The notes under the pieces are model-generated. The model worked only from the letters and a program-made list of their open reading frames with translations, made no database searches and was not told the origin of the DNA. From NCBI GenBank assembly GCA_010015585.1, contig ML975150.1: DNA of 64,000 bases; one strand, written 5' to 3'. Numbering within the stretch: the stretch's first letter is position 1; the number at the start of each line of letters is the position of its first letter. Below, piece after piece: positions 1 through 64,000 of this stretch. The DNA comes from Eremomyces bilateralis CBS 781.70. Taxonomy: Eukaryota. The position numbers and the translations under genes were made by a program.

Positions 1-2048
1 TAGGCTATGAGATTGGCGCATCGAAAGCATAGGGCATGGAAGTCGTTGAGGCACCTCATTGTGTAGGTTGAACGACGGAGGATACCCACCACATCGGCGT
101 TGAGGTTATTCATCATTAGAATGGAGAATGGGTCAGTAGGGTGTGATATCTAGGGTATTCAATGCCCGACATCACCGATTTTACTGTAAGTTCCACTATA
201 AAATGTTAGTGTGCTACTACTCGTAACTTGTCAGACGGTGTGGTTTTGTGATCTATCTGCTCTGAATATCGTTAGGACAAGATTTCGAGTTATTCTTTCA
301 CCCCCAAATGTTTAGAACGGACTTTTCATGCAGCCCTAGTCCATCCAACCTCCTCACGAGTCATTGAGAATGCGGTATTCCACAATGGGCATTCCAACCA
401 TGGAGTTGGCCAAAGTCCACCACTAAAGCCCCAGGACAGGAGTATTTCATACCTCGATCGGGAATGCATTTTACATTGTGTTCAGCTCCGTTCGCGGGCG
501 GTTCGCCCCCTCCGAACGATCGGCAGAAAGATCGACAGTATGTTGCCAAGTCCCAGCACCGATCCGCGATGAGGAAGACATCGAGTCCGAATGGCACCAC
601 GTACGTACAGAAGTTTAGCAGCGTTAGGGTAATGCAGTCATAGCCTCGCAGGCGTTCCAACAAGAAAAAGCATGTATACAGTACCATCCCATTCACACCA
701 GGGCACCCGGTGCAATAGACCACCTACTGTCAGCCGCAGGAGAGTCCTGAACCCAACGAGCCTGTTTGTAGACAACCGAGTCGAAGGCAGTGATGACATA
801 AGCATATTCGAGAAGGGCGATGTTTGTGGATGATGATCAATGGTGTCGTGTCTAGGGGGTGGATGTGGATAGGGTTACATCACTCATGATCTCACATTCA
901 GACAAGTTCGGTAGACCTGGTGAGATTCGATATACTTTGAAGCATTGGAATCTAAGTGGTACAAATGGCTTATGTGTGAAAGGTGTGAAAAGTGTGAAGG
1001 GTGAGGAGAGCGGGTGTTGGGCGCGTCTTGAAACCCGACCGAATCAACGGATCGGGCCAGGCTGGGGCGAAGGCGTGAAGGATGATGAGATGGAGACGAA
1101 TCAATGGATCAAATGAATGGTGGATGCAGTGGACTGTTCATTTCTTATTTTCCTTGGGGCTGTTGGTGGTTGGCGAGGATGAATTGAAAATGAATTGAAA
1201 ACGGACTTGCTAGAGTTGACACTGTGATACTCCCATAGTTACCTATCTCCCAATTATTACCATATTGCCTTCTCGCTCCCTCGATTGCCCTCTTTCTCCC
1301 CTAAGGGATCTCCGGCTTTCGCCCCTCTAGAAGTTGAGGTCTTTAAGCCCAGCACTTTAATAATAATACTGCATTTGAGTCATTCCGCTCTGACACGCCT
1401 GTGTTTCCAAACTCTTGCTGAAGACGTAATACTGGTATTCGGTAACTACGGAGGAACCGACAAAGTATTAATCGCTCCTACGACGAGTGCTACGCCGCGA
1501 CGCTTTCATCTTATCCCTACATTAATTACCCAACCAATCCCAAGGAAGTGTCATTACTTTGGAGTCTAGTTAGCCGTACCGGTGTACTGCTAATTATCGC
1601 TTGCTCGTTGGAAGACTTGGAACGTGCTGCTTGTCCCCTCCACCCGTCCTACTACTCATCACTTGCCGTATCCTGGTTTCCAACTTACCTACGTACCAGC
1701 TCCAGCGTTTACGACGAACCTCCATCTTTTCCTTCGCTTCATCTTTACTCCTCGTGCTCGACTGCCTACTTCTATCCCTCTCCGCACGCCGAGACTTGCT
1801 GGTATCGTCGCCTACCATTCGTTTCAGCCTTCTCCGACTTGTCCTTGTTCATCTGACGCCCACCTGAACCTCCCGACAACGATCCACGTATCTTGCCTCC
1901 CTGCCGATTCAGCAGGTTTGCTCAGTAACGAGAAACCCACACCCCAAGACTTATCGTCCGAAAGCGCTGCTGCCTATCATTGGATTCAACGTCAACATTC
2001 TCTACCCGGGTTGAAAGCATCGCGCCAACGTTCAAGATTGCCCATCGA

Positions 2049-2084
2049 ATGCCCACTCGGCCAGACCGTCGAGTTCAAGACTAA
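2049..2084 (+). promoter_or_regulatory. Single upstream ORF (MPTRPDRRVQD*) in the putative long 5' leader of MKK1
   Basis: The only + strand ATG I find between 1193 and 2500; it is followed by TAA at 2082-2084. The transcription start site is unknown. Confidence 0.35.
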
Positions 2085-2500
2085 GAAGATTGCCATTCTC
2101 ACAACCCGACGGCATCGACCTACGGATAAGTGATCCAGGATATCAAGCTCGCCGTTGTGGTGGTTGACTCGACCGCTTCGGACGATATCCATCACCCCGG
2201 AGGTTGGGCTGCCATACAATCCTAACCCAAACGCAGCGACGTGGTGCATTCTAGAAGTTAATCAAGTGTCACTGCCGGCCTGGTCCATAAATCCCTGAAG
2301 CTAGATTACAAACCTCCAGATCGGACCCTCAATCACCCTCGTTGGACTTGATCCATCCGGGATCTCATCATCCTGCGTCGGTCGGTGGCACCCTCGTGCT
2401 ACCTATCATCTTCCTCCTTTATATCCTTCACCGCTTCCTAAGCATATCCCCGATCCACAGACCGCTCATCAATAATCCCCTCCGCCCGAACTTGATCACA

Positions 2501-4055
2501 ATGTCTTCCCCCGCCCCACTTCTCCGACCTCCCATCCCCGGCGCTCGAAGCAATAGCGCATCGAGACCACCACGACTTGGCCTTGCGATACCCCCCTCAC
2601 CCAATGTACGACCAGTTGTAAATGGCTCGACGAGCATCCCGGAGCTACCCAAACTTTCCACATCCGAACCACCTGGTCTCCGACTAAACACACCCATGGG
2701 AACCAATGCTACTCCACAAGAAGGCGCTCGTCCGCAACGGAGACGACCGCCACTGCTCATTCCGGGTATATCGGCAGGTGGGTCGAGTGATACGAGTGAT
2801 CTATCAGGAAGTGTGGGGGGTGAATCACAAATGGGTCTGCCTACTTCGGCCACGTCAATGGCAGACTACGCTGCTGCCATTCGAAAAGAACCAATATCTG
2901 CCGGTTCCTCATACTCTGGGGATGGGAAGGAAGGGGGCGCCCCCATGGAGCGAGAGAATAGTGTCAGCGCCTTGCTACCGGACCTGGAAGCCTTGAGCTT
3001 GGAGAAAGGGAGACCGCTGGACGTGGACGATTTGGATGATGCTAGCTGGAAAGCTGCTAGTAGGGATGGCCGTATTGAAGAACTCGGGAGCTTAGGAGAA
3101 GGTGCTGGCGGGGCCGTGACGAGATGCAAAGTGAGAGGGGGAAAAACGGTGTTTGCACTGAAGGTATGGTGTCGGTTGATTTCATTGTTTTCTGACGAAG
3201 AACTAACTCCGGAAGATCATCACCACCAACCCGGACCCCGATGTCAAGAAGCAGATCGTGCGAGAGTTAAGCTTCAACAAGCAATGTGCGTCGGACCATA
3301 TCTGTCGATACTACGGCGCTTTCATGGACGATAGCTCCGGGACCATCAGCATTGCTATGGAATACTGCGAGGGTGGCTCTCTTGACAGCATCTACCGTGA
3401 AGTCAAAGGCCTGGGCGGACGAACCGGAGAAAAGGTCCTCGGAAAGGTCGCTGAAGGAGTACTCAAGGGTCTGACCTACCTCCATGAGCATCGTATCATC
3501 CATCGCGACATCAAACCCTCGAACATTCTGTTGTGCCGCGACGGCCAAACGAAACTTTGCGATTTTGGGGTTTCTGGGGAGTTCGGAACCAAAGGCGATG
3601 CGAATACGTTCATTGGAACAAGTTATTATATGGCCCCTGAAAGGATCACTGGCCAGTCATATACCATCACTAGCGATGTGTGGAGCACGGGAGTTACTCT
3701 ACTGGAAGTTGCTCAACACCGATTCCCATTCCCGGCCGACGGAACCGAAATGCAACCTCGAGCTGGCCTGATCGACCTTCTCACCTACATCGTTCGACAA
3801 CCGATTCCGGTCCTGAAGGATGAACCGGAGAGCGGCATCAAGTGGAGCGGGAATTTCAAATATTTTATCGAGTGCTGGTAAGTACACAAACCGATTACTT
3901 GGTTGATATGCTAATGCCATGTTAGTCTCGAGAAGGACCCAGCCCGACGAGCTACACCATGGAAAATGCTTGACCATCCATGGATGGAAGAGATGAAAGC
4001 AAAGAAGGTCAATATGGAACACTTCTTGCGACAGGTGTGGGATTGGAAGGATTAA
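2501..4055 (+). CDS. MKK1: MAP kinase kinase of the cell-wall-integrity pathway (Mkk1/Pek1/MkkA); exons 2501-3163, 3216-3877, 3926-4055
   Basis: STE7-family kinase motifs [27 protein letters not shown], activation loop [19 protein letters not shown]-terminus [19 protein letters not shown]; Pro/Arg-rich N-terminus; GT-AG introns with CTAAC/CTAAT branch points. Confidence 0.93.
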
Positions 4056-4721
4056 GCAAGGTTGAATGACCGCAAGTCGACCAGCGACTTTGAGTGCCTC
4101 AGGGTGCCTTTCATTCCAAGGCACTCTGCTGTAGAACAGAGGAATCACCGCGCCGCGGGCAACTTTGGGAATATAAGAGGTATATTACGCCGTCGGGCGA
4201 CATGTATGCTCTGCAAGGGGGAAAGGATTCATGGATGCCACTTGGTCTATCTGCTGGCATTAGATGGAGCGACCGTAAGATAGGTCTACTGGTGTTTTTG
4301 GTAAGAGACGAAGCATCATGTCATCACATAAACCATACCCAAGCGAATGGAATCGTCTAAGGAAGCATCAGCACTCCACATGTGGTAACGTGAACAAGAA
4401 GCCAGCAGTGACTATGCTGAATAATACGCTTATACGCGTACCTGCTGTCACTACCTTACCGTGCTTACCTCCTAGATCTTCAACGCTCAACCTCATCCAG
4501 TTCGCCCACAGTCCGCTGTCCTTCGCCACTTGATACACGGCAGATAGCACGGGTAGCACGTGATTAGTGTGGCAAGTCCGAGTATCACGTGACCCTGGAT
4601 GTTTCGTGACTGCGCTGAGATTCTTTTGACACTGCATCCACGACATTTGTCTAGTTACTTTTCGCTTTATTGAAACTCGATATTCAACGGATCCTAAGTT
4701 CATCCAAGAAATCGCTTCAAA

Positions 4722-6773
4722 ATGGCGTGGCGCAACCAAGGAATCACTGGTTCCAACAACATCCCGTTAGGAAATCGCCGCCGTTTTGGCGATGGTGATG
4801 GGCCGCAAGATGGCTTCACGCCATCGGAGACTGGGAGTCCAGCCCCAGACCTGAAGCGTGGACGCAGTCCAATTCGAGGTAAGCATCAAACAAGATGACA
4901 ACACTACTTGCGAATCCTAACTTTTATCGCAGAGTTGAACCCCGACGGCACGAAGAAGCGAAAGAAGCGAAACCGATGGGGCGATGCGACAGAGAACAAG
5001 GCCGCGGGTCTCATGGGATTGCCGACAGCTATCATGGCCAATATGACTACTGAACAGCTGGAGGCTTATATCGTCCATCTGCGCATCCAGGAGATCAGCG
5101 AGAAGCTGCGGATTAACGATGTTGTCCCAGCTGAAGGCGACAGGTGAGTGCCCGTTTTCCGTCTCATCTCCGGTAGCTAACCTCGAGCATAGATCTCCAT
5201 CCCCTCCTCCACAATACGACAACTTCGGCCGTCGCGTGAATACTCGAGAATACCGTTACCGAAAGCGTTTGGAAGATGAGCGGCACAAGCTCGTCGAGAA
5301 AGCGATGAAGATGATCCCAAACTATCATCCACCATCTGACTACAGACGGCCTACCAAGACCCAGGAGAAGGTCTATGTGCCTGTTAACGATTATCCAGAG
5401 ATTAACTTCAGTATGATTGCTAACCCTCGATTTCTAACCCATAACTACCCAATTTCTGTATCTTGTAGCTTCCATGCACCTCGTAGGGTCATGGACAAGT
5501 TGCGCTTGATTTCTCTAACTTTGCTTTCATTTGCGTCATCTTGCAGATACTAACACTTAGACTTTTTCCTACTAACAGTTGGACTACTTATCGGACCACG
5601 TGGAAATACTCTAAAAAAGATGGAAACCGAATCTGGCGCAAAGATCGCCATCCGTGGCAAAGGATCTGTCAAGGAAGGAAAAGGTCGATCTGACGCGGCT
5701 CACTCCAGCAACCAGGAAGAAGATTTGCATTGCTTAATCATGGCCGATTCGGAGGACAAGGTGATTAAGGCGAAGAAGCTCATCCATAACGTTATTGAAA
5801 CGGTACGTTACTCCTCCCTCGTTGAGACATCGAAACTGACAGGCATAGGCCGCTTCCATCCCAGAAGGACAGAACGAATTGAAGCGGAATCAACTTCGCG
5901 AACTCGCAGCCCTCAACGGTACTTTGCGAGACGATGAAAATCAGGCCTGCCAGAATTGTACGTCTCCATTTTCCATCATAGCTTTCTTTCTAACAAATTA
6001 CAGGCGGCGAGATCGGTCACCGAAAATACGACTGCCCTCAACAACGGAATTTCACCACAAATATCATCTGCCGAATCTGCGGTAATGCAGGCCACATGGC
6101 ACGAGATTGTCCCGATCGTCAACGAGGTACCAATTGGCGGAACGATGACCGAGGTCCTCGCCCAGCTGGCAGGATCGGAGCTGGAGATGCTGTGGATCGC
6201 GAATACGAATCCCTCATGCAAGAGCTGTCGGGTGGTGCCGCATCCAGCGGTGCCCAGCAAAGGATCGAGTACAATGATGAGGGTTACGGTGCTGCAGCTG
6301 GTGGCGAAAATCTCAAGCCCTGGCAACGTGGTCCAACTGGGGCTCCCGCGCCATGGCAGCAACGAGACAACGATCGCGGTGCCTCAGGATCGGCTCCCGC
6401 GCCATGGGCTGCTGGTGGAAGCGGTAATCGAACAAACGACAGCTACGGATATGGCCAGCAGCAGGGATATGGTGCCCCTCCGGCTCCATCTGGGGCTGCA
6501 CCTTGGCAGCAGGCAGCGCCTCCCGCTCAAGCTTCAGGTTACGGGTATGGATACCCTGCCGGTGGTTATGGTGCGCCTGGTGCACCTGGTGCGCCACCTG
6601 CGCCGGGCATGTATCCTGGGTATGGTGATAGTGCGGCTCCTCCACCTCCACCTCCGACTGATGCTGCTCCTCCTCCAGTAAGTAACTGACGATTGTCCAT
6701 TTTGTTTTACCATCATCTGACAAGCTCTCAGCCACCGAACGAGCAACCTCCTCCACCTCCCCCTGGCGCTTGA
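4722..6773 (+). CDS. MSL5: Branchpoint-bridging protein BBP/SF1 (KH-QUA2 domain, two CCHC zinc knuckles, Pro-rich tail); exons 4722-4878, 4933-5143, 5193-5410, 5579-5802, 5849-5957, 6004-6677, 6732-6773
   Basis: [10 protein letters not shown] (U2AF-ligand motif), [32 protein letters not shown] (KH GxxG loop), [16 protein letters not shown] (QUA2), [14 protein letters not shown] and [14 protein letters not shown] knuckles. Confidence 0.96.
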
Positions 6774-7123
6774 AGTTCCGCGCAGTTGCCCGGTCCTTAC
6801 GTGCAAGGGGTTCAGTGTCCTTCGAGACACCTCCGTGTTTCGAGGAGAGGAGAATTGAGGTCTTCACCCAGGCCTGGTTGGTGCGTGTCCGTTCGTATGC
6901 CGGGTTTTTTACCCAGGCGTTTCCTGGCGATGGTATTGAATGTATTCTAGAAAATTGCATACCTGATTTGTAGATTCATTCCAAATCTGGGCATGCATAA
7001 GTTGTGTTTCAGACTAACGTTAAAGGAAGACTATTCGACTTCCTCAGGGGCAGTAAATATCAAGACGGATTGCTGCATCCGGGGTATAAAAAGTTGATTG
7101 CCTTTTGCCTTCGACGTACACCC

Positions 7124-7271
7124 CCAGCCTATTAAAACGGAGAATCGAATCAGCTCCCTAAATTAAAAAGAATATAAAGGGGGATCTCTGTCTTTAAGAA
7201 AGGTAATAGGGCGCAAAAGCCGGCAACGATTGAGGGTCCTCGACGCCCTGGGGGTATACTTCAGGACCATC
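7124..7271 (+). repeat. Dispersed degenerate repeat, copy A (copy B at 20625-20764)
   Basis: Two colinear blocks align by eye: ccagcctattaaaacggagaatcgaatcagctccctaaatt vs ccagccgactgaaagggagtatcgtatcggcttgctaaatt, and ggcaacgattgagggtcctcgacgccctgggggt vs ggcaacgattgagcgttctcgacccactgggggt. Confidence 0.75.
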
Positions 7272-7635
7272 AACAGGAGGCGGAAGCACGCGACGATTCA
7301 GAGTCCTTGACGCCATGAGATTATGCTTCGGGGGGATCAATTTCTTCCTCCATATGCTGCGTTGGGTCACATGTGTTGGAATGTAATTAGTTTCATTTCA
7401 TCCGTTATGACTTTGCCTTCAATCATTTCACTATTTCACCATTTCACCCAGTTTCGCCGCTCTTGTTACTTTTCCTTCGCTCCTGTTTTCTCCCTCATCC
7501 TTAATCAACATCCCGTACAGCAACATCACGCTTCCTGGGGATACACCGCGTCCATTTCTGTAAGTACTTACGAATCTCAAATTAGATATGCATCTCTTTC
7601 AACAGTGAGCAGCAACAAGTTCGTCGATGCAGACA

Positions 7636-8576
7636 ATGGAGTCGATGACAATGAACAACGCCGAAATCGAGCAACTCTCTGTCACGTAGGTGAAGAAGGT
7701 CAGGTATCCAACGTCAACTTGACAAGGCGATCTGGGCTTTCGAGAAGGAGAAGCTAGAAGTACGGGCATCCAATGCCGAGCAGGAACTCGCTCAGCTACT
7801 TTGGAGGGACCACAATCAATACTCCGAACTCGACCCCAGTCTCGGTCATCTACAAAACTGCTTGGCCATTGAGAAGAAACGCATAGATGGTTAAAGAGGG
7901 TCTCCGAGATGAAGGCGACCTATAAGCAGGAGATAGCTTCTCTCCGGGATGAGATCCAGAAACTACGCGAAGAGGTGGATGCTCTCCAAGGCGAGATTTA
8001 TCAGCCTCGCGGGTTGGCTCCCTTCTTGTGCTCCCAGGAGCCGTCCGCCTCTATCCTGGAAGCTTCAGCATCTTCCTCGGCGGTTGGTCCCGCTCCGACC
8101 CCTCCTGCTCCTCCTGCTCCCTCACACCTAATTCTGGCGTTCCCACTCCCCCTGTCGCTCAGCCTACTCCTATGATACCCCCGCCCACTCTGCTCTATCC
8201 ACTTCCCCCATCAACATGACGCAGGATGTACGCAAATGTCCTGGTCAAGTCCCTTTGCCCCTGCAATATGCTGGACCACGCTTGTGGCGGGATTGGCTGC
8301 ACACTACGCCATTTTTGTCCCTGGGGGTGGTTTCAATCCCAGAGCGCCTACTAGAATTGCAGGTCCTACCCCGGTGTGAAGTCACGGGGAATTTGCCCGA
8401 AGGATCACTCGGTCATGCCGATATGTGATGATTCTCTCTGGGTCAAGTTTAACTATCCTAAGGAAGAGGCATGTGGTCAATGCTCGAAGATGCACATCGA
8501 GCACCAGTGGGAGGAAACGGTGAAATACCTGAGATGGTTGTCATCAAGCCATGATCTCAATACGGCTTGCTATTAA
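7636..8576 (+). pseudogene. Probable pseudogene: coiled coil, Pro-rich linker, Cys/His-rich C-terminus
   Basis: Protein-like segments (IQRQLDKAIWAFEKEKLEVRASNAEQELAQLL; MKATYKQEIASLRDEIQKLREEVDALQGEI; CPCNMLDHACGGIGCTLRHFCPW...ICPKDHSVMPIC...CGQCSKMH) are split by in-frame stops and frameshifts. Confidence 0.45.
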
Positions 8577-9396
8577 TCGAGCTGGTTGCATCTCTTTATC
8601 TGAGATGGACGGTCATCCACATATCGCCTCAATTCGGCATGCTCTTCTGCTAGGTGTCGATCATTTCATCATTCCGCGTCTAAAAGTATAGATAGAACCA
8701 TCAATATCAACACAACTTGCTGTTGTGCTCTGCTGTCCACTTGATGAAATAACACCCACTATATTACCAATACATGGTGATCCCGTAGTATGCGTGTGAC
8801 GACTCTACCAATCTCTGGGAGACCATCGTTCTGAAAGTTTTGACTTGTAGCGCCAACATCTCCATCCAACAGATGCTGAACCACAACTCACTCCATACAA
8901 GTAGAACCCGGTCCAGAGTTGGCGTGGACGATATGGACGGTCAACATGGTCAGTTGAAGTGCTGACGTGCCTTCTGTACGTCGCTACAGATGGCTTCATG
9001 CTCTGGGTTGCACTGCTGCCAAGTCAGGGGCTCCAGAGGTGTGGTGTTCCAGCAAACTCCAAGCAGTAGCTGCCAACCTGGGTTTATGTTGTGGCGCAGA
9101 CCATCTGCTCCCGCCTCACTGCAGCTCTACAGTACTCCCAACTCCCGCCCTTGCGTAACCTAGGTAGTGAAACGCCTACATATAGTCCATACACTAATCG
9201 CCAATACACTGCATCATGTTTCTCTATTGTTCAATACCTGCCACACCGTCTACATCAATGTAGTCGGGTGCTGGGTACCAGGAGTTGTTTTCAGTTTCCT
9301 TCTGTCTTTCATTTCTGTTTCAGTTTGGTGGGGTAAGGCCGCAAGGCTACAGAGCTACAAGACGCCAAGGCCATAAGACTACAGGGTTCCCCTCCC

Positions 9397-10088
9397 TTAC
9401 CTCAGCAAGCTCAGGCTATTTGTGGTCGTGCCTGAGGCAACAAACCACACTATACCTAATCGGTCAATGCAGTTCTCGAACAAATAGCCTGAGGATTCTG
9501 TCAATGGTTCACACTGACTGTTCGATAATTTTCATGTGTTTTTCACGATTTTGGAAACCTCACTTTTGCATATTCTTCAATAACAACACAAGGACTTATT
9601 ATAATTACCCTTAAATTCACTGGGCTGTGCAGCAAGATATACTTTATCTAGAATTTGAATTTTTTCCACTCCGGATGCTTGTGGCTTGCAAAAAATGCTG
9701 ATATGTAAGGAACCAAATTGCATCAGAATCGTCAACCAACCACCGCAGTTCGAGTACCAGTTCGTAGCTATTCTCTGCTCTCTGGAGACGTTGGGTTCAG
9801 TCGTACGCTGCGCCGAGAGGAGATTCGATCTGAAATCGTCCAAATTTCACTGGGTTGTCAAGAAACGATAGAAGATTCGATTGAACGTGTCAATTTTACT
9901 GTGTGATAGCTCGTTGTGGAGGAAAACGAGGTTGAAGTGATTAAATTGCTCTCATACAAACAATCTCGACTCAGGCCGAAAATCAATGACAGGATCCTCA
10001 GGCTATTTGGTAGAGGACCATACCAATTAGGTATAGCGCGGTCCGTTGCCTCAGGCACTACCACAATGGCCTGAGCTTGCTGAGGTAA
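9397..10088. mobile_element. Non-autonomous TIR DNA transposon (692 bp; ~110-bp TIRs; 8-bp TSD CCCCTCCC); MULE-like or hAT-like
   Basis: The left end TTACCTCAGCAAGCTCAGGCTATTTGTGG... is the reverse complement of the right end ...CCACAATGGCCTGAGCTTGCTGAGGTAA, and homology continues to ~9510/~9978. Identical CCCCTCCC flanks at 9389-9396 and 10089-10096. Confidence 0.88.
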
Positions 10089-10207
10089 CCCCTCCCAACC
10101 ACATTCCCACGTGACTCCCTATTCTCGACTAGTTTCGTAATTTCGTCTCTTCAACACAACACAGTTATTCGTTGATTAATTTTGTTCTGAAAATTGATAT
10201 ATATCAA

Positions 10208-10322
10208 GCATCAGTGGTGTAATGGTAACATTTCAGCCTTCCATTACGTAAGCTAATCAGGCAGCAACCTGAAAGCGACGAAAAGATAGCTGGGGCTTCG
10301 GGTTCGATTCCCGGCTGATGCA
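10208..10322 (+). tRNA. tRNA-Gly(UCC) with a ~44-nt intron (10244-10287)
   Basis: Acceptor stem GCATCAG/CTGATGC plus A discriminator; A box TGGTGTAATGG; anticodon stem TCAGC/GCTGG with CT-TCC-A loop interrupted at 37/38; B box GGTTCGATTCC. Confidence 0.93.
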
Positions 10323-10332
10323 TAGGATTTCC

Positions 10333-10352
10333 TTTTTTGGATTTCCCTTTTT
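10333..10352 (+). terminator. RNA polymerase III oligo-dT terminator(s) of the tRNA gene
   Basis: A T6 run and a T5 run lie just downstream of the tRNA 3' end. Confidence 0.7.
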
Positions 10353-13300
10353 GAACACTTCTTGAGTGTTTCCTTTCCTCCTTCGCACCTTCCCCTTTTT
10401 TGACGATGTCAAAGGAACCACGTGTTCTCCAACTGTGTTAAAGAACTTCTGGCTTGACTCTCCGCTAGCTCAAGTAAAAGGATCACTGTACTGACCTGGT
10501 CATTCTTTCTTTGTCTTTCGCGGATTAGGAGTATTGATGACCTGTGTATATGCTTCAGGCCCATCAATATCTTCTTGCATAGATGGTGAATCCAAGACGA
10601 GTCCTGGTATCTCCTCGGAGAATATCAATGATGTTGTGCACCAGTTTTGCAGCGGGGGATTTCGGGCCTCCTGAAATACTGCACTCAGAGGTAGAAGCGA
10701 GGTTTGTTTATGGAATATTGGTACCCAGATCGCATTCGCTGCATCATCTTGCTTGACCGATGCTGTCTGAAATCATATCCGGTAAGTGGTTTTCGTCCTC
10801 ATACGCAGTGCACCATCAGCAGGAAGTTCTGGTACGGGGTTAGCCTTGCATTGATATTGCCCATCCAAGCCAAATCCCAAGACTGATATGCTGTTCAACA
10901 GTTCCATATGGCTTTCTAGAGCAGCCGTGACCACACTCGTTTCGGTGTGTACCCAGAAATCCTACGATGACTGCGGAAGGGAAAACACCCGGCTACAAGG
11001 GTCATGAACTATCGATGGCGAATCAAGAACCTGGATTGGGGGATGGGGCAACATAACGCTGTGACAGCAGCACTACCAGCCCGAGCATCCAGACGACACG
11101 AAATATCAGGATGCAACCCACCATAGGGACTCTGAAGAACGAACTTCGAGACTCGAGTTTCCGGTTCGCAGTTCATTTGCAGATAAAATATTTCGTTTCT
11201 CTTCGACCAGGGGGTTTCAATTCCTAATTTGAACAGGTACATCTGAGGTGAACGAAATGGACGCATGACGCGGCCTTCATAAAGGTGCAAAACAGAGTGG
11301 CTTACCTGACTGAATGGGAACAGCTCATGTTTAGACAAGGTAGATCTCGTAGGAACCGTTATGGGTTTTCAAAATCCAGAGGATTCTTCGAGGATGATAA
11401 ATTTCGTCTGCCCAGACCGCTCTGGATACGAATATCTGACAAGAATCGAGACGAAAGATGATGATTCTTACCACCTGCACAGCACGACACCACACCTACC
11501 TACCTACCTATGCAAACGGTTCTTCATTTACTCTGATACGGTATGCATCATTAAAATCTATGGCAAGCCTACCAATCCGAGATTCAAAGGAGGACGGAAA
11601 ATGCAAGACCAAAAGTTCGAACAAGGGCATTCTTGTCATCATTGCAAGGCCTGGCCCACCACCACCAAGCCACCAAAAGCGTGAACCATCAACCAAGCCG
11701 CCCCTGCTCCCTTGCACACCCCCTGGTGTCAATCATGGGGCCTGCGCAGCTTGTGTCAACTTCAACCGTACCATCCTGCGGTCTCCTGGGTGCAGAACCG
11801 GAACACCAGCCCTGGATATCCTGTCGTTGTTCTTTCATTTCTATTCGTCATAGCTTCGGCTCTCATGCAATAGACCGGAAAATTTGGGACTTAGGATCGG
11901 AAGGAGAGGCGGCTGTCAAGCAGCAATCCACCTTTGCCTAGTCATGATGCAAATCTAAGCCTAATCTACATTGGTTCGCTTCATGGCGACATCCGGGAAT
12001 ATCTCCACTTAGATAACAAGACGGCTTGAAGAGGATGACAGGCCATTTCGTCAATATCCCCATGCGCTGCCAAGGTTATCTTCATTATTTCCGTGGTTAC
12101 GAATCCTACAAAGGATCGGAGGTGTCTCGGTAGGATTAAGGACTACTGGACACAATGATACCCTCACTTGCTTCGGGCGTCGACTGGTTGACGCAACCCA
12201 ATCGAGAGACTTGTACGATCTGGCGTGTCACCCCCCGGAAATTGGTCCCCATTTTTTGCCGGGTGACAATTTGACGGCTGACAGCTGACGCCTTTACACC
12301 TTCACGGAGCCTTCCTTGTCTAGTCTCTAAATGTTGACAAGTCTGCTAATTGAGAGCGTCGGCGGAAAAGTGCCAGCACGACGGGCGACGGTCGATCATC
12401 CGTCCGGCGAGACAAGGCCTCTGGAAATCTGGACGGATCGGACGGATGCGTGCATCATTATTCATTTGACTGGGTACCTACAATTATCATCAGGTCGAGG
12501 TCGCAGCACCAACTGTTGCTTGCCGTGTGTCTTCGTGTATTCCACCTCTCGGATTAGCAGCACCAGTGTTCAAAATTCCCAAAGTCGGTGTCTAGGCGTC
12601 TGGTGATATGTGCGCCGATCCAGTGGCATCAAGCGGCAACGTACATTTCCCGTCCTCCAAGGTCGTGTCAAGGAGTGATTCCCGCGAATTTGGGATATTG
12701 GTACGAAAGTATTATTACCGGTGTGTACAGCCGAGGATTGTCTTGACGTGGTTGGACTATTGTCACCCTACGTCCTAAGGTGTCATTGTCCTGCAGAAAC
12801 ATTTCGTTACTCTTTGGCGTTTCATCCAACGGTCCAGATAGAGCTTTGCTAGTTTCACCTTCACCCGTCCGCTCAGGTTCGATTTATGGACCAATCCAAA
12901 CCGAGCACGGTTTACTATAGATGGACTGTGGAGTTCGCTTTGCCGGGCTCTCTTGTAAATGTTTTTAGAATCGAAATCCTACAAAGTTCCCATTCGTCAT
13001 TACGCGGTCTACTGAGTTGAGGAACCACATCGGACGAGCTAAAGGGTTGATCCCGACCTAGTGGTCTGTGTTGGTCCTGGACTCCTGATGGCTTTTGCCG
13101 AGCTGGACGGTGACGCTCGTTGGCGAGCATCTGTGCTCATCTACTGACGGGACGCCGGACGCAATTGATGCAAAGTACCGGTTCACAATGCAGGGTAAGT
13201 ATCCAGATCCTCACGGAAGACGCCATTGGTCTGACTTTCTCTCAATTCTCGTCGCCATTTGTCAATCGTTATCATTTGTTTTTTGCAGGCATCGTGCTGT

Positions 13301-15406
13301 GTACCCGAACACCATGGTCGAAGATTGATAGAAGTAGAGGCTGAGGAATAGCTCCATGATCAGCGCGATCACATCCTGGAATAACGCGGTTTTGTTCGAG
13401 TGGCAAATAGGGCTAGTCTTCATCGACAGAGGACAGATCGATTTCCGAATTGAGGAAATTGAGCGGCAAAGTTCGCGGCTCCTGCCACGAGCGACAAGGA
13501 TGACATTGCTTTTTTGTGCTATGATCAATGAGAATTATTCGGGGTAATATGGAAGACCACAGCGAATACCTGCATGGATCTCACTTGACTAGTGACACGC
13601 TCAATGAGTGAAAGGATTGCATTGCTTCTCAAGCTTCCTTGGATTTTACGGACATCAGTCTCGTGTAAACATTTGAAGTCTCGAATGTTCAGGGTACGTC
13701 TGATGCTTACTGGTTCTCCACTATCTCACATGGATGTAGGGCTCTACCGTAGCGGATACGAAACAGATGCGGGAGAGCACGATCCACCCATCGATTCGGG
13801 ATTTAAAGTTTCTTTCTCGGAGCCCCCATTACCAAACGCGTGGACAGCGTGCCGAACTCGTACAAGGTCTGTCACACCCTATGCGGGTTGGCTATCCGTT
13901 TGCGTCAGGCGTGAGGCGTTAGTCCTTGGGTTCGAACCGGAGCGATCCCTTCTGTGATGCTTCTCGGAGAATACACGGTTACTAAACCAGCCTCCGACCC
14001 TTGACGAACCTAAAAGTCTTCCGTTAGCACTCCCTCCAATCCTTGGCTGTCAAAGTGGCCCGTCTGCCTCCCGTTTTGTCATGATTCTGATCTACCCGCC
14101 AGGCGTCAAGTGTCAACCTTATTATAGGTACCTGGCTTTCATCCGACCGGAGGCCTAGCGGCGCAATTCTCAGGTTTAATCCTTGTCGGTAGTACAATGT
14201 ACTCCTCCCTTCGCTACTCCCGATCAGCAGTGATACCATCGGAAGAGGATATATGTCGTGGATCACTTCCCGAGCGACTGGTATCTGGCAAGCCGTGCCT
14301 ATCGGGCGATTTATCCGCAGCATCGGCGATTTTCGCTGACGTTCAAGGTCACCGTAGCGACCTCCCGCTTTGTATCAAGATGTTCCCGAGTAGGAGGTGA
14401 CGCCGTTCTTCTGTAGCACGCCCATGGCTCGTGGTAGAGCTCAGAACCACTGATCAACCGGAAGACAGTCTAATCGACAGCCATACCCCATGTTTTGCAA
14501 TCCCCCATCCTATTTAGAGGTAGAATAGGCCCCTACTGGATATATCCTAGATCCTTGCTAGACCACCCTCTTGTTGAGGTGACGGTTCGGACTCCAGGAG
14601 AGATGGAAAAGGCTGGAGGGAATGGCTCCATTGGTTTATCTTACTTTACACACAACTACCCATCCGTATCCACACCTTTCTTCAAACCGAACCTACTGTT
14701 GACAAGGTGCGAACCTTACACCTTCATAATCTTTTAACTTTTTTAACGCTTTTGTACAGTCACCCATCCCAAACGCTCACTTCCCTCATCCTGTTCAGAC
14801 TTGCTTCGTGTAAGACCCAGTCCTCAACGTTGATATTCGCCTCTATCGGAAGCTCTTTCTTGAACCACCACGAATACCTGGTCAGAAATCAGATGCCCGG
14901 TTGAATTTTGTAAAGCAGGAATAGAGGGGTTCTCTATCACTTTCGTGTTTCATATTTGACAGGCTTCAACCTCACATGTTCGGCCAATCCGCCATCAGTC
15001 ACGAAACCCTATTGTAAAACAACGGCATCGTTGGTTCGAGCGATCAAACAGTCTCCAACTCCCCACGTAACCGTCTGAGGAAGTCCATTAGGGCAGAAGC
15101 ATCATCAACAGGGTACGTCTATCATCCTTTTCTCCTAGTCCCGTTTCGTTGCCATGAACCATGGACATATCGCTCTCGAACCCTTTGAAAGGGCATTTTT
15201 CTTTGCCGAATTTCAAGGTTCATAATCTCCCATATGAGAAACAGAGGGATTGAGCCGGACCGTCGCATAGAAACAACTTTTCGACACTCACGCATCCCGT
15301 AAACATCCTGGATCGTCGCTAAGAAGTCACAGGCCGACAACGTTCTATTCCCCCAAAGCGGACCCAGTCACCTTTGTAAGAGTGTATCAACAGTTAGGAC
15401 GAGTCA

Positions 15407-16619
15407 ATGGCGTCACTTGCTTCACCAAGTCATTTCAATCCCTATTTTCATGAAGCAGCGTTGTCAAGCTCTTTTGCATCTCTCCGCTGCGGCGATTCCG
15501 ATCCACGCAGTCAAGCACCATCAAAGCGAGAAATGACTGGTCTCGAAAAGCTGGCAAAGCACGAATCTACGGCGTCATTCCGACCATGCGCGAGCCCTCA
15601 TCCTGTGTCATCCGGTCCCACATTGCCTTCGATCCGTTCGGTATGTGAACGCGCACATATGATACCTCCATAAACTGACAATCCTTTAGCTTTTGGAACC
15701 GATTGAAGGTCATATGAGAGGACAGAATCAAACTGAGTCACCCGAAGCGTCTCAAAACCCACCATCCAAAAATCATTCCCATCTGGGCAGTTGGGAAAAC
15801 AATGTATCTCGACATAGGGGCCCGTCTTCGGTAGACCATTTGGGACGATCATATCGACCAGTGGGCTCCCCAAATGGAATTGAGCCTTCTAGCCATTTGG
15901 AACGACACAATTCCCGACTTCAGCCCCCATTAACCCCCCCGCAACCAAGGAACTCACTGTCAAGTCATATGTCGTCGTTTGCACACGGTTCCAGCATGGC
16001 TCCTCGACCACATCCTCACACACACGTCCGCCATGACTCGCATTGGAGTCCAAATGTAATTCCTCAAGATTCGAGTGTCAGTCACGGCTCGCATGTTCAT
16101 CCTTATGTTTATGGCCATAGCGCTTCGACCGCTGTTCATTATCCAAGGAGAAGAAGAGGCAACCTACCAAAGGAGGCGACCAAGGTGCTCAAACAGTGGT
16201 TTGATGAGAACCGCGAAAGTCCCTATCCGACTGATGAGCAGAAGACTATGTTGCAGAGGGCCACAGGACTGTCGATGAACCAGGTAAGCCATAATTTCCT
16301 TCCTATGAAGCTCGGAGTCCTTTCACCGCATAATTCATGTCTGTTTTCTGGTGAATGGTGTCCTTCTTGGCTTCGTGAGTAGGAAGGTTGCCACACGGTC
16401 TGATGCTCTTCCGGTTCCCTTGCTTCGGCGAGTCTCTAGAACCGGAGTATGCCCCTGTTGGGGGGGTTAAACCGTCATCCACATTTGGCTATATGCTAAT
16501 TCAACGCGTACTAGGTCAATAATTGGTTCATCAACGCTCGTAGACGGCTCCCAGGTCGTGAAGTTAGATCCCGCACAACCACGACCACCGACATACGGAC
16601 ACCCCCACAGCCACTATAA
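15407..16619 (+). CDS. TALE-class (KN/TGIF/Cup9-Tos8-like) homeodomain transcription factor; exons 15407-15640, 15690-16283, 16515-16619
   Basis: RRRRGNLPKEATKVLKQWFDENRESPYPTDEQK...TGLSMNQ|VNNWFINARRR (PYP loop; WFINAR in helix 3); N-terminal TLPSIRS|LL motif. Confidence 0.92.
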
Positions 16620-17498
16620 TAGCAAGATGACGATATTACTACCAATTCTTATGAGAAAACGCGAACTGCATCCTTTTTCGGCCATCTAAGCTGGAGGCAA
16701 TTTACTCTTCGCGATAGACGCGCTTAATGGACCCGGAAATCAAGTTCATGTCGACATCAAGTCGGTTATGATGCCAGCGCTCCCTGTCTCCGGAGTGGAC
16801 GAAATTGAGGGCCCTGAGACATCGCTCCATGGCCTCAAACCCCTTAGCGATTGGTTTTTCCAAGGTTTGATTGCCGCTCTACAAGAATTACCATACAGGT
16901 TGCCCCTTGCGCTCGGCGGGTTGGTATATTTCCCTTTTTGTGTAGACCGGAGGAACACATCAAGGGTATTTCCGTCAGTTTCTTCCATTCCGGATAGCTC
17001 ACAGCATTTGCTATTGAAGGGAAGTCCGATTTGACGGTGGCAAACACTGCTGTATGCGCATGGTACAATGGATCAGGGCCAACGGATGTGCTGCCACCAT
17101 GGCCTCTGCGGCCACTGGGATCAGTGTTGGTTGTGGGAGGAAAGTGGTGGGTTTGGGCGGGACTTAATTCATCGATCATCGATATATCTCGTATATGGTC
17201 TGGGTCCAAGGTTTGCCATTTGCAGAACGGAGACGGGTAATTCATTATGACAGCGAGGGAATCTCGAAGACAGGACGAGCGATTGCAGCAGGTTGAGGGA
17301 TTTGCTTCATGGCTTGGAATAAATAGGTAAATGGGGCAGGAGTTCATCAAGCTGAGTTGAGAGTCTGACATCAAGTTTGATGTCTTGCATACTTGCAAAT
17401 AGAGAGTGGGCAACATGGTTAACCAAGTCCGTTATTCATGCTAATAATGGCTTGACTGAACTGCACATCTCCTCACCCTTCCACTCGGCAATTTGAAC

Positions 17499-18903
17499 TC
17501 AAAGTATCATGTCGACATCATCATCCGCAGGGGCTGACCGGCCGGTCGTAGACCCTTGGCGAGTCGCCATAGCTGCCGCTTGCTCTTTTGGGCCCCAATA
17601 ATCTGCCATCTCGGCGTCCAATTCCTCCATTGTCTTCCTCGGCCTTCCCTGCACTGCCGGTCTTCCAGTATCATCCCTCCCACTTTGCCTGTTCACCTCC
17701 CTTCGAGCACCGGGCCTTCTTCCACGTCCACCACCTCCTCTTGGTGCAGGATCTCTCCCTCGTCCTCCTCCGTTCTGGCCCGGGACATACCGATCAATAT
17801 GATCTGGTGGCGGCTTGGTCGTATCAGAACGTCGAAGTCGATCCTGATCAGGAGATATGCTTCGTGCATCTCGTTCCACACGGTCGAACAAACTTTTGCT
17901 TGGCTTCTCCATGCGGTCGAACAAGTCTTTTTTGGTGGGTTTCGAGGGTCCTTGAGGTACGAGCGAGAGCCGGATGGGCTGACCTTTCGCATTGGCACCG
18001 TCGAACTGGCGAATTGCAGCGCGAGCGCCGTCGACATCCTGGTACGTCACAAAAGCAACTCCGGTGGATCGGTCTCCACGGTCGTAGATGAGTTGGAGGG
18101 AACGTAGAGGCGCGATACGGGTGAACAGCTCCTGTGAAACTTTAGTTGGTTGCTTTACCCGCAAGGAATGAAGAACTTACCCGAAGATCATCTTCCCCGA
18201 GCTCGTAATGCAGATTTTCAACTCGAACCTTCGCCGTTTGAGTACTGTTTCGATTAGCGGACACGTCCGATGACTGGAGTAGCGATATAGCATACTTGTC
18301 CTCTTCTGGAGCATATCGATCGATGCGAGATCCACGTGAAGTGCGAGTCGCTGGTTGGGCTGAATGTGTGAGTAAGGAAAGAAATATCTCTGGAAATCCG
18401 CGTACAGTCGTAGTCGTCTTCATATCGATCGTGGACCCAGTCATCACTACGAATGATTAGTACCCTACTTGATATCGAGCACTATGCAACTCACCGGTCA
18501 AGGTTGCGACTGTCATCTCTCCGGCTCTAGTACGGTAAGGAAATACCTAGGTCAGCGAAGGTCACGGTATACCACTTAAAGGATCGGCTTCGGCACAGGT
18601 CGCCCGATCGAGGTCGAAATGCGACTGCTTTGTGCTGCTGCGTAGCAACTAAGGGTCGAGAAGGAGAGGAGGGATGGAAGACACCTAGTTATTGCGATGG
18701 TCAGTTGGACGGTTGACGACCTAGGGACGATTCCGAGAGCCAACATACCTTTCTTACGCCATCACGAGGTCGATTGTTTTGTCGGCGGTCTCTTGATCCG
18801 CGATACGATCGCTGGGAAATGTTAGTTATGAATGGGTACCGATGCAGCTTGTGGTCTCGCATACCGGGCGGTCCGCCATAACTTCGTCTAGAGCGCGATC
18901 CAT
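17499..18903 (-). CDS. Yra1/ALY(REF)-like RRM protein with C-terminal Chtop/FoP-type motif (mRNA export adaptor-like); exons 18903-18865, 18811-18749, 18526-18495, 18446-18406, ~18359-18295, 18244-18181, 18131-17499
   Basis: N-terminal MDRALDEVM box, DWVHDRY motif, RRM (KVRVENLHYEL...YDRGDRSTGVAFVTY...FDGANAKGQPIRLSL), RGG tract, and RPRKTMEELDAEMADYW. Confidence 0.88.
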
Positions 18904-20624
18904 CCGGAGGTGGTTAGAAGATAGTAGTTTGGAACAAAGAGCGATTCAATTTCTGGTTTCTCGTTCGATAGGAACAGTCAATTCTGCAAATGACGAATTG
19001 TACGCGACGTGTTTGGAGAGGGTGAGAAGTCATCAATTAACTGACCGACGTTCGCAACTGGAAAGCTAAGTCGTCAGGATTCAGGACCACGTGATTGGAC
19101 CTCGCTTTCCTGACACGTGAACAATGAATTTGTTGGTAACTCGGTATCCTACATCTGAGTAATTGATATTTGATCGTCCTGACTCTGAAGCACACCCCTA
19201 GGCGTCGAGAAATCGAGAAATCTCAATCGCTGCGTACTTGATTCAAAGAGCCTTGCGTGGACGGTTCAAAACTAGCTAGTCCTGCACCCTTCAAGTGACT
19301 AAGATACAGTACAGTCCCGATGATCGGCGCTTGGGTTCATCACGATTCACGAATCTGCGAATGTAACAGTGGCTTTGGTTGGCATGACATTGATGGTGGT
19401 GATCAGCTTTTCTGGATACGTACTACATACAGGATTAGACCGCAGTAAGAATCTATTTCTACCCATGGGAATTTTGTAACTGGATGCGCTGCTTTTCATA
19501 CCTCTATCAAACTTTTCTATATCCGATCATGTCCTTTTCCGCTCCTCACACCATCAGCCACCTGCAATGCCCGCATTTCCCTTCAGATGAAAGCCTGGCT
19601 TCGAACTCTCTGCTCAGTCACCGTATTTTCAATTATCAAACGCCCACGGTGCCTCGATGCCGTCCCCCTTGATTCTCGCCAGTTGCAGCCACTGTCTCTT
19701 GCGGATGGCCTGGAGCAGCCTGACGGGAAGCCGCATGCAATCGTGGCAGCCGTACAGATGGAGATGCTTCATCCTTGGGGGGCAAACCGCCTCCTGATGG
19801 CAAAGTCGTAACGGAGTTGCCCGGGATGATGAACGGGGCTGGAAGCCTGAGAGCTTCGAGACTCGACAATCCCCACAGGTGATCCATGCGGATCGCCCAT
19901 GAAGCGTTTGAAAATTGTGTTGTCAACTCTGTGCTTGGACCGCCGGTATGCTCCAGAGAAAGGGTTCGGAGGGGCGCTCTTGCAAGCCGAGTTCGAAAGA
20001 TCTTGAGGATGCTTGGCCTAGGGGTCTTTGAAATCTTGTTCGAGCTTGAATTCCTCCAGGTTGTCAGGATCTTCGTTCTTATCTCAGATTGAAGCATTTC
20101 GTGGGTGGAGCTCCATTGTAGATCGATCGGGGCTTTTGCGGTTGCCCATCCCTCGTGTCACATTGATTCAAGTCGTTGATGTGGTGAATACCATGGTATC
20201 GAACCGGAGTGTTAAGAATTATGGACCCATTTCCGTTGATGATACATATCTCAAGCAGGATTGTGATACTGCCTCCAAGGGCGAATGGTTCTATGTCGAT
20301 GTACCAAAGGCGTGGTTTCTGTATATGATCCTTTATTGCCCACAGAATGAAGTTCGAATCTGCCTTGAGATTTGGACTCGACGGAGGGTCTAGCTTTGTG
20401 ACATGCTAGTCAATTCTAGGAGACTTGTGCTCAAGGATCATGTCCGCATGGTACTGGCACTGCGCGCATGAATGCATCGCGGGTTCATTGCAGTGTGTGC
20501 GCCAGAGGCGCTTGCGACTGCCATTGACCTTGATATTCATACCAAGCACCCTGTCCATCCAGTTCAGTGACATAGGGATGCGTGGCAGAGAGTCCATAGT
20601 GCGCAACTCTATACTAGTGCATCT

Positions 20625-20764
20625 CCAGCCGACTGAAAGGGAGTATCGTATCGGCTTGCTAAATTCGAGGAAATAAGAACTCTATGTTTATGTAAAGACA
20701 ACAGGAGGCGACAGCAGGCAACGATTGAGCGTTCTCGACCCACTGGGGGTGCTTCAGGGCCATC
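20625..20764 (+). repeat. Dispersed degenerate repeat, copy B (copy A at 7124-7271)
   Basis: Same alignment as copy A, in the same orientation. Confidence 0.75.
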
Positions 20765-21068
20765 CACTTCTTTTTCCAGATGCACTGTTCTACGAAGAAA
20801 TGTTGGACTAATAGGAGTCATGGCAACCAATAGAAACACAAGGACTAGAATATTTAAAAGGAAGTAAGCGCAACACTGCAAACATTTCGAATTTCGAATC
20901 GACTAATGAAGAAGAAGCCTGACGAGGGTTGATGACTTTGTTCGCTTCTTTCGGTTGTTGACGAACGGGACTTGAATGGAACCAGCCGCATGACATGACT
21001 TGTCTAGTGGTCCAGACAATGCGCTCCTCTGGGATAATAATTACCGACCATGTGAGGCGATTATCTCC

Positions 21069-23049
21069 TCAATTCTCGTCTATTGCCCATCCCGCCAAAA
21101 CGGGCATCAGTTCTTCTCCATACTCTGGCTGCACATCCCTCCCATCCGGATCGATATTTCCTAGATAATACGTAATGTCCCGGCCGTCGAATTCTCGAAG
21201 GTCGAAGCCGTTCCCCATGAACGCGAAGCGGTTCTCATCCCGGTACTCGATCTGATAATCTTCATACCTCGGGTTTTTCATAATTTCCAAGAAATGCAAC
21301 CGGCTCCCGGGATAGATCACCGTCTGCCCGTCTGACTTTCCCTGCTTGAACCAGCTTCGGCATGGGCTCGTCCATGCGGTCCTTTTCAGAAACGAGTCGG
21401 CATGCTGACGGAATTGCTTGGAGACATCCATCCGCGGTGTGAACGATTTGATGTTTTCGACCTGTGCTTTTCTAATGACGTCGAGAATGTAACCGGTCCA
21501 GGATTCGATGAGTGGCATGAAGCTCCCATGCCCGAGCGGGCCGTAGGGACCGCAGAAGCTAAAGTAGTTCGGGAAATCCGGGATGCCAATGCTGAGATAG
21601 GAGGTGACACTATCATCGCCGGACCAGACTTCGCGAAGATCTCGGCCATGAGCGACGAGGGGGAACCGGGGCTTCCAGGTGGTGTCAAAGCCGGTCGCAC
21701 AGATAATGACGTCCACTTCGTGCTCGTTGCCTTCGTGATCGATGAACCCAGATGAAGTGAACTTGGTGACAGTGTCGGTAAAGATGGTGGCGTTTGGAGC
21801 GACCAGAGCCTCGAGATACCCAGGTGCCGGTGTCGGTCTTCGACAACCTGGATTGAAATCCTTTGGGATGATCTTATCGCAAAGCCGAGGATCATTGTTC
21901 AGTTTGCGTTTCATCTCCGATGTGGCATATTCTCTTGCCATTTTAGCTTCGTCTGTGCCTTTGATGATAAATTTGAATCTTTGATTGAGCTCGTTCTCGA
22001 TCTGTTTCCGATATTCCATATACTTCTCAGGGTGATCACGGAGGTAGTCCTTTTGCTTTTGAGTATCTGGACCGAGGCGTCAGTGATTCGAGCTGGGGAT
22101 ATGGACCAAGTCAACGGATTCGGTGTCACTTACACGCAAAATTCAGGCCATCTTTGCCCGCCCAAGTCTGCGCAAATCCTGCTGTGATCCAGATCGGACT
22201 CCTAACCCAGTGGTAGAGCTTGGCAACTTTCTTCTGAATCGCAGAGACGATCTGCACTCCACTGCTTCCGGCTCCCACAACAGCAACTCGCTTACCGTCG
22301 AGAGGGTAGTCTTCTTCGTAGGCTGCAGAATGCATGAGCTTTCCGCGGTAATCCTGCAGGCCGGGGATATCAGGCCACTTCCAATTGTTCAGGACACCAC
22401 CGGCATTAATGAAGAACTCGGCATGGTCATCAATGATATCCCCGGTGTCGAGATTCTTGATCTTGAACCGCCAAAGTCCTTGTTCTTGGTCCCATTCCGC
22501 TCCTTGAATTTTATGTCGGAGCTTCACATACTTATCCACGAAGCGATTTTCGTCGTATATGTCCTTGAGATATTCCCATATTTCCTTGGAAAAGGAGTAA
22601 TAACGCGACCAGAGCTTGATCTTCCAGGAGAACTGGTAGTTGACGGACGGAATGTCGCACGCACATCCTATGAACTAGATTGGTACACTGGCTGTCAAGG
22701 TTCTCGCGATACATACCAGGATATCTATTCTCAAGCCAAGCTTCAATGGAGTCAGCATAAGTGCAGACAGGATGAGAAGGGGATACATACTGCCACCTAT
22801 GTCGCGATTTTTCTCGTAGCATACGATATCAAGCTGCTCCATATGCCCCTCGGCCTGTTTGAAAAAGTTCGCCGAAGATGCCCCAGCCCCCATAAGGACG
22901 ACACGTAGTTTTCCCTTGGTTCCCATTGGTTGTTCGCGAATTCGATACCCCGTTTTGTCTGCCTGGGAGGCCGGGGGAGCGTCAGGGCTGCAAATCGGCT
23001 CATTTTGGTCCGCTTTGGTTCCGTTTCTCGACTCGGACTGAATCGCCAT
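21069..23049 (-). CDS. FAD/NADPH-dependent monooxygenase (Baeyer-Villiger/FMO-like, StcW/MoxY-type); exons 23049-22791, 22740-22717, 22667-22134, 22066-21069
   Basis: GG(T)WLENRYPG|CACDIPS, YRGKLMHSAAY fingerprint, VAVVGAGSSGVQI, GCRRPTP, DVIICATGFD, WTSPCRSWFK. Confidence 0.93.
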
Positions 23050-24337
23050 GTTGAGAATGTGCCCAGAAAGGTTGACTATGAAACGATGTGACCGAGCGAC
23101 AGGGAACAGAATTCAGACGGAAATGACACAGAGAAACTAATACTTGATATAGGAATGATATAGGAACATTTAAGTATAGAATGGGTGTTCGGCCCAGCAC
23201 CATACCTCCTGGATATTGCTGATCGGATGGGATGCGGGGTATTAGAGGAGTCACCTAGGTCTAATAGATTATAGATCATGGCACGGCTAGGCTTGTATGA
23301 TTAATACCTGAACAGACGATATCGGATGGAGGGGTGAACATCACTGACACACTGTGGAGATTCAATAATTGTAGTTGATTCGGAGGCATAAACAGCATCG
23401 TTTGTGACAATCTTGGGCTTCGCCCAGTCTCTTTGAGTCATTGAGATTGAGTGACGAGTGTCGAGTGTTATGAATGAGTGCACGGGCCGGCTGTCTATAT
23501 TAAAGATTAGTTTAATTTAACGATTCTCGGAAGAGATCTTATCTTCATCTCTTCTGCAACTTATATTCCAATCGGCCAAAAGGCACAGTATTGGCGCACA
23601 GCTGAGGGATCTGCAACGTATATACCACTTCCTATTGTTCTTGCTATTGTTCCTTATAACAATTATTTCCATTCGGTCCAATTCCTTCGGTTTGAGAGTG
23701 GTTTCACTTCGTCCGTTAACACTTTGCCTGTCACAGTCTTGAGCTACGCTCGACTGTTGTGGTAGAGTAGCCATGCGGCTTAAAGAAGAAGAAACGACTT
23801 TCATTGATAAGGGGCCGGGCCCACAGACAGTTGTATATTTACTCCTCAAGAAGAGTTGTTTCTTTCTTCTTTCTATATCAATTCGATAACGATCAAACGC
23901 AACCAAATTCTCTGATTCGAACCGTGACATTGCCCTCAATTATTTCACTGCGTCCGTTGTGACTTTGCCTTCACTTATTTCATCTTTCCACTCATTGCGA
24001 CACCATAGATAAACGCTATCGACGATAGAGCAGGGCTCGTTGGTTTGATAGAGGTCAAAGAAGACATAGGGTCCAGCAAGTTCGGATTTCTTAGGCTTAT
24101 CCTACGAAGACGAATAGGTCGGCACCGATGATTGAGAGAAGATAGTCCTAGACCGTCATAACCCATGGGACCCATCTAGATCGAACGATGACCCTGGGAA
24201 GCAACTCTGCTTTTCGGCGGCCAGTCTCCGACGTCATGTCTTTTCTAGCGGCGTGGATCAGGAGTCGGTAAGAACCAGGACTGTGCGTATGTACGGATTA
24301 GAACCCGAACTAAACTTATATCTAGATCGGACCTTGG

Positions 24338-25367
24338 GTGCGATGGCTTCTCGAGAAGTGCATGATCCGACGAACCGCCGATTTTCGTGTCGATGGCAAG
24401 CGTATCGGTGACCAGCGGCCAGACATGCGAAAATCTAATCACGATCGATATGACGCCAGCGGAACCCCAGGCATACAACCTTTTATACCAATCGTTGATC
24501 AACCAGCTCTTCAAGCTTAAGGTGGAGGACCCTTAACCCAATCACTACTTGGACTGGTTTTCAATGGTTAATGCACTATACTGCCAAGAATGTGAGGGCG
24601 TTTAAGAAGAAAGATGGAGATGCATGTCAGATGCTAGTAGATGTTCGCAATGCCCAAGTCAAGAAGAAGACTAAGACGATCATTAACCTCCCGGAGCGCA
24701 ACAACTTGCAAGAGACCCTCGAGATCTTCTGTGATGGAGCTCCCAAGCTGCGATATCTGCTACTCCTAATCGTCGACAAGGTAGTGAAGGGCCAGAAGAA
24801 GATGATGATTTGGGTAAATCCCCCAGCCCAGCAGATATGGCTCGAAAAGGTAAATCTTCTGTATATACGTACATACACATATATAATCAAGCGTAGATAT
24901 TGCGAATGGTGGGACTCGATGTACGTAGTTACTCCGTGGACCTCGATGCCGATGCTCGCAGTAACTAGCGGCAGATTTCCACGAAGAGGCCGACGTCTGT
25001 ACTTCCCTCGTCTATAGTTTCCAGATTTCTGCGATGGGGCCAAACCTATACGGACAATGCCATTTCTGCGTCTTCCTGGAGCCAGAGTGCAACCTGCAAG
25101 TAGAAGACCAAGCTCTCCACCGACTTGTCTGTGCGGAGAAGAACACTGGGTGCAGCTGGTCCGCTTACTTACCCATGACAGTTTCAATACTCAGCAGCAC
25201 GGCAATCAGATCGTAAAGTCCCTGGCAGGGTTGATGGCATCGCTGAACATGCTGGAGTTTGGAGACGAATCCTGACTGTCGATGAGACCCTGGTTGCCAT
25301 CTGGCGGACACTAATGGGCACCCCGGTGGACATCAGCGACGCGATCATGGAAGCATACGAGGCATGA
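24338..25367 (+). pseudogene. Decayed SNF2-family helicase fragment (end of ATPase lobe 1 plus Helicase_C)
   Basis: LLEKCMIRRT, PKLRYLL, KMMIWV, EK|ILRMVGLDVRSY across an intron at 24850-24896, GPNLYGQCHFCVFLEP.CN...EDQALHR, then VQLVRLLTHDSFN. Multiple frameshifts and a premature stop; no Walker A/B region found upstream. Confidence 0.72.
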
Positions 25368-26791
25368 ACAGCATCATTGACCATCAATATATGAATTGGA
25401 GAATGTTTTCCTAGGCCGGATTGATTTGGTTTGAGTTCCGATTACCTCATCGCATGCTACTAAGCCCTGTAGATGGCCTGCGAAGCTTAGCAAGATACCG
25501 CCTCCGCATCTGTCCAGGCTATGAAGACAGCCTCCAAATCGGGTGGTCGGATGGCATTACAGTACCACGGTGCGGATCTCAAGGGCACTCAATTCTATGT
25601 GGATGGGACAGACTAGGTGAAGAGACTGGTATCAAGTTGTCTGAAATGTATCATGCAGGCGTCGCTCCAAACCAGTTCCGGTCAAGGGTAGCCTTCACTT
25701 CCAATTGGGAGAGGATCGGAGGCATGCTTGCGGCGATGTGACTCCGAGGAGGCGGAAGAAGAACGGCATTAACAAGGCAGATCCATACGCACGACTTTGA
25801 CGTGGAAGTAAAAACACAGTTATGACGGTGAAGTGATGAAATAATGAAATTGGTGAAGGACTGAAGGAGGACAAGGCATATTTGAGTTTGAAGGGACATG
25901 GGATGGTGGCGGAGCGGAGGGACTCTCTATGGAGTAGGGAGTACCTGCTGTGGCTGTGCCAGACCCTGGGGCTGCGTCGGCCGGGGGGGTTCGCAGCACC
26001 CGGGACTCGAGAACCCAAGAACGGAAGACCACAGCGCCGCGATCTGGTCCACCACCGTCCAAGAGTGATCAGTAAGGGACTTCCTGTTACCATGGTCCAG
26101 GTACGTTTAAGGGTCGGATCCCCAGATTCTGCTTCATCACTTCGGACACGCTAAATATCCGAGTTTGTTAATTGTCATCACTGTAGCAAATGAATGAAGT
26201 ACCTATTGAATTGGATTAGAATTTCGATGGGTGCTACTGTGCTACCACTGCTAGTCTGCTACAAAGTTGCAACTGTAGCTGCCACTGCCACTGCAACTGC
26301 AACCTCTACAAGGCGACAAGGCGGCAAGGCATATCGGAAATCCACCTCGCACTCGTCTCACCACAGCCAATCACCAGTCACCAGTCACCTCTCAACTCTC
26401 ACCTTTCACCTCTCCACATTCCCCGACCCTCCACGTACCTCTACCGCTTCTACCGCTCTACAATCACACTCCACCCTCCGCTCCTTCCCACGGGCTTTCT
26501 TCAACTCTGCACCTGTTCATTCAACTAATCTTTCAACGTTCTGTTCCGCTCGCTTTGAAATTCCCAATTAGGAAATGTTGAATCGACCTTTTTCTACCTT
26601 CGCTTCCATCCCAACCTTGGACTTTCCCTCCCAACGCCTTCCCATGACCACCACCACCACACCATCTCCCGCTTCCACATCTGACCTCGACTCTCCCGAC
26701 CCTTCCTGATTTGCGCAACTCATTGACCATCTCCATCAAGGGCTCTCCGCCTCGAGAAAGTGCTCCGACACTGGTCTACCGGCTTATCAAT

Positions 26792-29700
26792 ATGGCGCAT
26801 AACCAGAACGGTCACTACTACTACCATCAACCACCGCCGTCGCAGCCCTACCCGACTCAATATTCGGACAGCGATAATGCGGACAACTCTCATCCCGGAC
26901 TCTACGGTGCAGGCGTCGCACCACATGGCTCGAATACCCCATACTCGGCCACATCCAATGTACCGGAACGGACCAGAAGTGTGGCCGCTCGACAGAACGA
27001 CGAACTGTTCATCGGATCACCGATGAACCCATCAGCATCCCCCACCAGACAATCGTCGAGTGCGGGATACCCATCTTCGAACCCACAGCCGGCCTACAAC
27101 CCCCAGAACTACGCAAATCCCCCTCCCACACCCCCAGTTCATGGAAATAACTTTTACTCGCATTCCTCTGCGGAAGGCAGGCCGAGGGCCCCAAGTTCTG
27201 GCGGTCATTCGCAGTATAACCCTGCTGACTATGCGGACCCGAACATCCAACGCCATTCGAGTGTCGCGTATCCTGCCGGGGCATATGGCCCTTCTTCCTC
27301 ATATGCGATCCCTTCTCCACCGGTCCATCAATATTCCTTCGCACGAACGCAGTCAACCCATCCTTTCCGACAATCCACACTCCCTTATCCCTCACAGACC
27401 ACGGCGACCGGCGGGGATCGTTCCGCGTACACCCCCCCCGCCCCTCCTCCGCTTCCGATGTTAGCATCCTCTCCAGATGAACATATTGACGTCAATAGCC
27501 GATTCTCTCAACGACAGCAGCACCCAGTTCCTCGCCACAATTCAGAACCGTATCGTTCCCAAATCCAACCATCGCCTCTTCCTTCCACCCTACCGCTTCG
27601 GCATCCGTCCAACGGTCAATCCGACCGCTTCACCCCATCGCCTTACGCATCCACGGGCCACTCATCACCACAACGGCAAGAGTCGCTACGACACCCACAA
27701 TTACGACCGCTGCCAGGACCGCCCATTGAACCGGACCAGACATACCCGGCGAATGGGCTTCCTTACGATCAGAACGAGGGGTCGCAGGATCGTCTTTTCG
27801 ATGAAGTGGAAGAGGCCATGAATATGCACACGGGAGTACGGAGTCCTCGCATCGAACTGACCGAATCTCAGTCCCACGGATTGCACGGCAGCGAGACGTT
27901 GACTCGGCGCAGCACGAATGGCCACTTGACACCGGAGGTGGGACGCCCGGCTTACAGCGATGAAAGTGACGCGGAGGCGGTTGGTGGCCTGGAAGCGATG
28001 CGGCTTGCCGACGAACAAGACCAGCGAGACGAATACCGACGCCGAAGCGGACAAAGCACATTGTTTGGCACCTACGCGGCACCAGCAGGTCCACAGCCGT
28101 CGCAGCCCCAGGACATTCCCAGTGATAGCGATGGCGTCGGCATCGATCTGATGTCCTACGGTGGAACCTTCCAACCCTCGGTATCATACGGGGGTGATCC
28201 GGGCCAGTTGGCTGCCCGGCAGTCTTCACTGCGGACCGTTGAGAGTCGAAATGGAGGTCTTTCTTCTTCCGGATCTCAACGACGGTCGGAAACGAGTGAC
28301 GCCGAGACCCTGTACGAGAACGAAGTCTACGGTGGTCCATACGCGAGAGTGGACGCTTTCGGGACGGGAGGTTTGGCCGAACCTTCCGCACAGCGACGAC
28401 GCCTGAGTTATGATGAAGGAGATGAATCAAATTTCCTCAACGACGGCGGCCTCGCACCGGGAGATCCTCCGGACTTATTCTATCATCCCGGGATGTCGAA
28501 CCACCGCCCTCTGCCCCTACCTCCACCTGGCGAGGCTCTCCCCGGTGGAACTGCACCATACCCAATGGAATGGAATCAAGGCGGTAACCTGACATTTCCA
28601 TCATACCCCCAAGGACCGGAAGCGCCTCCCCCAACCGTGCTTAGCCCAATCACTGCTGGAGTCGGTTTGCAACCTGGAAGGGCCATATCCCTCATATCAC
28701 ACTCCAACACCGCTCAAACACCCGCACCGATACGATCCAAGACCGACGCTGAATACCGGTCCCAGCGCCAGCAGGCCGGGAAACCAGTGCCTGGCGATAG
28801 CAGCGGGAATACGACCGCAAGTGCCAGTGCGGTAGCTCTCGATTTACCCACATTGCCGATCGCCCGCCGCTTTAATCCTTCCAAACTGAGTACGACCGAT
28901 TTCAAGCGGTGCCCAGAGCCATGGGCGTTGAGCTCGATTATATCGTGGCTCAAATTCATGACCGAAGGCGAAAACGAGCTCAAGAAAGGTCCGATTGTCG
29001 AAGGCCTGGTCGCTCTGTTCACACACAAGGTTCCGACGATGAACATCGCTGATGCGGAGACCCTCAGTACAACGGTCGTCCAGAACATGTTCCAAGCCGG
29101 TGTTCTGGAGAGGGAAGAGGAATGGCTGAAGTTTAGTTCGGAGTCCATGACCGGCGTCATCTTCCAGTTATCCGGGGCCGGTTGTTACGCTTCGAAACTG
29201 CATGAATCCAACGCCAGCGGTCGTTGTTACTCGCACCATTGCCAACGGACGCTAAAAAAGATCGATCTCAATAAGCAATCCGTTTTGAAGCCGACCGACG
29301 ACTGGGCAACGTACTACAAGATCAAGAAAGAGGATGTCGAGGGCGTCTCGTCGAAAGAGGTCGAACGACAGAACATCCTTCACGAGATCGTGCAAAAGGA
29401 AGAAGGCTTTATGGATCAATTGGATGTGCTCCGAATTCTCTACCGCGATACGTTACAGACGTCCAACCCACCTTCGATCGAACCGAAACGCCTGAAGAAA
29501 TTCCTCCATGCGGTGTTTGGTAAAGTCGACGCCGTTAAGAAAGCCAACGAGGAGTTCCTTCTCCCGCAGATGAAGTATCGTCAACACGAGCAGGGACCTT
29601 GGATGGTGGGGTTCAGTGACATCTTCCGCGAATGGATCCGGAAAGCCAAGGTGGCCTACACGGAGTACGCCGCGGCCTTCCCTCATGCGACATTCTTGGT

Positions 29701-31869
29701 CCGGCAAGAAATGGAGCGCAACATCCCTTTCCGGATGTTCATCGATCGCGCTCGGAGCGATCCTCGCTCCAACAAACTCGCTTGGGATACGTACCTGAAG
29801 GCTCCTATTACACGCCTTCAGCACTACGGGTTGCTACTGGACACGGTGCTCAAGAAAACCATCCAAGATTCGGACGAGAAGCGAAACTTGATCGTGGCAA
29901 TCGACGAGATCAAAGCGGTTACCCACGAGTGCGACGCCAAAGTGGCGGAAATGAGCCGGAAAGTGGATTTGACCGATTTGCAGAGCAAGTTAAAGTTGAG
30001 ACAGGGCATGCAACGCGTGGAGTTGAATCTCGACCATCTCGGCCGCGAACTCATCTTCAAAGGAGACCTGCAGCGGTTGGGGACCACGAAATTTTCTCTG
30101 CTGGAGACGCATGCATTGCTGTTCGACCATTTCCTCGTGTTGGCGAAATCCGTGACGGAGAGAGAAGGGGATGCGAAATCGGAAAAGTACGACGTCTCGC
30201 GACTGGTAAGTACTTCATCCACCCATTTGAACTCTGTTAATCAAATTTCAGCCCATCCCTATGGACTTGCTGCTATTAGAAAGCCGAGACGATGATCCTG
30301 TGATCAAATCGACTGTCAGAGGCATTGCTGCGGTAGCGCCACGAGTCGCACCGGCTCTAGAACCACGATCCAGCCGTACATCATCGCATCAAAGCCCTGG
30401 TCCTGGGAGCATCACTCATACCAATACCAACGTGTCGGTGGCTTCGTCGTCTTCGAGTTCTTCTAACAAGACCATGGTACCAAACCCGGTTATCGATCCC
30501 AAGGAAGACAAAATCTTGTACCCGTTCCGAATCAAGCATCTCGGTAAGGATACCTATACTCTATTTGCACCCACGTTGCAGAACCGGGACGAATGGTGCG
30601 ATCGAATCATCGAGGCAAAAACGCGACATGCGACCGCGTTATTCGCACAGAATGCCGAGCCTTTCAAACTGAGAGTGATGGCGGATGCGGCATTTGCGCA
30701 CGATTCCACCGTCGTGGGACAGAAGACCATTGTCATCCAGGGAACACCGCTTGACCGGGCGGTACGAGAAGTGGAAAATACGTTTGTCAGCGCCGGCCGA
30801 CCGTCGCCCATCTGCAGAGCCAAGGTCAATTGCGCCACAAGCTTCACGCAAGGAAAGAAGCCCATGCTCGCCGTCGGCACGGATATCGGCGTTTTCATAT
30901 CGGAGATGAACAATCCGCGAGGCTGGATGAAGGTAAGGTTCAAACCGCAACACATCGTGGCAACACTAACGAATCCAGGCAATCACCGCGCTCAAGGTAG
31001 CACAGATTGCCGTGCTCGAAGAGTTCGGACTCTTCCTACTCATCTCGGACAAATCCCTCATCGCATATCATCTCGACGTCGTATGCCCTTTGAATGGCGG
31101 ATCGACGGGCGATTCTGCGCGAAAGGCTCCTCTGAAACTCTCGGGTAGCCGCGACGTGGGTTTCTTCGCTACTGGGCGAATGAAAGACCGTGTTCTCGTC
31201 TTCTACAAGAAACGCGAAGGCCTCTCCTCGACGTTCAAGGTCCTTGAACCCATCTATCAGAAAGCCAGTGAGAAGAAGATGCGTGGGTTTATGAGGTCTG
31301 GCCGGACCGAGTTTTTCCGCGAGTTCGACGAGTTCTACATCCCGACCGAATGCATGGGCATCAGCCTCTACAACACCTCCCTTGCCGTCTCCACCCTTCG
31401 CGGCTTCGAAATCCTGACACTTGACAAGAAGCAGCCATGGAGTGTCCCGGATCTCCGACAACCGCACGTCGCGACCATCGCGCAACGATTGGCTAGTCAA
31501 ACGCCGCTCGGCATGTTCCGACTTTCCGACCAAGATTTCCTTCTTTGCTACGAAGAGTGTGCGGTGTACGTCAACAAGCATGGCGACATTTCCCGCAGTG
31601 TGATCATGGAATTCGTCGGCAAAGCACGCAGCGCGGCGCTGCATGGTCCATACATCCTCTTGTTCGACCAGGATTTCGTCGAGATCCGCAACGCGCAGGA
31701 TGGCAGATTGAGGCAGGTCATCGCCGGACGCGACGTCAAATGTCTGGACGACGGACGTAGCGGGAGCAGCCAGGGATCGCGGACGATCAAGGTGAGCATG
31801 CAGCATCCGGAGGAGCAGCGGAGCCAGATCGTGGTGGAGTTGGTCGTGAACGAGAGCTTGAAGGAGTGA
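26792..31869 (+). CDS. rgf3: Rho guanine-nucleotide exchange factor with DH-PH-CNH architecture (Rgf3/Tus1-like); exons 26792-30205, 30252-30932, 30979-31869
   Basis: Long low-complexity N-terminus; CYSHHCQRTL; DH domain ERQNILHEIVQKEE...LKAPITRLQHYGLLL; PH domain LFDHFLVLAK...PIPMDLL; CNH domain QIAVLEEFGLFLLISDKSLIAY...VYVNKHGDISR. Confidence 0.88.
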
Positions 31870-34800
31870 ACATGGAACATACCAAATGGGGTATTGTTGA
31901 TGGCCTTGGGTTTTCGTTGATTGGCCGGCGGTCTGCTTTTGTTTCCTGGAAACCAGGAGACTTTGCCATGGTATTGGTCCTTGGCCTTGGGCGAATAATG
32001 ATCATTGATGGTCTGAAACGAGGTCATGGCATGTTTATTCGCGCATATTCCGCACTTAGGATGCCCCGGTGCATACGAATGACCATGGGGGTATGGATCC
32101 TTTCTGCACCGTGTCGATTGGGTTATCTACTGCGATCATTCACGGCGCGTGCTTGCTTTCGATCTTTCCTTGGTTAGACGAAGATCTGCGGATCCGATCC
32201 TTGGGGACTCCGAGATCCGGATTGATGCTTACTGGGAAGATCAACATAAGTATTCCGGGACACCGGGGACGTTCTTCCCTTAGATCCTGTACCAGTATTG
32301 AATGTTTTGAACCTTCCAAGGTTACAGTGGATTGTCGATGCATCACAACCACATCCATCACAGCAGAACCCAAGTCAATTCTCCAAGTCCTTCCGGACAA
32401 GCAGAGATGCGCCACGTGATTGGAACGAGGCCCTCTACTTCCACCGACCCGATATGACGACTACAATAGGCACAGACTGGGTGGGCATGGGATAGGTACC
32501 TACTCTATTTCGCGGATTGACGTTGATATCTCTCGGAGCTGACCGAATCGATGTTTCAAGTATGCATACCAAAATCTCCTGTCATTGGTGTGGATAGACT
32601 CGGTTCAGGCCTCCAAGCGATCTTTCGGCGAAATGGATACAAATCAAAGTATGAGGCCAAGAGCCCCTCGGCCAAGGGTAAGCTTGGCAAACGTGGGGCC
32701 ATTTAAAAATGTAACGTCCTATTTGGACGTTCCGTTCTATCTTACATTCTTACATTGTTCTGCCTGTCCGGGGGGCCTAGACATGAAGGGCCAAGGATGG
32801 GTTTGGAAATTTGGAGGACGATCGGTCGACTGAATATCAATGACGACACCACGAGATATCCTCAACGTTTAATTTTCATTCTAGCGAGCTGCGATGTGCG
32901 GTGCATCCTGAATTCGTGATGTCGTGGGCCAAGGCGAACCAGTGGAGCTTGAGACTGTTAAAGATCGGATGAGGCGTTCTTGGCGGCTCGAGTTCGAGCT
33001 TTGGTCTTTGGTGTGCCGAAAGCGCGGCCTGCCTGGCCAAAATGCTCATTGATCAGCCATACAAATTACAATTGAATTGAAAACCTGACTAGTTATGCAC
33101 AGGGCTTACCTACATAGTACATAGCACATAGTATGCACCGCTACTCCCGCTCCGGTTTGTCTCTATTCTCTACGGAGTACTGCTAGTCTGCTACGTACTC
33201 CACATTCCGCAGTCCGCACTGAACACTCTATCGCAACTTCCGGTTTCCCCAACCCATCGGATATGCATGACACAAAGGAATAGTACCAGAGTCCAAAATG
33301 ATCATCAGATTTCAGAGAGTCCGATCTCACCGTGGTCTACCACCGACCTGGGTATTGCGGGTACTTGGGTATTACAGGAAACCAATCAAGGTAACCATGG
33401 GCTGTTGTCCGGCGTCCGGAGTCCTCCGTAAAGGGTACCGAAGTTAAAGAATCAGCGGGAACCGTCGACCGTGGGGACAGGGACACGATTGACAGAATCT
33501 GCTGGTGCTGCTGAGTGTAGTGGCCCAAAGTTGCATGCATCGATTGATAAGAACCCAAGTCCCGGACTCTTTATCTGCCTTTGTGCGGTCATCCGATGCC
33601 GTTTGTTGTGTGAGGCTGTGAGCCCACAGTGTCAGCCGCGCCGCAGCAACGAGGCTTAATGCTTCAAACAGAAGGGAAAATGAAAGGAGTCGAGCCAATG
33701 TCTTCTGATGACCGAATGATACGACGGAAAGGCATGGGGTAAGGTTGAACAAGGTAGAATTAAGAAATGTGTGGAGAAGGTGCCTCTTCCCGCACCCAGG
33801 ATCCCACCCTGCCGTAAATCGTAATTTCCAAGATTCCAAGATATCATAAAGCACATGTAGAGTGATGCAGATCGTATTCATGTCTTATCTTCGAAGTGGC
33901 GTCCTGGCGTTTTCTTAGCAAATGGCCCTTGTGAAGACTCAAGAGTCAAGACGTCCCTGTCTTATGTCTGTGCTTTCGCATTGATCCCAGAGGCCGGAGG
34001 ATTCAGGATAGCCGAGTATGTGTCTACATTCCTAATGAAGTGGTCATCGAATATCTTCGACCACATGCAACTATTCAGAATATGGAAGTTCCATCGCCCA
34101 TCTCCGCCATCCAAGCCAATGGCTATGGGGTAACGGGGATATTTTGCGGATGGTTGCACCGAACGAGGGTTGTTCCGTTGGGTAACCTATCAGCCAAGGC
34201 GTTTTTGTCAGTCTGTCCGTCGCTTGGAAATGGGAAACCAGAAGACTGATCATTGTAGCCAGAACCAGAGGTTTCCCGTCATGACGATCCTTCTAAGTAC
34301 CTAGCATTTTGTTGGATAGCCAACGCTGCCCCGATGATGTATGGAGGATGGTGGTACGGCGGTGCAGATAACAGCATCATCGGGTACATATCGCTCACGC
34401 CCCGCCAAGTCCTTGTCTCTGGTCTAGAAGACCTGAACTGGAGTTCTGGAGATCGACCTGGACCCCCGATCAGTTGGAGACCTGGAGAATAAGAGTTCTA
34501 TCATCACCTCACTCACATTGACCCTTTCTCCAGTTTTCCCTCCACCCTTTCGCCTCTCGCCTCTCGCCTCCTGGAGTATCGCTTGGGATCTAACAGAACG
34601 GTGTGGAGAGTAGTGAATCTCATCTACTACATAGTGCGTCACTACGTACATGGTCTTGAAATCGGTTCACAGTGGATCCCAGTCCATATTTCGTGTTCCA
34701 CCACCACCGAGCTCGTCTTGCGATTTTACTCTTCCAATTCGAAATTCTTCAAGAGTTCACTCTCGAAGTTGCCCAAGTCCCATACCTATACTTCCTTATA

Positions 34801-35149
34801 CCTTCACTTACGGTACGGAATACTGTCTGGTGTACCGCACATCAGCGTGAGAATCTGGTGGTATCGGTTCGCCTGTGGTGCAGCTCCCAGATCAGGACGG
34901 AGTACCCGCGGATCACGATATCAGCTGTAGAGGACGACGGCGAACGATTAATACAATAGTTTTGTCAGTACTCCATACTATTTCTTTCTTCAGCCCCCAG
35001 AACTAGCACATGGTTTACTCTTGTCCCGAATTTCGACTTTGGTGATCGGAAAGCTACAAGCCGATACGAAAGCCAGCACGACTTGCGATTGGTTGGAAAT
35101 TAGCAGCAGACAACTAACAGATTGATATAGAGCTGTCATCTCTCCAACC

Positions 35150-37055
35150 ATGGCGGAAAAATCTGGTGAATATGCCAAGGGGGCGGGTGAATTCGATGTC
35201 TATGATCAGAGTCCAACGAGGGACCCCGATCCGGAACAACATCATCTTCATCGAGGCCTTAAATCGCGGCATATTACTATGATTGCAATTGGTGGTGCAA
35301 TTGGAACTGGTCTGATCATTGGAACTGGCTCCGCCCTCGCAAAAGCTGGGTGAGCTACCCTAACAGATTCGAATCGAATATGTGCGATTCCGGGATTACA
35401 ATCGCTGACACCACCTCAGTCCTGCATCGATCCTGATCTCATACTCCCTCGTCGGTGTCCTCGTCTGGATTGTCATGTGCGCCGTTGGAGAAATGGGTGC
35501 CTGGCTACCTCTCGAAGGTGGTTTCACTGCGTTCGCGGATCGTTATTGCGACAGTGCTCTTGGATTCGCCCTTGGATGGGTGAGTGAAACCTCCACAACT
35601 AATGGATGAACCTGCTGAGCGCTGACACACGGACAGACCTACTGGTTCAAATACATTATTGTCACCCCGAACCAGCTAACCGCAGGTGCGCTGGTCATCC
35701 AGTTCTGGGTAAAACCAGAGCGGGTAAACCCAGGAGTTTTTATCGCCATCTTCATGGTCCTGATTGCTTGCATCAACTATTTCGGTATCCGAGTGTTCGG
35801 AGAGTTCGAGTTCTACCTTTCTTCGTTCAAGGTCATTGTTGTCATCGGTCTGATTCTGCTATCGTTCATCTTGGCCCTTGGTGGCGGACCGAATCACGAT
35901 AGAATTGGATTCCGGTATTACCACGATCCCGGCGCATTCAAACCATATCTCAAGAGTGAGTCGAGCAACACATTCGATACTGTGGGCTGGTCTAACTTGT
36001 ATCTAGCTGGCAGCGCTGGTAACTTTTTGGGATTCTGGTCTAGCATGGTGACGGCTGTCTTCGCGTATCTCGGTACCGAGCTCGTCGGTGTCACCCTCGG
36101 AGAGGCTCAAAACCCACGCAAGACGATCCCTCGCGCGATCAAGCTCACCTTTTATCGAATCGTCTTCTTCTACGTCCTGTCTGTCTTATTCTTGGGTATG
36201 ATCGTTCCCTACGACTCCCCCGATTTGGTTTTCGCCACCAAGGTCACCAACAACTCGGCCTCCGCCTCTCCGTTCGTGGTCGCCATCAAACTTGCAGGAA
36301 TTCCGGTCCTCCCCCACATTTTGAACGCCTGCATTCTGATCTTCGTTTTCTCCGCGGCCAATTCCGATCTATATATCGGATCACGGACCATCTACGGTCT
36401 TGCGAAGGAAGGGAAAGCTCCACGCATCTTCGCCTGGACGGATAAACGTGGCGTTCCCGTCTTTTCACTTCTCATTTGCATCCTGATCTCCTCGCTGGCA
36501 TTCATGAATGTCTCGTCCGATAGCCGCAATGTGTTCCTTTACTTCGTTAATGTGGTCTCTATCCTCGGTAAGTTTCCATTCTAATGTTCATCAACCACAA
36601 CTGACAGGTGTCCAGGTCTTCTCACGTGGATTTCGATCCTGGTTGCTCACATCGGATTTATCCGAGCGCGCAAGGCGCAAAACGTACCGGTGGAGAGCCT
36701 CGCCTTCAAATCGCCCTTCGGGTTGTGGGGCTCTTCCATCGCTTTGTTCTTCTGCTGCTTGATCGCACTGACGAAGAACTTCAACGTGTTCGTCCACGAT
36801 GAGAAATATGGCAACCTTGATGTCCCCAATTTCATCACCGGCTACATCGGGATCCCGGTCTACCTTACCTTGATCGCTGGATACAAGCTGGTGTATCGCA
36901 ACAAAGCTATTGATCCTAAGACGGCGGACCTCTGGACGGGTAGGGAAGAGTATGAAAGGGAGACCAACTACTGGCTTGAGTTGGAGAGGGAGAAGAAAGA
37001 GTCCACCAAGCCGCAGTCGACGTTCTACAAGAGATTTGTCTCATGGCTTTTATAA
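35150..37055 (+). CDS. DIP5: Yeast-amino-acid-transporter (APC) family permease, dicarboxylic amino acid permease-like; 5 exons
   Basis: LHRGLKSRHITMIAIGGAIGTGL, FGEFEF, FAYLGTELVGVT.GEAQNPRKTIPRAIKLTFYRI, FSAANSDLYI, FITGYIGIP. Introns at ~35350, ~35580, ~35956, ~36568. Confidence 0.85.
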
Positions 37056-37941
37056 GCGGGGAGCAGTAGAGAATTTTGATCTGGTTGTCGAGCAGGATCG
37101 GATCAGCATATGTTAGCATTGATTTAGATACACTAGCGTTTCAATTTGCATATACCCATATAACTATTACGCATCATGTGGTGACTACCTAAGTACTGAT
37201 TCCGTGGGGCTAGAGTTTTGGAGTTGAACCTGCTAAGAGGTGATGTAGAATGACGTCTTTCCCCTTCGGGAGCAGCCGCCTGTTCTCCTAATTCCCATCT
37301 GTATCCAACCTTTTCTGCTCCAACTTTGCCCAGTAAAAATCGCATTTATTGGTAGCACTATACTAGTCCTCCAGTCACACCCAATGTTCTTGTTCTTGTC
37401 ATAAAACCCTATAGAAATTATACTGTCTCTCTTGTATGTTTCTATCTATCGCGGGTGTCGTAGATATGCTGTATCTCTTAAGTCAACGCCACAAACGGCA
37501 CACGGACATTGATCCTGATATAGCCTAAGGGTCAAGGGACCATACTGGGTCAATGGGTTGGTCCCGTTGGCGGGGGAAGACAGCCTGTTTTCGTCATCGG
37601 GCGCTTTTCCTATGCTTGTCATAACCATATGACTTCCCATCCTCAACTCTTCTCTACCAAAGTTGCCGGGTCCTGAGCCATCCGTATAACTACTCTATGC
37701 GCGGGTAAAGGTTATTTCTGCTCAGCACGCCACTTCTAATTGCTACCTGCCTTCGCCCAAGTCCGACAAAGTCCCAAATATCAGCCCCTCATCGAGTCCG
37801 TCTCCCTGCACGTTGACATCCTGATCACCTGTACCCCACCTTGGCGAGCAGCGAAGTCGTGAACTTTCAAGCCTGAAGACCGCGTCGGTCAGCTTTGAAC
37901 AATTTTCTGGCTCAACCATCTCTACCTATACTTTGGGTAAC

Positions 37942-40539
37942 ATGTCTCGCCGGTACGACGATTATGACGACCGGGATTACCCGTCTCGTCCTCTACGACG
38001 TGCATCTGACGACCTCGATATCGACATTCGTCATTCACCCGGCGCACGGCGGACTCGACCGCCCGTCGCCGAATACCCTGACGATCGTCCATCGAGACGG
38101 ATCCCTGACTTCATGCGAGATGACTACGACCGCAATGGCGAAGCGCAAGAGCTTGCGATTCGACGTAGAGACGATGACTACGGCCCATCCCCTCCTCGGG
38201 ACCGGCCGTATGAGCGAGAGGACATCGAAATCCGTGACCGAGATCACCGGGAGAGTTATCGGCTACCACCACGGAGACGAGAGGACCTGGATGATACCGA
38301 AATCTCGATTCGGAGGACGGAACGTGAAGATCGAGGTCCTCCAAGGGTGCGGGAGAGGAGCATCGAACGGGAAGACGTCAGCATAAGAAGGGTGGAGACA
38401 GATCGTGGTCCACTGCGACCACGTGGTGATATCGACCGAGATGATGTGGAGATCAGAGTCCGAAGGGAAGAGTCCCGAGGGCCGCCACCACGACGACGAC
38501 CCGAAGTGGTCGATCCGGATGAACTTGATATCAGAATACGGAGGGAAGAATCTAGAGGGCCACCACCACGCCGACGACCCGAAGGTATCGACCAAGATGA
38601 GCTTGATATCAGAATACGGAGGGAAGAATCTAGAGGGCCACCACCACGCCGACGACCCGAAGGTATCGACCAAGATGAGCTTGATATCAGAATACGAAGG
38701 GAAGAATCCAGAGGGCCACCACCACGCCGACGACCCGAAGGTATCGACCAAGATGAGCTTGATATCAAAATACGGAGGGAAGAATCTAGAGGACCTCCGC
38801 CACGACGGCGACCCGAAGGTATTGATAGGGAAGAGGTGATCATCCGTCGAGACGAACGAGATGCGAGGCCTTCCATGCGGGGAGTGACCTATCGAAGAAG
38901 GAGCCGAAGCCGAAGCAGTAGTTCCGGCTCGTCCCTCACGACGGATCGTGGAACTGTCCGCTCCCGAGGCCGACGCCGAAGCATGCCTCCGGTCGGAAGA
39001 CTTGTCGCGCGAGAACACGAAGAGTTTGTGTATAGGAGACGAGAACCGAGCATACCCCCACCGCCTCCCCCAGCTCCAGCGCGAGAGACAACGGAAGAGA
39101 TCATCATCCGGAGGGCGGAATCGAGTCCTTCACCACCACCACCTCTTCCGGAACCGGAACCGGAACCGATCGTTACGAGAACCGTTGAACCTGAATATCT
39201 TCCTCCTGTACATCGTGACGTGATCACACATGTCTACACGATTGACCATGGTAAGTAGCCGCTTCTAGAACCGGTGCTGTACACATATTTATCATTAAAC
39301 TCTCTAGGATTGAGACCTGCTAGTCCACCGTCTCCGCCACCTCCTCCGCCACCGGAGCCAGTAAAGGATGAAAGTTTGGAGATTGATATACGTAGAAAGT
39401 ATGCCATGTCCCATAGATTCCACCCCGATTTCTACATTGGAAGTGACTAACCCAGTCGCAGAGATGCTGATGGCGCCCGTGAGACCATCCACATCAGTGA
39501 CCGTGAACGCGAAGGCCGTCCTGTGGGGCGCCGCGCTCGCTCCGTCTCATTCTCTCATTCACCCCGTCGTCGATCACTTTCTTCGTCTCCCGGACGCCGT
39601 CATCGCTCTCGTAGCCGCGTTCGAGGCTCCGACCTCGACCTCGAAGCTGAGTACTACAACCGACGTGCCATGGAACGCGGGTATCCTGGGGAAGCCTACA
39701 ATGGCGCAACTAAGGATTGGGAGCACGTGGACGTTCCACCTGGCACTCATCGTGTTCAAATGGACGGTACGGGCGGTGGAAGCCAAGAGATTACTTGGCA
39801 GCGATACAATGGCGCCCGTCGCGCCAAATTCATTGGGGACGGCGAAGAGTTTGCGACGGATTATGGGATTCCCCCGAGAAGGGAGGTGTTGCCTGCTCCT
39901 CCGCCAGCGCCGAGCCCGATTCCAGCACTCCCGTCAAAGGCGAGAGAGTCGAGGGAAGAGTTGAGTGTTGAGATCCGGAGAAGGGAAGGGGGCCCACCGG
40001 TGGATCGCGAACTGGACCATATCTCTATCCGCGAAAGAGAGATTGAAGAGAGACACCTCCCTCACCCTCCTCCAACTCCGTCTCGGCGAACTAAGGATAT
40101 GTGGACTGAGGTTACTAAGGATCTTGTCCTCAAAGAAGCGATCCTTGAGTCCGGCTACCAGTTCGATGAGACGGAGGACTTCTTCTACATCATGGAGTAT
40201 CTTCGCTACGTATGTTATCGCCCCTTTTCATGGCTCTTCCACTCCAGTCACTGACCCTTGCAACAGGAAGATGTACTCCAACTCGTCCAGCGTTCGGACC
40301 GCATCCGAACCGAGCGTCGTCGTCGCATTCGTGAGATCGAATGGGAGCGTGAACACCTGCATCGTCCCCACGGGATTCCTCCACCCCCGATGGGTATGCA
40401 TGGGCCTCCGCCAATGCCTCCCCTTCTGGCGGGTCCGCCAATTCCACCGCCGCCATTCCTACCCCCAGGGGTCGAGCGTATCTATGATCGGGAGCGGATG
40501 GTGGTGGAAGAAGGAAGGGTACCGAGGAGGAGATATTGA
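37942..40539 (+). CDS. Conserved fungal R/D/E/P-rich protein with a C-terminal 'MWTEVTKDLV' domain; exons 37942-39250, 39308-39398, 39462-40209, 40267-40539
   Basis: Spliced reading frame is continuous. It carries GEAYNGATKDW..VDVPPGT.RVQMDG.GG.SQEITWQRYNG.RRAKF and DMWTEVTKDLVLKEAI...ETEDFFYIMEYL|EDVLQLV, which I recall from Pezizomycotina hypothetical proteins. Confidence 0.82.
38440..38835 (+). repeat. Coding minisatellite, 78-bp unit x ~5 (DELDIRIRREESRGPPPRRRPEGIDQ)
   Basis: Units start at 38440 (degenerate), 38518, 38596, 38674 and 38752; the central copies are nearly identical. Confidence 0.95.
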
Positions 40540-41089
40540 TAGGAGACTGAGATTTACCGCCGAAATGTTTTCTGGGAGTGGCTGAGTATATTATATCAAG
40601 CCATGACGTTGAAGCTATTACGTATGGGCCGAAATTGAGCGTTTTGTCAGTCGCTGCTTCGGTAATTTTCAAGCCTGTTCGACCTCTTTCGCAGATATCT
40701 CTCAAGCTTAATGAATGGACGGACTAGATTATGAATACCTAGGTTTTTCGCTCGTTGGCTTAGCTTCAATTATTTGCACGACTTGAATACGTGTTTTAGA
40801 AGATCGACCTCTTCATGGCAAGCAAAGCATAGCAGACTAGGTTCCTTACGAAGCAATGACACGCTGATGTTCTCTATTAAGTACCAATCAATGAGATACT
40901 TTGAGGGAGCATATTTTACGACAATCCTCGTGACAACTATAACGGAGCAGCATTCCGTTGGTAGAGTTTGAAAAGTGTGTCTTTCCGGAGGCAGATATCA
41001 TACTACCCTAACAGCAGTACGTCTACTGAATTCCCAGGTTGTAGCTGGGAGATCGAACACCCAATGTGATCAATGTGACACGTTGCCAT

Positions 41090-42781
41090 TCATTCCGGGT
41101 TGGGTGCCAGATCCGTCGGTTCGTCATGCACGACCTGATCCCTTTCAGCCTCAATCTCCTTCATCTTCGCCCGACCTTCCTCAGTGGTGGCATCAATGAC
41201 GCCCTCCTCCACACTCAGCATGCCGCCATTTGACAAGTTCTCCACGACCTCTTCCGCCTCTTCGACGCTCATCTTCGCAAGAACCTTATTGATCTCGTCC
41301 AAACTACCGGTCTCGAGGGCTCTTTGAAGGCCTGGCGGGAATGAATCGAAGATCTCCCGTGCGGCTACAAGCTCTGGAGGTGCGACGGACGGGTCTTCAA
41401 CGGCTGGGGGAACGTTGACTGTAATGGTGGTGTTTGGGTCGACCGCTTGCAACTGGATTTGCTCCACCCCAGCGGCTCCTTCCTCTTCCTCTTTCTCTTG
41501 TCGGGCCTTCTCTTCGGCGGCTTTGACTTTGATCTTGCCGTACGTCCCCTTGACATCGTCGAGGAAGAGTGCTTGAGCTTTATGTCCGGGACTGGTGACT
41601 CTGTGTGGAATTTAGTACGGATTAACGGTCCATGGGACGAGTCAAATTCTTACCGCTTGAAGAACAACTGCACTCCGTCCAGGCCGAGCGATCGGCAGTA
41701 CTGTAGAAGCAAAGCTTGGTGGACACACTGTCTCGCGTATCTATCCTGCCCCGCAATTTGGCTATTAAAAGCCTCAATCAGCAGGCCATCCGTCTCATTC
41801 TCGTTGAGAACCTTGGGATGTTCCTGGATAAAGCGAAGAAGTGCTCGGTAGTCGGCCATGTCAATCTTTGCAAACTCCTTGCCCAACTTCGAGGCACGGA
41901 CGGAATCCTCGTTGATTTCCTCCTCAGCCCGGATCCCATCTTCGACGTCCGCATCGGCACCTGACGATTGCCCGGTGTCTGCTCGTAGAAGTGGATCCCG
42001 TTGAGCACTTCCGGGGTTCAAGAGCTCGACCGACTTGGGGTTCGATGATGAGGCTTCTTGTTTCGCTTTAGAAACCTATGCGCAGTTAGCGTCATATTCC
42101 TCTATATTCCGGATGTCCGGTTAGTGTCCTCGTACTGAGCTGTAGTCGAATCCTGTATGAAGATTGTCGCTTGTAATGTGCTTTTTCTCCTCCTTCTCAA
42201 GCTCTGCAAGCTTTGCCAAGAGCTGCTTTTGCAGCCCTGCGACTTCTTCCCTATGTTTTCCCACCTCGGTTATGAACGCTTCATACCGATCTTTCGTGGT
42301 GTCCTTGTCAATCGCTGCTTTGACTTGGTCGACTAGAGCGGCCATCATTTTTGAGTACGTTGGAGGATCTTCCACGTGTTGATGCACACCTTCCGGTGCA
42401 GGCGGGGGTCGATCCTTCGACGGATCGCCAGCAGACTCGATTAAACTTTGAAAAACCAGTTCCTCTGGAGATTGAGCGGATGCGTTGGCTTTGTGAGACT
42501 TGAGTGCTGTGAGGAGGCGGTCGATTCGATCCATCAAGCCATCGTTAATAATACGCTCGTACCCCAACGTCGAGATATTGTGCTTTCGTTGAAGGCGGTC
42601 CTGGTGGATTTGGGCTTGCTTTGCCCGGATGAAAGACTTCTTGTCGACATTGGGATGTACTTCTATGTCGGAATCATCGGAGAGCTCGAGGGCATCCTAC
42701 AGAGATATCACAGTCAACAATGGATGAGTGAAGCTGGGGATGGGTTGGTCCACATACCCACTTGCTGTAGTCAACTGGCAT
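41090..42781 (-). CDS. CDC37: Hsp90 kinase co-chaperone Cdc37; 4 exons
   Basis: MPVDYSKW|DALELSDDSDIEVHPNVDKKSFIRAKQAQIHQ; ARQCVHQALLLQYCRSLG.DGV.LFFKR; FDSFPPGLQRALETGSLDEINKVL. Confidence 0.96.
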
Positions 42782-43501
42782 GATGTGCGATCACAGTCGG
42801 TGAATTGGCTTTGGCAAGGCTTTGGCAGATTGATGGAATCGAAGTAGCTATTAATATTGAAGGAACTGGGAGAGGTGGTAGGGAGGAGAAGTAGCTAAGT
42901 TCCTACAGTGTGCGAGAAGTAAGCTAAGACAAGGGAAGCCTTGGAATGTTCTGGAGCCACAGCAGACCGATGGTATCCAACCAAGTTTTCCTAGAATTCC
43001 ATCCTTCTGCCAATCTGCTGAAGTGCTGACCGGTCTTTCTTCCTGTTTCTTCCGGTTGTATTTCGTATAAAAACGAATAGAACAGCAGAAAATACATGTA
43101 GGAATCCGATGATAGCGGGGTGAAGTCTAAATATTTGCCTGACAGCCTAAGGCATGAAACTGATCATGCACCTGACACAATAGTTACATGTTATCACGTG
43201 TCGGGCCGCAGCCGCGGTTATAAGGCGTCAAGGCTGAACTCGGGTTGCTGCCTCATGGCTCACTTTCGGCTTCCCTTATGATTCCATGTCATTATTAAGG
43301 CCCTAGAAACCTCCGAAACCGCTTCTTGCTGGTGATCTTCCATTGTAAATGCCACTCCCGTCTTGATACATTCATCTTTCCCGCCCAGAACCGTTTCCCT
43401 CTAAGACATCCTGATGACCCGAATCTCTATCCAGGAATCCAAAAGGCAATCTGTTGTGTATAGGTGCCGTTGATCGCCAACGGTTCGAACCTGTAGCAAC
43501 C
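42782..43501. promoter_or_regulatory. Divergent promoter region between CDC37 and the MDL-type ABC gene, with TCACGTG at 43194-43200
   Basis: Head-to-head start codons 720 bp apart, with an E-box between them. Confidence 0.6.
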
Positions 43502-45862
43502 ATGTCCTCCCCATCCCACATCTTCACCCGGCGAATCTGGCACCAGGCTGCTCAAGGAGCTCAGTCCGCGAAATCGCCGGTGCAATCGCTCCTATCTGCA
43601 CGGGGAGGAAAGAATGTCGCCTATACCTTCGCAATTCCTTCCGCGCGATGCCTCGGAACGTTGACCCTCTCAAGCACGCGAACTCTCCTCCATCGGGTCC
43701 CTCGGTCATTCCCCAGCGCAGTTTCGGATTGCAAAGCAGCCGCCGGCTCATCGAAACGTGTCTTCGCTACAAGTCGAGCTTTACAAGCAGCGAAGAAGGA
43801 AGTATCATACCGCGATGAGATCAAACACCGGAATAAGGATGAGGACGATGTAGAGGAGGACGAAAATGATTTCAAGCGCTCGGAGAAGGCGTCGCAAGCG
43901 TCGCAAATCAACCTACGAGCGAGACTCAGCAAAGAAGGATCCAAAAACCGAGGCATGAGTGAGATATGGAGGCTTATCATGATAGCCATCCCGGAGCGGA
44001 AGATGTTGGGCGTTGCCGTCCTTTGCCTCTTCGTCTCATCCGGTGTGACCATGTCAATCCCCTTCGCCATTGGAAAGATATTGGATATTGCCAACAAAGA
44101 TCCGGAGGGAAAGGCGGACTTCCTCATGGGATTGGACCCAACGACGTTTTACCTCGGGCTCGCCGCGATCTTTTCCGTCGGGGCAGCCGCCAACTTCGGA
44201 CGAGTCATCTTACTGCGGAAAGTGGGTGAACGGATTGTTGCGCGCTTGCGGACTCAGCTGTTCCGGAAAACCATGACTCAAGATGCCGAGTTCTTCGATG
44301 CGAATCGCGTTGGTGATCTCATTTCTCGTCTGAGTTCTGACACCATCATCGTTGGGAAGAGTGTCACCCAGAACCTTTCCGATGGATTGCGGGCCGTCGT
44401 CAGTGGTGCTGCCGGCTTCTCCCTCATGGCATACGTCAGTTTGGACCTGACCCTGTACTTCCTTTACCTTTTCCCCATCATTGGCGGGGGTGCATTCTTT
44501 TTCGGTCGATTCATCCGGAATATCTCCCGAAAATTACAAAAGGGTGTGGGTACATTGACCAAGATTGCCGAAGAACGCCTGGGAAGCGTCCGAACTTCCC
44601 AGGCCTTTGCAGGGGAGGTGCAAGAAGTGTCACGATACAACAAGCAAGTTCGCAAGATCTATGATCTAGGAGTGAGGGAGGCCAAATGGTCAGCCGCCTT
44701 CTTTGGTGGAACCGGGTTTGCTGGGAACATCACCATCCTATACATCCTCTTTCGCGGAAGCGGCATGGTCCAAGGCGGAGACATCAGTATTGGCGAACTC
44801 TCATCGTTTCTGATGTACACGGCTTATGCTGGCAGTTCGATGTATGGCCTCAGCGGATTTTTCGGTGAATTAATGAAGGGTGTTGGCGCTGCTACCCGAC
44901 TTTTCGAGTTGCAAGATCGCACTCCACCCTCACCAACCAAGGGCGCCCGCGTTCTCTCCGCTCGTGGCGACATTGCGTTTAATAGTGTCTCTTTTTCATA
45001 CCCCACTCGCCCTGCCGTTTCGATCTTTCAAAACCTCAGCTTCCGAGTCGAACAGGGTACCAATGTTGCCATTGTCGCGCCATCCGGTGCTGGGAAATCT
45101 ACCGTTGCGAGTCTTCTCATGCGATTTTATGTTCCTGGCTCCGGCTCCATCACCATTGATGGGAAAGATATTGGCGAAATGAACGCAAAGCAACTCCGTC
45201 GCAAGATTGGCTATGTTGGACAGGAGCCGGTGCTCTTTTCTGGATCGGTTGCCGAGAATATTTCTTATGGTAGGCCATGGGCTACTCGTTCGGAGATCAT
45301 CCAAGCCGCCCGCAAAGCCAACTGTGGGTTCATCTCGGATTTCCCTGAGGGCCTAGAAACCCATGTTGGTGCTCGCGGTACCCAACTGTCGGGCGGTCAG
45401 AAGCAACGGATCGCCATTGCCCGTGCCTTGCTCAAAGATCCCGACATCTTGATTCTTGATGAAGCGACTAGTGCTTTGGACGCCGAAAGCGAGACACTGG
45501 TCAATCAAGCGTTGCATACGCTCCTCCGAGAGAAGAACACCACCATTTCCATTGCACACCGTCTGTCAACCATTAAACGATCGGATCGAATCATCTGTAT
45601 CGGCGCTGACGGCACGGTCGCTGAGGAAGGGACCTATGAAGAGCTAACTACCCGTGATGGTGCCTTTACTCGATTGATGGAATGGCAGATGCAAGGAGGG
45701 GATGCACTTATGAAGAGAGGAGAGAATAGGGGCGAAGTAAGCGAGGAGGAAGAGCGCGAATATGACCTCGAGAGCGACGAAGACGCTGAACATGAACAGG
45801 AAAAGTCCGAGGAGGAGGCGAAGAAAGCTGAACCCTCAGAGGTCCCTGCTAGACCGAGGTAG
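43502..45862 (+). CDS. MDL1: Mitochondrial ABCB half-transporter (Mdl1/Mdl2/ABCB10-like), intronless
   Basis: Arg/Ser-rich presequence; TMD with FFDANRVGDLISRLSSD; NBD with APSGAGKST, LSGGQKQRIAIARA, ILILDEATSALD and IAHRLST. Confidence 0.9.
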   Translation: MSSPSHIFTRRIWHQAAQGAQSAKSPVQSLLSARGGKNVAYTFAIPSARCLGTLTLSSTRTLLHRVPRSFPSAVSDCKAAAGSSKRVFATSRALQAAKKEVSYRDEIKHRNKDEDDVEEDENDFKRSEKASQASQINLRARLSKEGSKNRGMSEIWRLIMIAIPERKMLGVAVLCLFVSSGVTMSIPFAIGKILDIANKDPEGKADFLMGLDPTTFYLGLAAIFSVGAAANFGRVILLRKVGERIVARLRTQLFRKTMTQDAEFFDANRVGDLISRLSSDTIIVGKSVTQNLSDGLRAVVSGAAGFSLMAYVSLDLTLYFLYLFPIIGGGAFFFGRFIRNISRKLQKGVGTLTKIAEERLGSVRTSQAFAGEVQEVSRYNKQVRKIYDLGVREAKWSAAFFGGTGFAGNITILYILFRGSGMVQGGDISIGELSSFLMYTAYAGSSMYGLSGFFGELMKGVGAATRLFELQDRTPPSPTKGARVLSARGDIAFNSVSFSYPTRPAVSIFQNLSFRVEQGTNVAIVAPSGAGKSTVASLLMRFYVPGSGSITIDGKDIGEMNAKQLRRKIGYVGQEPVLFSGSVAENISYGRPWATRSEIIQAARKANCGFISDFPEGLETHVGARGTQLSGGQKQRIAIARALLKDPDILILDEATSALDAESETLVNQALHTLLREKNTTISIAHRLSTIKRSDRIICIGADGTVAEEGTYEELTTRDGAFTRLMEWQMQGGDALMKRGENRGEVSEEEEREYDLESDEDAEHEQEKSEEEAKKAEPSEVPARPR

Positions 45863-46587
45863 CTCACGCATTGGGTTAAGAATCGGCAGAATGATCACGG
45901 CTATTTGCATGGTCGGCGTTTGGGTGTACCATATCTCAACTATGTCGAAACTAGAGGTAGAAGCGGAGGCGTCGTCATTCAGTCATCGAGCCATGGGCTT
46001 GGAACATGGCACAAGAGTCCCTTTTATCGCCTATTCATGCAGGTAACTTTGAGCAATCGGAAACTGGAACTTATACATCCTCTGTTGGGTAAAGTTGATG
46101 TCGGCCTTTGGCACTTCTTTCCAACCTGCTAGAAGAACTCCAGTGCAGATCAGACTACGACGCTCAAAGCCAACCCAGCGGGTTCACTAACGATTATCGA
46201 CACGAACGAGGCACCATAACCACAAGTCCGAGTCTTGATTTACACACTTCTTGACTCCAAAGGGGTTACCTGAAACCCATCCATTCGTACACCGAGGCCG
46301 AGACATACCCCTAGCCTTGGGTCAGTCCTCAATGGACTGATGGCCTCCATTAATTCCATGCAGAGGAGCTTTGACCTTGATGGATAGAGACTTTTCGACA
46401 TCTCTTACATTGTAAAATACATAGGAATATTTCGTGTACATAATACAAGGTACTCAATGCAGACCACATCTCCAATCAACAACGCTCCACCCCAACGTTT
46501 GCGGAGTGATGGATATTCAAGGAAATCAATTCATTGATATGCCCTGAGCAGTGACGACGTATGTCAGGTAACTCCCGAGCATAGGTA

Positions 46588-49500
46588 TTAGTACGGCGGG
46601 ATCACCAAGCCACCAAGTCGTGTCTCGCTATCCGTCCGTATTTCTGGGTCATCAGTGTCAATTTCACGAAGCAACCCATTTACATCCTGAGCCCATCCGC
46701 TTCCATTATGCTGTGTCCTGACCTTGCCACGGGGCGACCCATTGACACCGGATCGACTTCTCGCAGTTCTTCCACTAACGCTTCCAACCACCTTGCCATT
46801 ATGCTCGCTCGCGGTGGTAGGTCGAGAACGCTGGATGGCCAGCCCCTGTAATGATGCTGGCAATGGCGGTACAGGTGGGACGTCTTCGCCATTAAGCGAT
46901 GGAGCATAAGAGTTGGTGGAACGATCGGCCACGTTCTCTATCTGCGATTTCCCCGACGAGCTAGGTGGTCGAGACGGATTGTTTCCGTCCAAAGTATCCG
47001 TGTCGTGTGTACCATCCCGAGATTGGGGATCTTCGATGGAGTTCCGGAGAAAACTCGGATCGTCATCAGCTTCGGAGCCATCAAAAGAGAGGCCGTTTGC
47101 GCTGGCCATGCTTTCACTAGCTGTGTCGGACGGCTCAGGTTGTGCGGCCATGATACCAGGTGTGAGAGTCGTAAGACCGCCGCTGGAAAGTACCCGTTTC
47201 AAGTCTTCGACACGTACCGTACTACGGCGAGAGGAAGCGCTGACTGGGGTGCCGGTGTTGCTGGTCGCTCGGCTAGCTCGTCCAACATGGCACCCAGGGC
47301 CTCTACTGCCTAGTCCAACTCCACTGGAAGCTGGACGAGAGCGATATGAAGGATAATGAAATGCGGCCCGCTGTGGAGAATGGCCTGCAGTCTCGGGATT
47401 TGGCGGGGAGACCGAGTCGACGCCATTCTGCGCATGAACAGCAAGCAAGTGTCGTCGTGTCGAGGCTGTACCAAAACCAGAACCTGTGAATGAGTCGGAT
47501 CGGCTGGAAGCCGCCTCCATGCATGCTTCTTTTGACCAGTCAGACAGCATTTGCTCTCGGCATTTGTTTGGAAGGGCATGAGGTGATCGTGAAATGGACG
47601 GGACGGAAGGAGAAGTGACCTGGACAAAAGGGGTCGAGAAGGAGCGATTTGGTGAACGAGGAGGGCTTGACGGTGGGGAGTTGACCGCAATTGAGTAAGC
47701 ATCGGCGATGCGATCAACAACGCCTTGACGATTGTCGAAGGGTTTTAATGCCTCTTCTTCCACTATGTCCGCCGACAACTTCTCCGTTCCCTCTGGTGAT
47801 GGCAAACTGGAAAGTGGCCGAGGAGGAATCGTGAGCCCATATAGCCAAAGTCCCACCTTCATACGTCGAGATATTTCATTGTGAATTTCCCGGCCGGTAG
47901 ACGACGCATCGAAGTCGAATTGTACGCTCAGTGCCCAGAAATACCCGTGCACCAACGCGCCAATGTGAACCTTGGAAGTAGGATCGTCAAAATCTTGAAT
48001 GTCCTCCTGAAGCCGTACTATCATCGGAAGACCGCACTGGGTACTGTTTACCCCAAGGGTCCGAACGAGTGTCGCCAGGAGGAGATGAAGAAGAAGTATG
48101 TCCGATTCGGACTGCGCATACTGGTGAGCATTCTCGTAGACGGCCAAGTGTAGCCGCTGTAAAAAGGGCGATTTCGTTGTGTGACAGCGTTCTCTCTGCG
48201 ATGCATTCGACACGGCTCTTTTGGCAAGGCTGCTCTGCCGGTGATTGATATTGTCTTTTGCATCCTTCTTCGGCCGAGGACTCTCTTCGAGAACTTTAAG
48301 ATCATCTTTCTTCAGTTCGAGGTTCGCCCAGGTGAGAAAGGCGTCCACGTAAGCTTTCCGAACCTCCCAATGAGGGTCCCGAAGGAGCCACTGGGTCCCT
48401 TCCCAAACAGAGATGTCTACTGGCGATCGATTCGCTTTGGACTGCGTCTCAAGAGCTCTCTGGTTTGCGACCTCAAGAATATTCCTTATCGAGTTCAGGG
48501 CAAGTTCCCTTGCAGTCTCGAACGAGAAGAATCCGTCGGTGCTCGGTTTTTCCACCAAGCTTCCGGCACTTACAATCCCGTTGGCAGCCATCTCGGGGTC
48601 TTCAATCGCAGCGACAGTTGCAATCGGATCGGACGATGGTTTGAGTCTTGCTAGGATTGCACGAGTCATATCGGAGATTTGATCGCTGTAATAAACATGG
48701 GTGGCAAGGTTACTGATGCAGGTCTGGAGCTGGTTCAATAGGCGTGTACGTATGGAGTCGTTACCACCCTGTTGCAACACAAGGAGGGAGTGCTGGATGA
48801 GTCCGACGAGAACATCCATAACACTCAACCCGATGAAGTTGGTGTTTGAGCCGAGGAGGCAAGCAATGATGATGCTCAACAGACATTGTCTCTCCATTTT
48901 CTTCTCCTCGATGGGGCATCGGATCAACGTCTCCACCGCAGTGACAATGATGAGGAATCGGTCCTGCACCGGAGTCCACTGGCACATCATCTGGAAGAGA
49001 ATCGTGGGCCAACTGCCCGCGTACACCGCAAACGACTCCGAGGTGGGAAAATGCCCCTCTAACGAGATGCATTCCGTTACGAATTGAAGCACGATGGTCG
49101 TCGCCTGTCGAACTTGAGAGCGATTGTTGACGCTGAAAACTTGACGAAGCGCTTGTAACGCAGCTATCAAGACCGACTGCTCGGCAAACTTGTCGGATTC
49201 CTCGGTAGTTCTCGCGACTGGATCGTGCTCGGATATCTCGGATGTCTGTACGGTCGAGACGCTCTGCCTCCGGCGAAACGCTTGCTCTTTCTCACATTCT
49301 TCCCGTTCATGCTCGTTTTGCTCAATTGCAAGCAGATCAGACCCGCGGGAGCTGTAGACGGCCTCGAGAATGACCGGGATGACCAGCGCGAGCTGCCTTT
49401 CGGTCTCAGCACTCAGAGACTCCGACATGGTCAAACTTTTGATGGCTTCCAAACCGATCCTTCGGAATCGTACCGCTAGAGGAACACTCTTGGCCTTCCC

Positions 49501-50037
49501 TTGGATACGGTATTCTTTGGATGCGAATGCAACATACAGCCGAATCACTTGCTCGTACTGTTTGAGATACCCTTGATCGGCCGCAAGGAATGCCGGATCT
49601 TGCTTCGCGCAGTATACTTCGAATGTGGGTACAGACGCTTCCACCATTGTAATATCATGAGATCGGAGGACGGTGTTTAGAATTCTTAGGACGGCGCCAC
49701 CGTATAGGGACAAATCGCGGGGGCATTTTTCGATAAGGGATTTCAAGATGGCGAGCGTAACCTGGACATTTCTGCGCAAACACCGTTAGCTCAGGAACGC
49801 AATTGTCACACAGCGTACATACCCAATGCGATTATTCCGGACATCGCTTAGGTTCTTTCTCTCTAGATAGCTGCCGACTTTCTGGAGTTTGCTCCGACGC
49901 GTACTCGCATAATATAGCAAGTAGCTCAGCTCACTGGAATTTGGCTTAACCTCCGTCGTATTCTTCTGGTATCGTGGATAACATTTCAGGATGAGGACCT
50001 GGTGTTTCGGCCGTAATTTCTGGCGCATGGCCTGCAT
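46588..50037 (-). CDS. EFR3: Efr3, scaffold of the plasma-membrane PI4-kinase (Stt4) complex; exons 50037-49823, 49771-46588
   Basis: RPKHQVLILKCYP...PNSSELSYLLYYASTRRSKLQKVG; NFIGLSVMDVL; LATHVYYSDQISDM; WEGTQWLLRD; C-terminal PPY. Confidence 0.95.
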
Positions 50038-53000
50038 GGCGATAGGAGGGTACCACCCAGTTGCAACGGGGGAAGTGAGGCCGGAAGGAGTGCAATGATG
50101 CAATGGTGAAGTTAATACATGAGCCTAGCCAAACTCATCTAACCCGGACGCAACCTAAACGGCTTATGGGACGCGGTGCTGGAAATGACGAACGAACGGA
50201 AGACAAGCACAATTGATGTCGGCGTGGCATGAAGGGCACGATCAATGGGAATATGTGGTGATGTAGAATCCGAGGACAAGGTGTTAAGAAATATCGCAGT
50301 GATTGAGGGCTAAAGGAGTTTGATGAGAAGACGGTGTCCCGTACGCAGTTTGATATTATAGAGAACAGGGAGGCATCAGGATATGAACGGGACTTGGGAC
50401 GCGCCGAAAATCCGGAGGAAACAAATGTATCTGAGAGGTCAATGGTCTTAGGTAAGCGATGCTAGTTCTTACGCTAAACCTAGCCAGGTCTGTCACGTGT
50501 AGGGCGCTTGACGACATCAATACATTCGTTGCTTACTCCCTTCTAATGCACTGCCCAAGACGACAATTGAACATACCTTCGCATACAGTTATTCCATGCT
50601 ACCAGAAAGTCTAGATGTTGGACCATGGTTTCCCTGTGGTACACAGGTGGATAAGAGCCGCCATCCCTTAACGCCATCCCGGCATGGTGCTTTTTGAGCA
50701 AAGGAACTCGAGCTTCCATTCAGTGGATTGACAAAATCCAGCGGCATATATTCGAAGGAACAGGAAGGGAATTCAAGCGAGGCAGGTTCTTACCGACCTT
50801 GCAGGATGGTTCGTCCGAGATATTTACGGCGACGCTGGATATGCATATCAAGCAGCGGACCTAGAATATCAAACGCTCATCCGAGCTCTCAACATTGTCC
50901 GTGTTTCACCCGAATTGCTGAGTACTTAAGAAACGGTAATGAAAAATGTGGATGCATTCTTCTACTCGAAGTCATTTTTTCCATTCAAGTCCTATCCTCG
51001 ACCACCAATAAGCTGGAACAAGAAAATCCCGGTTGGAATCGAGATCAATTGCGATCTCACGCATTCAAAAGCAGGGATGGTGCCCACGCGACTCCGTTCA
51101 AGCAAATATGTACCTCTCTAAAATATGGTATCGTACTTCTCACATTTAGCGAGATAGAGTGAGCAAAAAGGGGAAGCGATACCCAGGAAGCCACAAATCT
51201 TTGCGAAATCACCGATCGATCCAAACAGTGCGAAGCGAGGAAAATGGGTAGACCAAACCGGATGATGTACCGTGCTTTTGCAATGGTGATTCTATATTCG
51301 ACTCCAGCAATTGCAATATGGAACTACCTCTTCATGTCTGTCTGGATACAGGAGACGGAGTTAGACATATGAAGAGGTGATTGTCGCTTCCGAAAAACAT
51401 GAGGAACCCTTTCTTTGAATGGTACTTCGACCATTTGAGACGGTCGGGCATATGCATCAATTCAATAACATTGCTCCATTCCTGATATATGTATCCAGGA
51501 CGGAATAAGAACGAGGACATTGAAGAGGATGAAAGTTATGAACTGGCGAGGCGAACACTGCATGTCAGCTGTATGGATTCTCATTTGGCAAGGCGATCGG
51601 GAGATGGCTGAATAGAATGCATAGCGACATCGAAATACGCTACCCGCCCATGAAATCAAAGTCTCCTTTGCGTGTATTTGTCTTGTGGTCGCAGGTCCTG
51701 GGTCCTCCATAGACAAGCAGGATCGAGCGCCTTGCATAGTTGGAGGGTGACACAACTTAGGTTTTGATACCACCAGTCAGGCGAAGGATTGGTTGATCAA
51801 CGTCATATTTGCACGTTCAACATTCGGCGCAGCCTTTGAGATTATTCCGCCGACTTTGCAGGTGACTAAGAGTTTGGCTTCCTCAGGAACCGTCCCTCCT
51901 ATGGTCTACTTTTTGTCGCTGGTCCTAGGATGACCAAAACAGCTTCAAATAAGCGTCAACGGATATCCATCTCGCAGACTTGAAAACAATCAATGCGGCG
52001 AATGGGTCCGGAATTAGACCTCAGTTACAGCGAGAGGGTTCAGTGGAATGGGTCGGGCGCCGTGTCAAAAAAAGGCATTCTTTCATTAGCGAAGGCTCTG
52101 TACCCGGCATCTAAAAATTACGCATTAGCATCGAAGGAGTATGTCTAGGGTATCTAGAATGATGACATCGGATAGCCCGCATCTCTCACCTGCATCACAT
52201 GCCAGACATGACACTTGGGATTAAAAAGCCAGGCTCTGTTTTCTAACCGGATACCGCGATGCGCACCACACGGCTAAATGTTCCCAGAATAGTTTGAAAG
52301 TACCGACAGTTCTCCTGCGCTGGTGGTACCCAGGATACTCGAGTCGCAGTGTTGGGGTCACCGCATTACATTGCGTTGTCTCGGGCGCGAAATCTCTCTG
52401 GTCATGTCATCTAGCCGGCCGAGTTGGACTCCTTATAGGGATAACAACGTTGGTGAAGTATCGGGTGCCATAGGGGTATTATCTTTCGCATCGATTTGAA
52501 CTGCCCAAAGAATGGGGGCTCGAATTTGTCAGATTCCCTGGTCAAGCGCAATGTTTGCGGTATTAATACCCCAATCCCGTCAAGTCGTCAGGCAAATAGC
52601 CCTGAAGTACCGTGTCCCCGGCGACTAGAAAGGCATGCAGGTACGGGAGATAACAGAAAGCGTCCGCAATCGTCGGGGAACTCTTGACGAATAACTGTTC
52701 TTGAAGCCGATTGAACTATCTTCCCTGCCGAGAACTCGCTTACACCATACCGTCGGTGAGTACAGTAAGCACATATCTGTATACATGCAATGTTATTACA
52801 CTCCTTCTGCATTGAGAAGAGAAGACTTCGATGAGGCTCTGATGAAGTTCACAGAGACGGAAAGAACCCAGAGGTTTGATCCCGACCGCAGGAAAAAATT
52901 GACGCCTCGTTTTCTGCTGCCGGTGCAGTCACCGATTCCTCCCCAGTCGAGGCGCGGGAGACGTTTGGATCCATACCAAATGAAAAGGGGCTTGCTGACG

Positions 53001-54565
53001 TTACAGAGTTGTCGGGCATGTCCGATCCAGTCCATCGGGTTCCTAGTATGAGCCATTTTGTGATATTTGTTATGGCATCGACACAGTCCAACGGTTCACG
53101 AGCTGCGAACCATGGATGCTGCATCGTTCCTGCACCCGGCGGCGTAGAAATATCCATGGTGATGAGAATCTGGAAGTTAATGAATTAAGACCAAGGAGTT
53201 TCACTGAATGATATACAAGCACCTAGGTCCTGGGGTCCTGGGCCAAATTTGTGATGATCATCTCCCGTCGTAAACCTGGTTCCTGGGAGCAACCATGGCA
53301 GATCCGTCAATGCGTTACTATCGTAGTGAGCGGCTGAGCGCTAGGATCTACTCGTACTCGAGCTGTCGCCTGTCAGCTGTCAATTGTCCGCGGTCAGTAC
53401 GTACATAAGGGTAACGACAGGTACCTCCCTACGATTTGAGTAAGGACAGTTGAACCCATTTCGTGGGACCGATAACACTCCGTCCATACCACCATGTCGT
53501 CGCATGATGGATCCAAGAACTTGGTCTGGTCATACTCTACTACGTACTAACTCAATCAGCGGCTCGGTTGCCGAGGATGCCACGCGATTTTCACAGTTCA
53601 CTTCTTCAGTAATCACGTCAGCGGCCGAACACCATGATGGACGTCATATTAGCCCGAAGCATGCAAAAATCCACAGCCCGTGGTGGTTCCACAGCGGCAC
53701 CGATCCCGTGTCAGTGCGGGCGCGTTATGGGGGAATCTAAGCGATAGTTCAGTGCTAATTGCTGCGGGCTATGAGCTGCTATCTGACACCTGTACACCGT
53801 GTCACCACTCCCTAGTAAAGTAGGTAAGTATCAAATATTAAGATTCAAGTATCAAGATTCAAGTACGCAGTATCAACTATCGTCTATGAAGTCTTACTAA
53901 CGGCAAACCACAACATCCGCTAATGCATCGCATCTTTCGACCATGTTATTCGTCAGTTTAGTTCGATGCTCGTCCTATCACCGAAAGACGAAAGTTTATT
54001 CTATGTAAGGCTCAGGGATGTGTCCCAACTCCCAAGCACGTTACGCCTTCGTATTAGAACAATGCAACGTCGGACCAATTGCTAGTTAAGGGTTTGCTCC
54101 GGCAGTTCGCTCATTCTCTGGCTTGATCTCGCTTCCATCTTTGAATTGGAATTGCAGACACCCCGTTGCATCGTCAAAGACTTCTATCTAAATACCCCTT
54201 TCTTGGATTCTCGATCTCTAGTTCATTGCACACACCGGAGACACACGGCTGCTGAGTGATGACACTACCGAGAGTTGCTCCTGTTTTGGTGGGGTCTGCA
54301 TCGTGTCGGTACTCGGTAAAGGCCTCTTCCGCAGCCCCGACGAAATCTGAACTGCTGTGATGCAGCGTGGAACCGATGGTCAAGCGATGGCTGTGATGTG
54401 CACTATCTAGTAGATCAGAGGTGGAGAGAGGGAAGATCAGGGAGCCCACTTGCTAGCAAATGGCTGTGGAGTTGAGGGTCTCCATTGAAGATAGGAGACG
54501 GCTTGTTCACGCGATTGATTGGATAAAGATTGGGGTCCCAGAGAAACCAAGACCACGAGGCGAAC

Positions 54566-54632
54566 GACGATTCATTATTCAACGATTCATTATTCAACGA
54601 TTCATTATTCAACGATTCATTATTCAACGATT
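54566..54632 (+). repeat. Tandem repeat, 15-bp unit (ACGATTCATTATTCA) x ~4.5
   Basis: Directly visible and intergenic. Confidence 0.9.
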
Positions 54633-55756
54633 CGAGGGTGATCAAGAGAGCATGGGAAATCCACGAAATACATCAGGTACCACCTACTGTAACTTGCGTA
54701 GTATGCAGGAACCGGAGAGTGGGCAAAGGATCGGGTTAGATAACCGAGAACATAACTCTGAAAGTGGGAATTCTCGCACCCCTCCAATCCTGAAATCCTG
54801 AAATCCTGGGTCATGTCATGGTGGTCTTTCTAATAATATCGGTATTCGGTAATAAGAAATTAACGATTCTTAGTACATAGTATCCCGGCTTCACTAGTCA
54901 CGATTCTATCCCGTGTATCCTGTACCGCACGAGTACATATCGACTAAGGGTGCTGACTGCTGAGTACTCCGTAGTACAGACGTTTCAACCCCGCAACCGA
55001 GGAATGCTTACCCCTTCAATTTTCATCATTCAATGCATGGATCCATCCCCAGTTTTTGGTGCAATCAACTAGTAGAAGCAAGTCCTGAAGAGTAAAGACA
55101 CGCCAGCGAAATCAGGGGCGGTACGCGGTGGTGCCCGCAGCATGTTGCATGATGCAGCTTACGCCGCGCTTAAGTGTCGACCATTGCACAAATTCACAAC
55201 GTGTCTTGGATACATCGATCCTGCAGCGTTGGTTCGAGGGTCCTGACTGCTGAGACGGGGCCCTTGGACCATGACGGCCCTAATACGTTCCAGATCTTCC
55301 AAGGTATCTGGTCTTCTACTCAATACGCCACCTTCTCCCAAACGCTAAACTCTGCTAGGCGCACGGAGATTACCCTCCGATGGGGTTGACCAACAAGCAG
55401 AGAATGAATGGCACAAATTATGGTTTACGATCGTTCTGAGTTCTCCAATGAGTGAACAGAACTGGATCACCACAGGAGGAGGCCGTGGAGCCTGGAGTAC
55501 CCAATCTCACGGAGAGATCTCTGCTAGAATTCCAAACTCGGCCATAGATCATCTGGATTCTGGGCCCTCCTGCGTCCCGAAGTTTTGGCAAACCTTTTGG
55601 TTTCCAATAATTCCATCCAGTACGAAAGGTACAAGTGAATACTAAAATAACGGAACCCACCAACACCTCATACAAATAACAGGACTTGGAAATCAGACGT
55701 GAACCATGTAGAGAATAGGACTCCTCAATGCCCCAACGGGTAAAACCCGAAAAGGC

Positions 55757-55796
55757 AGAGTGACTTCAGAGTGACTTCAGAGTGACTTCAGACTTC
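55757..55796 (+). repeat. Tandem repeat, 11-bp unit (AGAGTGACTTC) x3
   Basis: Directly visible and intergenic. Confidence 0.85.
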
Positions 55797-56376
55797 ATAG
55801 TTCAGACTCTTCATCGTTGTCAGCGGATCGCGACTCCCCCGCAACGACCCCCTCCAAAAGACCTGGATGGCTGGATCCTCACGACCTCGAAAGTCGAAAC
55901 TAACGAGAAAACAATGAACGACCTCCTTCTTTTGCCACGAGGCCATGGTGCCTTTCTAGGTCATCCTTGGGAGTTGGGACCTTGACGAGGCACCGTGCAT
56001 TTAATAGCACGTTCTGTTGCAAAGCCCGATGCACATTCCGTCTCGTGCGGGTTCCGGACTACTTCTCCAGGAAATAGTGGATGACGGGCGTCTACCGTCT
56101 GGTCGTCTGCCGCCGGTGGGCGGTGGGACCAGCTGAACCTTGATCGGCAAACCTTCAACCAGCCATTTGTAGTATTCTCCAGCCGATCAGTATGATGCTA
56201 TCCCTGACGGCCTAGGAAACGCCACATTACTTGGAGTTTTATGCTTTCGAGGGCTCATGTCCTTTACTTAATTCAGTCGTAACCCTGGCTGATATCCTTC
56301 AAACAAATATTGGGCCTTTCAAGCTTCAACATCACCACGACTCCTCCCAGTAGCACATCCATTCTGTGATGCAGAC

Positions 56377-57926
56377 ATGCCTGGAGGTGTTCATCCTCCG
56401 ATATCAGTGGCCAAGTCATGGCCGCAGCCAAACTACATTAATCCCGAAACACGAGGTTGGGGCCTGGTGATATTGGTCGTAGTCCTCTACTTTGTTACCT
56501 TTCTTATCTTCACTGCCCGCTTATGGGCCCGCCTCAAAATTGCAAAGAATGCAGGACTCGATGATGCTTTAATATCCGTGGCTATGGTACGTTGTCGGCA
56601 AGTGTGTCAACGAGGACCGTCTGACTGATCCGTTTCTAGGTCTTCGTGACTGGACTGGCAGTGGGCACATGTCTGGGTCAGTACGATTCGAATGAACACC
56701 GAGACGGTTGGACTGATTTGTATAGGCTCTCGTCTCTACGGGTTTGATCGCCATGTATGGGATTTAAAGCCAGGGCAAGGAATGCAAAGCCGCAAGGTAC
56801 GCATCCTCAGCTTGTCGGTGATGGACAAGTCACTGATTGCGCCAGATGGTGATGGCCCTCGAAGTTTTGTATACGCCTGGCACTGCGATCATCAAGATTT
56901 CCATTCTGTTCTTCTATCGACGAATGTCCGCAGGGTCGATTTCTAAACCATTCTATTATGCCGTATGGGCGAGCATCATCTTCGTCGTCCTTTACATGAT
57001 CGTCTTTACGATTAACATTTTCGTCACCTGCATCCCGATACACGCCTTCTGGCACTCGGTCGATCCGAGGTGGGCCTTAGAAAATGCTGGAAAATATCAC
57101 TGCTTCGATGAAGGAGCCAACCTACTGGCTGCATCCAGTATCAGCGTTTTGCAGGATTTCATCGCATGTGGATTACCAACGATGTTATTCTGGGATTTGA
57201 AATTACCCAGGCGGCAGAAAGTGGCACTCGCATCCATCTTTGGCGTTGGATTCTTGTAAGTGCACCTTGATGGAAGTTAGGGCTCGTACTGACTGAAGTA
57301 GCCTATGTATTACAGGAATCCTTCGCATTCTTGCCATTCGAAAGGTTTACTACAAAACCTACGACGTAACGTGGGCAGCCGAAGAGGTCTGGGTCTGGAC
57401 CGCTGTTGAAACACATCTTGCCGTCATCTGTGCATCCGCGCCTGCATTGAAGGTCTTCTTTAAACGCTACCTGAAAGTCTCCTCGTTTGGAAGCGACCTG
57501 AAGTACACGATCAAACGATCATTTGGCCAGACCGGATCCGAGAAGCCCGATCGGAGTTATGGCCTCTCGTCCACTGTCGGTAAGGGAACCCATCCTTACA
57601 GCTCGCGCCACAAGAGTATTACCGATGACATTGAACTGGGAGGAATTAAGGTGGCTCGAGACATCGACATTCGAGTAGAATCGCACGATGAATCACAATC
57701 CGAATTTGCTATCTCGGGCCGTAGCAGTCAAGAGCATCTCAAACCGACCGTGAAGCCAAATTCGAGCAGGCAACCGAGACTTGCCGACCAATCCAATCCC
57801 AGGACTGTCGCCGGTTCTCATTGGAACGGCAGAGGAGAAGATGGACTGTTCCGGGATGGTCGATTTACCGCAAGACATGATGAGGGACCGAATGCTTATG
57901 GTGGCGCTACTCATCGAGGTTGGTAG
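56377..57926 (+). CDS. Pth11-like integral membrane protein (fungal rhodopsin domain, no CFEM); 5 exons
   Basis: MPGGVHPP...WPQPNYINPETRG, RLWAR...GLDDALI, GFDRHVWD, IKISILFFYRR, C.PI.AFW, QDFIAC.LP...W.LKLPRRQK, WTAVETHLAVICASAPALK. Confidence 0.92.
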
Positions 57927-59964
57927 TCATAAGAGTTCGGATTGACTCTTGTTTCCGGAGTATCCGTCCGACTACGACATGGTCCGACATCGTTACCCGC
58001 AGTGTTGTATGAGAGACTAAATACAGATCAACTCGCCATCCGAATTCGAACGGTGCACGGTCACGATACAACTTGCTGGTCCTTAGTCGACGGTATCGAC
58101 GGCGTCCAGCTTATCGGCTATTTTCAATCGCAAGTCTTCCTATATCTGGACCTGGAGCGCTTCACCTCATGGATTAATCGGATTCTATACATTTGATATT
58201 GTCTAATCCACCCATTTGTGGGTTGCGGATTTTTGGTCGGAATCAATGGTTCATTTCGCATTGGGATTCAGAGCCCGGCGCTTTGGTATACGATTTGGAA
58301 TAGCATCTTTTTTTGGGCGTACTAAGGGGAATTGAAGCCGCGAATTTGGATTACAAAAGAAAAAGGGAAATCTTTCTTGATATTTGGGTTCGACGTCGTC
58401 GAACCGACCTGTCGGAGGCCGGGCCCTATCGTCGTCATTGACCGGGAGGAGTATTTTGCCGCCACGCCGACGTCCGTGGAAGGAGACTGGGCATGAACGC
58501 TATGACAATGGCCCTGATCTTTATTTCTAGATCATTTCGGGAGGCTTTTATGGATTCTCCAAAGTCTCGGAATGGCGATAGAGTTTGGAAGCCGAGTCAA
58601 CTTTGGGGTCCCACAGGCGCATAGCAGCACTGGTGCGCTACATGTACGATGGAGTTGTCAACTGTTCACATCTATCCTGTTTACGATTAATGATGCTCTC
58701 CGAAGACCTGGATGTACATTGAGTTGGTTGAAAGGTTACACGGATTTAATGGAATAATTAAGACACCTGTCTACTCGCACCTGGAATACATTTTAGTTGT
58801 TTATCCACTGATCTCATGCGCTCTGAAATGTCCCTTGCCCCTAAGATGCTGCAGGAACTGAATGACATCCATGATCAACCCCCAGCCCACGACCTAGGGG
58901 CTGTTACTAACACCGAGGTTCGCGCCATGGGTAAGTTACTTCCTCAGGTGCTACCTCCCGATGATGAGGGGTCCAGCGATGTCCTACAGGTAGGTATGCA
59001 ATTTAATTCGGGACTTGTTCCTGGTCTTGGTGCGTTCAGGTCTTCGAACCCTGCTCGTTCGCAACAGGTTATGGGTCACCGGACTTGCCGAGTTCGAACT
59101 TAAACATGGTTCGGCATGACTTTATCCCTAACTGTATTGGCTTGGGGCACAGGGCTAAAGTCATGGCAATATTGCACGGTCTCAGCTTCGTTCTGGAACC
59201 ACTGATATAGATTAAAGCAGGGATTATGGCGATAGAACCCGGATTGCCACGTTGTAGGTGTACATGTAGCCTTCGTGTACTAATACAGCCCTGGAGGCAA
59301 AGCCATGCACCAAGGTATTGCGATTATCAGTTGGACCGGTCGAATTGGAGGTTCTTGGGCTTGACGCATATCTCAGGTCATACCAGGGACTTCGTGGCAG
59401 GAGCTCGGCGGCAGGCAGGGACTCGGTGGAGAGCGAGGGACAATAATAATAAGATATAATCATGATGTGATCGGTTGAAGCCTGGAGTCTGGAGATAAGG
59501 AATTGGAGCCTAAGGAATTGAGAGAGAGAGATTCATACGCCCGTCAGGCCTCTCGGCGAGGCCCATGTGGGGAACTACCTAAGCTGACTAATTACATGCG
59601 TTGGTGCCTTGTGGCCTCGTGCCCCATTTTTCTATCTCCTTCTATCTTCTCTAAGTTAGTTAGTTAACTAACTTAACTTAATTATCTGCTTCTAACATGG
59701 GAAATTACCTAAGGAATTGAGCTGGAGAGTGAGAATAGGATGGCGTGGACGGCAAAGGACTGATGGCACGTGACTGGCATCTGGTCGGCTTCCGGATGAA
59801 CTCCGGATGAACCACGGATGAACGCCGGTCGTGTTGGGCCTGAGGATTCCACGCCGCGATGTTCAACTTCAACCGCTTCAAGGACCATCTCCAGTCCAGG
59901 CTCGGACCCATCCTATCTTCTAAACTTTGCCAAAGCATGTGCTTGGCTCCCAAACTTCCAAACC

Positions 59965-60566
59965 ATGGTCGTTCGAATACGGCTTGCCCGCTTCGGAAAG
60001 CGACACAGTCCTTTCTACAACGTGGTTGTCACACAAGCAAGGTTTTAGCTTCCATCCCGGTCTCAAGATTCGACGCTGACAGTTGGTTTAGAACTGCTAG
60101 AAACAGTAAACCGATGGAAGTTTTAGGTACCAGTGCCTGGCACTTCGAGCATTATGCTTGTTTGGAATCTAGACCTCCTTGCTCACATCATTGCTAGGAA
60201 CATACGACCCGAAACCGAAATCCGCTCTTGACGGGGAAGGACGACAGTTCAAGGACATCAAATTAGATGTTGCGCGCGCAAAATATTGGCTGGGTGTTGG
60301 CGCGCAACCAAGTGATCCGGCACGAGCAATGCTATCGATGGCAAGTCCGGTGCAATGTCTGGCCGCCTGAACATGGCTAATCTGGAGAATAATAGCTTGG
60401 TTTGATCGAACCTAAGCTTTCCTTACTCCAGGCACGAGAATCAGCTGCGAAGGCTGATGCACGGCACCGACTTGCTGCGAAATCTCAGCCTGCACCGGAG
60501 CAAGCGACCGAATTGCCTGAGACGACGGTTCCTAGCTCGGCCACAGCGAAATCCACCGATATCTGA
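59965..60566 (+). CDS. MRPS16: Mitochondrial ribosomal protein S16 (bS16m); exons 59965-60041, 60092-60126, 60198-60340, 60396-60566
   Basis: MVVRIRLARFGKRHSPFYNVVVTQAR|TARNSKPMEVLG|TYDP...RAKYWLGVGAQPSD; the last intron has a GC donor. Confidence 0.94.
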
Positions 60567-61580
60567 ACATCAACCTATTCGGTCTCCCATCAGCATCCAG
60601 GAGTCTTGGTTCTCCTTACCCGGACCGCAGAGTCGAAGAATCCGTGCGGCCGGCCGCTGTATAGTACCATTTTGTATAAATACCATGTCCTTGGCATTGG
60701 AGGAGTTTGGACTACGCCTGGCGGTGTTCAGGCGGACAACAGGGTCAACTCAACACATCGCATCTGATTTCCTTGAATCATCGGGAATTTGACTGCAAGA
60801 GACGTTTGCACGGGACAGTGAGTTGCAGAGTATCTGCGGAACATGTCGGGATTGCATTAGCATTCAATGCTAAACAAATTTCTTCAAATCTCGAATTGCA
60901 TCTGAGCTAGGAATGTGGAAGCTGTCTACCAACTAGAGGAGTGATTCGCCTTTGTCTTGTTGGGGACCCAACTTGTCTCCTTGAAAACGCCACACAAACT
61001 CTGTACCAGAAGATTTGATGCCATACCAGGAGTACATGAATTCTCCATATATCCAGAGTTCTGTTTCTTTCAGTCTGGTATGGGTAGAGGATTAGATTTG
61101 ATTAGATAGAGTCACTGAAGAATGGCAAGGGCATGAATGCGGAACCCGCATTGACAATAATCACGTGATTCCACCATCCAGCGTGTATCATGAAGCTGTA
61201 GGAATCAACATAAGATTAAAGGAATCTCGAATATTTCGCGATTCATTCTATGCTGTTATCATATGCGTCCAGGTCTTGATGCTATAGCTCACAACGCCTT
61301 CTAGATGCTTAGCTGTACTCCGTAGTTGCAAGTATAGCACTCTCTCCAATATGAGCTTCCCAACCTGACATCAGCATAAGTCGTATGCTGAGGGCAGACG
61401 GAAATCCCAATCGACTTTGATGTTCGTGAATGCAATGCATATGGACCTGACTTGCTCGCAATTGCAAATCGACTCTGACCATCATTCATAGATCCTCCTA
61501 CCTGAAGGGAAAGCAATGTTCCACTTCCCTCTACACGATTTCCCTTTAGAGCTCGGTCCTGCTTCGAATGAAGGCGCATT

Positions 61581-64000
61581 ATGGACCAGCTACGAAAACG
61601 TCACCGGTCGCTGACTGCTGCATCGGCCGCGGATACGCCTATTGCCGAAGAAATACATGCGTTGGTCCAAAACCTGAACGACACCCTCCCACTTTCCTCC
61701 GAACGGCACGGGTCCACCATCGATACACTCCAGGTCCAGTGCAATGATCTTCGACGGATCCGCCAGATATTGATCGAACAAGGGGACCATGGAAGAGCAC
61801 GAGATGCTTTCCGTCATGTCGGTGGTTTCATCTGTCTCCTTGACACACTACGATCGGTGTCAGGGTTTTACGATGCTTCGAAACTCTCACGAGATGAGCG
61901 CACCGAGTTTTTCGAACTTCTAAAGGCTACATTTGAAGTTCTCTCCGAGGCACTAGTTGATCATGCTGGAAACAAGAGATATTTTGCAAAACGAGTCGAA
62001 GGAGGAGGCTGGCGATCTCTGGAACAAGCTTTGGCGAGCACGGGTATTATCAACGCCTCGCAAGACGGCCTTATGCACGTTCCCGGCCTCGAGCAGTTAT
62101 TTGGTTGTCTCCTGGCATTTGCCCTGGGAGAAGAAGCCATGAGTCGGGTGTTCCGAGATATCGAGGCACACCTCTCCCGCATATCTACTACCATACACAA
62201 GCCGATAGACGATGGCAGTATGAAGGACACACACTCGGTTGCTGACTTGACCTCACACATGGTTCCTTTCCTCGAGAAATTCTTTAGTGGTAATGAGGTC
62301 GTACGAAATCCGGAAGCACTTCTGCTCGCGTTCAACTTTTGGACCATATTAGTCAAAAGCCCACTGGATCGGTCCTTGCGGTGCCTGTCCGTCGGATTCT
62401 TACACTCTTTACAGATCATCACCACCCAATCAACCCGGAACGCGGTAGCCGTTCACGGGACGGGTGTGCTTGGCCCCATACTCCGGCTTTTGCTCGACGA
62501 CGAGGCCCTTGAAGAGGAAATTCAAGTTTTACCGCTGCTCGCGGACAGCATGATGCAAATGGGCGTCACGAAGCTGGACGATGCATACTTTTTATTTCGT
62601 CGAGCAAGCATCTCGTCCGAGGCCGCAAACTTCACGCTCCGAGCCATTCGAGTATCGCGCGGCCCGGCTTTTATCCAATTTGACCTCAGCCCCTCAGGAT
62701 ATGCCTCCGTGGAGTTCTCTCGGCTGGGTCGTTCGTTTCCTCCACCCGCCTCGAGTGCGGGATACAGTTTCTGTGCCTGGATCTATATTGACAAGTTTGA
62801 TTCCTCCACACACACGACCATTTTTGGGGCCTACGATGCTGGTCAAATATGTTTCCTCCTGGCGTACATCGAAAAAGACTCGAGACAGTTTATCTTGCAG
62901 ACTTCCCTTACGCAAGCTTCGTCACGATCGAGTGTTCGCTTCAAATCCACCACTTTTGAACCAGGGAGATGGTACCACCTTGCCATCGTACATCGCAGAC
63001 ACAAAGCTACTACTCCCAGTCGCGCGACGTTGTATGTCGACGGTCACTTCACCGAGGAGGTCCGATGCCATTACCCAAGTCGACCCGCCGCCAGGACGAT
63101 CAGCACGGAAAGTTTCGGATCTTTATCGGGAAGTTCAAGGCAAGAAGAACATGTGCAGGCCTTTCTTGGAACTCCCCAAGCGCTGGCTTCAATTGTTGGA
63201 AGCAATGTGGTGAACACCAGATGGTCGTTGGCATCCTTCCATTTGTTTGAAGATGCCCTTTCCGATGAGTTGATTGCTGTCTACCAGAAGATGGGACCAC
63301 GATATTTTGGAAACTTCCAAGATACTCTCGGTTCATTCCAAACGTATCGCGCTTCCGCAGAGCTGGGCCTCCTGAACGATGCACTACACCCCAGCAAAGA
63401 TGAAAAATCCGAGATCGCATCCGCCATTAAACAGAAAGCTGCGAATGTCCTGCCGGAAAGCAAGGTTATGCTCAGCATCTCGCCCCTAACGGTGTTAGAC
63501 AGCGAGGATCACAACCACATCGATGAATCTGAACTCATCAAATCCCTCTCCCGTGATGCGGCTCATAACCTTCGATCCTATACTCTCCTGGAGGGTCATT
63601 CGATTGCGGTGAACGCTGCGAATCCTTCTATCAACAACTCCTTATGCCATCCCGACTCGATCGGCGTCTTGACTGGGCATCCAGTTGTTTGCATTCCTCA
63701 TGGCATTGATGACGCTGCATGGAGTATCGGAGGCTGCACAGGCATCGCCTTGAAACTCATCCATCTAGCAAAATCACCGGAAGCCATTGTCACCGCGGTG
63801 AAGATTCTATTCGCCCTTGTCGAAGATCATTGGAGGAATAGTGAGGCCATGGAACGAGAAGCCGGATATGCCGTACTCTCCGGTCTTATCCAGGATAAAC
63901 TTGGCATCCGCAACATGATTTCTCAAGGCGTTCCTCGAGCGGATACGGGTCGGGTCGATACCGAAGAGATGGAAAGCCTTGCGGCCGATATCCTGGACGA
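61581..64000 (+). CDS. BPH1: 5' part of a Beige/BEACH-domain protein (Bph1/LvsA-like); runs off the window end and is absent from the ORF track
   Basis: Frame from ATG 61581 reads RDAFRHVGGF, HAGNKRYFAKRVEGGGW and a ConA-like region FDLSPSGYASVEF...GYSFCAWIYIDKFD...HTTIFGAYD...GRWYHLAIVH, then YQKMGPRYFGNFQD. The BEACH domain itself lies outside the window. Confidence 0.85.
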   Translation, partial: MDQLRKRHRSLTAASAADTPIAEEIHALVQNLNDTLPLSSERHGSTIDTLQVQCNDLRRIRQILIEQGDHGRARDAFRHVGGFICLLDTLRSVSGFYDASKLSRDERTEFFELLKATFEVLSEALVDHAGNKRYFAKRVEGGGWRSLEQALASTGIINASQDGLMHVPGLEQLFGCLLAFALGEEAMSRVFRDIEAHLSRISTTIHKPIDDGSMKDTHSVADLTSHMVPFLEKFFSGNEVVRNPEALLLAFNFWTILVKSPLDRSLRCLSVGFLHSLQIITTQSTRNAVAVHGTGVLGPILRLLLDDEALEEEIQVLPLLADSMMQMGVTKLDDAYFLFRRASISSEAANFTLRAIRVSRGPAFIQFDLSPSGYASVEFSRLGRSFPPPASSAGYSFCAWIYIDKFDSSTHTTIFGAYDAGQICFLLAYIEKDSRQFILQTSLTQASSRSSVRFKSTTFEPGRWYHLAIVHRRHKATTPSRATLYVDGHFTEEVRCHYPSRPAARTISTESFGSLSGSSRQEEHVQAFLGTPQALASIVGSNVVNTRWSLASFHLFEDALSDELIAVYQKMGPRYFGNFQDTLGSFQTYRASAELGLLNDALHPSKDEKSEIASAIKQKAANVLPESKVMLSISPLTVLDSEDHNHIDESELIKSLSRDAAHNLRSYTLLEGHSIAVNAANPSINNSLCHPDSIGVLTGHPVVCIPHGIDDAAWSIGGCTGIALKLIHLAKSPEAIVTAVKILFALVEDHWRNSEAMEREAGYAVLSGLIQDKLGIRNMISQGVPRADTGRVDTEEMESLAADILD

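Follow-up and report, generated by a model that had tools for sequence, protein, structure and literature searches.

An intron built of branch-site motifs in the BBP/SF1 gene of filamentous ascomycetes, a candidate sensor of free branchpoint-bridging protein

BBP/SF1 is the first factor to contact the branch site, and we know of no account of how cells set its level. One intron of a gene for this protein, found in the 64-kb window (the whole stretch of DNA analysed here), carries five branch-site-like motifs, raising the question of why a gene for the branch-site reader should harbour an array of sites resembling those that its own product binds. The original prediction proposed that the array, together with several unproductive acceptors, forms a circuit of splicing autoregulation.

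Judged by its predicted domains, the host gene is a member of the BBP/SF1 (Msl5) family. The model contains the Pfam domains SF1-HH, KH-I_KHDC4-BBP and zf-CCHC, with the SF1 helix-hairpin in the N-terminal part (PF16275, E = 1.4e-24 in exon 3 and 8e-13 in exon 2), then a BBP-type KH domain (PF22675, 5.3e-20; PF00013, 1.8e-07) and CCHC zinc knuckle(s) (PF00098, 4.9e-10). Homologues are named branchpoint-bridging protein in the database sources, and the database protein P0001 is equal in length to the 544-aa model, with 100% identity across the queried C-terminal region. Spliced contigs of the RNA run X1 contain every one of the six GT..AG junctions, that from 5410 to 5579 among them. The gene and the intron in question are as follows.

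4722..6774, + strand: BBP/SF1 (branchpoint-bridging protein) gene, 7 exons, 544 aa; from the spliced ORF, Pfam, RNA junctions and P0001
4722-4878, 4933-5143, 5193-5410, 5579-5802, 5849-5957, 6004-6677, 6732-6774, + strand: its seven exons
5411..5578, + strand: intron 3 (phase 1; 168 nt), which interrupts the KH domain ahead of the GxxG loop

In order, the introns measure 54, 49, 168, 46, 46 and 54 nt, and intron 3 separates ...PEINF from IGLLIGPRG. Several Aspergillus and Penicillium proteins in the database are without the IGLLIG segment of the KH domain: intron 3 is a stumbling point for gene predictors.

The original prediction had singled out the intron at 5411-5578 for its length (168 nt against 46-54 nt for the others), its five motifs and an additional CATAAC at 5440, and all of its coordinates are correct. 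CTAAC begins at 5420, 5434, 5515, 5550 and 5572, and AG dinucleotides end at 5468, 5486, 5499, 5546, 5560 and 5578. Read from the donor to the acceptor, the intron contains the following parts.

5411..5417, + strand: suboptimal donor GTATGAT, by comparison with related and control introns
5418..5445, + strand: 5' array of weak branch-site-like motifs, TGCTAAC at 5418, TTCTAAC at 5432 and CATAAC at 5440
5464..5504, + strand: predicted hairpin (weak evidence) in the variable middle, with the AGs at 5468, 5486 and 5499 inside it
5513..5546, + strand: middle 3'-splice-site-like module, comprising CTCTAAC at 5513, a pyrimidine-rich AG-free tract and a CAG ending at 5546
5548..5556, + strand: putative main branch site TACTAAC (branch A at 5553), followed by AC
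5551..5553, + strand: TAA, the first in-frame stop upon retention
5558..5560, + strand: proximal TAG, 7 nt past the branch A; its use would give an 18-nt in-frame insert
5570..5578, + strand: terminal TACTAAC overlapping the productive acceptor (TACTAACAG)

We infer that the TACTAAC at 5548, which lies 25 nt from the productive AG, is the branch point actually used. The predicted consequences of each acceptor hold in the translated model: use of 5468 or 5486 leads to the TGA at 5507, 5546 gives NTNT*, 5560 adds 18 nt in frame such that NFFLLTV replaces I, and retention runs into the TAA at 5551-5553. The assignment of 5578 as the productive acceptor is confirmed by the junction from 5410 to 5579 in X1.

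Such an accumulation of motifs is not expected by chance. Mononucleotide shuffles of intron 3 contained 0.21 CTAAC on average and 4 at most, with at least five in 0 of 100,000. The 64-kb window holds 35 CTAAC on the + strand and 25 on the - strand, and intron 3 is its sole site with at least three within 168 nt. Besides the window, some 149 kb of sequence flanking the loci described below served as background. On the sense strand of those loci, CTAAC density was 25.55 per kb inside the intron versus 1.29 per kb outside.

Several other identities for the intron were considered and set aside. An Rfam search of 5300-5700 returned 0 matches up to E = 1 and the intron middle is unconserved, speaking against a hosted non-coding RNA such as a snoRNA. 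Stepwise removal of a twin intron finds no basis in the window, as excision of 5411-5546 or 5411-5560 restores no GT donor at the new junction, and a 14-nt micro-exon at 5469-5482 would be out of frame. The repeat CTAACCCT could be taken for a telomere-like, DNA-level feature; its invariant unit is CTAAC, however, with spacers that vary (cct, ctc, cc, tc, cttt). Folding of the middle part gave an MFE of -23.3 (z = -1.48) in the window intron and a mean z of -1.07 across 64 related introns (below 0 in 55/64 and below -2 in 11/64). We rejected the central hairpin as a conserved structure on account of this weak tendency, and kept it as a possible part.

We compared the intron with fungal loci from metagenomes, taking the best 80 of 425 confirmed matches; 75 loci included both flanking exons. 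An intron of 137-264 nt was found at the same position in 71 of these 75 loci, and 62 of 65 unique locus introns contained 3-6 CTAAC. The closest named proteins of the loci belong to Eurotio-, Sordario-, Leotio-, Dothideo- and Lecanoromycetes, these labels being derived from summed tblastn segments against 69 named proteins, noisy from low-complexity C-termini and applied at class level to higher-identity cases only. Three lineages lack the module: one has a 97-nt intron with 0 CTAAC (L031), one a 52-nt intron (L039) and one no intron (L058). We looked for the module in another intron of these three and did not find it, so that it is dispensable in some fungi.

The related introns share a common layout, in which a weak donor is followed by 1-4 tandem CTAAC from +9/+10, a variable middle, a middle CTAAC and a strong ACTAAC. 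A YAG lies 6-7 nt past this ACTAAC branch site, and a weak AAG or CAG acceptor, frequently overlapped by ACTAA, lies 20-30 nt downstream. Motif statistics were compiled for 64 unique long introns, window included; as the loci are mutually related, the counts are not independent events. The donor GTATGAT occurs in 42/64, and the base at donor +6 is A (51 introns), G (8) or C (5), never T. In 62/64 the array opens with a CTAAC at +9/+10, and 59/64 have at least two CTAAC within the first 45 nt. A middle CTAAC or CTAAT is present in 57/64; in 56 of these it precedes the main site by 20-60 nt and in the remaining one by 118 nt. A zone poor in AG extends from -50 to -16 upstream of the main branch site. 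The main motif has TA before CTAAC in 30/62 and AC directly after it in 47/62. The branch A lies 20-30 nt ahead of the productive 3' splice site in all 64 introns, the productive acceptor is AAG in 41/64, CAG in 23/64 and never TAG, and ACTAA occurs in the last 9 nt in 38/64.

The motifs also differ among themselves according to position. The base preceding CTAAC is A in 61/62 main and 22/24 terminal motifs, compared with 27/64 first motifs and 5/92 later 5' motifs. Pairwise identity reaches 0.77 in intron nt 1-22 and 0.80 in the main branch block, versus 0.53 at third codon positions and 0.25 in the middle. Thus, the motif blocks are conserved above the synonymous rate and the intron middle is random. 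As controls we used 118 further introns from these genes, and they are ordinary: their median length is 51.5 nt (maximum 113), 116 of the 118 contain 0-1 CTAAC, AAG is the acceptor in 5/118, the median branch-to-acceptor distance is 11 nt, and each of their ten commonest donor hexamers ends in T or C. Fisher tests of long introns versus controls gave p values of 8e-19 to 1e-48, relatedness being ignored.

These comparisons bear on two further parts of the original prediction. It had called for orthologous introns to be aligned, and the position and CTAAC multiplicity are indeed conserved in Pezizomycotina lineages, the terminal ACTAA being found in 38/64. It had also described multiple unproductive acceptors. 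Here, AGs of the 5546 type, no more than 15 nt upstream of the main motif, recur in 45/64 introns and a YAG of the 5560 type, 6-7 nt after the main branch A, recurs in 60/64, whereas 5468, 5486 and 5499 fall in the unconserved, hairpin-prone middle. We discarded an apparent peak of AGs immediately before the main branch site, the density there being close to background and only the preceding depletion notable. The distance from the proximal YAG to the productive AG showed no frame preference (mod 3 = 0/1/2 in 17/27/17).

We then asked what RNA is made. X1 carries only a presumed RNA label and was treated as RNA because its contigs skip all six introns; it is a single run available as contigs, with junction contigs reaching 29-30 nt on each side, and its depths are rough and rare variants dropped. 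Among the contigs listed, all six introns occur in spliced form, and an unspliced contig (5381-5607) exists for intron 3 alone. At such rough depths, the unspliced intron stands at 1345.4 versus 1172.4 for the spliced junction; together they practically equal the depth of the upstream exon contig (2516), so that intron 3 is unspliced in about half of the transcript depth. Five metagenome contigs from lineages other than that of the window (L003, L006, L064, L024 and L065) keep intron 3 while all other introns are absent; this absence suggests that they are cDNA, and genomic relatives of L006 and L064 possess other introns that these two lack. In another contig (L023), the homologous junction is fully spliced. 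Retention would be terminating in nearly all relatives, with an in-frame stop inside the intron in 63/64 unique long introns.

A non-productive isoform with a premature stop therefore exists in RNA, and the observed form is full intron retention. The prediction of unproductive splicing is borne out in that a stop-containing isoform is abundant; its proposed route through alternative acceptors is not, since among the X1 contigs listed there is no junction to 5468, 5486, 5499, 5546 or 5560, the sole junction being 5410 to 5579, and no cDNA-like metagenome contig uses an internal or proximal acceptor. Low-level use, or use cleared by NMD, would escape contigs of this kind. The high steady-state share of retained RNA favours nuclear detention, or at any rate speaks against efficient NMD. 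Overall, the data support the view that intron 3 is a special, selected regulatory element built of branch-site motifs.

What might the element do? We lean towards negative autoregulation, in which surplus BBP fills decoys of graded affinity, blocks splicing and leaves an unspliced transcript that is prematurely terminated or held in the nucleus, a reading that builds on the observed anatomy, conservation and intron-specific retention. Intron 3 would then be a cis-regulatory device that gauges free BBP and keeps its level steady. The strong TACTAAC at 5548 alone would support productive splicing and the surrounding BBP-type motifs would not. These decoys would comprise the (G/Y)CTAAC tandem array 9-10 nt past a deliberately weak donor, the middle CTAAC, which has a pyrimidine tract and an AG to itself, and the full ACTAA(C) over the weak productive acceptor. 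Scarce BBP would occupy the strong site only, and intron 3 would be removed. Surplus BBP would fill the decoys. Bound over the acceptor and, at the donor, alongside U1, it would block productive cross-intron pairing or acceptor use, and intron 3 would stay. The unspliced RNA with its early stop would probably form a nuclear reservoir or be degraded, and less BBP would be made.

Published work is consistent with parts of this scheme. In a motif comparison, cis-elements conserved in the intron match the BBP/SF1 binding motif, as SF1 preferences are described in PMC3064769; the same source gives UACUAAC as the site that SF1 is known to bind most tightly and lists UGCUAAC, CACUAAC and GACUAAC among its known binders. 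Loss of BBP or Mud2 is described as increasing cytoplasmic pre-mRNA, linking BBP to nuclear retention (PMC2377449), and Mud2-Bbp as coupled to the nuclear exosome (PMC13322074). Because BBP also retains pre-mRNA in the nucleus, the unspliced RNA is probably held there or degraded. Other observations count against decoys. In human XPC intron 3, as reported in PMC3064769, the branch As at -4 and -24 are both important, so that even at 4 nt from an acceptor a motif can take part in splicing instead of inhibiting it. The presence of the terminal ACTAA in only 38/64 introns and the three lineages without the module also weigh against the decoy reading.

Other readings differ in what would read the motifs. 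The same device could be read by U2 snRNP or another CUAAC-binding factor, or could respond to overall spliceosome capacity with retention reflecting general splicing load, a reading we consider unlikely. CTAAC is a U2 pairing motif as well, which would allow a factor other than BBP to read the array and counts against BBP as its reader; the AC that commonly follows the main site would lengthen U2 pairing, and a conserved weak donor and weak acceptor suit a capacity-sensitive intron. However, it is the BBP gene that carries the device, we found no second instance of it in the 64-kb window, CTAAC is far denser inside the intron than outside it, and the contrast between ACTAAC and (G/Y)CTAAC concerns positions relevant to an SF1-type protein site, as far as the sources describe such sites. 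A quite unlikely variant, close to the original prediction, keeps BBP as the reader and has its surplus activate the middle branch point, directing splicing to AG 5546 or YAG 5560 and yielding mRNAs removed by NMD, with retention as a by-product. The recurrence of the middle CTAAC, of the AG-poor pyrimidine zone after it and of the internal AG and proximal YAG keeps such a switch in consideration, and in the window the internal and proximal acceptors are all unproductive; NMD would hide their products. Nevertheless, the X1 contigs listed contain only fully spliced and fully retained forms whose depths sum to the exon depth, no cDNA-like contig uses such an acceptor, and the AG pattern before the main site stands out for depletion alone. 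Pyrimidine tracts upstream of the branch site are, moreover, reportedly common in fungi.

Opposite in sign would be privileged splicing, in which the extra motifs recruit scarce BBP such that BBP pre-mRNA is spliced first and the terminal motif defines a distant, weak acceptor. Msl5-Mud2 is described as associated with the U1 snRNP (PMC3378887), so donor-near sites could aid a weak donor, and the need of XPC intron 3 for both of its branch As (PMC3064769) offers a precedent. We nonetheless hold this to be very unlikely: intron 3 is the worst-spliced intron of the gene, being about half unspliced in X1 and alone kept in five cDNA-like contigs, positive feedback on an essential, abundant factor would be an unusual design, and selection maintains weak splice sites at both ends. 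It is highly improbable that the retained mRNA matters for its product, a regulator or competitor of ~195 aa that has the helix-hairpin and the N-terminus that binds U2AF/Mud2 but none of KH, QUA2 and zinc knuckles. The retained form is abundant, SF1-HH is encoded in exons 1-3 and the intronic stop is nearly universal, but the intron-encoded tail is unconserved (middle identity 0.25; intron length mod 3 of 21/23/20 among the 64 long introns), with conservation at the level of RNA motifs and variable spacers. Finally, intron 3 could be nothing special, a long, inefficient intron with extra CTAAC as chance or mutational debris. Published abstracts describe retention as the most frequent alternative event in fungi; even so, the shuffles, the fixed motif positions, the above-synonymous conservation in five classes and the contrast with the 118 sister introns make this reading scarcely credible.

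Negative autoregulation by BBP is thus the reading we carry forward. More tentatively, and with rather less than even confidence, we propose that it operates as a branch-site decoy rheostat in filamentous ascomycetes of at least five Pezizomycotina classes, converting free BBP into an unspliced fraction and storing BBP-coated RNA in a nuclear reservoir. Its parts would be a strong productive site, a weak tandem array by the donor and a site over the acceptor, and, if true, it would set the global capacity for branch-site recognition. A full-text literature search found no report of BBP/SF1 autoregulation, or of intron 3, in fungi. If the proposal is true, this would be the first core constitutive reader of a splice signal controlled by copies of that splice signal itself.

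The intron has the appearance of a feedback sensor, built into the BBP gene, that gauges the splicing capacity of filamentous fungi. At less than 270 nt, with conservation at the motif level and clear parts, the element is directly testable in model fungi. It could show how the choice among splicing, retention and nuclear holding depends on the affinity of branch-site motifs and on their spacing, and intron 3 retention could be a read-out of splicing capacity in fungal transcriptomes.

Known systems share single features with this intron. The retained intron of SRSF5/srp2 is kept in fungi and animals, and its retained form is stabilised in an NMD mutant of N. crassa (PMC4379411). As that source describes it, this too is a splicing-factor gene with one unusually long intron at a conserved position, sizeable retention and in-frame stops. 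The srp2 intron sequence is, however, described as 'not notably conserved' in Aspergillus, whereas the BBP intron preserves discrete motif blocks across classes, and these correspond to the binding motif of the gene's own product, a core branch-site recogniser rather than an SR protein. In the lncRNA Gomafu/MIAT, tandem UACUAAC repeats bind SF1 and slow splicing in vitro (PMC3116199). The two cases have in common several closely spaced branch-site motifs, which in Gomafu bind SF1 without serving as branch points. Gomafu, as described, uses full UACUAAC in a vertebrate non-coding exon and acts in trans on other introns; the BBP array is mostly (G/Y)CTAAC and would act in cis from an intron of its own gene.

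Retention of SF3B1 intron 4 through decoy exons likewise involves conserved intronic decoy signals, which engage the terminal splice sites unproductively (PMC6097662). There, according to the same source, the decoys are U2AF-bound cryptic cassette exons in introns of more than 1 kb, in contrast to branch-site motifs at the donor and acceptor of an intron under 270 nt. By the standard of that system, the BBP intron has conserved decoy-like signals and no decoy junctions among the X1 contigs listed. Competition between SF1 and QKI (PMC13004596) provides a parallel in which STAR/KH occupancy of ACUAA-type sites decides the splicing outcome; it concerns two competing mammalian proteins, and a term search of that source finds no mention of autoregulation, and fungi in a single reference title only. 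As with the yeast genes RPL18B, RPL28 and RPS22B (PMC13232506), the BBP protein would bind its own intron and block splicing. The yeast ribosomal-protein elements are described in that source as mostly RNA structures that mimic rRNA sites, whereas the BBP element mimics a splice signal.

The gene that carries the CTAAC-rich intron encodes a protein in which a domain search found an SF1 helix-hairpin, a BBP-type KH domain and a CCHC zinc knuckle. It has the same length as the database protein P0001, named by its source as a hypothetical protein of Eremomyces bilateralis CBS 781.70 and by UniRef as a branchpoint-bridging protein, and the C-terminal exon, used as query, is 100% identical to it. 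The introns of the gene measure 54, 49, 168, 46, 46 and 54 nt in order.

4722–6774, + strand: BBP/SF1 gene, seven exons, 544 aa (spliced gene model)
5411–5578, + strand: intron 3, splitting the KH domain coding sequence
5420, 5434, 5515, 5550 and 5572, + strand: CTAAC starts in intron 3 (motif scan)
5548 and 5570, + strand: TACTAAC in intron 3 (motif scan)
5440, + strand: CATAAC in intron 3 (motif scan)
5468, 5486, 5499, 5546, 5560 and 5578, + strand: AG ends in intron 3 (motif scan)

Translation of the isoforms in the window revealed that only the acceptor at 5578 restores the KH domain, that use of 5560 adds 18 nt in frame and that retention leads to a stop at TAA 5551–5553; on rechecking the sequence, all intron 3 coordinates and isoform consequences in the original prediction proved correct. 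Shuffled versions of intron 3 contained a mean of 0.21 CTAAC and never reached the observed five in 100,000 trials, so the count is not due to chance. Nowhere else in the 64-kb window do at least three CTAAC fall inside 168 nt, and an Rfam search of the intron 3 region returned no known RNA family.

Related loci were obtained by scanning metagenome contigs with the KH exon, using the best 80 of 425 confirmed relatives, whose 91–97% amino-acid identity skews the sample towards close relatives of the query. Both flanking exons were present in 75 of these best 80 loci, and an intron of 137–264 nt, identical in position and phase, was found in 71 of the 75. Three to six CTAAC were present in 62 of the 65 unique locus introns (three in 3, four in 17, five in 25, six in 17; two in 1 and zero in 2). 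Both the position and the CTAAC multiplicity, which the original prediction had marked for comparison across Pezizomycotina, are kept in most of these loci. The nearest named proteins are from Penicillium, Aspergillus, Onygenales, Coniochaeta, Fusarium, Trichoderma, Daldinia, Hyaloscypha, Mollisiaceae, Aureobasidium, Macrophomina, Cenococcum and lichen-forming Lecanoromycetes, spanning five classes of Pezizomycotina, although these are rough labels, with few loci above 90% identity. Across the loci the intron 3 position is nearly always filled while other positions vary by lineage, the exon 4–5 intron being missing in ~20 loci and the exon 5–6 intron in ~50. This near-constant occupancy fits selection for keeping intron 3. 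Four loci depart from the pattern.

L031, 1401–1497: 97-nt intron at the intron 3 position, zero CTAAC
L039, 1446–1497: 52-nt intron at the intron 3 position, zero CTAAC
L058, whole locus on a 36-kb contig: intron absent at the intron 3 position
L023, fully spliced cDNA-like contig: intron absent at the intron 3 position

Among the three module-less lineages (L031, L039 and L058), the donors that are present at this position are ordinary GTAAGT or GTAAGC, and the other introns of these loci, checked for a relocated or compensating CTAAC array, contain none, so some fungi have lost the module or never acquired it.

The 64 unique long introns, including that of the window, share a layout. The donor is GTATGAT in 42/64 and GTACGAT in 7/64, with A, G, C and T at position +6 in 51, 8, 5 and 0. 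The first CTAAC begins at +9 or +10 in 62/64, and 59/64 have two to four copies inside the first 45 nt, mostly spaced 8–9 nt apart. These 5′ copies are, on sequence, poor versions of the motif, with A at −1 in 27/64 first and 5/92 later motifs. A variable middle (pairwise identity 0.25) shows a weak folding tendency (mean z −1.07, below zero in 55/64); CTAAC or CTAAT follows in 57/64, then an AG-poor pyrimidine zone. The main site (TACTAAC 5548 and its homologues) is a full ACTAAC with A at −1 in 61/62, and TACTAAC in 30/62; an AG lies at most 15 nt upstream of it in 45/64. AC directly follows in 47/62 (window 5555–5556), which would presumably lengthen U2 snRNA pairing past the usual six pairs. 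A YAG 6–7 nt past the main branch A (60/64) is probably too near for use with that branch point; the productive acceptor lies 20–30 nt away in 64/64 and is AAG in 41, CAG in 23 and TAG in none. The terminal overlap of motif and acceptor noted in the original prediction recurs as ACTAA inside the final 9 nt in 38/64 and is absent from the remainder. Retention brings an in-frame stop within the intron in 63/64. Third codon positions of exon 4 have a pairwise identity of 0.53, and both intron nucleotides 1–22 (0.77) and the main-site block (0.80) exceed it, so selection acts on these motif blocks at the level of RNA or DNA. The most frequent 5′ block, CTAACCCT (window 5420–5427), matches the C-strand of a TTAGGG-type telomere repeat over eight bases; since spacers vary while CTAAC is constant, we took this match as coincidence.

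The other introns of the same genes look ordinary. Among 118 unique controls with exact GT..AG ends, median length is 51.5 nt (range 45–113), 116 have zero or one CTAAC (maximum 2), donors are mostly GTAAGT, GTATGT, GTACGT or GTGAGT, and acceptors are CAG (70), TAG (43) or AAG (5). The branch-to-acceptor distance has a median of 11 nt (IQR 9–12) and reaches at least 20 in 3/105. Intron 3 differs from these controls in AAG acceptor (Fisher P = 8e-19), distance (1.5e-43) and at least three CTAAC (1e-48), values that disregard kinship of the loci and so overstate independence.

Several database BBP-type proteins are also unusual here. P0046, P0076, P0053, P0069 and P0068, from Aspergillus niger, A. 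luchuensis and Penicillium citrinum, have a KH domain without the IGLLIG segment (homologous to window 5579–5596) and no PF00013 match, while the segment is present in sister entries from these species; in the Diplocarpon mali entry, 17 residues are missing at this site. It looks as if gene predictors passed over the true but weak acceptor of intron 3 and took an AG further downstream, in exon 4. In Fusarium, P0029, P0092 and P0118 (915–1569 aa) join BBP to major-facilitator transporter domains, probably through merged models of neighbouring genes.

A single public sequencing run, X1, contains 79% of the gene's sampled words, approximately its exonic share. Across 4700–6800 its contigs join the exons directly at the modelled GT..AG borders of all six introns, identifying the run as RNA; junction contigs extend just 29–30 nt per side. 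For intron 3 alone, an unspliced contig accompanies the spliced form (record 3, continuous over 5381–5607). In this one run, where contig depths are rough and unsuited to ranking, the unspliced form (1345.4) and the spliced 5410→5579 junction (1172.4) together match the depth of the upstream exon contig (2516), and bin arithmetic gives zero depth within the remaining five introns. Thus, about half of X1 transcripts retain intron 3, and no other intron. Five short metagenome contigs likewise keep intron 3 and are missing all other introns of the gene.

L003: closest to lichen fungi
L006 and L064: mutually 98.9% identical, 92% and 88% to Penicillium proteins
L024: closest to Fusarium and Trichoderma
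L065: closest to Leotiomycetes

Because L034 and L072, genomic relatives of L006/L064 at ~80% DNA identity, have introns at the missing positions, these five appear to be assembled transcripts in which intron 3 alone was retained. L023 is the sole cDNA-like contig without intron 3, removed at the homologous junction; L062 is ambiguous.

Intron 3 is a selected, motif-built intron with weak ends, whose specific and abundant retention ends the reading frame. We infer that its motifs are read by BBP itself, since they match known SF1 sites, strong versions occupy the productive branch site and acceptor, and weak versions form a tandem array adjoining the donor, too near for branching. According to PMC3064769, no known SF1 site is tighter than UACUAAC, and SF1 also binds UGCUAAC, CACUAAC and GACUAAC. 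Such a graded series is what a concentration sensor would require: at low BBP the strong site alone would be occupied and intron 3 spliced, while at high BBP occupancy of the array and the acceptor-overlapping site could short-circuit the U1–BBP cross-intron bridge and mask the acceptor. Published work connects BBP with nuclear retention of pre-mRNA (PMC2377449) and couples the nuclear exosome to Mud2–Bbp (PMC13322074). Through these links the stop-containing RNA might be held in the nucleus, away from NMD, which would explain its steady-state share of about half.

The observation in the original prediction is confirmed and much strengthened, and its interpretation is partly supported, since the evidence points to retention and not to alternative acceptors. 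We consider negative autoregulation by BBP moderately probable. That U2, or splicing capacity in general, reads this device instead is unlikely. Rather less probable is the mechanism of the original prediction, in which excess BBP switches branch points towards unproductive acceptors whose products NMD clears: intron anatomy permits it, and an unproductive form does exist, as retention, but the X1 contigs listed, from which rare isoforms drop out, contain no junction to any internal AG. We give slightly less credence still to a positive recruiting role of the extra motifs, and regard a functional truncated protein from the retained form as very improbable; chance, given the shuffles, is scarcely credible.

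In the full-text literature searched, which leaves subscription journals mostly outside, a BBP/SF1 autoregulatory intron or CTAAC array in fungi is undescribed; term searches of a 2026 fungal alternative splicing review, a Fusarium preprint, an SF1/QKI paper and a human autoregulation survey gave the same result. Among known systems, the nearest kind is the unproductive splicing by which splicing factors autoregulate. One case is the srp2/SRSF5 retained intron, which PMC4379411 describes as common to fungi and animals. In contrast to intron 3, its sequence is there reported as not notably conserved among Aspergillus species. Two further likenesses are to Gomafu in motif logic, its tandem UACUAAC repeats binding SF1 (PMC3116199), and to SF3B1 intron 4 in the idea of a decoy (PMC6097662).
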